A DNA stretch of 64,000 nt from Rhynchopus sp. YZ270_cl-10 (Eukaryota). Positions 1-64,000 of the stretch are shown piece by piece. Both the position numbers and the translations under genes were made by a program. Numbering within the stretch: position 1 is the first letter of the stretch; every line of letters starts with the position of its first letter. The notes below the pieces were generated by a model. It was not told the origin of the DNA, searched no databases, and was given only the letters and a program-made list of their open reading frames with translations. The stretch covers positions 1,550,001 through 1,614,000 of the forward strand of contig OZ037843.1 in NCBI GenBank assembly GCA_964035575.1. The letters run 5' to 3'.

Positions 1-2723
1 CCTGAGGCTGACTTCAACAGTACGGTGCAGATTCTTGTCAGCAAGTATAACCTGTCAGCTGTACTGTACGAGGAACCCTTCAACTTGAAGGCAGGGGAGA
101 CAGGGACGATCAGACTAGACGAGCTGTACAGCGTGGCAGGGCTGTCCCGCGACTATCCTGTGGCTGTGGTGTACCATTCCGACGAGTCTGTGTTGGTGAG
201 CTACTCAATGTCACTTTACGTGAAGTTTGTTCCGAACAGTGGTGTTGCACCACTGGAGACAACTGCACTGTCACTAGCGGCAGTATCAGACTACCTTGAT
301 GCAGAAGTGCAGAACTTCGCACACGTGTATCATTTGGACCTGACCGACTTGGATTTCCAACCTGACTCAGACCAGGTCCACGTGGCGGGTGTGATCAACT
401 GCACAATGGACGCAGACGTCACGTTTAATCCTATAGCTAAGCAAGTCTTGCTCCACGACTCCACAGGGGCTGCGTACGACTATCGTGTGCCACATACTCT
501 GTCTGCCAGGTGCATTCATGGTAGTGTGATACTTCTTTGGCTCGTTTATGCCACCCCAATAACGTGGTCCCTGATACCTGTGACAGTTGCACCTCCCACA
601 GTGTCGCCACCAACACCGGCTCCCCCAACAGCTATTCCCACAGCAGCACCGACAGTTGCTCCCCCAACAGCAGTGCCGACAGCAGCTCCCACATCTGAAC
701 CACCAACTGCAACTCCAACGGTAATTCCCACAGCAGCACCAACAGATGCTCCCCCAACAGCAACACCGACAGCAGTGCCCACACCTGCACCACCGACAGC
801 AGCACCGACAGCAATTCCCACAGCAATACCAACAGTTGTTCCTCCAACAGCACTGCCGACAGCAGCTCCCACACCTGCACCACCGACAGCAGTGCCCACA
901 CCCGCTCCTGTTGTTGATGCAACTGCTGTGACTCAAGTCATCGTCGCAAGAGTGCGCACCGCACTTGCTGAAGGGTATGTGCATCCATCCACACTACTTA
1001 CCATACATACAACAGGTCGTTGATCGACGTGGCTCAAGCGTTCTTACCAGACGTGGTGACTGGGCAGGTGTTTTCATTTGGGACACTGACGCTGTCACGT
1101 GCCGCAGGTGACGGCGACAGTGCTGTGTTCTCTGTGGCGGTGACTGGATCGGATATGAAAGGCAACATGGAGCGAGTCCTGCAGGAGTGGGTCACTCTTG
1201 GCCCCGGGGAAACTGCCACGTTGACGCCAAACTCAATAGTTCCGATGGACGGAAAGACGTTCACAGTGGTCTTCACATCTGCATCAATCGCTGGGAACGA
1301 ATTCGATTGTACAATGTTGCTGTCGACGACGTTCACACCGTTGCCTGAGGTGGCTGTGCTGGACGTGGCGCGGTTGCGACTCAACAGAGACGAGTTTGGG
1401 TTCTTGCCGGGTTTGCCGATGTCTGGCGAGAGCTACAATTACGATCTGGCATCTGGGGAACGTCTGCTGGACTGTGGTGCTGTGGACAGCGAGGTGACGT
1501 TCACGGTGTCTCCGTTCAATGGGTCGTTGCGTGTGCTTGCCTCGAACATGACGTCCTTCGTGTTTAAGCACCCAGGTGTGGTGACGGTCTTCACGACGAC
1601 CTGCCTGCGTGGCAGTGCCATATGGGTGTCCGCCACTGCCGATGCTGTGTTCGCGTGGAGTGGCCCAACGCACGTACCCTCAACAAGCGTCGCTCCGTCC
1701 ACAGCACCGCTTTCCTTGGTGACACCAGCACCACTTGTGAACGGAACAGTGTTCCTTTCTGCAGTTGTCGAGGGACACATTGACTTCTACGTCCATAGGT
1801 ATGTAGTGCCGTAGTGTGGATGTGACACGTACCCCCACACACACAGCATGGTGAACACCGTCTCGGTGGACCTGATGTCGCCGTTCAGGCTCACGAAGGG
1901 TGGCCTATATGAGACACACACAGCACACGTGCTGAGCTTTGCGCTGACCCGTGGTCCGGCTGAGGGAGAGACAGCGGATTTTGTGTTGATGCTTCACTCA
2001 CAAGACAGCGACGCTGTGCTGTGGTCGACGGAGGTGACACTTGGCCCAAACGAGACGTATGTGGGCACGCCAAGCACAGTGTACGTGGATAAGATGTATT
2101 TCCGTGCGAGCCCTGCGTCGAGGCAGACGGAGCGGATGAACTTCAACTTCAACATGCGTGTGCAGTCGGTGCTTGTGCCTCTGGGTGTGGGTGACGAGGT
2201 GGACGAGGACGTGCTGCCCTCACTGTCTGTGGCAAGAGCGCTGAACGCAACAGGCAAGAACCTGACGAGGACAGGGTCGCACCACACCTTGGATACAGAC
2301 TTCTCAGGCACGTTGCTGTGTGAGGATGACGCAGACGTGACTGTGACAGCAACACTGGGGTCTGTGTCGGCAGTGGGGGCAGACCTGACGCTGCACGTGG
2401 CAAGCAACATGGAGGGTGCGGGTGTGCTTGTGGTGCCATGTGAGAAGGGGAGTGCAGTTGTTGCCAGCTGCGTTGCGCCCTGTGGCCTGCAGTGGGCTGC
2501 ACCAGCACCACCAGCACCAGCAGTGCCTGACAAGGGGACGGGCTCCGACATCCCCACCTACGTTTGGCTGCTGGCTGGTTCTGGTGGACTTCTGGTTGTG
2601 GTGGTGGCAGCAGTGCTGTGTGCACGGAGACGCAGGTCTGGGGTTGCGTACGATGGGTACTGCGAACCCGAAGCTGAGATCACAGAGGAACTTGCAGACC
2701 TTGGGTGTTATGCGCTTTCATAA
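1..2723 (+). CDS. 5'-partial, 3-exon type I membrane protein (exons <1-974, 1016-1798, 1847-2723): three related beta-rich extracellular domains separated by Pro/Thr-rich stalks, C-terminal TM helix and short tail
   Basis: ORFs 25-1023, 1020-1814 and 1848-2723 join in frame when GT-AG introns 975-1015 and 1799-1846 are removed. The frame is open from base 1. Related motifs recur (FNLKAGETG / VTLGPGETA / VTLGPNETY; CIHGS / CLRGS / CEKGS). TM segment YVWLLAGSGGLLVVVVAAVLCA is followed by RRRR. Confidence 0.8.
975..1015 (+). other. 41-nt spliceosomal intron (GTATGT...CAG), phase 2
   Basis: Removal gives GG|G (Gly) and continues into the 1020 frame (..AEG-SLIDV..). Confidence 0.8.
1799..1846 (+). 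other. 48-nt spliceosomal intron (GTATGT...CAG), phase 2
   Basis: Removal gives AG|C (Ser) then the ATG at 1848 in frame, and skips the stop at 1812-1814. Confidence 0.8.
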
Positions 2724-3050
2724 GACTGCCGGAAGCGTTTGCTCTTTCTGCCTTTGCACGTCAATTGCGCTGACAGAAAGCAACAGGAAGTGGACAACTA
2801 CGGAAGCATGCCTTGCGAACGATTATCTGACTGGATGTTGAACACTTTTGAAGGATCACAGCTCCTCTGCAACGTGTGAAGTTGAAGTCCTTTTCTTTTA
2901 CAGGCCTCAGCCATCAACCAAGGTTATTGACTTTTTTACTTTTATTTTGATAAATTGACAACACAGGACCGTATTTTCGTACACGGCTCGGCTGTGTCAC
3001 ACCTGATACAGTCGAGACAGTGGTTTTTTCCTTGATATCAGTTTTCATAT

Positions 3051-4933
3051 TAAACCCCCCCCCCGTATAATATTTACACACGCATATTATTTACAAAAAG
3101 GCCACTTTCACGTGTATTATTAACACACGCGTATTATTTACATCAGTCCTATTCGTGGTCATTTACCCCCCCCCCCCCTTTGGGTCGGTGAACCGGAAAT
3201 TTTGGAAATAAGGGGGTAAAATAAGGGGGGGGGGGGTAAATGAGGGGGTAAGGGGGGGGGGGGGTAAATTACCATGTTATGGGTTAGGTCATGTTTTTGG
3301 GTGGGAAGGGGGGACTTTTTCATACACGGTGGGGTAAAATTTTGCACAACACAGTGTGACGACACATGCTCTCATGACAAATGTGTCATCTGAAAAAAAT
3401 TCCTCACTTCCTTGCGACATCGCAAGCAGTCATGCATCATGGATCCACATCATCCACATCATCTTTCTGCCCGTGCCTGAACCATGACTGGTCAGGGATC
3501 ACGGTGTTGCCTCAGATTCCGTGAGGTGTCCCAAACGTATCGCCCACGCAGCACAAACGTACCCACCTGCACCCATCTACCTGCACACGTGATGTAAAAC
3601 AGGGTGAAAGATTATTTGCACTTTACCCCTTTCCTCATTTCGAGCTTGTCTCCAGCTTCAAATCAGACGAGTCCTACAGTCTCCGGATGTACGACCCGCT
3701 GAACACATCAGCCCCTCCCAGCAAACCATAAAACAAAACAGGTATGCGCTGCACTAAGTGAAACTATTACCCCATAATTACACGCCAGGTGGTGTTTTGC
3801 CACTCGTTCCCTGAACCCCCTCGCTTCGCTCGTGGGTTTAGGTCACTCGTGACAAAACACCACCTGGCGTGTTGCGGCGATAATTACCCAAAAATTACCT
3901 GGTGGCTGGTACTTTACCCCCCCAGGGGGGTAAAGTACCAGCCACAACAGGGTATTATAAGGGGGGGGGGGGTAAATTACCATGTTATTTTGGCCTGAAC
4001 CGTTTTTTTCTGAAAAAGGGGGTAAAATAAGGGGGGGGGGGGGGGTAAATTTAGGGGGGGGGGTAAATGACCACGAATAGGACTGATTATTTTTTTTTTG
4101 GATTTTTTTTTTTTGGGGGGGGGGTAGGGGGCACAGCCCTTAAGGAAATCCTTAAGGACCCTCTGTAACGCTCGTGTTTTTTCAAGAATTTTTTGAAAAA
4201 AAGTCATAAAACCCGCCAAGGTGGGTCTACATGGTCCCAAAGTGGCCTAAAATTCGTCGATTCTGCCTAATGAAACACCAAACAACCAAAACTGAGCGTT
4301 TATTTTCGAAAAAAAATCACTTTTTTTCCGAAAAAACGGCTTCGAAAATAGTAAGATTTTAGTAAGATTTCCTCTAGGAATGTAACGCTTTCAAAAAAAT
4401 GGATCCGGGAGCACAGTTTTTCTTCTAAGGTGCCGAAAACCACCCCACGTCCCCTCCGGTGAGGTCCGGCAGTGGAAATATGTGGGTTTCGAAGCTATTG
4501 GGCGTCCCCCTCCTCCCCGTCACTAACAAGTGACTCTGCCTCCGAATCGTACTCCACGTAGTACTCCATGGTCGAAAGGGCAGGGTCCGGGATTGCGATT
4601 GATGACATTTTTTAAAATATAAATAGCTTTCTGGTGGTGTGCGTTATGGAAAGTATGGGGATTGAATGTCAAGCATGTAGGTGAACGATGAAAAATTGTA
4701 AATTATTTTGTGTACCCTTTGTTTGTAAAAATGTGTGTGAACGAGGCACATATAGGCTTTACATATACTTCCTTTGTTTTCTTATTGTCTGTAGTGGAGC
4801 GGAGTAACCTCAGGAAACTACGATATACGCCTCTTATTAACACACGCCTATTATTTACAAAGACGCCTATTATTTACAACACGCGTATTATTTACATAAA
4901 TTTATGTAAATATTATACGGGGGGGGGGTTTAC
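3051..4933. mobile_element. Non-autonomous TIR element or composite containing nested elements
   Basis: taaacccccccccgtataatatttaca (3051-) is inverted at tgtaaatattatacgggggggggggttta (-4933). Both ends carry subterminal acacgcgtattatttaca repeats. Confidence 0.55.
3144..4085. mobile_element. Nested MITE with CAGTCC termini
   Basis: TIR cagtcctattcgtggtcatttacccccc / ggggggtaaatgaccacgaataggactg, flanked by AT on both sides. Confidence 0.7.
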
Positions 4934-5583
4934 TGTGTAACGTCACAAATCGTGTGATACTGTCACAGTGACAGTGACACAGCCCAGCCTTGTAGCCTGG
5001 GGGTGGGTAAAGGGGTCAATGTTGCATACTCGGAAACTCTGATATGGTCGATGGTTGTGGCTGAGTCCTGTGATTTTCGTTTGTTTTTGTTATTTTTACG
5101 TTTGTTATGTCTCATTTGGTCAGTTTTTAGCGAGCTTTCGTTTCTGTTGCTTCGTTCACCACCCATTGCAGGGTGCAATTCTTTCAATTAGCAAAACCCT
5201 CATATTAATGCGTCACAAACCGCAACAGCAGAAGAGAGATGGTTTGGTCTGAGGAGAATCAAAGGAACAAAAGGACCGAAGAACCAACCAGGCGGTTGGG
5301 CGAGATTCGAGGACCCTACCATCTCACAAACTGTTCGTTTGCAGTGTTTTTGTTGCACTTCAACAATGTGTGTTTTTTTGTATCTAACGTGCTCGTATTT
5401 TTTGTGTAGGTTGTTCACTGTGCACGTGCCCAAAGAAAATCAAATATACAAATAAGCAAACCTCTTCAATGAGTGTGCACGTGCAACATACCTGGCCCTG
5501 CCACCTCCCCTCATTCGGTCTATCTACACTGGCAGCTCACTTCGATTTGCTATGACAAAAAGACTTATGACACTGCATCTGGA

Positions 5584-5991
5584 ATGACCAAAGCCCTCAC
5601 TGATTTAGGCGAAACCTGCACCACAAAGGTTACCCTCACTGTACGCAAGGAGGCCGACCAGATGCAAAAGGTAAAGGTAAGCAAACTTGCCCATCAAGAC
5701 CTGGGATTGGTGTTCTGGCAAAACTCTTTGGTGATCCTGCAGGCTGGCGTCTTTGGTGCGTCCATTGGTTTGAGAGATTTTGAGGGCTGGCGGATCCTTG
5801 CAGTTGACGACATATTGATGATCGACCCATCACATTTCATGCGACACACCAAGGACAAAACCTCCTTCACCCTCAAACTTTGCGACGAAATGAACACCCC
5901 TTCCGCTCTCTTTTTGTGTTTTGACAGACTTTTATTGCAGCACGTTGCTGCTACCCATCCCTTCCATCTCAGACTCTTAAGTGAAGACTGA
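5584..5991 (+). CDS. Small ORF or gene fragment with a PDZ-like segment
   Basis: KVKVSK..QDLGLVF..SLVI...GASIGLRDFEGWRILAVDD resembles the PDZ pattern (K-x-LGLxF...G.RIL.V.). It may be a relic rather than an expressed gene. Confidence 0.3.
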   Translation: MTKALTDLGETCTTKVTLTVRKEADQMQKVKVSKLAHQDLGLVFWQNSLVILQAGVFGASIGLRDFEGWRILAVDDILMIDPSHFMRHTKDKTSFTLKLCDEMNTPSALFLCFDRLLLQHVAATHPFHLRLLSED

Positions 5992-6391
5992 CAATAACAC
6001 AAGGCTTTTTAGGATTGTCTGTTTTGTTTAGGGATGGGAACTCAAAACCAACCAGGCGGTTGGATGAGTGCAACTAATAGTCTATTTTGTCACTGTGGTG
6101 GCGGTTTTGTCAACGAGGGGTAAAATAGTTAGTAACACACGCTTGAAAATAAAATCAAAACAAAATAAAACACACTCGCTTTTGTACCTGTGTCCACACT
6201 GCACAGTGGTGCTTAACAGCCTTTCTTGTTGATTGTTGATGTGCCTAACCGTGCAGTGATAAGAGTTGGAAATTACACCCAACTTATGCATTCAAATCTG
6301 CAGTTCACGTGCCCACAAAGCTCCGTTGTGCATGGCATACCATCTATATTGCTGTACTAGTAGAGCGCGTTTTGCCTCTCGGAACTTTCTC

Positions 6392-6541
6392 TACACTACA
6401 GTACACTACAGTACACTACAGTACACTACAGTACACTACAGTACACTACAGTACACTACAGTACACTACAGTACACTACAGTACACTACAGTACACTACA
6501 GTACACTACAGTACTACAGTACACTACAGTACACACTACAG
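6392..6541 (+). repeat. Tandem 10-bp minisatellite (GTACACTACA) x ~15
   Basis: Directly visible. It ends in ...cactacag 12 nt before the ATG at 6554. Confidence 0.95.
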
Positions 6542-6553
6542 GATCTTCACAAC

Positions 6554-9343
6554 ATGATGTTAGCCAGATCTGTGGCTGTTCTAGCGTTGCTCGTGTCGCT
6601 AGGAACACATGCCCAAGCAGCACGCAAGTATGAAGGTGTGCAGATCAGCATTGTGATGTCGGAGTGGGCAATGCGTCCATTTGGCCCATACGTGAAGCGC
6701 TTCTACGACGAAACAGGGTGCAACGTGACGCTTGTGCGTGACGACTCCGCCTCGCTCATCAAAAGGATTGCTGCAGCTTCGGACAGTGGGTTTGGTGAGG
6801 ATGGATACATGATTCTGTCGCTGGACCTTCCGCAGCTGGCACGTTCGGGGCATATCCGCGACCTGACGGACAGGATTCGTGGTGACGACAAACTGGCGTG
6901 GGACGATCTGCTTCCGTTCTACCGTGACCAGAACTCTGCGTACCGCAAGCGCACCTACGGGATGCCGTCTGACGGTGGTCTCATTGGCATGTTTGGGCGG
7001 AAGGACCTGGTCCCCATCGGAAGCGAGCCAGAGACTGTCGAGGAGCTGCTAGCGATGGTGAAGCGCTTCGATGGGCAGGACTTGAACGGCGATGGGATCC
7101 CCGACCGTGGGTGGTGTGAGTGCAGAGGACCCACAGATGACATCCTGACGACACTTGTGAACGGGGAGTACGTGATGCAGTTCATTGCAACATACATGCA
7201 GACGAAGGGCTCGCAGCAGGGCATCTGGTTTGACCCTGTCACAATCCAGGCGAAGGTCGACCACGAGGGGTTCAGGAAGGGATTCGAAATGGCGCTGGCG
7301 GTGTGGCAGGCAGGGACACGTGCCACAGGCAATGAGTGCAACAGACACGCAGACTCTACATCAGGCATGAACATTCCCCGCATGAGGTGGGGGAACGGCA
7401 CGTGTGCGTTCTCAGTGAACTGGCAGGGAGGGATACTGCGTGATTTCTATTTGGAGAACACGTACGCAGGTGTAGGCACGAACAGGACAAGGCTCTTTCC
7501 ATTCCCAGGCACCACACACGTCGACATCGACAAGAAGCTGACGGAGTGCACAGCCTCAAGCTGCCCGTATGCCGTGAAGGGACGTTCTGGGAAGCTGCTC
7601 AACTACGCACCCTACGCAGCCCTGGGGGGAGGGTACAGCCTGCTGATTGGAACACACTCACAGCACTTTGATGCCACATTTGATTTCATGTCGCATCTGA
7701 TTGAGCCGAAGAATTCTGCCGTGTGGGTGACCGACAGGCAGTCTGCGTCATTCGAACCGTTCCGTGCGTCGCATCTGTACGCACCTGGCTGGGAGAAGGA
7801 GTGGGGCAAGGACATTGCGGACCAGTTCATTGAGACTGTGCGGTTCACGAACATCGGTGAGAAGAACATTGCGCCGGACTCCACTATTCCTGAGGCCCCT
7901 TTTTTTTCTCTGGACGTGGGCGTGGTGTTTTCAAAGGCACTTGAGGGAAACCTTACTGTGGACGAAGCGCTGCAGGAGATCAGAAACCTGTGGCTCATCC
8001 GTGCCGAGCGCAACGGTCTTGAGAAGGTGCGCGATCTCTACCGGGAGACACTGGGGCTGTCGCCGTACGCTCCGCCCACCTTGCTGACTACGGTCGAGGA
8101 TGCGCTGGAAACATGGCACATCATCCTGATCGTGGTGGGCGGTGTGCTCGCTGTGGTGGTCATCCTGTTCCTGGTCTACAAATACCGCATGAGCAATGAA
8201 GCGTACAGACTGCAGTTCGCCGACAACGTCGTGGCCGCACGGTGCGCGAAGGCCATTGCCTCTATGCAGCTGGACCAGGTGGCGTATCTTGCGGAGCTGA
8301 AGACGCCGAACGCTATTCAGGCGTCCTTCATTGAGATTGTGAACCGCTTGCATCAGTACAAGGCGTACATGCCGCAGTCGTTGTTTGTGAAGGATGATTC
8401 CAGCGATGATGCGGGAGAGAGCACCGTCAAGCCCGAGCGCAGTGCAGTGTCGTCTGTGAAGTCTTCGCGCAACTCAAGCTCCAGAAACTCCAGAAAATCG
8501 CGTTCAACGACGATGAGCCTTGCACACCACAGGGAGAAGGTCAACCTCTCGACTGAAGTGAAGAAGCGTAAGGTCTCTCTGGTGGTTACAAGCTTGAAGG
8601 CGTCGCTGATCGAGCAGGGCACGGCAGAGGTCAGCAAAACGATGGCAGCGTATCTGGAGGCTGCACAGTGCTGTGTGTCGAAGCACCGTGGGATCGTGGA
8701 CGAGGTGATTGGCGACAAGGTGCATTCTTCGTACAACACCACGCAGCCTTCGGTGCAGCACGGCAACATGGCGATGCAGTGCGTTGTGGGCATGATGAAG
8801 GAGTTTAACATGGACGTCATCTCTGCAGCAGCGTCTGGGCAGGTGATGTGCGGCAACGTCGGGTGTGCGAGCCTCATGCGCTACGGCATCATTGGGCAGG
8901 CCGAGGTGACTGTCTGGTCGTTGCACAGAATGTGTCAAGACTGGGGCTGTCTGAACCTTTGCGACGAAGGTGTCTGCCGTGACGCCTCGAGCTTCGAGCT
9001 ACGCGCCATAGCACGCGTCAAATCAGGCACGGCAAAGGACTTCCTGATCAGAGAAGCACTTCACAAGATCGAAACTGAATGCGACGAATGGATGTACGAG
9101 ATGGACAAACAGGACCAGAACAAGGTGTACGGTGCATACAACAAAGCGGTTGCATCGCTCTACAGTGGTGCGTTCGACGAGGCGACTGCACACATGAAAG
9201 GCTCCAACACGCCGCACGACGCTGAACTGTCCGAAAGAATCAGAAGGTTCCAAAACTCTGGCGAAGCACCCCTGCCCGTTCCAAGCGAGGTCAAGAAGAG
9301 CCTCCTTGCAATGTACACCCAAGCGGACCACGTCAATGTGTAG
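6554..9343 (+). CDS. Receptor-type class III nucleotidyl cyclase homologue: signal peptide, extracellular sugar-binding (ABC family 1-like) domain, one TM helix, degenerate cyclase domain
   Basis: Signal peptide MMLARSVAVLALLVSLGTHAQA. SBP motifs (DLTDRI..WDDLLPFYR..YGMPSDGG; DLNGDG). TM WHIILIVVGGVLAVVVILFLVY. YKAYMPQSL signalling-helix motif. Cyclase-like GIVDEVIGD and GQVMCGNVG..RYGIIG. The longer ORF start at 6266 just reads through the satellite. Confidence 0.85.
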   Translation: MMLARSVAVLALLVSLGTHAQAARKYEGVQISIVMSEWAMRPFGPYVKRFYDETGCNVTLVRDDSASLIKRIAAASDSGFGEDGYMILSLDLPQLARSGHIRDLTDRIRGDDKLAWDDLLPFYRDQNSAYRKRTYGMPSDGGLIGMFGRKDLVPIGSEPETVEELLAMVKRFDGQDLNGDGIPDRGWCECRGPTDDILTTLVNGEYVMQFIATYMQTKGSQQGIWFDPVTIQAKVDHEGFRKGFEMALAVWQAGTRATGNECNRHADSTSGMNIPRMRWGNGTCAFSVNWQGGILRDFYLENTYAGVGTNRTRLFPFPGTTHVDIDKKLTECTASSCPYAVKGRSGKLLNYAPYAALGGGYSLLIGTHSQHFDATFDFMSHLIEPKNSAVWVTDRQSASFEPFRASHLYAPGWEKEWGKDIADQFIETVRFTNIGEKNIAPDSTIPEAPFFSLDVGVVFSKALEGNLTVDEALQEIRNLWLIRAERNGLEKVRDLYRETLGLSPYAPPTLLTTVEDALETWHIILIVVGGVLAVVVILFLVYKYRMSNEAYRLQFADNVVAARCAKAIASMQLDQVAYLAELKTPNAIQASFIEIVNRLHQYKAYMPQSLFVKDDSSDDAGESTVKPERSAVSSVKSSRNSSSRNSRKSRSTTMSLAHHREKVNLSTEVKKRKVSLVVTSLKASLIEQGTAEVSKTMAAYLEAAQCCVSKHRGIVDEVIGDKVHSSYNTTQPSVQHGNMAMQCVVGMMKEFNMDVISAAASGQVMCGNVGCASLMRYGIIGQAEVTVWSLHRMCQDWGCLNLCDEGVCRDASSFELRAIARVKSGTAKDFLIREALHKIETECDEWMYEMDKQDQNKVYGAYNKAVASLYSGAFDEATAHMKGSNTPHDAELSERIRRFQNSGEAPLPVPSEVKKSLLAMYTQADHVNV

Positions 9344-10555
9344 TACCGAGCCATAATAGTATTTCCAACTCTTAAAGTGGTGGGGGCACTCTGCAGCGCT
9401 CGGCAGCACTCTGCAAGGTGGTCCTGCTCTCACGAGAGTTTTGTGTTTTTTTTTAAATTGATTGTGAGTTTTTTGCGTTTTTGTGGCATGTCAAACCTTT
9501 TGTCATAATACACGTTCTTTCCTGTAACAAAAAAAAAGAAGGTTTTGTGTTGTTTTTGTGCAAAAGTGACTTTTCAGTCGCTATCTGCAATAAGTTTGGC
9601 AGTAAAGCGTTCAACATAGTTTGTTGTCATCAGGAATGGTCATCGTACATGATGGTGAAGTAAATGACTTTTGACTTGTTGTGGTTTTACTGGTGGTTTC
9701 ACCGTTGTTCACCACATTACACCAGTTCTCTCTCCTCTCTCCCCATCACCCTCTTCTCCTCGCGTCCTGTTTCTGCAGGGGTGCAAATAAAGGTTGGAGA
9801 GTGCAACAGTGGTTAAAACTCTTTTACATCTACCCTCTGATACTACCAATGTGTGTGCAGTTAGGACTGAAACATGATGTACTGAATTTTCTAACCAACT
9901 CCTTTATTTTTACACATAACCCCTTTCCCCCAAACAACTGATGATGCAACTTCTGTGTTTTTCAGCACTTGAATGCAACCAATCAAAGCTACTTTCCAGA
10001 GTTGAGTGTCTAAATCTTTTAAGTACAATAGCCTTCGGGCTAACATTGAGTCCAGATCCTGCACATAGCAGGTGATTGCCGACACAACAAAAAGGCAATA
10101 GCAGTGGCAGGGCACGTTCCTGGCCTGCTAACTCACCAGCCTAGCTCCCTGCGACCTGTCAATGGTTTGCTCTCCCATTTAAATCCCCTTTCCAAGTCTT
10201 TTTTTCCTCTTTCTCAATGTGTGATGAGGTTTGCTTTGTTTGACTTTGTGTGCCCTGCAACAGGGGCTTTGTCACTAACACAACAAACATCGGTGGGGTA
10301 AAAAACCCTCCTTCGGGATGGCTCGTTTTTCCATTTATTGTGACAAAGTAAATAATAACCTACATTCTCGAACTTTTCTACTGACGTGATTTTCATTGGA
10401 CGCATCCCCTTTTTTTTTGAAAAACGAGAAAAGCTAATTGTATTTTTGGCCCCCCTCTGTGAGTATTGATTGAATTGGAGTCGGGGAGCACAAGCAAAGG
10501 GCAATGAAAGGAAAACAATGAACATTAAACAAGCTAGAAAAGAGACAGTATATAT

Positions 10556-10908
10556 CAGTGGCTGTCACGAAAGGTGTCAATTTCAGAATCCCAAAAAAAA
10601 AAGTCAAAAAAAATTTTTAAAAACTTTAAAAGTACGTATTTGGGCTTAAATTTGCCCGCTGATTCCATTGGAGCAAGAATTTTGAACTTTTGAAAAAATC
10701 AAATTTAGTCAAATCCAAAAAAGCGGTTTTTGCCGAAAATCTTTTTGAAATCCCGGGATAGGAGCCTAATTTTCCGGAGCTGGAAACTGCGCGGATCTGC
10801 ATTTCCGGAGTCCGCGCAAAAAAATGCAAAAAAAATCGATAAGATTAGTGGAGTAGAAGTTTGGTGGAAGGTGGTCCACCAAATTGACACCTTTCGTGAC
10901 AGCCACTG
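10556..10908. mobile_element. MITE with 28-bp perfect TIR and ATAT target duplication
   Basis: atat|cagtggctgtcacgaaaggtgtcaattt ... aaattgacacctttcgtgacagccactg|atat. Confidence 0.85.
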
Positions 10909-11505
10909 ATATTTCCGAACACACACACACATATTATTCAAATCATTCAATCCGAGCCCAATCATTTCGGTTTGTATTATTTCCTTACAAACCGTACGCG
11001 TACCGCTTCGTATGTTTGTATACAAAACAATAAATGAACAAACGAGCCTTCCCCCGAAAATCTTGTCTTTGTCAACGTTTTTGGATGGTGGAACCAGCAG
11101 TCGATGAAGAACCATGAAAGAACTTCTTCAAAGAAGGAAAAATAAACTAATTTTTCGACTCCCCCCCAGTGTCCCCACTACTACAATGAAATGCAATACA
11201 AAACAAACAGAGTAGCAAAAACAAAAACAAAAACAACATGAAACGAACTTTTTCGACTCCCCCAGTGTCCCCACCCACCCCTATGTGTGCACGGAAAAAC
11301 CGTTTTTTTCGAATTTATTGTTACAACGAGGCCGCAGTGGACGTGCACAGCTGAAAATCACCTTTTGCATTTCCGCAATCGGTCCGCACTGTCCCAAAAC
11401 CCACCTTAGTTTTACCCCACCGACCAGTATTTTTTTCTTATTTTCTTTGTGTTGTCCTCCCCACCCCACCCTCCCCAAACCACCACATCACACCACACTA
11501 CAGAA

Positions 11506-14268
11506 ATGCGGTTTGCAGTCTTGTCTGCTTTGATATGCAGTGCTGCAGCTGTGCCACCACAGCCGTGTGCTGATCCCATCCTGCTCACGTCGTTCACAGA
11601 CTTCAGTGAACATGACCCGACCCGAACTCTAACCTTTGCGGGTGGGTTCCGGATGGAGGCGGATGTGACCGTGAACGCAGTGACAGATTGGGGACGCGTG
11701 TTTGACTTTTCGAATGGAGCAGGCCAGGACAATGTGCTGCTTGGGCTAGATCAGGGGGGGAAGTGGAACGCCCATGTGTACCACGGCACCACAAGACAGG
11801 CTGGGATCTTGGACCCCGTAGCCTCGCCGTTGGGTGTCGAGATGTCTATGGTGCTGGTGTACACACGCACGGGCCCTACGACAGGGCCGGCTGTGCTCTA
11901 CATCGATGGTGTCGAGCGCGTGAGTGGCGACTCAGGTCTTCCCCTCATGGTCACACGCACGAACAACCTCGTGAAGAGCAGCCCGTGGCCCCAAGATACG
12001 CCGCTCGACGGCACCGTCAAGAACTTCAAGTTCTATGCGTGCGATGCGACAAATGCTCCGGACACAGATGCACCACCAACTGACGCTCCAGCTACAGACG
12101 CACCACCTACGGATGCACCTGCAACAGATGCACCTGACACAGATGCACCACCAACTGACGCTCCAGCAACAGACGCTCCGGACACAGACGCACCACCAAC
12201 AGATGCACCGGCAACTGATGCACCAGCTACAGACGCTCCGGATACAGATGCACCATCAACAGACGCACCTGACACAGATGCACCACAAACTGATGCTCCA
12301 GCAACAGACGCTCCGGACACAAGTGCCCCACCAACTGACGCACCACCAACTGACGCTCCAGCTACAGATGCTCCAGCGACTGACGCGCCTGCAACAGATG
12401 CACCTGACACAGACGCGCCAGCAACTGACGCACCACCAACTGACGCACCGGCAACTGACGCACCTGACACAGATGCACCACCAACTGACGCACCAGCGAC
12501 AGACGCACCGGCAACTGATGCACCTGACACAGACGCACCACCAACAGATGCACCCGCAACTGATGCACCAGCTACAGACGCTCCGGATACAGATGCACCA
12601 CCAACAGACGCACCTGACACAGATGCACCACCAACTGACGCTCCAGCGACAGACGCACCGGCAACTGACGCACCGGTGACAGATGCTCCAGCTACAAACG
12701 CACCTGACACGATGGCGCCTTTGACACCTGCACCCCTGACAACAGCGCCTGTAACGTCAGCTCCAACCACAGTACCCACAGCCTCACCCACACCCGCACC
12801 CACAGCTGTGGAGACTACGGCGCCACGCTTCCGCGACACACCCACAAGTGGGCTCAAGGCCGAGTCGAAGGAGACGATCGAGGTGTCTTCCACCGTCGCA
12901 AGCAGTGCAGCAGTGGCGGGTGGTGCAGCAGGCAACGCAGGCAAGCTCGCAGTGCTGAACAGCTTTGGGTGTGAGATGGACGACGTGGACCTTGGTGACG
13001 AGACACTTGACTGGGAGTTCCACCCGCTCATGTTTGCGATGGGCTCTGCGCACGGGAAGTACAAGGTGGCTGCGATGGTGATGAACCCTCTGCTCATCAT
13101 GGTTGTGGGGATGATTGCGGTTGGCGTCTCGCTTGCGACGCAGCACACCTTGCATTACGCGAAGGAACGTGCGCTTGGGCTTGCACGCTTCCCGGGTGTG
13201 CTGTACGTGCCGTACCTGTTCCTGCTGCAGGGGACAAGCCTTGTGTCGACACAGGTTGTGTTCGACGCGTCGCGGTACTCGGCAGGTGTGGTGGTGATGG
13301 CGGCTGCAGTGCTGGGTGTGTGCCTCGTGTCGCCCGCACTTCTGTACTTCACTGTCCTGCGCCATGTGGAGCGCAACGCGGAGCTCTTCCCAGACCCTGC
13401 CATCACCGGGAACCCGATGACGGGCGAGCAGGGAGCACGTGCACACAGCAAGCTCTACAAGTTTGCCTTTGGGCTCGACATTTGGGTGTCACGTGAGTCG
13501 GGCCACTTCGCCGAACGCTACGGGATCTGCTTTGAGAACCTGCGCCCCGGATGTCTGTGGTACATTGTGTCTGAGCTGCTGTGCATTCTGTGCCTCTCAC
13601 TGCTCTCTGGCTGGAAGCCGACCACCAAGACTGCATGCGACACACGCAACTTCTCCATTGCAGTCATGCTCACCGCCTTCTTCCTTGCAGCCGCCATCAA
13701 ACGCCCTTTCATCGCACCCTTGGACAACCTTGTTGCGATCATAATGGGCTTTTCGATGGCCATGGCCGTCATCCTTATGTCCATTGCCATCACGACTGAG
13801 ACACAGAAGGACGCTGCCATCTACACTATCAGCATGTGGTGCCTGCTGGTGTCGGCACTGCTGATTATGGTGAAGTGTGTTTGGGACTTTGTGATGTACT
13901 CTGCGGACGTTTGCATGTCACGACGCACGGGTGCACGCGAGCTGGCACGCGACATGTACAGCAACAAGAAACACCTTAGCGAGATGGACATACTGCAGGT
14001 GAGCATGTCCGGCGTCACGACCCCAGTCTCGTCCTTCACACACGACGCCGTCGCACAGCCGTCGTCTGTCCTCTACGACTTCGACCTGGGCGCGACAGCT
14101 GGCGCACCAACGCTTCGCAAGATCTCCACACTCGAGGTCCCTCTACGCTCTACCGAGGCCTTTTCTTCAACGACGGGCAGGGCAGACGACGCCTCAGGAC
14201 ATGAAGACACAGGTGACAAGCTCAGCGCTACCTGCACCGTCACGCGTGCAAGACACATCTTTATATGA
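11506..14268 (+). CDS. Surface receptor-like protein, copy A: signal peptide, LamG/ConA-like lectin domain, (TDAPx)n mucin stalk, multi-pass TM domain (bodonin/DGF-1 C-terminus-like architecture)
   Basis: MRFAVLSALICSAAA signal. WGRVFDFSNG..DNVLLG..LYIDG..LDGTVKNFKFY LamG-like motifs. Pentapeptide repeat stalk, then about 7-8 hydrophobic helices after LDWEFHP. Confidence 0.85.
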   Translation: MRFAVLSALICSAAAVPPQPCADPILLTSFTDFSEHDPTRTLTFAGGFRMEADVTVNAVTDWGRVFDFSNGAGQDNVLLGLDQGGKWNAHVYHGTTRQAGILDPVASPLGVEMSMVLVYTRTGPTTGPAVLYIDGVERVSGDSGLPLMVTRTNNLVKSSPWPQDTPLDGTVKNFKFYACDATNAPDTDAPPTDAPATDAPPTDAPATDAPDTDAPPTDAPATDAPDTDAPPTDAPATDAPATDAPDTDAPSTDAPDTDAPQTDAPATDAPDTSAPPTDAPPTDAPATDAPATDAPATDAPDTDAPATDAPPTDAPATDAPDTDAPPTDAPATDAPATDAPDTDAPPTDAPATDAPATDAPDTDAPPTDAPDTDAPPTDAPATDAPATDAPVTDAPATNAPDTMAPLTPAPLTTAPVTSAPTTVPTASPTPAPTAVETTAPRFRDTPTSGLKAESKETIEVSSTVASSAAVAGGAAGNAGKLAVLNSFGCEMDDVDLGDETLDWEFHPLMFAMGSAHGKYKVAAMVMNPLLIMVVGMIAVGVSLATQHTLHYAKERALGLARFPGVLYVPYLFLLQGTSLVSTQVVFDASRYSAGVVVMAAAVLGVCLVSPALLYFTVLRHVERNAELFPDPAITGNPMTGEQGARAHSKLYKFAFGLDIWVSRESGHFAERYGICFENLRPGCLWYIVSELLCILCLSLLSGWKPTTKTACDTRNFSIAVMLTAFFLAAAIKRPFIAPLDNLVAIIMGFSMAMAVILMSIAITTETQKDAAIYTISMWCLLVSALLIMVKCVWDFVMYSADVCMSRRTGARELARDMYSNKKHLSEMDILQVSMSGVTTPVSSFTHDAVAQPSSVLYDFDLGATAGAPTLRKISTLEVPLRSTEAFSSTTGRADDASGHEDTGDKLSATCTVTRARHIFI
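12043..12720 (+). repeat. 15-bp coding tandem repeat (TDAP[A/P/D])
   Basis: acagatgcacca/actgacgcacc units, directly visible. Confidence 0.95.
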
Positions 14269-15340
14269 CCAGAGGGTGACGTAGATAGCTTTGGGGGGGA
14301 AAGGAAGGAAACGTGCAATTCGAATGTATCAAAAATGCGTGTAGATCATACGAAAAAAAAGCGAGGTGACTGCACATTGTCAAGTTATCAATTTATCAAA
14401 AAAACAAAAGGAAGGATTATATTTCGTGCAACTAAATATAAGCCTTTTTTGTTTTCGGCTAGCCAAAACTCTGCAACCGATTCAGAAATCATATGATTTC
14501 AATGTAAAAAAAAACGTGACCATGACATTTCTAAAATTTCTGAAGGGAATTTTATCTATGACGCTTTTCTGGATTTCTCAAACTATTGTCGCGGTTAAGA
14601 TCAAAATCTAGAGAACGAGATACACGCACGATTTTTTCCATCGCAGTTCGATTCTGTAAAGCTCAATCAAAGAAAAGGATACAGATCTTTGGCATTACGA
14701 TTCGTCGAAAAACAAAACAAGGTCAATACCCCCCAAAGGTACGCCATCAGGTGAGCCGGGTATTATGGAATGATAGAGAATGGTGTGGGTGAATACTACG
14801 CGGAAAGTGCCTGAATATAGCCATGGGGGTATGTGCCATGTGCACGTCAGGATTCCGCAAAGCATTTTTTTTTTCTCTCCCGTTGGTTTTGTATATATCA
14901 GAATGTCAAATCTCAAAATGGATAGGGCTGCGTTGTGGGGGGGTCCACTCGGTATACCCGGTCATTGTACCAGACTCCTGCATTTCCAGGTCCTGCTCCG
15001 GTTCTGTATCGTGTCTCTCCTCCTGCCGTTCGTAGACTAGACTGTCATAGATATGAGAGGGCTTTTGAATTTCAAGTCAACTTTGTTTTTTATTGGAGAA
15101 AAAGATCATTTTTTTTTTCATCTGATTTTTCCTGAAACTTTTTTTGTGGTGTTTTGGTGGTATAAAACCACTTTTTATACCAACTGAACTCCACCAAATT
15201 TCAGGCAAAAAAAAAAAAAAAAAACCAGATGGGTTCTTCTGTGCTGCAGCAGTACCAATCTCTTTCTTCAGCTCGTTTTATTCGATGTTCTGCAACCAGT
15301 CATGCATCTTATAAGTTATCTTTTATAAGGTGGGCTTAGG

Positions 15341-16094
15341 CAGGGCTCTCAAGATCCTCCACGAAAAAAGCAGAATTTTCGAAATGAGGAGGATTCATTT
15401 TTGCAAAAAAACCCCCCCAAAAAAATTTTTCCCCCGCAACGAGCGGTCGTCGCGCGCTTCGCGCGCGCCTCCCTGACAGCCACAGAGCGGAGAGGCGGGT
15501 CAATTTTGCGAGATAACAAAAAACGGAAATCTAATCCTTTCTCTTGCACCGTACGCTCCACGAACCGTACAAAACCCATACGTCTTCCGGAAGCAGGGGC
15601 TGATGCAACGGCAGGTAATTTTTTAAAAATGGCAAAAATTTTGCAGCTTTGGTCACGTTGCATTTTTTGGCTGCAAAATGCAAGGGTATCCAAAGACATT
15701 GCCAACTCTATTTTTTTGCGGAGCAAAAAAATAATATAAATGGCGCCGCAGGCGAAAAAAAATTGGGGTACGGTGTAAAAATGCTTCCTTTTACACCACA
15801 GAATCACTCAACGAACCCTTTTTTTGAGTAGCAAAAAATGAAAATGGCGCCGCAGGCAAATTTTTTTTAAGGTGCAGCCCTGGACGCTGCATACAGTCTC
15901 GAGAAAATATTGGCTCCCTCGGGGGAGACAAAGTGACCCCCCACTATAAAACCCCTAGGAGGATAATCCTCCACCCGAGCCCGCCAAAAAAAAAAAAAAA
16001 ATGGAGGAAATCCTCCACCAAAAAAGCCTGAAAAAAAAAAAAAAAGCCCCTGGAGGAAATATCCTCCCCTACGTGGAGGATCTTGAGAGCACTG
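15341..16094. mobile_element. hAT-like MITE with 8-bp TSD GGCTTAGG
   Basis: ggcttagg|cagggctctcaagatcctccacg ... cgtggaggatcttgagagcactg|ggcttagg. Confidence 0.9.
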
Positions 16095-16149
16095 GGCTTA
16101 GGGTCATCTTATAAACTTTTCTTTTATTTTGTTTTGTTTCTTTTTTTTT

Positions 16150-16375
16150 GGGGAACTGTCAGTTCTACCCTACCCCTTTTTTTTTTTTGAAATGCTCAGA
16201 AAAACCCTAAAATAAGTTCAGATTTTTGTCAGATATTCCCTAAAATCCAAAAATAGGGCATAACAGTTAAACTGACCATATCTGAACTTATTTATAGGGT
16301 CTCATGCTATCTAATAATGATTCTACATCTGACCGTTTCAAAAAATAGGGCAGGGTATACCTGACTAATCACCCC
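16150..16375. mobile_element. Short diverged relative of the 55608-57532 element
   Basis: gggaactgtcagttctaccctaccc ... atagggcagggtatacctgactaatc, with ataagttcaga/tctgaacttat subrepeats as in 55608-57532. Confidence 0.55.
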
Positions 16376-18147
16376 CCCCCCCCCCCCCATTTTTTTCCCC
16401 TGTACACGGCGCAACTATCCTTTACCATTCGTCGCTCAAGATTTGTTTCTCTCAGATGACCAAGCAGGTTCTTAGGGTCATCTGATAAACGTTTCTTTTT
16501 TTCGTTCTTCGGAACAAATACTCAGGCTCAGCCTATCAACATTCCTCTCTCTATTTTGTGAACATCATTATGGTTTCCTCCCTTTTTTTTGTTTTCATCT
16601 TTTTAGTGTTTTGCTGATCTCATAGTTTCATTTGTTCTTAGGGAATCTTTTGCGATCGCATCCCAGCTTCAACGGCAGAAAAATTTGTCAAAAAAAATAT
16701 AAAATGTGAAAATGTGGGGGTTTGATGTGGGACCTTCTGGGCTCTACACTGACAATGCTTTTCAAAAAAAAAAATCTCGTTATTTTGCAAATTTCACCCC
16801 TACGGTAGTACCGTGCAAAAAAAAAAAATAGCAACTCTGGTATTCTGGTGGCGGTATTCTGGTGGAGAAATCCAAAATACCAAGTGTGCACTAAGTACGC
16901 AAGAAACCCCCCGAAACCCCTAGATCACCCCCCATCCTCGGTGAGTCTAACAAAGGTAATCCAGGAATTCAGCAAAAAAAAAAAAAAAAACAGTGGAGAT
17001 TGCACAACTGTGTCAACACAACCGAAGCAACTACACTACTCCAACAATTTATCAAAAAAAATATCAAACAAAACACGGTGCTCTCGGAAATCGGTGAACG
17101 ACCTGTCAACGACCTGTCAATATCGACCCCCTCCGGCGTACCATAACACTTTATAAGCAACAAAAGCAACTCTCCTGCTATCCTTTCTTTCGTTACTTCA
17201 GAACCACTTTTGCGTTTGCATCGAAAAGCAATACCGGGTTGTGCACAATGATGCATGCTGTGCTATTTTATTTTAAAAACACTTATGATGTGACTGAATA
17301 AGGGGGGGCGGAAAAAGTGCGGAAAAAGAGCGAATTAGTCTTCGAAAAATTTTTCCCAGTGCACAAAAAGTGCGGAAAAAGTGCGAATCACCCCCCCTTC
17401 AGCCACAAATTAGTTTTAGTTTTTGCTGTGAAAGTGAGCTTCGGTGTGTATTTTTTTTTGTATGCCTGACGCACACTTCTTGTTGTCACCCCTTCCTCTC
17501 ATAACCCTCACCCCTTAAAAGGGGTGGGTGCTGCCACAGACGTTCGTCCCCAACTTTTTTTGTTTTTCTCAGGTGACTCAAAGCATGAGAGGCTATAGGG
17601 ACTCATCCGGCAAAAAAATACCGTGTTTCGAAACAATATGGATCAGAAAAATTGATGCATAAAAAAAAATTCCCAAAATTAATGCAAAAGGTCCGCAAAT
17701 TATTCTGGTCTACGACTGGCTAGTCAGGAGGACTACTAGTAATGCTATGTGTCCAAATGACTAGTGTTTACGACTAGTGTTACACCAGCATCACTACTAG
17801 TTTAGCACGAGTCGTTGCGACGAGTAGTTCCACTGGCAGTCCTTTGACCAGTCCGCTGTGTCCATGTTTTTTCGAAACACGATAATCTCTTCTTCCACGC
17901 AATATGTCAGAATCTTGATCAAACCTAAATATTAAATACCGGTAGCTGATTTTTTGCCTGAAATTTGGTGGAGTTTTGGTTGGTCAAAGTGCTTTTAATA
18001 CTACCAAAAACGCCATTCAAATTCGAGGCAAAAGTCAGGGTGGTTAAAAGAGGAAACACAGACTTTTGCGATATTGCGAATATTTTCATCATCGTTTTGT
18101 TTTCAGAGGTGTAGTGCACTCTTCCTCCTCTCCCCTCCCCTCCCCCG

Positions 18148-18276
18148 CACAGCTGAGAATAAGACTCGGGGACCCGGTTATTCTCAGCCGGACTGGGACT
18201 AGGACCTGGACCTGGACTGGGGATCAGGACCTGGACCAGGACCCGGGACCAGGGACCCGGCTTATTCTCAGCTGTG
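18148..18276. mobile_element. 129-bp MITE with 8-bp TSD CTCCCCCG
   Basis: ctcccccg|cacagctgagaataag ... cttattctcagctgtg|ctcccccg, with internal ggacc(t/a) microrepeats. Confidence 0.8.
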
Positions 18277-18295
18277 CTCCCCCGTCGATACTAAA

Positions 18296-20797
18296 GGTAG
18301 GGGTCCGTTTTCGATGCATGCACCCCTATCCGAGATAGGTGATACAATACATCGTGGAGGTGATGTTACATAAGTCCATCACCGCCCCTGCTGTGTCCAT
18401 CCTTCTGCTTCTTCTTGCTGAAGAGGCCTCCCAACGTCGTCTGTCGCCCCCCCGCAGTGTCGTGGTGGCGGCGGCAGCAGTGGTCCAGGGTTGTCTTGTC
18501 CCGCACGCAATTTCCGCATCTCGAGAGTCTGTGTCGTGTGCACGCCTCGTGTCGAATGGCCAGCCCATCGCCGTCGGAGTGGTGCGCATAGCAGCAGTGC
18601 CTCAGGTCTGCCATCTGGTCCTTCGCACAGGCGTCACATCGGGCCTTCCGGTGCTGCACACAGATCGCAAATGGCCCAATCGAGATCGCTCCTGCAGGTG
18701 CCTTCACAGGCGCGTCTCCTGGTTTCACGTGCTCATCGTGCCTGTAACGTATGGGCACGTTCTCCTCTTCTGCCTGCTCGAAAAAGCGCAGCGCCCTCCT
18801 TCCCCTCTCGTCTGCGGGGGGGTATGCCGTCTCAGCAGCGTACTCCCCCATCCACGTACCCCTCGCTCTACCGTTGCCCCTAATCTCCCCCTCCGTCATG
18901 CCTTCCGTCTTGCGCTGCTGTCGGTACGCCGTGCCAGCGTCGAAAAGTGCACGTAGAACACGTATGGTCTCTTCACCGCCGGCAAAAACAGGACGGCAGT
19001 CGATACCGGCGAGACCGTGTGCCCCGAACGACGTCAGTGTCATAGCTATCTTCGGCTTACCCGGATGCAGTGGCGTTGCAGCATGGGTTCGGAGAGTAGA
19101 CAGCATGTGACCAAAAGTGGTCGCTTTCGCCATTTCGTTGTGGGGAAGAGCTTCTGGCATCACGTCGTCGCCGTCGCCGTCGTCGCTGCCACCCTCCCCA
19201 CCCCCGTCATCCATTTCCCCGTCGCCACCCCCACCACCATTGACCACGCCCCCAGCCCCGTTCCCCGGTTGCTTCACTTTTGGCGGCTTTTTTCCAGTCT
19301 TATCTCCGGGGCGGATGTCCATCCCCGTGGAGACCTCGAAGTCAATGAGGAGTTCCATGTGCGAGACTTCGCGTCCAGCCTCGTTGCTCCACCGTAGGCC
19401 TCCCAGCCAGTAGGCAATCGCCAGCAGCAACGCACGTCCATACGGCCATTTCTTCACTGGGAGGGTGCAGCTTCCTAACACATTCGGATACTGCGTCGTC
19501 GTGTCCGCATCCGGTTCCCATGTCCACGGATAACGCTCTTGCTCCAGTTGCGGCTTCATCTCTTGTGTCCTGTTTTGCCGGTATCGCTCGATGAGGATCC
19601 TCACCATCATCATCTGCAGGTCTGCAACACGGGCGGTGGCCAAAGGTGTTTCCGGTGTGCACATTCCGCAGATAGACAGACAGTTCGGCCAGTTCGTTCT
19701 GTCAATGTTCAGGAGTAAGGGGTAGTCCGTGCGGATGCTTTCCCATGCGACACACTCCCACCACATATGCTTGGGATCCTCATCCACCCCTGCAGCACAA
19801 TACGGGCAGGTGGCCGTTTCTCGTAACTTTGCCCTCGCAAGTCGCACCCCCGTGAGAGTACCGTCAGCCACGATGTGTCGTAACGTCCCCGCCTCGTAGT
19901 CCGACAAAACTTTGCTCTTGGTAAGCGCCAGTGTCTTCTCCTTGTCCACCCCTGCTCGGATCCCCCGCAGGTTAGCTCTGCCTCCGCCTTTTGCATTCAC
20001 GTCTGTCTTCGTACTGGAGAGCCGTATGAAGAACATGCGCTCCCGCACAAGATGGCCGAGTTCCCCTAGCTCAATGGTCTTCACATCGATGAGGTTCCCG
20101 TCGTGCGTCGTCACTGTCGTGGCGCTCTCCCATTTCCAGTTGAGGCGGAGTAGAGCGCGTGCAACCAACCCGATGGGCCCCCCAGACTTCGCTTGCTTCC
20201 GTTTCGCTCGTACCCTGCAGTTCTCAAGCAGTGCACAGATCTCCTCCGACTTGCGCGTCATCTTAGCCCACGTCATGATCCGTCTGTAGTCGAAGGCCAC
20301 CCCGGGGTCGAGTAGGTGGCCTTTCTCGAAGAGATTCAACATGACCCTGGTACTCCGTCGGCTCACCCGATTAGCGCCGTGTATTCCTCTCTCCATCGCA
20401 TTACCCAGGGTGGTCTCACAACAAACGTTAGGGTCCTGCACTGTGATCCCGTACACCGACTTGGATATCACTGCGGCCTGCATGATGCCCGCTTTTTCCC
20501 CTTGCGTCAACGGAAGGCGGCCTACCTTATCTGATAGTGGACCACATTCCCTGATCGTCTCTTCCAGTTTCGTCGGGAGCGTGGGCGCACCAGCTTGACG
20601 GGCCTGCACCGTCGCCCCCAGGCAGACCGACTTCTCGACGCGAGTGAGATCGGAGCCGTTCATCTGCACAGTTTCTTCTTCGTCAGGGCGATTGCTCTGC
20701 CACGTGCTCTTCCCCACGTGGATGCGCTGTCCCGTCAAGTCTGCGAAGTGTCCGGTGAAGGTGACTCCCGTTCGTAGCTGACTGAGTGTTTTCGTCA
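18296..20797 (-). mobile_element. 5'-truncated non-LTR retrotransposon (LINE) with 18-bp TSD
   Basis: TSD tcccccgtcgatactaaa at 18278-18295 and 20798-20815. One uninterrupted ORF fills the element. Confidence 0.9.
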
Positions 20798-20798
20798 T
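18366..20798 (-). CDS. C-terminal part of a LINE ORF2-type polyprotein (RT thumb region, zf-RVT zinc finger, C-terminal Cys/His knuckles)
   Basis: CPYCAAGVDEDPKHMWWEC (zf-RVT type). KSVCLG...ISKSVYG thumb-like region. Two CxxHxxxxCxxC...HCCxxHH motifs. The apparent ATG sits on the TSD junction, so the ORF is truncated. Confidence 0.8.
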   Translation of the reverse strand: MTKTLSQLRTGVTFTGHFADLTGQRIHVGKSTWQSNRPDEEETVQMNGSDLTRVEKSVCLGATVQARQAGAPTLPTKLEETIRECGPLSDKVGRLPLTQGEKAGIMQAAVISKSVYGITVQDPNVCCETTLGNAMERGIHGANRVSRRSTRVMLNLFEKGHLLDPGVAFDYRRIMTWAKMTRKSEEICALLENCRVRAKRKQAKSGGPIGLVARALLRLNWKWESATTVTTHDGNLIDVKTIELGELGHLVRERMFFIRLSSTKTDVNAKGGGRANLRGIRAGVDKEKTLALTKSKVLSDYEAGTLRHIVADGTLTGVRLARAKLRETATCPYCAAGVDEDPKHMWWECVAWESIRTDYPLLLNIDRTNWPNCLSICGMCTPETPLATARVADLQMMMVRILIERYRQNRTQEMKPQLEQERYPWTWEPDADTTTQYPNVLGSCTLPVKKWPYGRALLLAIAYWLGGLRWSNEAGREVSHMELLIDFEVSTGMDIRPGDKTGKKPPKVKQPGNGAGGVVNGGGGGDGEMDDGGGEGGSDDGDGDDVMPEALPHNEMAKATTFGHMLSTLRTHAATPLHPGKPKIAMTLTSFGAHGLAGIDCRPVFAGGEETIRVLRALFDAGTAYRQQRKTEGMTEGEIRGNGRARGTWMGEYAAETAYPPADERGRRALRFFEQAEEENVPIRYRHDEHVKPGDAPVKAPAGAISIGPFAICVQHRKARCDACAKDQMADLRHCCYAHHSDGDGLAIRHEACTRHRLSRCGNCVRDKTTLDHCCRRHHDTAGGRQTTLGGLFSKKKQKDGHSRGGDGLM

Positions 20799-22463
20799 CC
20801 CCCGTCGATACTAAAAGTTACGCACACCGTTTGGTGAAAATATAGTAACTCGAGTGACAAAGTACAAGACAAAAAAAAAAAAAAAAAAACTTTTTTTCAA
20901 TTTCCCCCTTTTTTAAAACTTTTCTTACAACCCTCTCCCCGCCTTTTTAAAGCCCCCTAAGGTGACTAAGCATGAGAGGCTTAGGTTCATCTTATAAGCT
21001 TCTTCTTTCTTTATGTTTGTGCGTGACAGGCTGCTGTGTGTATAGAACGAAAGATGGTAACATTTATATTGATCCGTCCTCCTGTGCTATTAATTTATTG
21101 ATTGCACCATATCATGGTGTTCCGGAGGGGGCCTATATTGACATGTCCTTGTCATGTCCTTGACAAGTCCCCTACAGTTGTTCGGTAACACCATATCTTG
21201 TTGAAATACTTTTTTCTTTATGTTTGTGCGTGACAAGCTGCTCGTCTAAAGGCTATTTTTTTAACAGCCGCAAAGGTAATTGTGCGTTCATCCTTATGGC
21301 TGGCATCGTACAGTGGGTCAGTCACTCCGGAGTGCCTGCAATAGCTATCTCTTTTTCCCCCTCCGCAATGACGGTGTGGCTGAAAAAGCCAAATAAAAAG
21401 AAAACGCATCTCGCATGTAAGACACAAAGTGATCTTTTTTTTTTTTTTTTTGGATTCAGCCACACCAGTTGCTTTTTTCTTCTTTTGGACACTGTCCCTT
21501 GCTATCTTAATCAGCTTAACCAATTTCGCAAACCCGCAAACCCCCTTCGCTTTGCGGTCAAAAGGAAGCGGAGCTGTTGATCACAGTTTTATGGAGGGGG
21601 TAAACTGCATTTTTTTTTTGTTCCGACTATTATTTTTTTCAAAGAAAGAAGTAAAATGTGCGTCTGATGTGGGTAGCGTACCCACTAAACGAAAGAAGAA
21701 CGAGGTCGTATGATTTGCACAGATTTGCGGCTTTCTGGCGCACAGAACCAACCCTTTTTAGGCGTTAAACTTACTTCGTCAATGTTTCAGCAAAACAATG
21801 GCAAAAGCAAGCAAATTAATAGTAAGCCGTCCAACCAATCATTAGCTGTCCCGCACCTCAAAACATCCCAAAAACCGATTTTTTTAAAAAGGTCATGAAC
21901 CAAAGCTACACTGTTCACGAGAGGGCTTTGTATTTCAAGTCAACTTTAAAATGGACTTTTTTTGGTTCCCACAAAAACCTTAGGTTTTGGGAGGTGCGCA
22001 ATCAGGTCCATCACCCCGTGTTATTTCCTCTTTCCATGTTTTATTAACGGGACTATTTTTTTGTTGCGTTTGCTCAACCCTCCCCCCTTCAACCCCGCCT
22101 CCCGTCCACAGCTGTATTGTGATGTGTATTGTGCATTATGAACAGCTGAACCACTACCAATGGTATACAAGTGTACAAGGACGGTATCTATTTTTATGCC
22201 GACAAAAATGCAAAGTTGGACCCCCTATCTGGGGCACATCAATGCTGATCTGGTGGCTTCCCCTTAAAGGCTTGCTTCCCCCTGAGCATGGAACAGCGAC
22301 CAACTCCGGATCCGGGCCCCGATGCGGCGGGGGGTTTTGTTTTGTTGTTTCTGTCTCAGTGTCAGTGCAACCATCGTGTGTCCTTTATTAAAGTTCGTGC
22401 ATGGTCAGGTTTAACACTCGATAGACTCGAGGCCCTACCAAAGGGAGAGACCATCCGAGAGTA

Positions 22464-23037
22464 CTGGGTGATTCAGATTGTTGTTATAGTAACCTGGGGG
22501 TGTCTCCGAAAAAAGCGAATTTTATTTTTTAGTAACAAACAGTTTTCCGGTTTTGTTACCTGGCATCTTCTTCCTCCGGATTTTTATATTTTTTATTTTT
22601 ACAAATAACAGTAACAGTTACCTGGACCTTCTTATAAAATGGCGCCGCAGGCGAAAAAAAATCAGGGTACGGTGTAAAAATCTAGCTTTCACACTACAGA
22701 GTCACTCAACGAACGCGGAGCAAAAATGAAAAATGGCGCCGCAGGCAAAGGATTTTATGGTGCGATCAGTTACCCAGGGCCCTCCCGTGGTTCAACTACG
22801 GTTCTACCAGGAACTTTTTTTGACCCTCACCACCATCACCACACGTCAGGCGAGAGGTGATGTTTTTTTTCCAATTTTTATTTTACAGTTTTCCGGGTTT
22901 GTTACCTGGGCCAGATACATTTTTATTTTAATTTTACAAAATAATTATTTTGTTACCAAATGGTTGTTACCTGGGGGAAATTTTTGGGGGTAAAATAATT
23001 ATTTAGTTTTATTTTAACAACTTTATAAATCACCCAG
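22464..23037. mobile_element. MITE with TA target duplication (Tc1/mariner-like)
   Basis: ta|ctgggtgatt ... aatcacccag|ta, with internal gttacctgg subrepeats. Confidence 0.65.
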
Positions 23038-23398
23038 TACACCCTAACCCGCAATTTTTGATTTTTTTCATTTTTGTTTTTTTGTTTCGATTGAAAAGAA
23101 TATCTTAATTATTTTCTGTAGGTACACTGTCACGAGAGGGCTTTGTATCTCAACTCTTTGTTGTGGCCCATCCATAAATTAGAGGTTAGGGATGCAAAAA
23201 TATAATATATGTTACGCCAACGGTGAGGCGTTTGCACTTTCGACATTCTTTAACTGTTCAGCTAAAGATCGTAATGTGGCAACCTGCTCACCAAGTAAAA
23301 GAAGCACCAGACGGATTGCAAGACCCGGCTATCCCGCAGAACAACACGTGCCGCCAGGGCTAGTAAGAAGTACAAAGAATGAGAAAAAAATATATATA

Positions 23399-26034
23399 CA
23401 CGGCGGGGTCCGCACACCCCGAGGGTCCGTAAAACGGCATGTTAGGACACTCCCTCTTTACGGAGTGTCATTACGTACCCTAGGGTACGTAATTACGTAC
23501 CCTAGGGTCCGTAATTACGGACCCTAGGGTCCGTAATTACGGACCCTAGGGTACGTAATTACGGAGCCTCCCAGGGAAAGGGACTCTCGAAAATTTTTTT
23601 TTGCCCCCGTTTAGGGCTAATTTCGACGATTTGAGGCCATTAAAAGCAAAATTTGGCACTTTTGAGCATCTGTGGGGGTCTAAAACGCAGTTTAGAGTAC
23701 CACAATTTTTAGTGGGTTTTACCGAAAACAAGTCAATTTTTGGGCCGAAAAAAAAATTTTTTTGACATCACAAAATTGCCCTTGGTGGGCCTATGTGTCC
23801 TCAATGAAATGCAAATATAGCTATTTTTAACTTTCACACACAATTTTAACGGGTTTTACCTGTGTACCTGTGTATCTGTGTACCTGTGACTGGGTACTGG
23901 GTACTGGGTACTGGGCACCCAGAGAAAGCACCTTAAAAGCAGCGAAGGCGCAGGTTACGGGGAAGACAAGGTATGTAATTATGTTTAACTTTCAGTTACT
24001 AGTGAAGATTGAACAAAAAAATGCCGCATATTTCAACTTGTTCGTGTTTTCAACTCGAAATAAACGCGTAATGTTCACACTATTAAATAGCTATTTTTTT
24101 ACGCACCAATCATTTTGTGTCACCTCATGACATGAAGGAGGAAATAGAAACAAAGCATTTTGAACACACTTGCGGTTCTGGGGACGAACCGCGCTGCAGA
24201 GCCACTCCTCAGGTCGAGGTGTGTGCGTTTCACCACAACCTCTCCCATGGGTTTTATCGTGTGATGAGTGTTACGTTTCTATTTGGTTCCACAGGCGCTC
24301 GTTACCTGCTTCACATAATTCACCTCGCTTCACTCGAACCATTTGTGCAGCAGGTCACTCTCTCGACCTGTAGCGTGGAAAAAATCTATCTTATTTCACG
24401 GCAATAAATAGCCTTTTTTATTAACCTCACCTTTCCCGACTACTACGTTTGTATACCATAACTTAATCACACCCCACATTTACACTTATACAGGATCGTG
24501 AAGTCTGAACTGCACCCGCGATTGCGATGAGAAGCTTCACCGCGGTCCGACATTCAACAACTCAAAATCTACCCGCATCAATCTATTCTGAGTTTGCGGA
24601 CGAAGATCTGGGTGGAGGGGGGTGGGTACACTTAGTCAGTCACTGCTATAGCCATTAACCAAGGGAGCATAGCTAGTGCAAGAAATTCGACTTTGGAAAC
24701 CTTCCGGAAAGTCTGTCCTCTGCTTGCGGAGGACTAGACACAAGAAAATATTGCGTTCCCCCAGAAAACCAGTGCACAATTCACACTCCTTGTGGGTGGT
24801 CTTGTTGCCTTTTTGGTCAACAGTAATTTTGGCCCAGGCATGCTCTTGAAGCATGACAATTTAGTGTGTATGGGGCAGGGTGTTGTTTTGTTCTGAATTC
24901 TCTTTGTTATAACATCTAAGTCAATCGCGGGTGGTGGTTTGTGTAGCGTGAGGCACTCTTTTTAACAAACTTCCTGCGGCTGCTAAAGTGTTATTTCTTC
25001 GGATTTAACAACGTACAGCGTAACATAGTGGATTAGCCTGGTCGACACAACCTTTGATAGCTATGGGATAACCAACCCCCTTCGACCCCTTGTGGGTTCA
25101 CTGAACAAGCCCTCGTGGTAGTTAAACGCGATTGACATTTACATTCCTAAAGATGAAAGAACAAGACAACACTTCTGTACCCGCGCATCAAAATTGTGGA
25201 AAACTTTGCACCCCAAACACCCTCAACAACGCCCGCCAAAAGGCGCCCCTTGTTGCTGGGACTTGGTTCTCATTGATACACTGCACAGCAGGCATTCCTC
25301 TGAGTCCAACGCAGTTTGGCCTGTCTGCAGCGTTGCACCGAAGGTGCACGAAGACAGGGTCTGGTGGTAAATTTTGCGTCTCGCATTCCCTCAGGGAAGT
25401 TTAAAAACTCTTGAGCTCGGTTTGTTGTCAAAGAAATATTCCACCATGTATTGAGGAGGGTAAGACAGTGTTCGCAGTTTCTACTTGATAGCATTACAAC
25501 ATTTAACTTCTCCACGGGGGTCTTGGGCCGTTCACTCGGTTATACCTTGACTACCGGAAGATATTCTTGAGGCCTTTTTGGTCTCTAGAATATCCGGTCT
25601 TCCCGAACGGAGGCACACTTTGTGTGTTACTACGACCTGGCAATTTCCAGCAGTAGGTTAAGTAATCTTTCTTGTAAATTGTTGGATCATTATCTCCTCA
25701 GTGCATGGTGGAAGACGTCTTTGATAACTAACCGAGCTCACGACTTTTTTCGGTATGTAACTTGGGATAGGCCCACATGATCATGGTCTATCATGTGGTA
25801 CCTGTGTACCACTCGGTTTGCTCCCAGGGCTTTTCGACCAGCAGTCACACATCCAAACAGTGATTTCCCACCTTAGACCACGTAATTACGTACCCTAGGG
25901 TCCGTAATTACGGACCCTAGGGTACGTAATTACGGACCCTAGGGTCCGTAATTACGGACCCGGGTCCGCACTTGAGGGTCCGTAAAGAGGGTCCGTAAAA
26001 TTTACGGACCCTCGGGTGTGTGGACCCCGCCGTG
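23399..26034. mobile_element. 2.6-kb TIR element with 22-bp palindromic subterminal arrays and decayed internal coding sequence
   Basis: ta|cacggcggggtcc..gagggtccgtaaa ... tttacggaccctcggg..ggaccccgccgtg|ta. (ccctagggtccgtaattacgga)n arrays at ~23471-23565 and ~25880-25960. Confidence 0.85.
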
Positions 26035-26039
26035 TATAT

Positions 26040-27321
26040 GGGTCAGTCCATAAACCCCCCCCCCCTGAAAGGTAACCTCAGCAACTATTTGGATATTATC
26101 AAATATGTAGTAGGACGTTCTGTTCGATTTTTGTTTTAATGAATCCAGAGTAAAGTTTCTGAATTCATTAAAACAAAAATCGAGCAAAAAGACCGAGTAC
26201 ATATTTGATGGATCACCCCTGAGAGGTAAATAAGTTACCGGTAACCTGAATTACCGGTAATTCCTTAAGGATTCCTTAAGAAACACGGAAAAAAGCAAAA
26301 AAACATCAAAAGAGGGGGTACTTTAATTTATCATTTGGAAGCCCTTCCCACTTTACGCGTTGTTCATTTTTGTCTTTTTTATTCTCAAAAAAATCGGTTC
26401 ATCCAATCGTGCCGGTTGCCGAGAGGCAGACCAGGGTCCTCCTCTTCTGCAATCTCAGGTGCCTTTTTCGTTGTGGTCTTTTCAGAAGAAATCGTGTAAG
26501 CCACCTCCACAAATTCTTGCGGATGGGAGAGCATGGAAGCAAGCACAGTTTTTTCTGTATTCCTTTGCCAACAAAAAAGAGCAGTGAAGAAGTTGCACTC
26601 TACACGGGTTATAGTGTATTGTGTTGAGTCCTTCAACTTCAACGCAATGCCAGTTGTATGAGCAATGTTGGACAGGTGTAAGGCAACATCATCTACTGTA
26701 ACAAGCTTCGTAACGACGATATCCTCCAAATGTCTGGACACGACTCCAAAATGGAAGTCCCGCCCATCTTTCCCGTGTTTTTCACAAAAATAGTTAGCAG
26801 TAACGGGTTTTGTACAAAACTTGAAAGGAGAAAATGCAAAAGTTCTTTGGACTGGAAGTGCCTCCCGACATCAGCCCACACAATTATGAAAACGAAAAGG
26901 CACCTGAGATTGCAGAAGAGGAGGACCCTGGTCTGCCTCTCGGCAACCGGCACGATTGGATGAACCGATTTTTTTGAGAATAAAAAAGACAAAAATGAAC
27001 AACGCGTAAAGTGGGAAGGGTTTCCAAATGATAAATTAAAGTACCCCCTCTTTTGATGTTTTTTTGCTTTTTTCCGTGTTTCTTAAGGAATCCTTAAGGA
27101 ATTACCGGTAATTCAGGTTACCGGTAACTTATTTACCTCTCAGGGGTGATCCATCAAATATGTACTCGGTCTTTTTGCTCGATTTTTGTTTTAATGAATT
27201 CAGAAACTTTACTCTGGATTCATTAAAACAAAAATCGAACAGAACGTCCTACTACATATTTGATAATATCCAAATAGTTGCTGAGGTTACCTTTCAGGGG
27301 GGGGGGTTTATGGACTGAGCC
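26040..27321. mobile_element. Foldback element with ~430-bp near-perfect arms, ATAT TSD, and a Sola-like transposase remnant in the loop (minus strand)
   Basis: Arms 26040-~26470 and ~26891-27321. The minus strand reads IIVWADVGRHF, then after a frameshift NYFCEKHGKDGRDFHFG. Confidence 0.85.
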
Positions 27322-27325
27322 ATAT

Positions 27326-28245
27326 CACTCATTCTCCGAAACTGCGTATCACTTGTGACCAACCATGGAGCCAATTTAAAGTGACTATTTTTTCACTAAA
27401 AAAATTCTCCGACCCCGGAATTTTTTCAGATCGCTCCGGAAATGCCATTCCGCGCCTTTTTGCAAAAAAATATTGCACCCTGAGGTCATTAAATGTCTGT
27501 GTGAGTTGACGGGCGGATCCTACTAATTTCTCGCGCCCCAGAAAAAAAAAATTTTTTTTATTTTGAAAGATCGGGTGTGAAAACGTTCAATTCCGGGGTC
27601 GGACGATTTTTTTTATGCCTCTCTTCATGTCGCAAAGGATTTTGGGAGAGGGGGACGTTTTCAGGTATTCCCTATACTTTCCTAAGAGATCAGGTTAGAA
27701 ACCCCTTTTTGGGTGGTCTTCGGTGACTTATTCCACTAAAAACGTTTTTATCAAAAGTTGCCGATTTTTTTTTCTTTGGAATTATTTTCAACAATTCTCT
27801 CAATTCTGACGATTTTTTTCCGCCGGAAAAATACTATATGTCAGCCAGGTTTCGGTGGAGCCAACCCCATTTTTACACCCAAATTGCACCCGAATTGCCC
27901 TATATATGGGTATTATACAATGGAGCCAATTTAATTTAATAGTTTTTTGACTAAAATGCTCGATTTTTTTTTCTTTGAAAAGTTTGGAGTCCGGAAACAC
28001 TATTCCGCGTATTTTCAGAAAAAAATATGCATCTGTCCTTTTCTCACCTGTTGCTGAGAGTGGGAGGTAAAAACTCTCGCGGTGATTTCAGAAAAAAGAT
28101 TTTTTTTATTTTTTTTGAGATTTTTATTTTTTTTGAAAGCGCGGTTTCGAAACGTTCAATTCCGGGGTCGGACGATAAAAAATATGCATCTGGGTCGAGT
28201 GAGTGAAAAATCTGAAAAATGATACGCAATTTCGGAGAATGAGTG
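27326..28245. mobile_element. MITE with ATAT TSD
   Basis: atat|cactcattctccgaaactgcgtatca ... tgatacgcaatttcggagaatgagtg|atat. Confidence 0.85.
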
Positions 28246-28424
28246 ATATATGTTTTATTGTGAACATTTTACCTTATCAATGATGCTCTCTCATGTAGAG
28301 TAGCTTTTCTGGTGGCTGTCGCGTGGTGCAGCGGGAAACCCGTAGGCGAACCCACAAGAGAACCTTGGGGAACTTTGCTGACCCCGCACCGCCGTTTATA
28401 ATAATTTTGGGCTAAATAGGACTA

Positions 28425-29117
28425 AAGGGGGGGCCCAAATAAGTTTACCCCCAAATAATAGCTATTTTCCCAAATAACTTTTTTTTTTCTCAGATTTTGG
28501 GTGCCGAAAAAGTTACCGAATAACTTCGCCCCCTCTCACCTCCTTTTTTATTTTTCAAAATTTCCCCCCAAACTGATAGTGTACTATATAAAATGGCGCC
28601 GCAGGCGAAAAAATTTTATGGTACGGTGTAAAAAGCTAGTTTTTTACACCACAGATATATTCATCTAGGCGGCAGCCATGCTGGAGAAGGAAGTCTGGGG
28701 CGAAACAGATTTAAAGCAGCATCATCATTCGGGCGGTCGGGTCTTCTGGGGTCTTTACCAAACTACAAAACAGGAAAACAGAAAATAAGAGTTGACCCTC
28801 CCGCCGACTCCCGACTTTTGGACCCCCAACCCCCGACCTCTGGTGCTGTCCTGCTACTGTGTACTATGAGGAAATTTGATCAAAAACGAGAACTTGTCCA
28901 TTTTGGCAAATTGACCCCACCACTGGCCGGACGGATTCCAAAAATGCAAATACCGGTGTCTAAAAGCTCCACCAAGTTGGCAACGAGAAAAAACCCTGTT
29001 TTCAGTGCCCAAATAAGTTTACCCCCAAATAACTTAGGTTCCAAATAACTTTTTTTTTTTGCCGCGATTTTGGCTTTTCAAAGTTACCGAATAATATAGT
29101 TATTTGGACCCCCCCTT
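28425..29117. mobile_element. MITE, probable TA TSD
   Basis: ta|aagggggggcccaaata ... tatttggaccccccctt|ta. Confidence 0.65.
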
Positions 29118-30147
29118 TACATTTTAGACTTTTTTTTCGGGGGTGAAAATCAATTGAAAATCCCTATTTTTAGTCCAAATATTGTTATAGGCAAAATATC
29201 CCCTTTCTGCCCCTCATCCTTCCGTCCTCTCTCTCCTCCCCACACCCCCCCTGGTTCTTTTTTTCTCTCCGTCGCCACTTTCCGATTTAAGTTATCTTCC
29301 TCTCTTTCTTTCGACTATCAGGTCCCTTCCCTCTCAATGCCTTAGAACTGTCTTTCTCATATCAAAGAAATACAAAAAAAGGCATTTTTGCGTGTTTTGC
29401 TATTTATTTATTTTCTAATCTTTCTGGGGCGGGTTGGAAGTAGAGTCACACTTCACCGACAGGCCCAGGTGTGTGCGTTTCACCACAACCTCTCCCTTTT
29501 GTCTTTATTGTTTTATTGTTTGCGGGGGTGGAGGAAACACAATAAAAGGAAAAATAGGAGTGCGGTTTCAATTTCTCATGAGGCAGCTACATGCTTAAAA
29601 GCATCGTGTGTGCTAATACAGAAAGTATTAGCCAAGGCTGTCCTTAGTCGCAATGAAACGCAAATTCGCCACGTGGATGTGGACTCTCTTATGACTGAAG
29701 TTTTCATCATTGTACTAACCCAGGGAGGGGTTCCCGGCTACCGGCTATGGTCTCTTCCAATCCGTACCCCAGTTTCCTAGGGGGGCCTCATGGCTTCATT
29801 GGCTAGGGTCTCCAGGAGGTCCCCTACACACATGTAGTGTGCCTGCCTTCACGGAGTATGTCTGATCCCTTGCCAACAAGGTGCTTATTGTAGTGGCTTG
29901 GTGCGGCCCAACCCCAGAGCCCTAACGATACCCCTGTTGTGTGGAGCACCCCTCAAAAAAGGGGTGCCGTATTGTCACCCAAAAAGCAACGACCCATACC
30001 CGAGAGGTAGGTACCTCTCCCCGGGGAAGGTACGACACAACAAAGTGCGACCCACCCGTCGAGATAAAAACCCACCCTTTCTTTGGGCTGCTTCCCCGCT
30101 CCCGAAGGAGAAATCGGAATGCGATTATGTCTCGCACAGAAGAACAG

Positions 30148-30214
30148 AGTGCTGGGCGTGTTGTAGATTATTTCTACAGGGTTCCAGGAGCGTGGGTCCC
30201 CCCCCATATCCCCG
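30148..30214 (+). mobile_element. Decayed micro-fragment of Helitron/Helentron Rep HUH motif
   Basis: GRVVDYFYR followed by a frameshifted FQERGSPPI, homologous to 35836-35883. Confidence 0.55.
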
Positions 30215-30725
30215 TTTTTAGCAATCACTTGTTATTTTTTTTATATATCCACATTCCACCATACGTTTTGTTTTAGTTTTTAGATGTGCACGCACGGTGA
30301 GGTGCGTGATAGTGGAGCTCATCCTCAGGTGTCTCCACTGATGCCGAGGTTTTCAAAAATAAAAAATCCCCTCCTCTTTTTTTGCTACTGACACTTGAAC
30401 ACTACTTGGTCTCGGTCTCATCAGCTTCATTTTCAGTGTTTTTCATCAAACACAAGACCGGCAAAATGTCTGACCAGACAGAGCCTTCTCTCCCAATAAA
30501 AAGGTCCACTGATTTGCCCTATTTTCTGCCACACTCTTATTTTGATTAAGGTACGGACCTAAACCTACTCGTCACTTCCTGAGGGTGCATACGATGCGTT
30601 TGAACATGAGGAGCAACTGCTTAGAGGTACTTTGTCGTCTGTCACGGATATGGTCGGATGAGAATTGCCTGATTCTACTTGCACCACTCCACTCCCACAA
30701 CAGAAAAAACACACAAAAAACACCA

Positions 30726-31512
30726 ATGGAACTCAACATCGAGGGATTTGATGGCAAGAAGTATGTGGTCGATGTGGATGTGGATGACACAGCGAAGGAC
30801 CTGCGGCAGAAGGTGGCAGCTACAACGGGGTTTTGCTGAAGACAGCTTTGACATGGGCTTTGGAAGGGACGACGAAGGAGAGGACATCAACATCACAGCG
30901 CTGAGTGCTGGGGACACAGTCGTATTGACGCAGAAAAATCGGTACAAAGCCATTGCAGCTCTTCGTGCATTGGGTGAGACAGCGGGGCTTGCGCGTGTGG
31001 AAGACCCCGAGGTAGTGCGGTTGTTTCTGCAGGCAGAACTTGTAACTGTGATTCCGTGCAAGTTCCTGGCAGGTACTAATTTACGTAGCCTTGATCTGAG
31101 TGTCCCGTTGGCTATTACTGCGATTGATGACAAATTCTTACAGAAGTGTTCATCGTTGGAATCAATTGACTTCTCTGGGTTGCGCAACGTCACGAAAATA
31201 GGTCAGTACTTCCTGTACGCCTGCAAGTCATTGCACACTTTTGAGCCATTCAACTTTGTGGGTTTGAGCAGTGTCACAAGCATCGGGAATCGCTTCTTAT
31301 CAAGTTGCACAGCGTTAGCCTCCATTGAATTTTCAGGATTGAGCAATGTCACAAGCCTTGGGGACTACTTCTTGTCAGATGCCGAGTCGTTAACCTCTAT
31401 CGACTTTGCAGGACTGAGTGGTGTGACACGAACTGGGAGCACATTTCTTGAAGGTTGCACTTCTTTAGAAACATACGACTTTCCAGCATTGAGAGCTATT
31501 CAGGACAGGTAG
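30726..31512 (+). pseudogene. Ubiquitin-like domain + BspA-type leucine-rich repeat protein with one frameshift
   Basis: MELNIEGFDGKKYVVDVDVDDTAKDLRQKVA (Ubl N-terminus) continues in the +1 frame after ggggtttt (~30827-30834) as GFAEDSFDMGF..LSAGDTVVL. LRRs follow (LESIDFSGLRNVTKIGQYFL-type). Confidence 0.75.
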
Positions 31513-32156
31513 AATCTCTGAGGTTCGATGACCACGTGGAACCAATGCCCTGCGTCCGCCGATGAACGGTGAGGCGTGTGCACTTTCAACTTCTCTTTTT
31601 AATGCTTTGGGAAGGCCTGTTTTTCTATTTATTGTGGGTTAGTAAGGGAATGTGTCTCAGTCCCCACACGCTGCACGCATGTGCGTCCCATCGCAAACCC
31701 CCACCTCGTTTTGTGTTCTGTTTCTCCCATACTCAGCCCTTTATGGCTGATTTCAGGTTGTGAGACCAGCTAGACTAGGGAAGTTGCCATGCCCCGTTAA
31801 ATGGCCCCCTTTCGTGTTGCTGGTTTTAACAGGAAAGGGTCGGGCACACCCATACTGTAAACTTGTTTAAGTAGCTTTGCTACGCCAGGGGGGTCTCTGG
31901 GGTAAAATATATCGCGAACAAGACAGTCTTCTCCCCTTTGTTTCTTATATTTTTGCTTACACAGAAACTGACCTTGATTAGCCAACGGTAAATTTGTCCT
32001 CACACTTTCCTTTTGAATCATCACCCTCACCCAACTATGACATGCCACACCACCCAGGGTACGAGCCTAAAAGGCTTCCTAAAACGGCTGCGGTCAACGA
32101 AATTTATTTTATCACACCAGCATCACACATCACGTCCCGTGCGCACAAACAACATT

Positions 32157-34175
32157 ATGGCCGACCCCGACCGTGACCCCGCCAACCTGGAGTGCGTCGA
32201 CATTGAGATGACTTCAGCGTCTGTGGACAGCGTGTCCACGCAACCCGTGTTCGTGATAGCACACCCCACACACGAACGCCCTATAATAACTACTGAGATG
32301 AGGGAGGAGAGGCCGGGACTGGCCACCGTGGTGTTCGCTCTGTGGCTTGCCTGTCCGTGTGTGCTGGCTGCGTACCTGAAGGACTATGAGTACTTATATG
32401 AAGACAACGTCGAAGTGTCAGCGTTGACAGGGGATGTGAACGACACGAATACAACAGTGCCCCTATGGCGTGTGCAGTGCTCTGACGAGGCTCTCAACAC
32501 AACGGACGGGACACGCTTCGACATGCCGGGTGGGGAGTGTTCCACGGATCTGCGTTGGTGCTTCTACGTCTGCTTGTGCATGATTGGCGTTCGTGTGGCG
32601 ACTGTATTTGCGAAGGCCCATCCCCACATCACCTGGAACTGTCTTGTCGTTTCCGACGTTCTTGCTATCAGCGTTTTCTGCGCCATAATAATTGCAGAAC
32701 AATCGCGTGGCGAAGACGCGAAACCATTTACATTTCCAGTCGAGGGTGTGCAGTCGAACATACCGGGTGTTGTGTTGGTTGCCGCGAGGATCAACATGGT
32801 AGTGTCTGTGGCGGTTTCTGCCGCAGTTTTATGGAGCAAGTCACTGTCTATGTGCCTTAATTACATCCTTTTGTTGGTGCTATTCATAATGTCCTTCATC
32901 TACCCTTCTGTTGTGAATGCTTTGCTCAGTATGCAAGCGTACAGCTACCTTGCCTTCTATGCTGTGTTGGAAGTAATAAAGCTTCTTTGTATGGTCCGCG
33001 TTAAAAAGCGCTCTAATGTAGCATGGGTTTGCGGAAGAAGGTTTGAGCTGCCTGCGGTACTTGTGGGCGACCCCGTGGGGATATGTGAGCTGTGCGCACT
33101 GTGCGACTTTGTGGCCTACTCCGTTGCTGTGCTGCTGCTGGGGCCTGAGGAGGAGCGGCACCGCTTCTTCTACTTCGACCCTGTCACTATGAGTATGTTC
33201 CAAGGCGTCGTGCTGTTTCTCTGCCTTACTTACAAGGACCAGACCACACCGAAGTCACAGATGGCTGCATGGCCAAAACTGGAAGACGTACTAACGCACT
33301 GCTCAGGTCGCGACTTAGCTCACAACATGAGCACTGCCAGCGAAGGGTACTTGACTGACGAGGGGGATGATGTGCCCGTAGGGGAAGGAGAAGGGGTGAA
33401 TGTGTTTGTGACGTTGATGCGCCGGGAGAAGGTACGTGTGCACGTTGGTGTGGACGACACACTTGGGGACATGTGCAGCAAGGCACGGCACGCATTTTTA
33501 CCTCACACCACGGACTCTGCGCCTGTGCAGGTGAAGCTGCTTATGGACGGGTGTGCGTTGGAAGGGGACAGGAACACACCTGTGGCGAACCTGCCGGTCG
33601 AGGAGGGCTGCAACGTGGAGGTGCGCGTGCGTAAGAACGAGCCGCGCGAGGACCACTGTGAATGTGCGCGGACGGGCATAGCTTTCGGGATCCTCAGGTC
33701 TGTGCATGTTGTGGAAAAGATTGTTGCTGGAGACCTCGCGAGCGACGAGGTGAGAAGCATGGTGGACGAGTGCAACACAGAGCCTGCGGGGATGTGGCGG
33801 TATGTGCTGCCCTTTGTTGGGGCGCCTCACTTCCTGACGTGTGCGTTGATCGAACATGGCTGCAACGTATCTGACTTCGTGTATGTGCAGCGGGGACTAC
33901 GCGCGATGAAAGTGTGGAAATGTGTGTACGTGGTGATGGTGGTGTTCATGGTGGCACTGCACGCAACAAGGGGCGTTGAGTACGGACCGCGAAACTCTGG
34001 GTGGGTATTCCTTGCCTTCCTCCTCCCTGCCAGTGTGGCGATTGCATACGACATTGAGCCTCCGTCTCTGCGGGCGGTGCTTGCTGCCCAGAAGAAGTCA
34101 ACAACCGTACCCTTGCGACATGCCACTCACCTCCTGAACACCGATGTGGCTAACCCGTTGCTGGAGCACAGTTGA
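32157..34175 (+). CDS. Multi-pass membrane protein with an internal ubiquitin-like domain
   Basis: About 9-10 hydrophobic segments. Ubl-like VNVFVTLMRREKVRVHVGVDDTLGDM..VKLLMDGCALEGDRNTPVANLPVEEGCNVEVRV. The start at ATG 32157 follows a CA-rich tract. Confidence 0.75.
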   Translation: MADPDRDPANLECVDIEMTSASVDSVSTQPVFVIAHPTHERPIITTEMREERPGLATVVFALWLACPCVLAAYLKDYEYLYEDNVEVSALTGDVNDTNTTVPLWRVQCSDEALNTTDGTRFDMPGGECSTDLRWCFYVCLCMIGVRVATVFAKAHPHITWNCLVVSDVLAISVFCAIIIAEQSRGEDAKPFTFPVEGVQSNIPGVVLVAARINMVVSVAVSAAVLWSKSLSMCLNYILLLVLFIMSFIYPSVVNALLSMQAYSYLAFYAVLEVIKLLCMVRVKKRSNVAWVCGRRFELPAVLVGDPVGICELCALCDFVAYSVAVLLLGPEEERHRFFYFDPVTMSMFQGVVLFLCLTYKDQTTPKSQMAAWPKLEDVLTHCSGRDLAHNMSTASEGYLTDEGDDVPVGEGEGVNVFVTLMRREKVRVHVGVDDTLGDMCSKARHAFLPHTTDSAPVQVKLLMDGCALEGDRNTPVANLPVEEGCNVEVRVRKNEPREDHCECARTGIAFGILRSVHVVEKIVAGDLASDEVRSMVDECNTEPAGMWRYVLPFVGAPHFLTCALIEHGCNVSDFVYVQRGLRAMKVWKCVYVVMVVFMVALHATRGVEYGPRNSGWVFLAFLLPASVAIAYDIEPPSLRAVLAAQKKSTTVPLRHATHLLNTDVANPLLEHS

Positions 34176-35835
34176 CTCTTCTCTTTCTTGGTCACCACCC
34201 CCCAGGTAACAACAGAGACATAAACAAAGTCACGCACCTCAACCTGTTGGTGAAGTGTGGCTCTGACAAAAAAAGGATGTCGAACTCATAACAGGAAAAT
34301 GTTTCTCGTGCAAAGTGCACTTTTACTTAAAAATAGAAAGGACAAGAGGAGGTATCAGAGAAGCTACTGTGTGTGTCTTCATCTTTGTTTCGTTGTTTGC
34401 CATTCAATACAACATTTTATTTTTGGGGATATGCAAAATACAAGGAAAGTTTCTGTCGCGATGAAGGGGATAAGCATCCCTCACCAGTTCTTTTTACCCC
34501 CTAGCAACCCAACCCCCCCTCCTATGGACAGCCCCTCCCATCCCATGTCTGTGCTCCGCACCAGTCCACAAACTTCACAGAATTCTACAAGACATGTTCA
34601 CAACAATCAAACGGGACGATTTGGGTTTTTCTGTACTTCAATGATAATACAAGTCATGATCACAACAACCAAAGGGAAGAGACGAGTTGGGTAGAGTCGA
34701 ACAACACGGTGTTTTAAAAAGGGGGGTAAACAGGGTACCACGGGTAGAAGAGAAGAAAGGTTAATACAAGGTAAATACGAGTAGATGGGAGCTAGGTCAA
34801 CAGGGTTACTATAGCAGGTGAACAGAGTACCACGGGATGACAAGAAAACAGGTAAAAAGGGTGAGAACGGATAGAGGGGAGTGATGGGCATAACCAGGGA
34901 CAAGATAAGAGAAACAACAGAGGGAGTGGGGGAAAATCATGAAGTACAGAACGAGGTCACTGTGGAACTGGTGTGGATGCTTCAACGCAACACGATACTT
35001 AACAACACGAAGAGACACAAGTAACTTTTTTGGAATAAACTTGTGGAAACCAGCGCACCTGTTGCTCCGCGATAACGAATGTGATCAAGGTGACTCACAC
35101 AGAGAGGCTTAGGATCATCTAAAAAACCTTTTATTGTTTTTGGTACGCTGTCGCGTGAAGGCTTTGTATTTCAAGTCAACTTTGTTTTGCAGCGGGCTGG
35201 GAGGGAGCCTGTGATCGGTTTGCCACTTCCCAGTGTAGGTTTGCCACTTAGACGCGCCAGTTTGTGACGGCGATTGCGTTCTTGCAAAATATTTCCGTCA
35301 GTCACCCGGTTCTGGGACTCGCCAATTTATTGTACTTACAACGAAACCAACATGTCAAAGGTAGGTGAGGAAGGGTTCTCTCATCGGGTATTCTTATATT
35401 CTTTCCCGGGACCCCCCCCCAGTTCTCATTCTTCTTCTTGTCTGAACACATTTCGATAACCACCGCGGGTTATTGTTTTGCATCTTCAACTTCACCTTTC
35501 CACAACCTTCCTTCACCTCATCGCATACCTGCAGAAGAGCAGAGTGCTGGGCCCTGGCAGCAGGGTAAGTCTTCAGCAGTACCGTGCACATCGCGAGGCA
35601 TGTTTTCATATTTTTCCACCTGATTTTGCCTGAACATTGGTGTGTTACGTAGTTTTAACATACAAACTCACACCAAACTCCACCAAATTTCAGGCAAAAT
35701 CAAGTGCATGGTTTTTTCACTTCTATTTTCGCTTTTTTCATTTTTTCACAGTGTGAAAAAGTGGGCGCTGGATCACCTCACTGTTGTTTTAACATTTGGT
35801 ATGTTTTGTTAACACAGAAAGTGCATAAGTGTCGT

Positions 35836-35883
35836 TATTTCTACAGGGTGGAGTTCCAGGATCGTGGGTCCCCCCATATCCAC
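35836..35883 (+). mobile_element. Micro-fragment of Helitron/Helentron Rep HUH motif
   Basis: Translates as YFYRVEFQDRGSPHIH, matching the Helitron Rep motif VEFQxRGxPHxH. Confidence 0.75.
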
Positions 35884-36202
35884 CCCGTTTTTTTGTTTAC
35901 AAGACATATGTGCATTTGCGTTCAAGAATTAAACTCTTCCCCCCAAACCCCCTCTTGTCTCTGTTTTTCTTTATCCAAAAGCCAAGTGGATATGTGCATT
36001 GCCAATTTGGGAAGGCCTGGGACTTTTGGGGTTTGAAAAAAAATGGATGCGATCAACAAACAACAAACAACGAATAAACAAAGAAGGGGGGGGTATTTCA
36101 TTTTTTGTGTGCTTGCAGGAGATGCTAAATCAAATAAAGTTTCCCCCCTCACACACACACTTTTCTGTATTTTCCCCCCTTCCTCCTGGCTCTCGGAGTT
36201 TC

Positions 36203-36779
36203 TCCCCTCCTCACGACCATGTGCCCCATTCCCTGGTGCGAAGGGGTCGTGTGCATTCCCTCTGGTCCGTCGGTGCCCTGTGCTCATTGGGTCCAGCAAA
36301 CGCCTAGTGTTGTGTTCCAGGACACTTCGTCTTTCTTTAATCTGTACACTGGTTCCTTGGAAAACCCGTTTTTAAAGGTATCCAGGTTTTACTGGAGGGA
36401 GCATGACGTCGTCCGCTTTCGCACGCGAGGTGGCGCCCTTTATTCGCATATTCCTAAATTGAAAAGTTAAGGCGTAACTGCCTCCCAGCCGAGCTCTCTT
36501 CAACTTGAGTTTTAGCTTTTCAATTTAGGAATATGCGAATAAAGGGCGCCACCTCGCGTGCGAAAGCGGACGACGTCATGCTCCCTCCAGTAAAACCTGG
36601 ATACCTTTAAAAACGGGTTTTCCAAGGAACCAGTGTACAGATTCAAGAAAGACGAAGTGTCCTGGAACACAACACTAGGCGTTTGCTGGACCCAATGAGC
36701 ACAGGGCACCGACGGACCAGAGGGAATGCACACGACCCCTTCGCACCAGGGAATGGGGCACATGGTCGTGAGGAGGGGA
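36203..36779. repeat. Long near-perfect inverted repeat (268-bp arms, 41-bp loop)
   Basis: Arms 36203-36470 and 36512-36779. ORFs 36219-36470(+) and 36512-36763(-) differ by one residue. Confidence 0.95.
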
Positions 36780-37112
36780 TCCTTCTTCTCTCTGTGTCGC
36801 GAGAAAGTGTTTGTCCTGTCGTCTCTCTATCCCAGTTGCGGTTCCTGGTGTCCTGTCCATCGTGTCTGCAGATGTAGTTGTAGGCTGCTTTGCTGTCTCT
36901 GTTCTGTGGACGTGGTTGCTCTTTCCTTTGTCTACCTTCTCAGGGTATAGTATCAGGCTGCTGTGGATGGTAGTTGTGTAGTCTTTGTGGAGTAGCCCCT
37001 CGCCTTGTCTTGGTACCAGCTTCGGGCCGTGAAGGCCAGGTTTGATCTGTGTTATAACAGATGTCCATGATGACGCTGTGCAATTGGCGCAAGATCCCCT
37101 CCGCCCTAAGGT

Positions 37113-37230
37113 ATGAACCTCATCCTGCGCAGCCTGTGGGCCACAGATGAAGCCCTTGACGGCACCGTCAAGAACTTCAAGTTCTCTGCGTGCGATGCGA
37201 CAAATGCTCCAGCAACTGATGCACCTGGCA
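37113..37230 (+). pseudogene. Fragment of the LamG/mucin receptor family (end of lectin domain and start of stalk)
   Basis: NLILRSLWATDEALDGTVKNFKFSACDATNAP matches 43735-43830 (NLILRSPWASDDPLDGTVKNFKFYACDATNAP). Confidence 0.85.
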
Positions 37231-37386
37231 CTTCTGAAAAGTTGTTGAATTTTTTGGGTGCACAAATAATGGGGATTCCCTCAGAATTGGGGTTTCGTGA
37301 AGGGTTGTTCGTCTTCTCCTTCCACAACACACAAACAGGGACAGCACACCAACCTCTGTTGAACAACAGCATATATTTTCTGGAAG

Positions 37387-40300
37387 ATGGGATCCGGAGC
37401 GTCGAAGTCTGAAAAGGACAAGATTGCAAAGGGAATTACGGGGAAGGAGAGGCCCGTGGACGCAGTGGACAGCGTGGACGGGAGGACAATGCTGCACAGT
37501 GCCGTGCTTGCAGGGGACGTGGGGGCAGTGCGGTTTCTTGTGGTGAACGGGGCAGGGAACGTGCGTGACAAGGTCGGGAAGGTGCCGCTGTGGTACGCAC
37601 TGCAGCACAGGGACGCGGGTGTGCGGGGGCGACTTGAGGCGGAGCTGGGGGCGCATGCAGCAGAGGTCCTTGTGGAGGTGGAGGATGCTGTGCAGGTGTA
37701 CCTCACTGACGGTGTCGGGACAACAACAGCAACAGGTGGTGTGTCGGTGGAACGGAGCAGTGGAGATACAACGACAACACCCCTTACCGACCCTCGCGTA
37801 GGCATGGCGAAAGACACGACCACGACTGGAGACAGACGCCTAGGAGTGGACGATCTTGACGGGGACACGGGTGCACTGCGGCGCACAGACGGACGGAAGG
37901 TGGGGTGGCTGAGCAAAAAGGAGGACAACAACAACAATGGAGGGGCAGACCTGCTGTGCTGGCTGCGTGGTCTGCCAAAGGTGGATCCGCCGTTGGGCTA
38001 CACAGACGAACACGTGCGGCACATAGAGGCGGGGTTCCGTGTGGTGTGCAAGCGTCTGCTGGAGGACATCAGAGGACGGAGGGAGGCTGCGGGGACACGT
38101 GGTGGGCACGTGGAGGTGGAGGACTGGATGGCGGCACGCGACCCGTTTGAGCTGCTGCTGTCGGGGTTCCTGTTCACGTCTGACTGCGTGGAGTATGTGC
38201 TGGACAGCGGCGGGGATGCTGTGTGTGACGAGCACGGGACACCGCAGATTGCGAAAGGGCCTGACGGGAAGCTGCGGTACATCCGTCTGGCGGAGCGGGC
38301 TGTGCTGGACAACCACGGGAGTGCTGCTGATTCACAGTCGCTTGCGCTGTACATGACGATGAACACTGCGATGCGTGCTGTGGGGCAGCTGCCTGCGGTG
38401 AAGGAGTGGAAGGGGACACCTGGGAAGACAGCACCGAACGTGTTTGAGCTGTCGCCCGCACCCTCGCAGCTTCACGTGATTGCTACCTTTGCGCCGCTGA
38501 TCCGTGGTCTGGACCGGCTGATTGGGAGCCGGCGGAAGCAGCTGCGGACTGTGTTCCGCGGGATCAATGTGAACGTGTCTGCGAAGTACGCGCTGGGGAC
38601 GCACGTTGTGTGGAACTGCTTCACGTCGACAACACTGAAGCGGGATGTGGCTCGGAGCTTCATGTACGGGAAGGGGGGCACGTTCTTTGTGGTGGTGGCG
38701 AAGGAGGGTGCTGCTGACGTGAAGTTCTCGTCTGTGTATGCTTCGGAGGACGAGCTGCTGTACACAGCGAACATCGAGTACCGGGTGCAGTGGAAGCTCT
38801 CGCCGACGCTGCTGCGGATGATGGGGCTGCGCTTTGACGTGATTGTGATGCAGGAGGTGTGCACGGGTGTGGGGGAGACGAGTGCGGCTGAGCAGGTGGG
38901 TGCGCTGCAGGAGGTGATGGGGCACACAGTGGCGTTCTTCAAAGACTACCTTGCGCAGTACGTGGAGGGGCGTGTGGGGGACGACACACGTGTGGATGAG
39001 TCGGAGACACGTCCGCTGATGGAGGAGGTGCGGAGGTGGCTTTGTGCACGTGCACGCAGGAGGCCTACGTCTGCAGTATGCACACAGGCAGCAGCAGGCA
39101 CAGAGACGGACACGAAGACGAAGACGACGAAGGTGGGCAAGGTAAGTCTTCAAAAGAAGAAGAACAAGAAAACGAAATCTGCTGACATCGCCAGAGATAG
39201 TGGAAGAGGAAAGAACGTGCTTCAAAGGAAAAAGAAGTCTACGTGTGACGTGTTGTGTGTGATCGGAGAAGGAGGGAGCGGGAAGACGTCTGCTTCGATT
39301 GCAATTCTGAGCGACCTTGCAACGTCTGCGAGGAAGAGCGAAAGCACCAACAGCGAAGACACAAACAGGAACAGAAACAGCGTGGTGAGTGATGTGGCTG
39401 CGGCTGCGAAGCCGTACTTCCCTGTGTTTGTGGCGCTGCCGACTGTGAAGCAGCACCTGCTTGAGAAGGGAGGGCTGGACAGGTTTGTGTTGGAGTCGTT
39501 TGCGCTGCGGGAGGCGGACCGTGCGTTCCTTGCGGAGACGTACGAGGTGGTGCTGGTGCTGGACTCGCTGGACGAGGTGGGGCTGACGCAGGAGGATGTG
39601 GGTGCTGTGGTGGCTGAGGGTGGTCTTATGCGCCGGCATCCGTGGGTGGAGGCACACTGCAGCGTTGTCGTGACTGTGCGTGGGGAGTACCTGAAGGGCG
39701 TGGACACGTCTCCGTCTGGTGTGTGTGGCGCTGGTGTGCATGCTCTGTACATGCAGCCGTTTACAGAGGTGGATGCGAGAACGTACATCGAGCGTGCAAA
39801 CACAGCCTGGGAGAAGGAACACAAAGAGGAGAAGAAGAAGGGAGAGCGTACAGTCTTCGTGTGTGAGGAGGACGTTGAGGGACTTGTGATGCTGCGGAAC
39901 CCGTTTGTGTTGCACATGGCGTGCCACGCGCAGTGCAGCGGGAAGGCTTCTGAGGAGGTGATCTACGAGACCTACCTGGAGACGTGGACGAAGAAGGAGA
40001 TGGCGTCTGGTGGAGTTGCTGGTGCAGATGTGTCTTTTGAGGAAGTGGTGCGTGCAGGGGAGCTTGTTGCATGCAGGATGCTGGAGACAAACGAGTGGCA
40101 GGGGACTGTGGGTGTGGCGTCGCAGATTCTTGATTCGCAGCACGATGTGTGTGAGGCTGTGCGGGATGCGTGCTTCCGCTGCCTGCCCTTCCGTATTGAG
40201 GACTTTGGGGAAGAGCGGAGTGCGTTCACGTTCCGGCACAAGTCGCTTGGGGAGCACCTTGCAGCACGGCGGCTGGCACGTGATCCAGCAGGGACGCTGG

Positions 40301-42630
40301 GGACGCTGGTGCAGCGGAGCTTCAGCAAGGACTCGCAGCGTGTGCTTGGGTTCTTTGCGGCGCTAGTGTGTGCAGACAGTGAGCTGTACAAACGTGCTTG
40401 CGCAGAGCTGCTTGCGGCTGTGAAGGCGACACGCGCAGGTGCAGGTGCAGGTGGAGATGCAGGTGTTAGTGGGGAGGGTGCTGTGACAGCAGGGTCGAAT
40501 GCAGCAGCACTGCTGGCACGTGCACGCATCCCTGTGAGTGGGGAGGACCTGAGCGGGATCCGTGTGTCGAACTGCGACCTGCGCGGGTCTCTGTTTGTGG
40601 AGACGGCGCTGACGGGCGCTTCCTTCTCGAACTGCTGGCTGGAGCACACTGAGTTCAACACCTGTGACATGGGTGGCACGATGCTGCCTGACTGCTCCCT
40701 TGGCACACCACTTCCTGTACTGAAGCAATATGTCGGTGATGTGGCGATGACGCCTGATGGCACTCAAATGCTAACAACTGGTCTCGACACAGTACGCGTG
40801 TGGAGCATGTCTTCTGGGGAAGAAGTGATGGTCTTGGATGTACGCTCGCGAGGTTTTTCAGTAATGGGGCAGCAGGCTGGACCAGTAGCAGTTACACCTG
40901 ACGGAACCCGCGTAGTTTTTGCGTGCTCCATGGACAACACTGTGCGTGTGTGGGATATGCACACTGGGGAGGCAGTGTTCGTCTTGGAAGGCCACGAAGC
41001 TGAGGTGGACGCATTGGCAGTCACTCCCGACAGTTCTAAAGTTGCTTCATGTTCTTCTTGCGCCCTCCTTGTGTGGGATCTCTCGACGGGGAAAAAAACG
41101 TTGGCAATAAATTCGGAGCTTGGTATTCGCAGCATGGTTATCGCTCAGGATGGAAGTAAAATAGTGACTTGCTTTGAGGAGGTGATGTGCGTACGGGATC
41201 TGGTCACGGGGAAGACGGAGATGGAATGGCCTTGTCGTGTGGAGTCTTCGCATGCACTGGCAGTCACTCCCGATGGATGCCATGTTGTTTCGTGCTATAA
41301 TGACGCACACCTTTGGAACCTCTCCACTGGGGCAGAGGTGATGGTGTTCCGTGCCGACGCTATGCTGAGTGCTGTGGCAGTCACTCCTGATGGATGTCAC
41401 GTGGTTGCTGGATCCTTGAGTGCCACTGTGCACGTTTGGAGCATTTCCACTGGGAAGGAGGTGACGGTGTTGCGAGGGCATACTGCTTCGGTGACGGCAG
41501 TGGCAGTGGCACCAGATGGCTACGTGGTTTCATGCGCCCGAGACGCCAGAGTTCGAGTGTGGAACATCACGACCGGGAAGGAGGCGTCGGGTTTCGAAGG
41601 ACTCGCGGGTGGGTCTGTGGCAGTGGCCCCTGACGGATCTATCATTTCGTACAGAGGGAAGAGGAACTCCATCTGGAACGCATCCACCGGCAGGCAGACA
41701 CAGGTAGTTGAAGCAGGAACAAACAAACATGAAAGCACTGCTGCGACCGTGTACCCAGATGGATCTCATGTAGTTTATTGCTCTTGCAACGACGCTGGCG
41801 AAAGGAGCACGTGTGTGTGGGACGTTGCGACGGGAAAAGTGCGGCCTTTGTGCACGGATTCCAGTGAGTTCGCGGTGTTCTTGAAAGAGTCTGCGGGACT
41901 TGGGTTCTTGGCAGTGTCTCCCGATGCATCTCACGTGGTGACCTGTTCAGAGCGGGGCCAAGGCTTTCGGTCGGATGTGTGGAGCATGACGACTGGGAAG
42001 AAGGTGGCAGAATGTGCAGCAAATTACGTACCCTTAGCAGCGGTAGTGACGTCTGATGGAGTGCATGTGGTTTCGCGCCATTCTGACAGCACCGTACGCA
42101 TGTGGAAACTTCGCACTGGAGAAGAGACCATGGTGTTCATAGGAAATAACGATGCCTCCGACGTGGCCGTGACTCGCGACGGGTCTCGTGTTGTTGTTGC
42201 ATGCTCTTCCAATATTGTGCGTGTGTGGGATGTTGCCACCGGGAAGGAGGTCTTCACCTTGGAACAGCCAGGCAAGAATGGTAGTCGCGTATTGGCACTG
42301 ACACCTGATGGAACTCACTTGGTGTCGTCTGGACGCGATTCTGTGACCGTGTGGAGCATGACCACTGGCGAGGTGGTGGCAGCGATCAGGGGACATTATG
42401 CTTTGTACAGCGTTGCTGTGAGCCCCGATGGGCATGAAGTGATCTGTGGTTGTGAGGATAACACTGTGCGTGTATGGACCATCTGCACTGGAGAAGATGG
42501 CACTATTGTTGGGTTGCGGCTGAAGAGAGTCATTGGCATCCCTCAAACAGTCCCTTGTGCATTGGGCTGTCGCAATGCTGATACTGTGGAGCCTGCGCTT
42601 GCGAGACGCATTCTTTGTGCTGGGGTGTGA
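37387..42630 (+). CDS. NLR-like STAND protein: myristoylation motif, ankyrin repeats, ADP-ribosyltransferase, NACHT NTPase, pentapeptide repeats, 14 WD40 repeats
   Basis: MGSGAS start. Ankyrin GRTMLHSAV..GDVGAVRFLV..RDKVGKVPLWYA. ART motifs LYMTMNTAMR, VFRGI, WNCFTSTT, SEDELL. Walker A GEGGSGKT (39265-39288), Walker B LVLDSLDE, plus VVTVRGEY, RNPFVL and FRHKSLGEHLAA. Pentapeptide DLSGIRVSNCDLRGSLF. 14 VAVTPDG...W[D/S/N] units. Confidence 0.92.
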   Translation: MGSGASKSEKDKIAKGITGKERPVDAVDSVDGRTMLHSAVLAGDVGAVRFLVVNGAGNVRDKVGKVPLWYALQHRDAGVRGRLEAELGAHAAEVLVEVEDAVQVYLTDGVGTTTATGGVSVERSSGDTTTTPLTDPRVGMAKDTTTTGDRRLGVDDLDGDTGALRRTDGRKVGWLSKKEDNNNNGGADLLCWLRGLPKVDPPLGYTDEHVRHIEAGFRVVCKRLLEDIRGRREAAGTRGGHVEVEDWMAARDPFELLLSGFLFTSDCVEYVLDSGGDAVCDEHGTPQIAKGPDGKLRYIRLAERAVLDNHGSAADSQSLALYMTMNTAMRAVGQLPAVKEWKGTPGKTAPNVFELSPAPSQLHVIATFAPLIRGLDRLIGSRRKQLRTVFRGINVNVSAKYALGTHVVWNCFTSTTLKRDVARSFMYGKGGTFFVVVAKEGAADVKFSSVYASEDELLYTANIEYRVQWKLSPTLLRMMGLRFDVIVMQEVCTGVGETSAAEQVGALQEVMGHTVAFFKDYLAQYVEGRVGDDTRVDESETRPLMEEVRRWLCARARRRPTSAVCTQAAAGTETDTKTKTTKVGKVSLQKKKNKKTKSADIARDSGRGKNVLQRKKKSTCDVLCVIGEGGSGKTSASIAILSDLATSARKSESTNSEDTNRNRNSVVSDVAAAAKPYFPVFVALPTVKQHLLEKGGLDRFVLESFALREADRAFLAETYEVVLVLDSLDEVGLTQEDVGAVVAEGGLMRRHPWVEAHCSVVVTVRGEYLKGVDTSPSGVCGAGVHALYMQPFTEVDARTYIERANTAWEKEHKEEKKKGERTVFVCEEDVEGLVMLRNPFVLHMACHAQCSGKASEEVIYETYLETWTKKEMASGGVAGADVSFEEVVRAGELVACRMLETNEWQGTVGVASQILDSQHDVCEAVRDACFRCLPFRIEDFGEERSAFTFRHKSLGEHLAARRLARDPAGTLGTLVQRSFSKDSQRVLGFFAALVCADSELYKRACAELLAAVKATRAGAGAGGDAGVSGEGAVTAGSNAAALLARARIPVSGEDLSGIRVSNCDLRGSLFVETALTGASFSNCWLEHTEFNTCDMGGTMLPDCSLGTPLPVLKQYVGDVAMTPDGTQMLTTGLDTVRVWSMSSGEEVMVLDVRSRGFSVMGQQAGPVAVTPDGTRVVFACSMDNTVRVWDMHTGEAVFVLEGHEAEVDALAVTPDSSKVASCSSCALLVWDLSTGKKTLAINSELGIRSMVIAQDGSKIVTCFEEVMCVRDLVTGKTEMEWPCRVESSHALAVTPDGCHVVSCYNDAHLWNLSTGAEVMVFRADAMLSAVAVTPDGCHVVAGSLSATVHVWSISTGKEVTVLRGHTASVTAVAVAPDGYVVSCARDARVRVWNITTGKEASGFEGLAGGSVAVAPDGSIISYRGKRNSIWNASTGRQTQVVEAGTNKHESTAATVYPDGSHVVYCSCNDAGERSTCVWDVATGKVRPLCTDSSEFAVFLKESAGLGFLAVSPDASHVVTCSERGQGFRSDVWSMTTGKKVAECAANYVPLAAVVTSDGVHVVSRHSDSTVRMWKLRTGEETMVFIGNNDASDVAVTRDGSRVVVACSSNIVRVWDVATGKEVFTLEQPGKNGSRVLALTPDGTHLVSSGRDSVTVWSMTTGEVVAAIRGHYALYSVAVSPDGHEVICGCEDNTVRVWTICTGEDGTIVGLRLKRVIGIPQTVPCALGCRNADTVEPALARRILCAGV

Positions 42631-43275
42631 GCGCACTGTTCGTACTTGCTCTTTGTGTTTGCCTCTTTTCCAAGATGAATGCAGTCTGACGAGCACGAAT
42701 GGTGTTGACACTGCCTCGTGCGGTGGTACCCTCATGCCACTGCGGGTGCGTTGTGCGAGGACAGAAGAGCGGCTGTCGAGGTCAGTACACTACGTGTGCT
42801 TTCTGTTCATATTCACACGTCTTTTCCAAGATGTGTTGCGATTACATGTGTTATGTTCGTTTTGTGGATGTTTAAGTTATATTTGGAGTGAATATCACAC
42901 ACGCATACTTGCTTGTTGCTGTTTTTTTACCACCATGCATGCTTTGTGCTTTGACCACTTGGTTTTTGGAGTGTCCGACTGCCACTTCCACATCTGTACA
43001 CTATTCATTTCAGCTTTTCCCCGCAGTTTGGAGCTCAGGTGGAGAGTTGAGGAATACCACAAACCTTTCCCCCCATGGAAAAAAACCCTGCTCTTTTTAA
43101 AACGGGTGCTTTGTTTTCCTGTATTGTTGTTCTCGTTGCTCGGTTGCCAAAACGCCATCAGAAAGTAATGCACGCAGCAGCAAGCTCCTCTGTCGTCCAA
43201 CCCTTTTCTTCATGTAGTGATCTAGCCTCCGCACCCCACCCTCTCCAACCCACCACATCACACCACACTACAGAA

Positions 43276-46200
43276 ATGCGGTTTGCAGTCTTGTCTGCTT
43301 TGATATGCAGTGCTGCAGCTGTGCCACCAGACCCGTGTGCTGGTCCCATCCTGCTCACGTCGTTCACAGACATCAGTGAACATGACTCGACCCGAACTCT
43401 GACGTTTGGGGGTGGGTTCCGGATGGAGGCGGATGTGACCGTGAACTCAGCTACGCATTGGGCACGTGTGTTTGACTTTTCGAACGGGCCGACTGCGGAC
43501 AACGTGCTGCTTGGGTTGAACGGGGGAAAGTGGAGCTACCAAACGTATCTCGGCTCCAGCGGGCAGACCATCGTTGCGGACCCGGTAGACACGCCGTACG
43601 GTACAGAGATGCACATGGTGCTGGTGGGAATAGATAGCGGCCACCCCACGGACGGGGAGGTTGTGCTGTACATCGACGGCGCAGAACGCATGCGGCAGAC
43701 AGTCCCGCTCCCCGCCATGCTCACACGCAACACGAACCTCATCCTGCGCAGCCCGTGGGCCTCAGATGACCCCCTCGACGGCACCGTCAAGAACTTCAAG
43801 TTCTATGCGTGCGATGCGACAAATGCTCCGGACACAGACGCACCACCAACTGACGCTCCAGCTACAGACGCACCAGCGACAGATGCACCTGCAACTGACG
43901 CACCAGCTACAGATGCACCTGCAACAGATGCACCTGACACAGATGCACCACCAACTGACGCACCAGCTACAGATGCTCCAGCGACTGACGCACCAGCAAC
44001 AGATGCACCTGACACAGATGCACCACCAACTGACGCTCCAGCTACAGACGCACCAGCGACAGATGCACCTGCAACTGACGCACCAGCTACAGATGCACCA
44101 CCAACTGACGCACCTGGCACAGATGCTCCAGCAACAGATGCTCCAGCGACTGACGCACCAGCTACAGATGCACCTGACACAGACGCACCTGCAACTGATG
44201 CACCAGCTACAGATGCACCAGCAACTGACGCACCAGCGACTGACGCACCTGACACAGACGCACCAGCTACAGACGCACCTGCAACAGATGCTCCAGCAAC
44301 TGATGCACCAGCGACTGACGCACCGGCAACTGACGCACCTGACACAGATGCTCCAGCAACAGATGCTCCAGCGACTGACGCACCAGCTACAGATGCACCT
44401 GACACAGACGCACCCGCAACAGATGCTCCAGCAACTGATGCACCAGCAACTGACGCACCTGACACAGACGCACCAGCTACAGACGCACCCGCAACAGATG
44501 CTCCAGCAACTGATGCACCAGCGACAGATCCACCAGCGACAGACGCACCTGCGACAGACGCACCTGCGACTGACGCACCTGACACAGATGCTCCGTACAC
44601 AAATGCACCACCAACTGATGCTCCAGCAACTAATTCACCTACAACTGACGCACCAGCAACAACTGCACCCGACACAGACGCCCCTGATACAGTTGCCCCA
44701 CCAACAAATGCTCCTGACGCGCCTGACACAATTGCACCTGACACAGTTTCTCCCGATACAGTTGCTCCTGATACAGATGGGCCAGCGACCCCTGCCACCG
44801 ACGCACCTGCCACTTTGACCACTGCACCACATACAACAGCGCCTCTCACAGTGAAGCCTGCTTCACGTACTATGGCACCCACTCCCACCATGGCACCGGT
44901 CGTATCTCCTGTCACAGGCACACCAGCTGTTCCAGGTACAGGGACGCCAGCACCATCCACACCTGTGCCAACACCTGCGCCCACCCCTGCACCGTTGGAG
45001 ACGTCCGACGTGGAGACACCTGCACGCTTCCGCGATACACCCACAAGTGGGCTCAAGGCCGAGTCGAAGGAGACGCTCCATGTGTCCTCCACAGTCGCTA
45101 GTACCACAGCTGTCCTCGGTGGTGCAGCAGGCAACGCAGGCAAGCTCGCAGTGCTGAACAGCTTTGGGTGTGAGATGGACGACGTGGACCTTGGTGACGA
45201 GACACTTGACTGGGAGTTCCACCCGCTCATGTTTGCGATGGGCTCTGCGCACGGGAAGTACAAGGTGGCTGCGATGGTGATGAACCCTCTGCTCATCATG
45301 GTTGTGGGGATGATTGCGGTTGGCGTCTCGCTTGCGACGCAGCACACCTTGCATTACGCGAAGGAACGTGCGCTTGGGCTTGCACGCTTCCCGGGTGTGC
45401 TGTACGTGCCGTACCTGTTCCTGCTGCAGGGGACAAGCCTTGTGTCGACACAGGTTGTGTTCGACGCGTCGCGGTACTCGGCAGGTGTGGTGGTGATGGC
45501 GGCTGCAGTGCTGGGTGTGTGCCTCGTGTCGCCCGCACTTCTGTACTTCACTGTCCTGCGCCATGTGGAGCGCAACGCGGAGCTCTTCCCAGACCCTGCC
45601 ATCACCGGGAACCCGATGACGGGCGAGCAGGGAGCACGTGCACACAGCAAGCTCTACAAGTTTGCCTTTGGGCTCGACATTTGGGTGTCACGTGAGTCGG
45701 GCCACTTCGCCGAACGCTACGGGATCTGCTTTGAGAACCTGCGCCCCGGATGTCTGTGGTACATTGTGTCTGAGCTGCTGTGCATTCTGTGCCTCTCACT
45801 GCTCTCTGGCTGGAAGCCGACCACCAAGACTGCATGCGACACACGCAACTTCTCCATTGCAGTCATGCTCACCGCCTTCTTCCTTGCAGCCGCCATCAAA
45901 CGCCCTTTCATCGCACCCATGGACAACATGATCGCAATCGCAATGGCCTTTTCGATGGCAGCTGCCGTCATCCTTATGTCCATTGCCATCACGACCGAGA
46001 CACAGAAGGACGCTGCCATCTACACTATCAGCATGTGTCTGCTGCTTACGGCTGCGGTTTTGATTATGGCAAAGTGTCTTTGGGACTTTGTCATTTACGC
46101 GATGGACGTTTGCATGATACGGAGGGTTGGTGCACGCGAGCTGGCACGCGACATGCGTGAGAGGAAGGTGGACGTGGATGAGCTTGAGCTTATGGGTGCG

Positions 46201-46542
46201 ACAGAAACACTTGCAAAAGACGAGGACGCGCACACCACCTCCTACAGACTGTCGCCACTGTCCCCTGAGGGCAGCTTCCTCGGCACGACAAAGAGACGTG
46301 GCACGTCAGGCTCGCTCCTCGCCAGCAGCGACCTCGACAGCAGCAAGATCATGCACAGCCCCATCAGCTCGAAGCGCCGCCGTGGCACCAACACCGACCT
46401 CACAGACCCCCTCTTCGGCACCTCCACCAGCGACCACAGCGACTCAGCACTCCCCACGCCAGGGGAAATATGCCTCCCAGCCACCTCCATGTCAATGGGA
46501 CGTACACGGGGGAAGTCGGCAGCACGCCTGCTGTATGTCTAA
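43276..46542 (+). CDS. Surface receptor-like protein, copy B (paralogue of 11506-14268)
   Basis: Same signal peptide and architecture as copy A, with a longer stalk and a different cytoplasmic tail. The ORF extension to 43075 is upstream non-coding sequence. Confidence 0.85.
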   Translation: MRFAVLSALICSAAAVPPDPCAGPILLTSFTDISEHDSTRTLTFGGGFRMEADVTVNSATHWARVFDFSNGPTADNVLLGLNGGKWSYQTYLGSSGQTIVADPVDTPYGTEMHMVLVGIDSGHPTDGEVVLYIDGAERMRQTVPLPAMLTRNTNLILRSPWASDDPLDGTVKNFKFYACDATNAPDTDAPPTDAPATDAPATDAPATDAPATDAPATDAPDTDAPPTDAPATDAPATDAPATDAPDTDAPPTDAPATDAPATDAPATDAPATDAPPTDAPGTDAPATDAPATDAPATDAPDTDAPATDAPATDAPATDAPATDAPDTDAPATDAPATDAPATDAPATDAPATDAPDTDAPATDAPATDAPATDAPDTDAPATDAPATDAPATDAPDTDAPATDAPATDAPATDAPATDPPATDAPATDAPATDAPDTDAPYTNAPPTDAPATNSPTTDAPATTAPDTDAPDTVAPPTNAPDAPDTIAPDTVSPDTVAPDTDGPATPATDAPATLTTAPHTTAPLTVKPASRTMAPTPTMAPVVSPVTGTPAVPGTGTPAPSTPVPTPAPTPAPLETSDVETPARFRDTPTSGLKAESKETLHVSSTVASTTAVLGGAAGNAGKLAVLNSFGCEMDDVDLGDETLDWEFHPLMFAMGSAHGKYKVAAMVMNPLLIMVVGMIAVGVSLATQHTLHYAKERALGLARFPGVLYVPYLFLLQGTSLVSTQVVFDASRYSAGVVVMAAAVLGVCLVSPALLYFTVLRHVERNAELFPDPAITGNPMTGEQGARAHSKLYKFAFGLDIWVSRESGHFAERYGICFENLRPGCLWYIVSELLCILCLSLLSGWKPTTKTACDTRNFSIAVMLTAFFLAAAIKRPFIAPMDNMIAIAMAFSMAAAVILMSIAITTETQKDAAIYTISMCLLLTAAVLIMAKCLWDFVIYAMDVCMIRRVGARELARDMRERKVDVDELELMGATETLAKDEDAHTTSYRLSPLSPEGSFLGTTKRRGTSGSLLASSDLDSSKIMHSPISSKRRRGTNTDLTDPLFGTSTSDHSDSALPTPGEICLPATSMSMGRTRGKSAARLLYV
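43813..44810 (+). repeat. 15-bp coding tandem repeat (TDAP[A/P/D])
   Basis: Directly visible. Confidence 0.95.
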
Positions 46543-46672
46543 GGGGATGGGGCTGGTCTCGGAAGGGTGTCGGAGGGGGTGTTTGTGTCTTGCTCAGCAA
46601 CAAAAGAGAAAAAAATAATACAACAGGAATTATGAGAGAGTAGACAGGGTGGTGAAGTACTCAATTTTTGAC

Positions 46673-46707
<35 letters not shown>

Positions 46708-47787
46708 AGACAACAACGCAGTGTAACGCAGCGTAACGCAGTGCAACGGAGTGGTTGTTAGGAAATAATACAAACCGTAAGGATCGGTCCTTTTTGGAAT
46801 CGAAGGATGAAAATTGTGTGTATTAATTCGATATTCCTGTATTTGTCTCTCTCTCCCTTTCTCCCCAACCTCTGCTCCCCGACTCCAATTCAACCAACAA
46901 TCACAGACGGGGCCAAAACGAACTCTGCGTTCAGTAAATATTTTTAGAAAAAAAAGGGGATGCGTTCAATGAAATCATTTGTGTAGAAAAGTATCGAGGA
47001 TGTAGGTTTTATTATTTTTTTTTTATCGTGCAATTTTTGACTCGTGTACAAATCCTTCAGGAAGAACCAAAAATTATAATCTGGGAGCGTGTAATTATTA
47101 CCAAGCGTGTAATTATGAATCGTTAGCGATTTGCGACCAAAAATGTCAGCCGTGTAATTATGGGTAATAATTACACGCTCAAACCCACTTTTGGTGATCC
47201 TAAGTCGCCAAAGGGAAAGGGACTCTGCAAATTTTTTTCCCCCCCTATAAGGGTTAATTTCGACGATTTGAGCCCATTCAAAGCAAAATTTGACCCATTT
47301 GAGCAGTTCTAGGCCCCTCAAACACGTTTTTGATTATCCGCCAAAAAAAAAAAATCCCGGAAAAACACACCGGAAACCTCAACTTCACGCTTCGCATCGT
47401 CCAAGGATAGACAGTTGTTACCAACTTGTTGAAATGTGATTCCCAACCCCAAACCAAGAATGATCACAAATAATTGTACCCTCGCCCACTTTTTCGGTTC
47501 AACATCCATACTTCGGCACATTTCCCATACCCCACATACACCCTCCCGTCATCGACATACAGTGACTGGAGGGTGACGGGGACTCGCCGGATTTGTACAC
47601 TCGTCAAAAATTGCACGATAAAAAAAAAACTAATTATGTGAAATTATTACCAGATAATTACACTTAGGTGTGTTTTTTGTCACTTGTTCCCTAGACCCAC
47701 TCGCTTCGCTCGTGGGTTTAGGTCACTCGTGACAAAAAACACACCTGCGTGTAATTATGGGGTAATAATTACCCAATAATTATATAT

Positions 47788-48727
47788 CAGTCAATAATTG
47801 AGCCACCGGGACTTTTTTCCGTTTTTGTACAGAAAAATTTTTAATTTCTACTCGTCAAAAAAAATTGTCCGACCCCGCAATTAAAAGATATCGACTCGGA
47901 AACCCATCCCCGCTGGGTTTTGAAAACTTTTGATGTCGTTGGTTCACCTCAGATGTGTGAGGGCCTCGACCAAAATCAGTTTTTCCAGTTTTCGGGTATA
48001 AGCCTGGGCGGTAGTATTTTACAAAAAAATCCTCAAAATTCAAAAAAAACTGTTCGAATGGATTCAGATCGTGCAAAACAGTCAAAATATCACTTTTGAC
48101 AAAGAAAAAAAAGTGATCCTCACTGTTACGCAGCCACCCTCCTGACCCCCCTGGAACCTGTTTTTTGTGTGGGGGGTTCCCTGTACATAGTCTTAAGGGA
48201 AGTCTGAAGGGGTACTGGTTGGTGGCCATTTTTTGCCTACAAAAAATCGGGAAAAAAAAATTTTTTTTTCGGTTCTCGGGAGTCTGTGCGTGCTGTGATG
48301 GCGTCACTTTGCGCTCAGAAATGAGTATTTTTGACCTAAAATGCATGTGTCAGTTTAGACTGGCTGTACGCCGTTTTCCACGGTGTACAGCCACAACTAC
48401 CCATGTACAGAAGAATTTTTAACTTCTACTCATTTCCAGAAATCGTGCGACCCCGCAATTAAAAGATATCGACTCGGAAATCCATCCCCGCAGGGTTTTA
48501 ATTTTTTTTAAAAATTTCGGTGCGTCGCATTCATGCAATTCATTTCCGACTTTTTGGGATTCACCAATCTGGAGTTCAAAAAAATTTTTTTTTTATTTTT
48601 ATTTTTTTTTCTTTGCATTCCGCTGCTCAAAATCTTTCAATTGCGGGGTCGGACAATTTTTTTTGACGATCAGTTTTTTGTTCAACGAACCTTGGGAGAA
48701 AAGTCCCGGTGGTTCAGTTATTGACTG
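47788..48727. mobile_element. MITE with ATAT TSD, internally related to 27326-28245
   Basis: atat|cagtcaataattgagccaccgggactttt ... aaaagtcccggtggttcagttattgactg|atat. Shares ccgaccccg(g/c)aatt motifs with 27326-28245. Confidence 0.8.
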
Positions 48728-51700
48728 ATATATTTTTTTTTTGGTTTTTATTTTCCTTGCTCATGACAGACAGAAGATCTTACCCCAGAAAAGCAAAAAC
48801 CCTATTTTTTTAAGATCTTAGTTTTTGGGGTTGATTTTTACTAAGATCTGAGTTAAAAATATTTCCTAAGATACGACGCTAGGGGGTGTTTTGGCTTAAC
48901 TTAGAGGTGGGGGAAAACTTAAAGGTGACTAAAGTTTTCCCCCACAAAGCGGGTATTCTTAAGTAACTTCTTACTTAAGAAAACCCCCATCTGTTAGTTT
49001 TAGGTCTTCTATATGTTATAAACTTGGTGAAAAAAATAAAGAAAAATAAAATGGAAAATATGGCTCCTTTTTTTTTTGTTGCGACAACAGAAAGACCATT
49101 CCATGAAGGACAATTGGCCTCTTTCGAAAATGGTATTGTGAGCAGCACAAAAAGAGAGAGAAAATAACTGAACCTTTTTTCTTTCTTTTGTTGAAAAAAG
49201 AGAACCCTCGAAAAATATTTTTTTATTATTTTGTTTGTTTTACAAAAGTAAGTAGCAAAAGTCCTGCCTCTCAAACAGTCCCGCCAAACAGAACCACCTA
49301 ATCCCCATCTTTTTTCGATCCACCCCCTTTTTTTTTTTCAGACGGAGATACCTTATCAAATTCTGTATAGAAGTATCTGTAGGTCTAGGTAAGGGGTCTG
49401 GGTCATTTGACTGGGTAAGGGGAGGGGGTCAGTTCCCATGTAAAAAGTGAGGATACAGTACAATTTTCTTTGTGTTTTTTTTTTTTTTTTGAGCACGAAA
49501 AAAACCAGAAAATATGGTACCCCAGGTGCCCAAAAAAAATCAGTCCGAAAGAGAAAGAAAAGTTACCTGAACAATTAAGTCCCACCTCTGAGAAAACGAA
49601 CCTGCCCCTTGACTTCCGGTCCACCCATTCATTTGTTTAGTTGTTGTTAGGAGGGGCTTTTGCTGCTTACTGTGTTTGTTTCTTTTTTGTTTGATTTTTT
49701 CCCCGATGTCAACCTCGAAAATGGAGTTATGAGACGCATGGTTTCACCAGGTAGTGTACCAAAGGTACACTTGTCACAAGAGGGATGTTGTATTGCAAGT
49801 CAACTTATTTTTGTGTCTTATTTTATAACTTTCCCGTTAGCACTTTCCCACTTTTTGTGCCTGCGTCTAGAAGCGGTGTAATTCCACGTGTCACATTCAC
49901 CCCTTATTTCCCCGTGTTTGCACGTTCTTTTACTGCTCAAGAACCTACGAATTTTTTTATACCTTGTGTCTTATCATTTAGCAGTTGCGCTTTCATCCGG
50001 ATGGCTGGCGTACAGTGGGTCAGTCGGAGGGTGCCTGCATCAACACAGTTTAGTATGTCTCCGTCAGAAAACATCACTTTCCTTTTCCCCCCTTTTTTTT
50101 GCTTTTCTTTTTTTTTTTTTGTGTTTTGCGATTTTTTGCCTCAGTTCATAGATCCAGGAGAAGTGCAATTCTAAAACACTGCTTTTTACCCTTCGAATTC
50201 CTCTTATTTCCTTTTTCATTTTGTTTTTTGGACTCCGGGCTCAGGGAACACACCGTCGTTGTCGCCCTAACTTTGTTTTTTTTTTTTGTGTATGAAACAA
50301 TTTTTTGTGTTCTTCGTTGCGCGATCGATTGCTTCTTATCCCACCCTAATGGTGGCTGTATTGTGGTAATTGCCCATCATAATACATAATGCACATCACA
50401 ATACTGTACTGTATTCGTACAAATTATCGACTGTACTAATGTTCGACCTTTTCAGGATATTTCTGGAAGTTTGGCCTCTTTTTACGGCCGATAATTTTTG
50501 TACGAAACCGGTAATACACATCGCAATACAGCTTGTATTGTGATGTGTATGATGTATGATGGGCAATTGCCACATTACAGCCACGTACCGCCCTACCCCC
50601 TCCATCCTCTCCCAAGCAAAAGAGGAGACGGTATTCGACAGTTTCCATCTTTCTTTCCGAATTATCATATTATTCCCCATCTTTTTTTTTTTCAGATCCA
50701 CCTGATTTTTACCCAGTGTATTGGCGCGTAAAGGCCCGTTTTGGCAAAACCCCACCCATTTTTCCCAGCCTTTGCGCCTTTACGCGCTATACGCGGGGTA
50801 AAAATCAGGTGGCAGATGCACGTGGACAATAAACGCATTCACATTTCATATTTCACATTTTTTTCTTCTTTTTCGTCGTATTAGGTGAAGCGCAGAGGGG
50901 GATCATCTAACAAAAAAAAATTTCATCCTTTTTGAACAACTGATGTGCGTGTGGTGTGTCTCCTTCTGGGTTGTGGTCTTTGTGAGGCGTGTGTATCTCA
51001 GATTAGTTTACGTAGGGTGGGCACCTGACATAGCGACCTTTAACTACGCGATCTGTGGCGCCTTTTAACTAAAAAACGATACTTCTGTAGGCAAACCCAT
51101 TAGCGTTCAATATGCTTTAATTATGCAATATTGTTGCGCAATATTTACGTCGGGACAAATCGATGGTCCTGACAGGTTATGAATTTTTTGTCAATATTTT
51201 CGGTTTTTTTTTTTCAAGAACGTGAAGGGTCTGTACGACTGCTGACATGAACAGTACTCCCAAGAAACTTGGCGCTCAAATGTAGACACGTTTTTTTTGG
51301 CAGATTTCAAAAAAAACAACAACAGATCATCATCAACGAACATGCGATGACGGAGCGTAAAAACCCCGAATTTAGAACCGAAAAAAAAAGGTGCAAACCA
51401 TGTGTGTATGGGCATCACACCCTTTTTTCGAGAATTTGGGGGTGGGCATCACAAAAATTTCTATGGGTTTTTTACATGGGACTTTTTTTTTTGGGTTGCA
51501 TCCAGGGTTTTTTCTAGGATTTTTTTTTTCAGATCTGGGGGGGACGCAAAAAAACCACCCAAAAAAATTTTTTTTTCGCAGGTGCAAGCAGGGTTTCCGC
51601 TTATCTTCATGGAAAATTTTTCCAAAACCGTGAAGATATGTCCAAAAAGGGGTCAAAAATTTCGCGCAAAAAAGCCCCTTCATTTCACGTAAATACGTGA

Positions 51701-53601
51701 TAACGTGGGATGGTAACGTACATCAAGAACCAAACCAACCCTTTTTCTCATGTTCCACGGAACCTTCCCTCAGTACAAGAAGAAACGGCGGTCAGAACTT
51801 TTTGGCGAAGCCACGGTACGCAACATTTCAAAAAATTGTGACCTAAAATTGAACATTTTTACAGCCAAACTATGGTAGAGGGCTGTGGGATTTCGCTCAT
51901 AAGTTTTGAGTTGCGCCGCAGGCGCACGGTACGCTACTTTTTTATTTTTGCCGATCCCTTATTCTCACTCTTTTGTTCGGTCCGTCAAATGGTGCAAAGA
52001 TTGAGTGAATTGGGGGCACGGTCTGAAACTTCACCTCGCTATATCCTCTTCACAATGATGCCAGGAAGGGGATAAGACGCGCTTCGCGCGCGCTCGACTC
52101 CCTGCCTCCCCTTTTTTCTGGTGCGCAACACGAAGGGACGCCAGGGTTGTCCCGAGAACACCTTTTCCCGAGACCAACACCGTAGTGCAGAGGCACTGCA
52201 GGATGGAAGATGTGCCAAACGTCACATTCCCCGTCACCTTCGTCGACTCACCTCAACCACATGAGATCACAGAGACATTTTTGGATTGGGATGTTCTGTT
52301 CTGAATGATGTTGATTTGGGTGAGGAGGAATTGTGGGTTATCATTACGTATCGTGTGGTCACAGACTGCACACCTTTCCCCAGTGACACTGTGTGGCCGA
52401 AACGACACCGGATCATAAATCGATCAGTGATATTCTGGATTGAGCGCCGCAGGCAAACGGTACGGGACTTTTTTTTTTTTTTTTTTCCTTTTTTCTTTTT
52501 TTTTTCTTTTTTTTTCTTCTCCTTTTTTGGACTTTCCGGACCGATTGCGGAACGTGGTGGGGTCACACCATATGCAAAAAGCCTATGAGAAAATCCCTAG
52601 GGGAAAAAAAAAATCCTACACAAAAAACCCATAGAAAAAAAAAACCCCCCTGTACAAAAAACCCATAGAAATTTTTCTCGGATTCTGAGAATTTCTCAAA
52701 TCGGGCATCGGAATCACATTGCCCAAACACACATGCTGCAAACCCTATTTTTTTTCTGGTTCTTTGGTCGTTCTGTCCACCCCCCCGAACTTTTTGTTTT
52801 TGGGGGAGTTTCCTTTTTTTTTTTTTGTATTTTGTGTGGACCGCACACAGGGAGGCTCTCCCTATTAATATTCGATAACGTTTTGGTGCCAATGCGATTT
52901 CATTTTTTCTTCTCTCACCTTTTTAAGTTGCCAGCTTTTTTCTGTGATGTTTTTGTTATCGCTCCGTCCCAAATTTTTGTCCACACATACGATAAAGTAA
53001 TAGTTACTCCACTAAATAAATCGAGCAAAAATATGGTGAACTCAGCGGAGCCCGGTTTTAAAAGTGCCAAAAACGACCTTTTCGTTTTGACGCATTGTGA
53101 CTTCCTCAAATGCACTTTTCAAGGGTAAAAAATTCGGGTTTTCTAAGCACAACCAGTGTTAAGTCAAAAATTTTCGCGAAAAAAAAATAGATTTTTTTTG
53201 ACTCTAGATGCCGGAACCCAGAAACGTCCATTCGAGCAATTTTTTTTTGGTTTTGACACACCCTGTGCCCGCCAGGCATAGTCTGTACAAAGTGATTTTT
53301 ACCTGGATTTTTGCCTGTATTTTCCTTAAGGAAAATACATAGGAGGCACGGCAAAAATGCGCATTTTTGATATTTTTGATATTTTTGGCAGAATTTTTTG
53401 GGCGTTTTTTGCGTTTTTTTAGGGAAAAATAGTGAGGGGAGTTGGGTCCAGTCATAGGAAGTATAGAGAATTTTTGAAAAATTCTTCCATTGGAATAAGG
53501 GTTTGCGGGCCTTGCCCTCTGAGGTGTTAGAAGGTTTGCAGGTTTGCAGGTTCAAGGAGGCGAATCTGTGTGGATGAGGGTTGAGGGTGCTTAGATGGGG
53601 T

Positions 53602-54447
53602 CAGGGCACTAGCTAGGTGCTTTTTTGCGGTTTCAAAACCGGTTTCAAAAACCCGGTTTTGCGGTTTGGCGGAAAAAAAAAAAAAAAACGGAAAATCTCG
53701 GGGCAGAAGAAAAAAAAATGTGGGGGGTTTTGGGCACTGTTCGGCCCCCTCGCCCGACCCCCAGATGACTGGCATGATAGAACCTTAATTTTTTTCTGCT
53801 CGCTGCGCTCACGGAAGTACACCCCAAAAAAATTTCCGCTCGCTTCGCTCGCGGAGTTAACCCATATTTTTTTTTGCCTGCGGCGCCATTTTCCTTTTTT
53901 GCTTCGCAAAAAAGGGGTTTGTTGAGTGACTCTGGTAAAACCGGCATCTTTACACCGTACCCTAATTTTTTTTGCCTGCGGCGCCATTTATTATTTTACA
54001 ATGTCTTCGGGAATCCCCTTGCAATTTGGACAGTTGCATTTTGCAACCGAAAATGCAATCGATTCAGGTTGAGGGGTCAGGGAGATTAAGTCAGAGCTTA
54101 GTGAGCCGGCGTGCCACCGCGGACATGGAGGAGTATGTGATAGAATGGTTGACAGCAAACAGGAGACTGGGGGGAGTATGTACGAACGTCGGAAGCTGTG
54201 CAGACCATGCGACAACACATGCTCACGCACAGAAGCATTCTGATACATGCAATGAAGTTGGCAGGAGATTACACCACGGGTCAGTCGGGTTTAGCCCCGT
54301 AAAAAAATGCCCTGTAAATGACCCCTTCCCAAAATCTCCCCGTCCCTCATTCGTGTGTTTTCCCTTAGTTTGTCGCCGCGCGAAATTTTTTTTTGAAACC
54401 GCAAAACCGCAAAAAAACGGAAAAAAAAAAGTCTAGCTAGTGCCCTG
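53602..54447. mobile_element. hAT-like MITE with 8-bp TSD GATGGGGT
   Basis: gatggggt|cagggcactagctag ... ctagctagtgccctg|gatggggt. Confidence 0.9.
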
Positions 54448-55607
54448 GATGGGGTATGATACTGAGGTGCTTAAATGGTGGTTTTGTAGGTTACATAGTC
54501 ACGAGACTGCCCTTGTATTAAAAGGGGGAAGAGGGGAGATGATAGGGGACAAGGCTACCAATCCGACTTAAACCGACTCAGTAGGGTCAGGTCGGACCGA
54601 CCCAAACCTACCCAGCAAAAAGGTCAAAAAATAGATGTCAATTTTGAGACACTTTTTTCCTTAGGGATTTTTCCAGGTACTTAGCGAAGCGTTAGGGCGA
54701 CTTAAGTCCCTTGGCCCCAGCGCCCTATGGGGCGCCTCCTCGTCGGGCCGTTAGGGCCCTCCGGTGGCCAGGTTCTTTCTCTGGGCTTAGAGGCTCGAAG
54801 TTCCCCGTCAGATTGGAGCTGGTGTGCTTTATGAGGCTCGCTCGTCTAGATTGAGGCTCGCTCGTCCGGATTGGGCTAGCTCGTCCGCCTTCGACTAGAC
54901 CCTCCGCCTTTGGGTGGGCTCGTGGATCTCCGTTATGTACGTACGGGTTCGATACTCTGGTTGGAGTGTGACAGCACGCCATTTCTTGAGCACGTTGGTA
55001 ACACACGAAGTGCAATGGCGATAATGGAAAGATAGATGCCGGCATTGGTGAATTGCTGGAGTTCTGCACAGGAAGCTAGCATGACGTAGAATCACTGTGT
55101 GAACAAAATGACCGTATTTTGGTTGAAAATTTGACTTGAAAATTTTTTTCATAATTTGCCCAATCGAAGGTTTTCCTTGGATTTTTTGGGCCATTTTATG
55201 ACGTACCACGCCCGATTTTGGGCGAAAAAAAATATTTTTTTTTGGTCAAAAATCGCCTTGTATTACCACTGTATTGGTGTAGGCTTGTACACAGAAGTGT
55301 GTTTTGTGTAACCACAGATGGTCAAAACACCCGATTTTTGCATTTTTTTTGCATTTTTTGGTGCCCAAAGACCCACCTCAGTGGTCGAAATTTTCCCGAA
55401 AAAAAAATTTTTTTTTTTGAGATTTTTCGATTTTTTGACAAGGCGCTGGCCCATACAAAGTGCACTGGCGGTACAGAAAATGGCTGGGGAATAAACTCTA
55501 GATGCTCAAAACAGCCCAATTCATGCTTTTTTTGACTTTTTGGTCTCAGAAGGGTACCTAGGGTGTAGTGAGCAGGCCTCAAAAACACTTGTGAAAAAAA
55601 AAAAAAA

Positions 55608-57532
55608 GGGAAATAGTCAGATTTACCCTACCCTATTTTGAAAAAGTTCAGACTTGCCCGAAATAAGTTCAGACTTGCCCTAAAAGTGTTTTTAGGGCAA
55701 GTCTGAACTTATTTCGGGCAAGTCTGAACTTATTTTTAGGGCAAACACTTTTTTTAGGGCAAGTCTGAACTTTTTTAGGGCAACCCTGCACTTATTTATT
55801 GGGCAAGCTGGGGGCTCTTGGGTTACAGAGCCCGGCGGTCGTCGTTTTTGCGTTTCTGTTTAGGGCACGTATGGGCTATTCGCGACGAGTCCTGGTAGTG
55901 AAATGAGCAACCTATGGTATGGAGCTTTTTTTCCATGCAACTGAATTTCCTCGTGTCCAGGACACCCCACTTTCCGAGCAAAATTAAATAATGACACAAA
56001 TGGGAGGGGAAAACCCTCTGACCTTTATCATCACTCTAAAAAACTCTCAGGTACCGCACCGCAGTACCGCACCACGATCCGAGACCCGTACAGAACAGAG
56101 ACCAGAAAAAAGACTTCCGCACCCAAACGCGACTCCTCATAGAACACGACGTAGTAGTAACAAAAAAAAAATACCGATTACTGCAGTAAGTACAAAGCCT
56201 TTGGGCGACATTGTACAGGTCCTACATCATGTACGTAAAATTGTCGATACAACCAAAGAAAAGCATAGTGGTGCACCCTCGGGTGTCTGCACTACTGCAA
56301 CAACTATTTCTATAGCTACAGTTTCCCCACCTCTACCTTTAACTTTTTATACGAGGATGTAATTCTCCGGGATTACTCCGCGATTGTCGTCACAACAAAA
56401 AAGTCCAGAGGACTTGTTGGTCGCCTTACTCATTTGGATCAACGGTATGTATATGCTACTCATTACAATGTTAGCCACTTCTATTGCCAGACACCGGGGC
56501 AAATAGTAAGTGCAAGAAAACTGCTTTTTGGAAACCAGGAAAACATGATGGACACTCCACTCCACGTGCGGACATGTTTGGCACTTCTGCATGCGTGCAG
56601 TATCCAAATGTGTCCCCGTGGGAACAAAGTGATAAAGATGTGTCCACTGTGTACAGGGAAAAAACTTTGCGCTCCCCCGGACAGTGCACAATTCAACCCC
56701 TTGTTGTGGGTGGTCTTGTTGCCTTTTGGAACAACAACAATTTTTCCACGTTGTTGCATTTTGGCCAGGCATGCTCTTGAAAGCATGACAATTTGATTGC
56801 GTATGGACAAAGCAAATAACCAAGTATGAATTCTGAGTTGAAATGTGAGAGATGTTGTGGGAAGGGGAGTTCGCTCCTTTCAACGATGACCTCGTTGTTC
56901 TTCAATAGGCATGTCTTAACCGACCACATAAATAAAATTGTGCCGGCCTCGAAGGATTCTAAGCAAACCCGCGTGGTAGCTAAACACTGACTCTCTCTCA
57001 ATTCAACAAAGAAGGAATACTTGGTAATTTGTGGAGCACCCGTGCATGAAAATTGTAAAACTTTGCGCCCCACGTTGCCCCAGAACACGGCTTCCTTTGT
57101 AACCGGTTCTGGCCCAACGTGGACTGCCTGTTCACCCTTTCCGGGTGGCTGGTGGTTTCTGGCATCAATTTTTGGGCTCCGGCTCGGTTAGGCATTTTAG
57201 GGCAATAAAACAAGTCATACCACCATACCATGGGGCCCCAAGAGTGCCCCAGCCAAAGTGGCCTGACTTGTTGCCCTAAAATAAGTTCAGACTTGCCCTA
57301 AAAAAGTTCAGACTTGCCCTAAAAAAAGTGTTTGCCCTAAAAATAAGTTCAGACTTGCCCTAAAAAAGTTCAGACTTGCCCTAAAAAAAGTGTTTGCCCT
57401 AAAAATAAGTTCAGACTTGCCCTAAAAACACTTTTAGGCAAGTCTGAACTTATTTTCGGGCAAGTCTGAACTTTTTCATAGGGCAAGTCTGAACTTTTTC
57501 AAAATAGGGTAGGGTAAGTCTGACTATCTCCC
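55608..57532. mobile_element. Mutator-like TIR element in an A-run, with subterminal aagttcagacttgccc arrays and decayed internal coding sequence
   Basis: ~50-bp TIR gggaaatagtcagatttaccctaccctattttgaaaaagttcagacttgccc, inverted at 57481-57532, with oligo-A on both flanks. Superfamily assignment is inferred from the G termini and long TIRs. Confidence 0.75.
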
Positions 57533-57765
57533 AAAAAAAAAAAATTTTTTTTTTGAGATTTTTTTTGACAAGGCGCTGGCCCATACAAACTGTACAGGGT
57601 GGGTATTTTATACACAAAATAGCCGTGGAATAAATTCTAGATGCTCAAAACATCAAAATTCTGGCTTTATTTGCATTTTTGGTGCAGACATGTGCAAAAA
57701 AAAAAATTTTTTTTTTGTGGGAAAAATTTTGTGATGTCGAAAAAAAAATTTTTTTTTCTTGAAAG

Positions 57766-57877
57766 AGGCACGGCACTTTTGTGGAATTTTGTGGAATTTT
57801 TTATAAGGGGAAAAAGTAGAAGTCGAGTTTTTGAAATTCCACAAAATTCCACAAAATTCCACAAAAGTGCCGTGCCT
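57766..57877. mobile_element. Small palindromic MITE
   Basis: aggcacggcacttttgtggaattttgtggaattt / aaattccacaaaattccacaaaagtgccgtgcct. Confidence 0.7.
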
Positions 57878-58626
57878 GCATAGGGAATTATCTTATATAT
57901 ACATATTTTTGGCCGCGCCTCTGTTGCCAACACTTTAACATATACTTTTGATCAGCAAGCCAAGCGAAACGAGTCTCTCGAGCATTTCTTTTTTGTACCA
58001 CTGTAAGCTCACAACTCTACCGCGGCAGATGGGCCGCTGGTTGAAGAGCAGTTATGTACCGCCCTCTTTCTCTTACGGTACGGGGAAGTCATTAGGTTTC
58101 CTTTTTACATCTTCTGTTGTTGGCCGGGTACTTTTGTGCTTTCATCCGGATGGCTGGCATTGTATGTCGGTCGGAGGTGTGCCTGTATCCATGACTACAG
58201 TTTTTTACTCTAGGACTTTCGCTTCTTTGTGTTGTGGTTGCTGAAGTGCCACAAAAAAGGGCCCCCGGGGTGGCTTTTAACGTCCAGCCCAGGACTTTTT
58301 TTTTTTTATGTGTGCTTACAGTGATATCAGTATCTTTATACAGGATTATACAATAGCAAAGAGATATTTACACTCATCCTTGATTGCGAACACAATGTGT
58401 GCGAAGAGAAAAAAAAAAAATGAACTGAACATGATATTTGCTCTTAAAACTGATGGTGTGTGTCCTGCAACATGGTTGGAGACGGATTGTAACATTTTAC
58501 ACGCAGGAAGATTACCCATTTTTTTTCTTCTAAAAAAATGATTTAAATGAACAATATGACCACGCAAGTGATCGTACATGGAGTCATTTTACCGTTTGTT
58601 TCGTTTTTTTTTTGAGGCTATTATAA

Positions 58627-59299
58627 CAGGGTATTAGGGTGAAAATCCAAAATTCCGGAAAAAACTGGTTTTTCTGGTTTTCTCTCCTGGGTGGCGAAAA
58701 CTAGTGTTTCCGGCGAAAACCTCCACCGTTGACGGACACAGTCACCTTTTTTCGGGTTTTTCGGGGGTGGGGTCAGTGTCTTATCCAGGAATCCAGATTT
58801 CAAGATTGGGGAGGTCAGCTTGTTTTTTGCTCAAAATATTTTTCGGCGCTGCTGACCCAAGGTAGACATTGGGAACAGAGGGACTATGTTTTTTTTTTTT
58901 TGCGGAGCAAAAAAAAAACATAAAATGGCGCCGCAGGCGAAAAATTTTGAGGGTACGGTGTAAAAATCTAGCTTTTTACACCACAGAGCCACTCAACGAA
59001 CCTTTTTTTGCAGAGCAAAAAATAAAAAATGGCGCCGCAGGCAAAAAAAAAATCAAGGAACAGCCATTTCCCAAAGGCACTCCCGTGGTTCAACCACGGT
59101 TCTACCAGACGGGGGGAAAATGCGGGGGAAAAAATCGAGTCCGCCCTAATCTGGGGACGACATTTACAGAAAGGCCTGGTGAAAAGTGTCGGTTTTTTTT
59201 TCCCCTCCGAATTTCTCTGTTTTTTTTTTTTTTTTGAAAAACCAGTTTTTGGAAAAACTGGTTTTCAAAACCAGTTTTTTTAACCACCCTAATACCCTG
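58627..59299. mobile_element. hAT-like MITE, first unit of a tandem pair
   Basis: cagggtattagggtg ... caccctaataccctg followed by attataat. Confidence 0.85.
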
Positions 59300-59307
59300 A
59301 TTATAAT

Positions 59308-60211
59308 CAGGGTATTAGGGTGAAAATCCAAAATCCCGGAAAAAACTGGTTTTTCTGGTTTTCTCTCCTGGGTGGCGAAAACTAGTGTTTCTGGCGAAAA
59401 CCTCCACCGTTGAAGGACACAGTCACCCTTTTCGGGTTTTTCGGGGGTGGGGTCAGTGTCTTATCCAGGAATCCGATTTCAAAATATTTTTCGGCGCTGC
59501 TGACCCAGGGTAGACATTGGGAACATAGGGACTGTATTTTTTTTTGCGGAGCAAAAAAATAATATAAAATGGCGCCGCAGGCAAAATTTTTTGAGGGTAC
59601 GGTGTAAAAAGCTAGCTTTTTACACCACAGAGCCACTCAAACGAACCCTTTTTTGCGGAGCAAAAAATGAAAAATGGCGCCGCAGGCAAAAAAAAATCAA
59701 GGAACAGCCATTTCCCAAAGGCACTCCTGTGGTTCAACCACGGTTCTACCAGGCGGGGAAAAAATGCGGGGGGAAAAATCGAGTCCGCCCTAATCTGGGG
59801 ACGACATTTACAGAAAGGCCTGGTGAAAAGTGTCGGTTTTTTTTTCCCCTCCATATGTCTCTGTTTTTTTTTTTTTTTAGTAAACACGTAGTATTTGACA
59901 AAATGCTCGAGACCCTCGTGAAAAGTCGCGCGTCTGCGTATCCCGCTCCCCGCTTGTTTCCCCCTCTTTTCCCCCCTGTGCTCCACGACACTTTCTGTAC
60001 TTCAGGCAAACACAACCATATCGTAAATCAAGTCGAAGAAGAAAAAAAAATTGTGGAAGCGAACAACAAACAACTTTTACTTTTCCCCCCCCCGTTTATA
60101 GTCTTTTGAGCAACAAGCAAAGAGGAACGAGTCTCTCGAGCATTTTTTGAAAACCAGTTTTTGGAAAAACTGGTTTTCAAAACCAGTTTTTTTAACCACC
60201 CTAATACCCTG
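59308..60211. mobile_element. hAT-like MITE, second unit, TSD ATTATAAT
   Basis: attataat|cagggtattagggtg ... caccctaataccctg|attataat. Confidence 0.9.
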
Positions 60212-62064
60212 ATTATAATAACAATAATAGCAAAGACAAAAGGGAGCATCACCTGCTTTCTTTTTATCTCAAAAAAAAAATAAAATGCCCTTTTTGACGT
60301 GTGAATGGCTGATTTGACGAATACTATTTTTTGCAGAAAGACCAACCATCACAAATCATCCTATTTTTTTGGGTGTATTTGTTATCAATATATTTTTTTT
60401 TGTGCGTTATTTCTCGAGTAAAAATACCTTTCAGCAAGGGCTGTGTCAGTCCGTTTTCCTTTTCTTTTCTTTTTTCTTTCTTTTTTTTTTTTTTGAAAAA
60501 ATATTCTCCCTCTATCCTTTTCTCGTTTTTTGTGTTTGTTTTGTTTTTTGGATGTTCCTGTATCCGTTCTTTGTAGGTTCTCTTTTGATTGGAATGTATG
60601 TGAAACTAAAAAAATTCTTTTTTTTCAAATCGCCACCAGCTGACTGCACACCCTCCACCGATGCAGTTGTTGTCCCCCCACCAGACAGCTCTACAAATAC
60701 AAGAAATGAATTTTCAGGTTGTGAACCGCCTCCGTTCTCTTTACGGTACGGAACACCCACGTCCCCACCCCTTTTGCACGATTTCGACGGAGATGCGTTT
60801 TGGCACATTTCAACCACTCTTTTTCAACGCATCCATCCTTAGATGCCTACAGCATTATTATCAATTTCATGTAATTTTGTTTAGGTACCACTGTCAAAGC
60901 GGGCTGTTGTATTTTTCAAAGTCAAAACTTTATTTTTGTGACCTCACTTTTTTTCTTCTTTCCCCCCTTTTTTCAATAATAATTATCAAACTATATCTCC
61001 CTTCGCAAAAAAAAAAACCTCACATTGGATATTATTTGCGGGGAATTTTGCGACCACAAAGTTCTCCAAGATTACAAAAAGGCTTCGGCCTACATTGAGC
61101 ACAGATCTTTATACCCCATGTGGGTTTTATGGGCCAGTGTACAAAAAACACAAACAAAAAAACGTGGCTGTTGACCCCCCATAGTTGTGTACCTGATTTT
61201 TCTTGAAATTTTTGGGGAGAATTTCTCAGAAAAGTGGAATTTAAACCCCACCAAAAATTTCAGGAGAAAGAATCAGGTGGTGTTGTGAGTCAGTCTTAGT
61301 AGGAAACCAACCAATGTTACAACAATTTCTTTCCTGTTTTCGAACCTTTCCCGAGAAAGAAAAAAAAAAGAAAAAGAAAACAAAACGCAACAGTCTGAAA
61401 AAGACGAGGGATTCTGGATCAAAACGCACATATCACGAACACATTCCCCTTTACAACAGGTGTATGGTGTTGTACTGCGATATTATCAAAAACAAAATAA
61501 AAAGCAATGCAATTCGACTACAAGCCCGAAAAGCGAAGGGTGTGCTTTTTGGAAGTTGAAATTATTTTTTTTAAAAAAAAACTATTTTAGAAAAAAAATG
61601 TTGTTCATTTAATTTGTCGCGTGGATGATCATACCTTTTTTTTTGATCACTATATTCTTGTATATTTTTTTTCCAGGAGCAAAAACAGTACAGAAATTCT
61701 TTCTTTTTTCGTGTGTGTGTGTGTACGTTTCCACTGCGCAGACAGAATCATGCACACTTCTTTCTCTCCATTTTTCTCTTATTTTTCCTTTCAAACATAT
61801 TTTTGCTGAACCTCACAAATGAGGGTAGTATCCTGGTCGTGACGTACGCGAATGTTCCTGCAGTCAACGCAGGGAAAGAAGCATCAACGATTGTGATACA
61901 GGATACGGGTGGTTCAGTGATTCCACAGAACCGACACCTTTTTTTTGGTGTTTTCTCGACTGCCAAATAAAAAAAAGAGAGAGTTTTTTTTTTTTTGAAG
62001 CAAGGAAAGAAAAGCAAGTTCTTTTCACATTTTTCTGCAACAAAAAATGATTGGGTGTTTCGTA

Positions 62065-62167
62065 CCGTAATCGTAAAAAATTCTGGGACGTAACAAAACT
62101 GGGACATTTTGGATTTTTTTTTTTAAACTTGGGACATTTTTACGTCCCAGAATATTTACGATTACGG
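62065..62167. mobile_element. ~100-bp MITE with TA TSD
   Basis: ta|ccgtaatcgtaaa..ttctgggacgtaa ... ttacgtcccagaa..tttacgattacgg|ta. Confidence 0.75.
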
Positions 62168-62610
62168 TAAGACTATCCTTTGTATTTCCTCTTAATGCAA
62201 ACCATATGAAACTATATTTTTTTTTGTTACTGCTTTCATCTGGATGGCTGGCATCGTACAGTGGGTCAGTCTGAGGTGCCTGCATCAACAACTACAGTTT
62301 TTTTTTTGTCTTTCCCACAGAATAGAGATGACAATATAATTGGATAAAAATGGCTACGTCTTTGTTTAGGGAAGGTGCTTTGTTCATACAAAATGGTGTT
62401 TTGTTTGGTTGTCCAGATAGCCTTCTCACATACCATTAAACGAGCAGGCGCGTAAAACCCAAGTTCATCGTACCAACTTTTTCCTTATATGTGTGTGCAC
62501 GAAAGGCACATCCAACGTACAACGTTTTCCCCTTTCCTTTCTCCAAGGTGGCTAAGCACGAGATGTTTTAGGTTAATCTCATTTTTCTTTCTTTCCCCCC
62601 CTTCTTATTA

Positions 62611-63015
62611 GGGCACGGTAATTTTTATTTTTGGTAAGCGTCTGCGTGCGTACTTTTTTTTTGAGATTCCAGGGAAAAAAATTATGTAGAAAAAAAAATT
62701 ATAAAGGGGGGCCCTCAATAACTCAACTATGTATTTTAGGTAAAAAATGTACATTTTTCAGCGCAAATTGACCCCATCACAGCACACACAGACTCCCGAG
62801 AGCCGAAATCAAAAAAAATTTCCCCCGATTTTTTGTGGGCAAAAATTGGTGGGAAAATATTTTTGGTACCTGTATTTCCCCCACTGTAATTTTCCTCTAT
62901 AATTTTTTTCACCACTCATAATTTTTTTTACTGCATAATTTTTTTTTGCGTGCGTGCGTACTTTTTTTTTTGAGAAGTGGTCTGACGCTTACCAAGAAAA
63001 AAAATTACCGTGCCC
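62611..63015. mobile_element. PIF/Harbinger-like MITE with TTA TSD
   Basis: tta|gggcacggtaattttt ... aaaaattaccgtgccc|tta. Confidence 0.85.
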
Positions 63016-63517
63016 TTATCTGGTTATTCTGCGCCTGTGTGGCCGTAGCAAGACAAATATTTGAATATGTGATCAAGGTGACTAAGCACGAGAGGCTTAG
63101 GGTCATCTTATGAACTTCTCTTTTTTCTTCAGGTTGGGGTTTCCAATACCCAAAATATTTACTTTTCTCTGGGATTCCTAGAAAAAAAAGTAGTCCGGGT
63201 ATTGTACTTTCGCACTGTCGTCAAAAAAAAGTTGACGGATTTCGATAATATAGGCTGACGTGGCATGCCCATTTGTCACTTTTTTACCACCCGATTTTAA
63301 ACCGACCACCACCAAGGACCTTAGGTGTCAATCAGCCTATATTTCCTCCAAAAAAAAAAGACCCCTTGGAGGGTAAGTCCTCCCTGAAGAGGATCTCGAG
63401 AGCACTGCTTCTTTTTTCTTCTTGACCAATATTTTCAAATCACATATTATTTACAACCCAGTGTCCTGCGCCCTCCGGTATACGGTGAGGCGTTTGCACT
63501 TCAAATTCTCTTTTCAA

Positions 63518-63550
<33 letters not shown>

Positions 63551-64000
63551 GAAAAATGCCCTGCTTATTTTAGCATCGAAAAAACTGAATCAATCACAGA
63601 ATAATGAACACCGTTCACGTACCAATCTGGGATCGTACTTAAGTCGAGGCTTTTTGGTTAGTTTGGCTGAGTATGGTTCTGTGTAGTACAGGGCGGAAAG
63701 TGAAATACATGGACGCTGTCCACTTCCCCTTTCTTCACCCCGATTTGTTTCCCCGTTTTTTTTTTTATTGTTTATTTTTTTGTGGATCCTGAGGTATCAT
63801 TTTTTAAAAAAGGAGAGAAAATACCATCAGCGATTAACAGTGAAAAACGTGTTTTTTTTTTGTGGACAGCACGTTAGACATAGTTGGTTGCCTACGATTT
63901 TCAATTTTTTTCATTAAACTTCTTGTCAACAAAAAATGAATGTTTTTGGAATAATAAAACAAAAACAAGATGTTTGAACTTTGCTCTAGTCAACATGTGC

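Follow-up and report, generated by a model that had tools for sequence, protein, structure and literature searches.

What would a single-celled organism do with a protein that joins, in one chain, a toxin-type ADP-ribosyltransferase (ART), a nucleotide-operated NACHT switch and a long array of WD40 repeats? Such a protein is predicted from an open frame in the window, the 64-kb stretch of DNA analysed here. By its sequence and predicted structure it is of the NLR type: the ART site is intact, an ATPase switch of the NACHT kind follows, and the WD40 end is hypervariable. From these features and from analogy with better-known receptors, we consider it probable, though well short of assured, that the product is an intracellular sensor of non-self serving defence against intracellular microbes, with arginine ADP-ribosylation or NAD+ breakdown as its output. 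The preliminary description of the locus had listed an MGxxxS start, ankyrin repeats, ART, NACHT, pentapeptide repeats and 14 WD40 repeats, and the 1747-residue frame holds them in that order:

37387..42630, + strand: the whole ORF, 1747 aa (P0001), an open frame without stop
37387..37404, + strand: MGSGAS, N-myristoylation-like motif, aa 1-6; M and G in 55/55 copies, residue 6 S in 54/55 and T in 1/55
37414..37611, + strand: ankyrin pair, aa 10-75; Pfam Ank_2 27.7 bits (cut-off 27.3), one repeat good and one weak
37942..38871, + strand: predicted R-S-E clade ART domain including a helical N-lobe, aa 186-495; Pfam ART, predicted model, Foldseek, Z 15.6 to HopU1
38557..38559, + strand: ART R391 (VFRGI); 55/55 close copies and 101/104 distant domains
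38626..38634, + strand: ART STT motif, S414; 55/55 close copies, the aligned residues of HopU1 being STT too
38746..38754, + strand: ART E454-x-E456; 55/55 close copies, triad plus ExE in 89/104 distant domains
38869..40545, + strand: predicted NACHT module (nucleotide-binding, helical and winged-helix parts; FRHKS at 40231), aa 495-1053; model pLDDT 85.9, Foldseek NLRC4, NLRP2, NOD2, NLRP3
39109..39246, + strand: Lys-rich disordered linker variant, aa 575-620; pLDDT <50, common to a minority of copies in the alignment
39265..39288, + strand: Walker A GEGGSGKT; G, K and T in 55/55 copies
39553..39576, + strand: Walker B LVLDSLDE; 55/55 copies
40546..40695, + strand: pentapeptide-repeat linker, aa 1054-1103; Pfam PF00805 and PF13599, recurrent short strands in the model
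40711..42492, + strand: 14 WD40 repeats, hypervariable at repeat positions 10-12, 14 and 30-32; domain scan and 55-copy alignment

Every motif first pointed out from the letters alone (R391 at 38557, STT at 38626, ExE at 38746-38754 and both Walker motifs) lies where it had been placed. The single intronless ORF reported at the same time is indeed uninterrupted from 37387 to 42630, intronless being a term that here describes the open reading frame in the DNA only. GTAAGT occurs at 39142, inside the Lys-rich linker, but an intron at this place was judged unlikely, since several copies have homologous in-frame linkers. Two types of linker occur among the copies at 39109-39246, and P0047 apparently has both in tandem, which suggests recombination between paralogues. 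MGxxxS/T is the consensus for N-myristoylation, and the MGSGAS start, conserved among copies, could putatively carry this modification. When sub-regions were submitted to Pfam, the ART (PF01129, 31.8; cut-off 22.3) and the pentapeptide repeats (26.9; cut-off 20.2) both scored above threshold, and the repeat count of 14 would correspond to two 7-bladed propellers. Over its unique flanks and the WD40 stretches 41386-41578 and 41996-42656, the locus agrees without a single difference with contigs from three public runs; because of this match, these two stretches are not assembly errors. The same contigs, together with the periodic pattern of the WD40 variation, rule out assembly error as its source.

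The window has several other sequence features. About 600 nt upstream of the ATG is a near-perfect palindrome (36203-36779; 268-nt arms, 41-nt loop), whose two arms, to judge by read contigs, are both real and do not belong to a large repeat family, and an inverted repeat at 26053-27309 has 415-nt arms that are 100% complementary, with 427 nt between them. Just upstream of the NLR gene, 37115-37225 is a 111-nt fragment 90% identical to part of the downstream lectin gene (43734-43844), which hints at rearrangement at the site. The frames 11410-14268 and 43051-46542 encode paralogous membrane proteins with a Laminin_G_3 lectin domain, a long stalk of 15-nt (TDAPA-type) repeats and a multi-pass C-terminus. 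A 1026-codon frame at 6263-9343 has a bacterial-type solute-binding domain (SBP_bac_8 above cut-off), and 30673-31512 encodes a short BspA-type LRR protein (LRR_5 1.8e-15).

Is the ART likely to be an enzyme? An ART fold had been expected for residues ~300-490, and the model of residues 186-500 (41-row alignment; pLDDT 86.5) bears this out, matching Vis and HopU1 at about 6e-9 by Foldseek and resembling HopU1 (Z 15.6, rmsd 3.6, 204 aligned), ExoS (Z 15.1) and ART2.2 (Z 14.8) in structural comparison. Family-profile matches were to HopU1 (8e-15), Vis (2e-14) and ART2 (3e-12); when the ART region was compared with the PDB as a single sequence, HopU1 came up at no better than E 0.94, an uninformative result. 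In the profile alignment R, S-T-T and E-x-E line up with Vis and with HopU1, itself an STT enzyme, and R391, S414, E454 and E456 are invariant in the 55/55 aligned full-length copies, in keeping with the complete R-S-E triad with ExE originally proposed. With a predicted ART fold and aligned R, S-T-S/T and ExE, the domain has the structural hallmarks of an arginine ART of the R-S-E clade.

The switch is conserved as well. The model of residues 495-1110 reached pLDDT 85.9, and the Foldseek matches listed were all animal NACHT or NLR structures, headed by NLRC4 (2.9e-11); matches to NLRC4, NOD2 and NLRP3 agree with the NACHT fold anticipated for residues ~610-970. Pfam NACHT scored 15.8 on the single sequence, below its cut-off of 26.7, and the assignment is backed by the family profile (NLRP6 2e-8, NLRP3 6e-7) and by the model match to NLRC4 at 2.9e-11. 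The Walker motifs, described as intact in this copy, prove invariant in the alignment: the Walker A K/T, Walker B and FRHKS are found in 55/55 copies, so that the motifs of Walker A/B, the sensor Arg and the winged helix are all invariant or nearly so. With a NACHT module, a C-terminal repeat sensor and an upstream effector, the predicted protein has the structural make-up of a NACHT-type STAND or NLR-like receptor.

The argument for a receptor is strengthened by its close copies. A search with residues 180-1110 returned 73 proteins, 59 of them 81-88% identical to the query and likely its paralogues. The paralogues left to be counted in the preliminary description thus come to about 60 close copies, a figure taken from the protein database and not from one whole genome. 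The query and its 59 relatives lie on contigs of 18 different sizes, 27 proteins on one contig of 1,539,504 bases. In run X2, a contig inside NACHT has a depth of 5701.5 versus 95-114 for unique pieces, a hint that all of the ~60 copies reside in one genome. P0002, P0064 and P0065 (contig of 185426) are double-length, permuted products (pentapeptide-WD40-ankyrin-ART-NACHT), an arrangement that fits tandem copies read through.

How these copies differ is informative. Aligning 55/60 of them, with 5 truncated ones left out, gave mean entropies (raw, over related copies) of 0.08 bits for the ART core and 0.17 for NACHT, whereas the halves of the WD40 region reached 0.85 and 1.08. The repeat register was anchored at P20 and W37, which we take to give het-e numbering; the pair pattern and the 18-codon spacing are independent of this anchor. 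Repeat positions 10, 11, 12, 14, 30 and 32 average 2.20 bits versus 0.77 elsewhere (again raw entropy, 55 copies), a value reached by 0/20000 random sets and 0/20000 register shifts. The four most variable positions are, in descending order, 14, 12, 30 and 32, and position 39 is without marked variation (0.54 bits). Pairs of the 55 copies differ by 0.79 on average for positions 12/14 and by 0.65 for all six positions together; the corresponding values are 0.16-0.27 for four linkers, 0.19 for strand cores, 0.14 for bottom loops and 0.027 for the ART. The combinations of top-face residues are distinct in 54/55 copies. In the DNA of repeat 7, as seen in contigs of two runs, 11/20 first and second codon positions of the two top loops vary and 2/36 framework third positions do (Fisher p about 6e-5); this favours positive selection at codon level, as a rough proxy and not a codon model, given one repeat, a 12% threshold, contig depths and indels in the b-c loop. 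The 35 coding differences seen in read contigs are a biased top list and were left out of the analysis. Repeats within one protein share 31% identity on average and 51% at most. Shuffling of repeats in the style of het-e was rejected on account of this low internal identity, which also makes it likely that the diversity arises by gene duplication and point change. The NLR-type receptor role first put forward gains strength from the set of about 60 close copies, in which engine and enzyme are invariant and the propeller top is hypervariable. That the ART is near-identical in all copies fits many specificities served by a single common output.

From diversifying selection one cannot distinguish the sensing of pathogens from the recognition of kin, mates or prey. 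It is conceivable that the same switch is instead set off by a polymorphic protein of the same species, as in het-e-like discrimination of self and non-self when cells fuse, mate or feed on their own kind. In evolutionary terms the nearest match is an allorecognition gene, alike in its NACHT-WD40 double-propeller build and in the positions that vary. However, we regard such a ligand as unlikely: with about 60 copies co-existing, a broad repertoire is a better fit than an allelic lock-and-key, no gene for a partner was found (the 64-kb window contains no second copy of the gene, and the neighbours are unrelated) and we know of no vegetative fusion in diplonemids.

The wider family shows how far the combination of ART and NACHT extends. 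An index-free search found 253 proteins at E <=0.001, of which 150 were listed. Among the matches examined, both ART and NACHT are present in 87/100 relatives of >600 aa outside the close set. In 86/86 distant proteins that have the two domains, a set gathered with an ART-containing query, the ART lies upstream of NACHT, with a median of 67 aa between them, and a strict Walker A pattern was found in 72/86. Of the distant ART domains that span the R-S-E triad, 98/104 have it intact, 89 of them with ExE. ART motifs are absent or degenerate in P0074, P0076, P0128, P0154 and P0199, possibly sensor-only or decayed members. Whereas the preliminary description had envisaged swaps of the effector, what is swapped among these relatives is the sensor end, with extra domains added at the N-terminus, and the ART stays before NACHT, as far as a set recruited through its ART can tell. 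The C-terminal ends comprise WD40, LRR (P0097, P0149, P0176), TPR (P0117, P0165, P0214) and ankyrin repeats (P0199), and the N-termini, some of them long, include SAM, EEP, RCC1 and ANF-receptor domains. In P0121, P0133, P0137 and P0142, ART-NACHT follows an ANF-receptor or RCC1-propeller N-terminus, which suggests surface-linked or GTPase-linked versions.

A protist origin, as first supposed, is supported by the mostly euglenozoan sources of these relatives. Among those with a species name, 18/19 (of 30 looked up) are Euglenozoa, belonging to Lacrimia, Diplonema, Flectonema, Namystynia, Artemidia, Euglena, Ploeotia, Apiculatamorpha and Papus; the lineage was checked for two, and the other genera are presumably euglenozoan as well. 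The Ploeotia relative is an ankyrin-ART protein without a NACHT match. One named relative comes from the filasterean Pigoraptor, which is cultured on kinetoplastid prey, and this record may be prey contamination. Proteins derived from transcriptomes of diplonemids, a euglenid and free-living kinetoplastids contain the ART-NACHT core, and the names of the majority of the named records are those of transcript assemblies, so that relatives are expressed. In a quick, unfinished tree (91 rows) the gene falls in a short-branched cluster beside Lacrimia and 'Hpha' proteins, and a weakly supported group in the same tree unites this cluster with Diplonema, which makes a diplonemid the likely host. No related loci were found in JGI metagenomes or, with P0078 as query, in viral contigs. 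A search with the Euglena ART-NACHT region found itself only, which says little about absence elsewhere, and a search of longer proteins found 2, which says equally little about absence from bacteria or other eukaryotes.

The ART sits mid-chain behind other domains, sometimes behind long N-termini, and such a placement would also fit ordinary signalling. Perhaps the propellers read molecules of prey or symbionts and the ART makes a reversible regulatory modification that does not kill. Relatives with receptor- or signalling-type N-termini (ANF receptor, RCC1, SAM, EEP), the many relatives in transcriptome-derived sets and a fold equally close to the eukaryotic ART2.2 (Z 14.8) would all suit a non-lethal signalling family, but variation close to saturation at a few surface codons, in copies otherwise about 90% identical, would indicate an arms race and not tuning to fixed chemical cues, and makes us doubt it. 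Least plausible is a selfish toxin or driver gene that has reached many copies by duplicating itself and whose propeller variation is relaxed and not selected: a recent burst of copies on contigs of 18 sizes, truncated and fused copies among them, and the lone copy here that adjoins a gene fragment and a palindrome would be in its favour, yet the variation is periodic and face-specific with conserved bottom loops and strand cores (0.14 and 0.19), the pairing of ART with NACHT is old within Euglenozoa and no transposase or antidote gene occurs among the 10 window ORFs scanned.

How might the intracellular sensor of microbes that we favour operate? By analogy with NLRC4, Apaf-1, HET-E and bacterial NACHT proteins, the protein would be held on the inner membrane face by its MG motif, and the two propellers would keep the ADP-bound NACHT shut. 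Binding of a foreign protein, or of a damaged guarded host protein, to the propeller tops would then permit nucleotide exchange and ring formation, by which the ART would be clustered or freed. The ART would in turn modify one conserved host target or drain NAD+, so that the infected cell is stopped or killed.

To our knowledge, the innate immunity of free-living unicellular eukaryotes is largely uncharted. A fungal survey linked NLRs to multicellularity (PMC4986451). If a likely diplonemid has a diversifying repertoire of 60 NLRs, it becomes a testable proposition that single cells use NLR-triggered defence or suicide against intracellular bacteria and viruses. If our reading is correct, ADP-ribosylation joins the known NLR outputs, and the same WD40 positions have come to serve recognition in an independent case.

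Several known systems share parts of this design. HopU1, ExoS/T, Vis, Tre1-type enzymes and ART2.2 are secreted, injected or cell-surface enzymes. As arginine-specific R-S-ExE ARTs they have the same fold and triad as the domain described here, which differs in being built into a STAND switch within a protein that starts with an MG motif. The literature gave no description of an ART-NACHT fusion or of euglenozoan NLRs within its accessible part, most subscription papers and supplements lying beyond it and being places where the fusion could be listed; to that extent, the earlier statement that no protist NLR of this architecture is known to have been characterised still holds. The main text of the D. 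papillatum genome paper (PMC10161547) has 0 matches for NACHT, WD40, ribosyl or immun, 'ribosyl' is absent from the main text of two fungal NLR surveys (one being PMC4986451), and the main text of PMC11291939 contains no 'ribosyl', 'euglen' or 'protist'. As far as these sources go, the NACHT-pentapeptide-WD40 chassis and STAND proteins headed by an NADase are already known, and the ART-NACHT pairing is the part found without a description.

Anti-phage bNACHT proteins share the three-part plan, beta-propeller or pentapeptide sensors, NAD+-targeting effectors and a faster-changing C-terminus (10.1101/2022.07.19.500537). Their effector list there, Table S1 aside, comprises TIR, sirtuin, DrHyd, PNPase, kinases and others and no ART (10.1101/2022.07.19.500537), and PADLOC matched 0/3 segments of the present protein. 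Closer in layout are the TeTIR/TEP1-type NACHT-WD40 NADases, which likewise place an NAD+-consuming enzyme directly before NACHT and end in WD40 or TPR repeats (10.64898/2026.09.21.753143), although that enzyme has a TIR-like fold and not the R-S-E ART fold predicted here. NACHT-PPR-WD40 NOD-like receptors are known from Mortierellomycota and Mycoavidus, and have the same NACHT, 'PPR' and WD40 chassis if PPR, unexpanded in the main text, is read as pentapeptide repeat (PMC11291939).

The fungal HNWD/NWD proteins, such as Podospora het-e and het-d, provide the nearest parallel. They have the same order of effector, NACHT and WD40 and a predicted double 7-bladed propeller (PMC1805685, PMC12222747, PMC4986451). 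The present gene is nevertheless not an HNWD member by its sequence: Pfam scans of its N-terminal segments matched no HET domain, the ART taking that place, a pentapeptide linker is added, the host is unicellular, about 60 copies compare with 10, and the internal repeat conservation of >85% that marks HNWD genes contrasts with a mean of 31% and a maximum of 51%. In het-e, the four positively selected codons form two pairs, each flanking a conserved site and 18 codons apart, on the propeller top (PMC1805685), and a later paper lists positions 10, 11, 12, 14, 30, 32 and 39 (PMC12222747). The four propeller-top positions that are most variable or selected (12, 14, 30 and 32) are the same in both. 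We see about an even chance that Euglenozoa possess an undescribed NLR immune system of their own, with a toxin-type arginine ART as its standard effector and all four classic sensors (WD40, LRR, TPR and ankyrin), of which one branch has here given rise to about 60 receptors and converged on the four propeller-top codons of het-e without its repeat shuffling.
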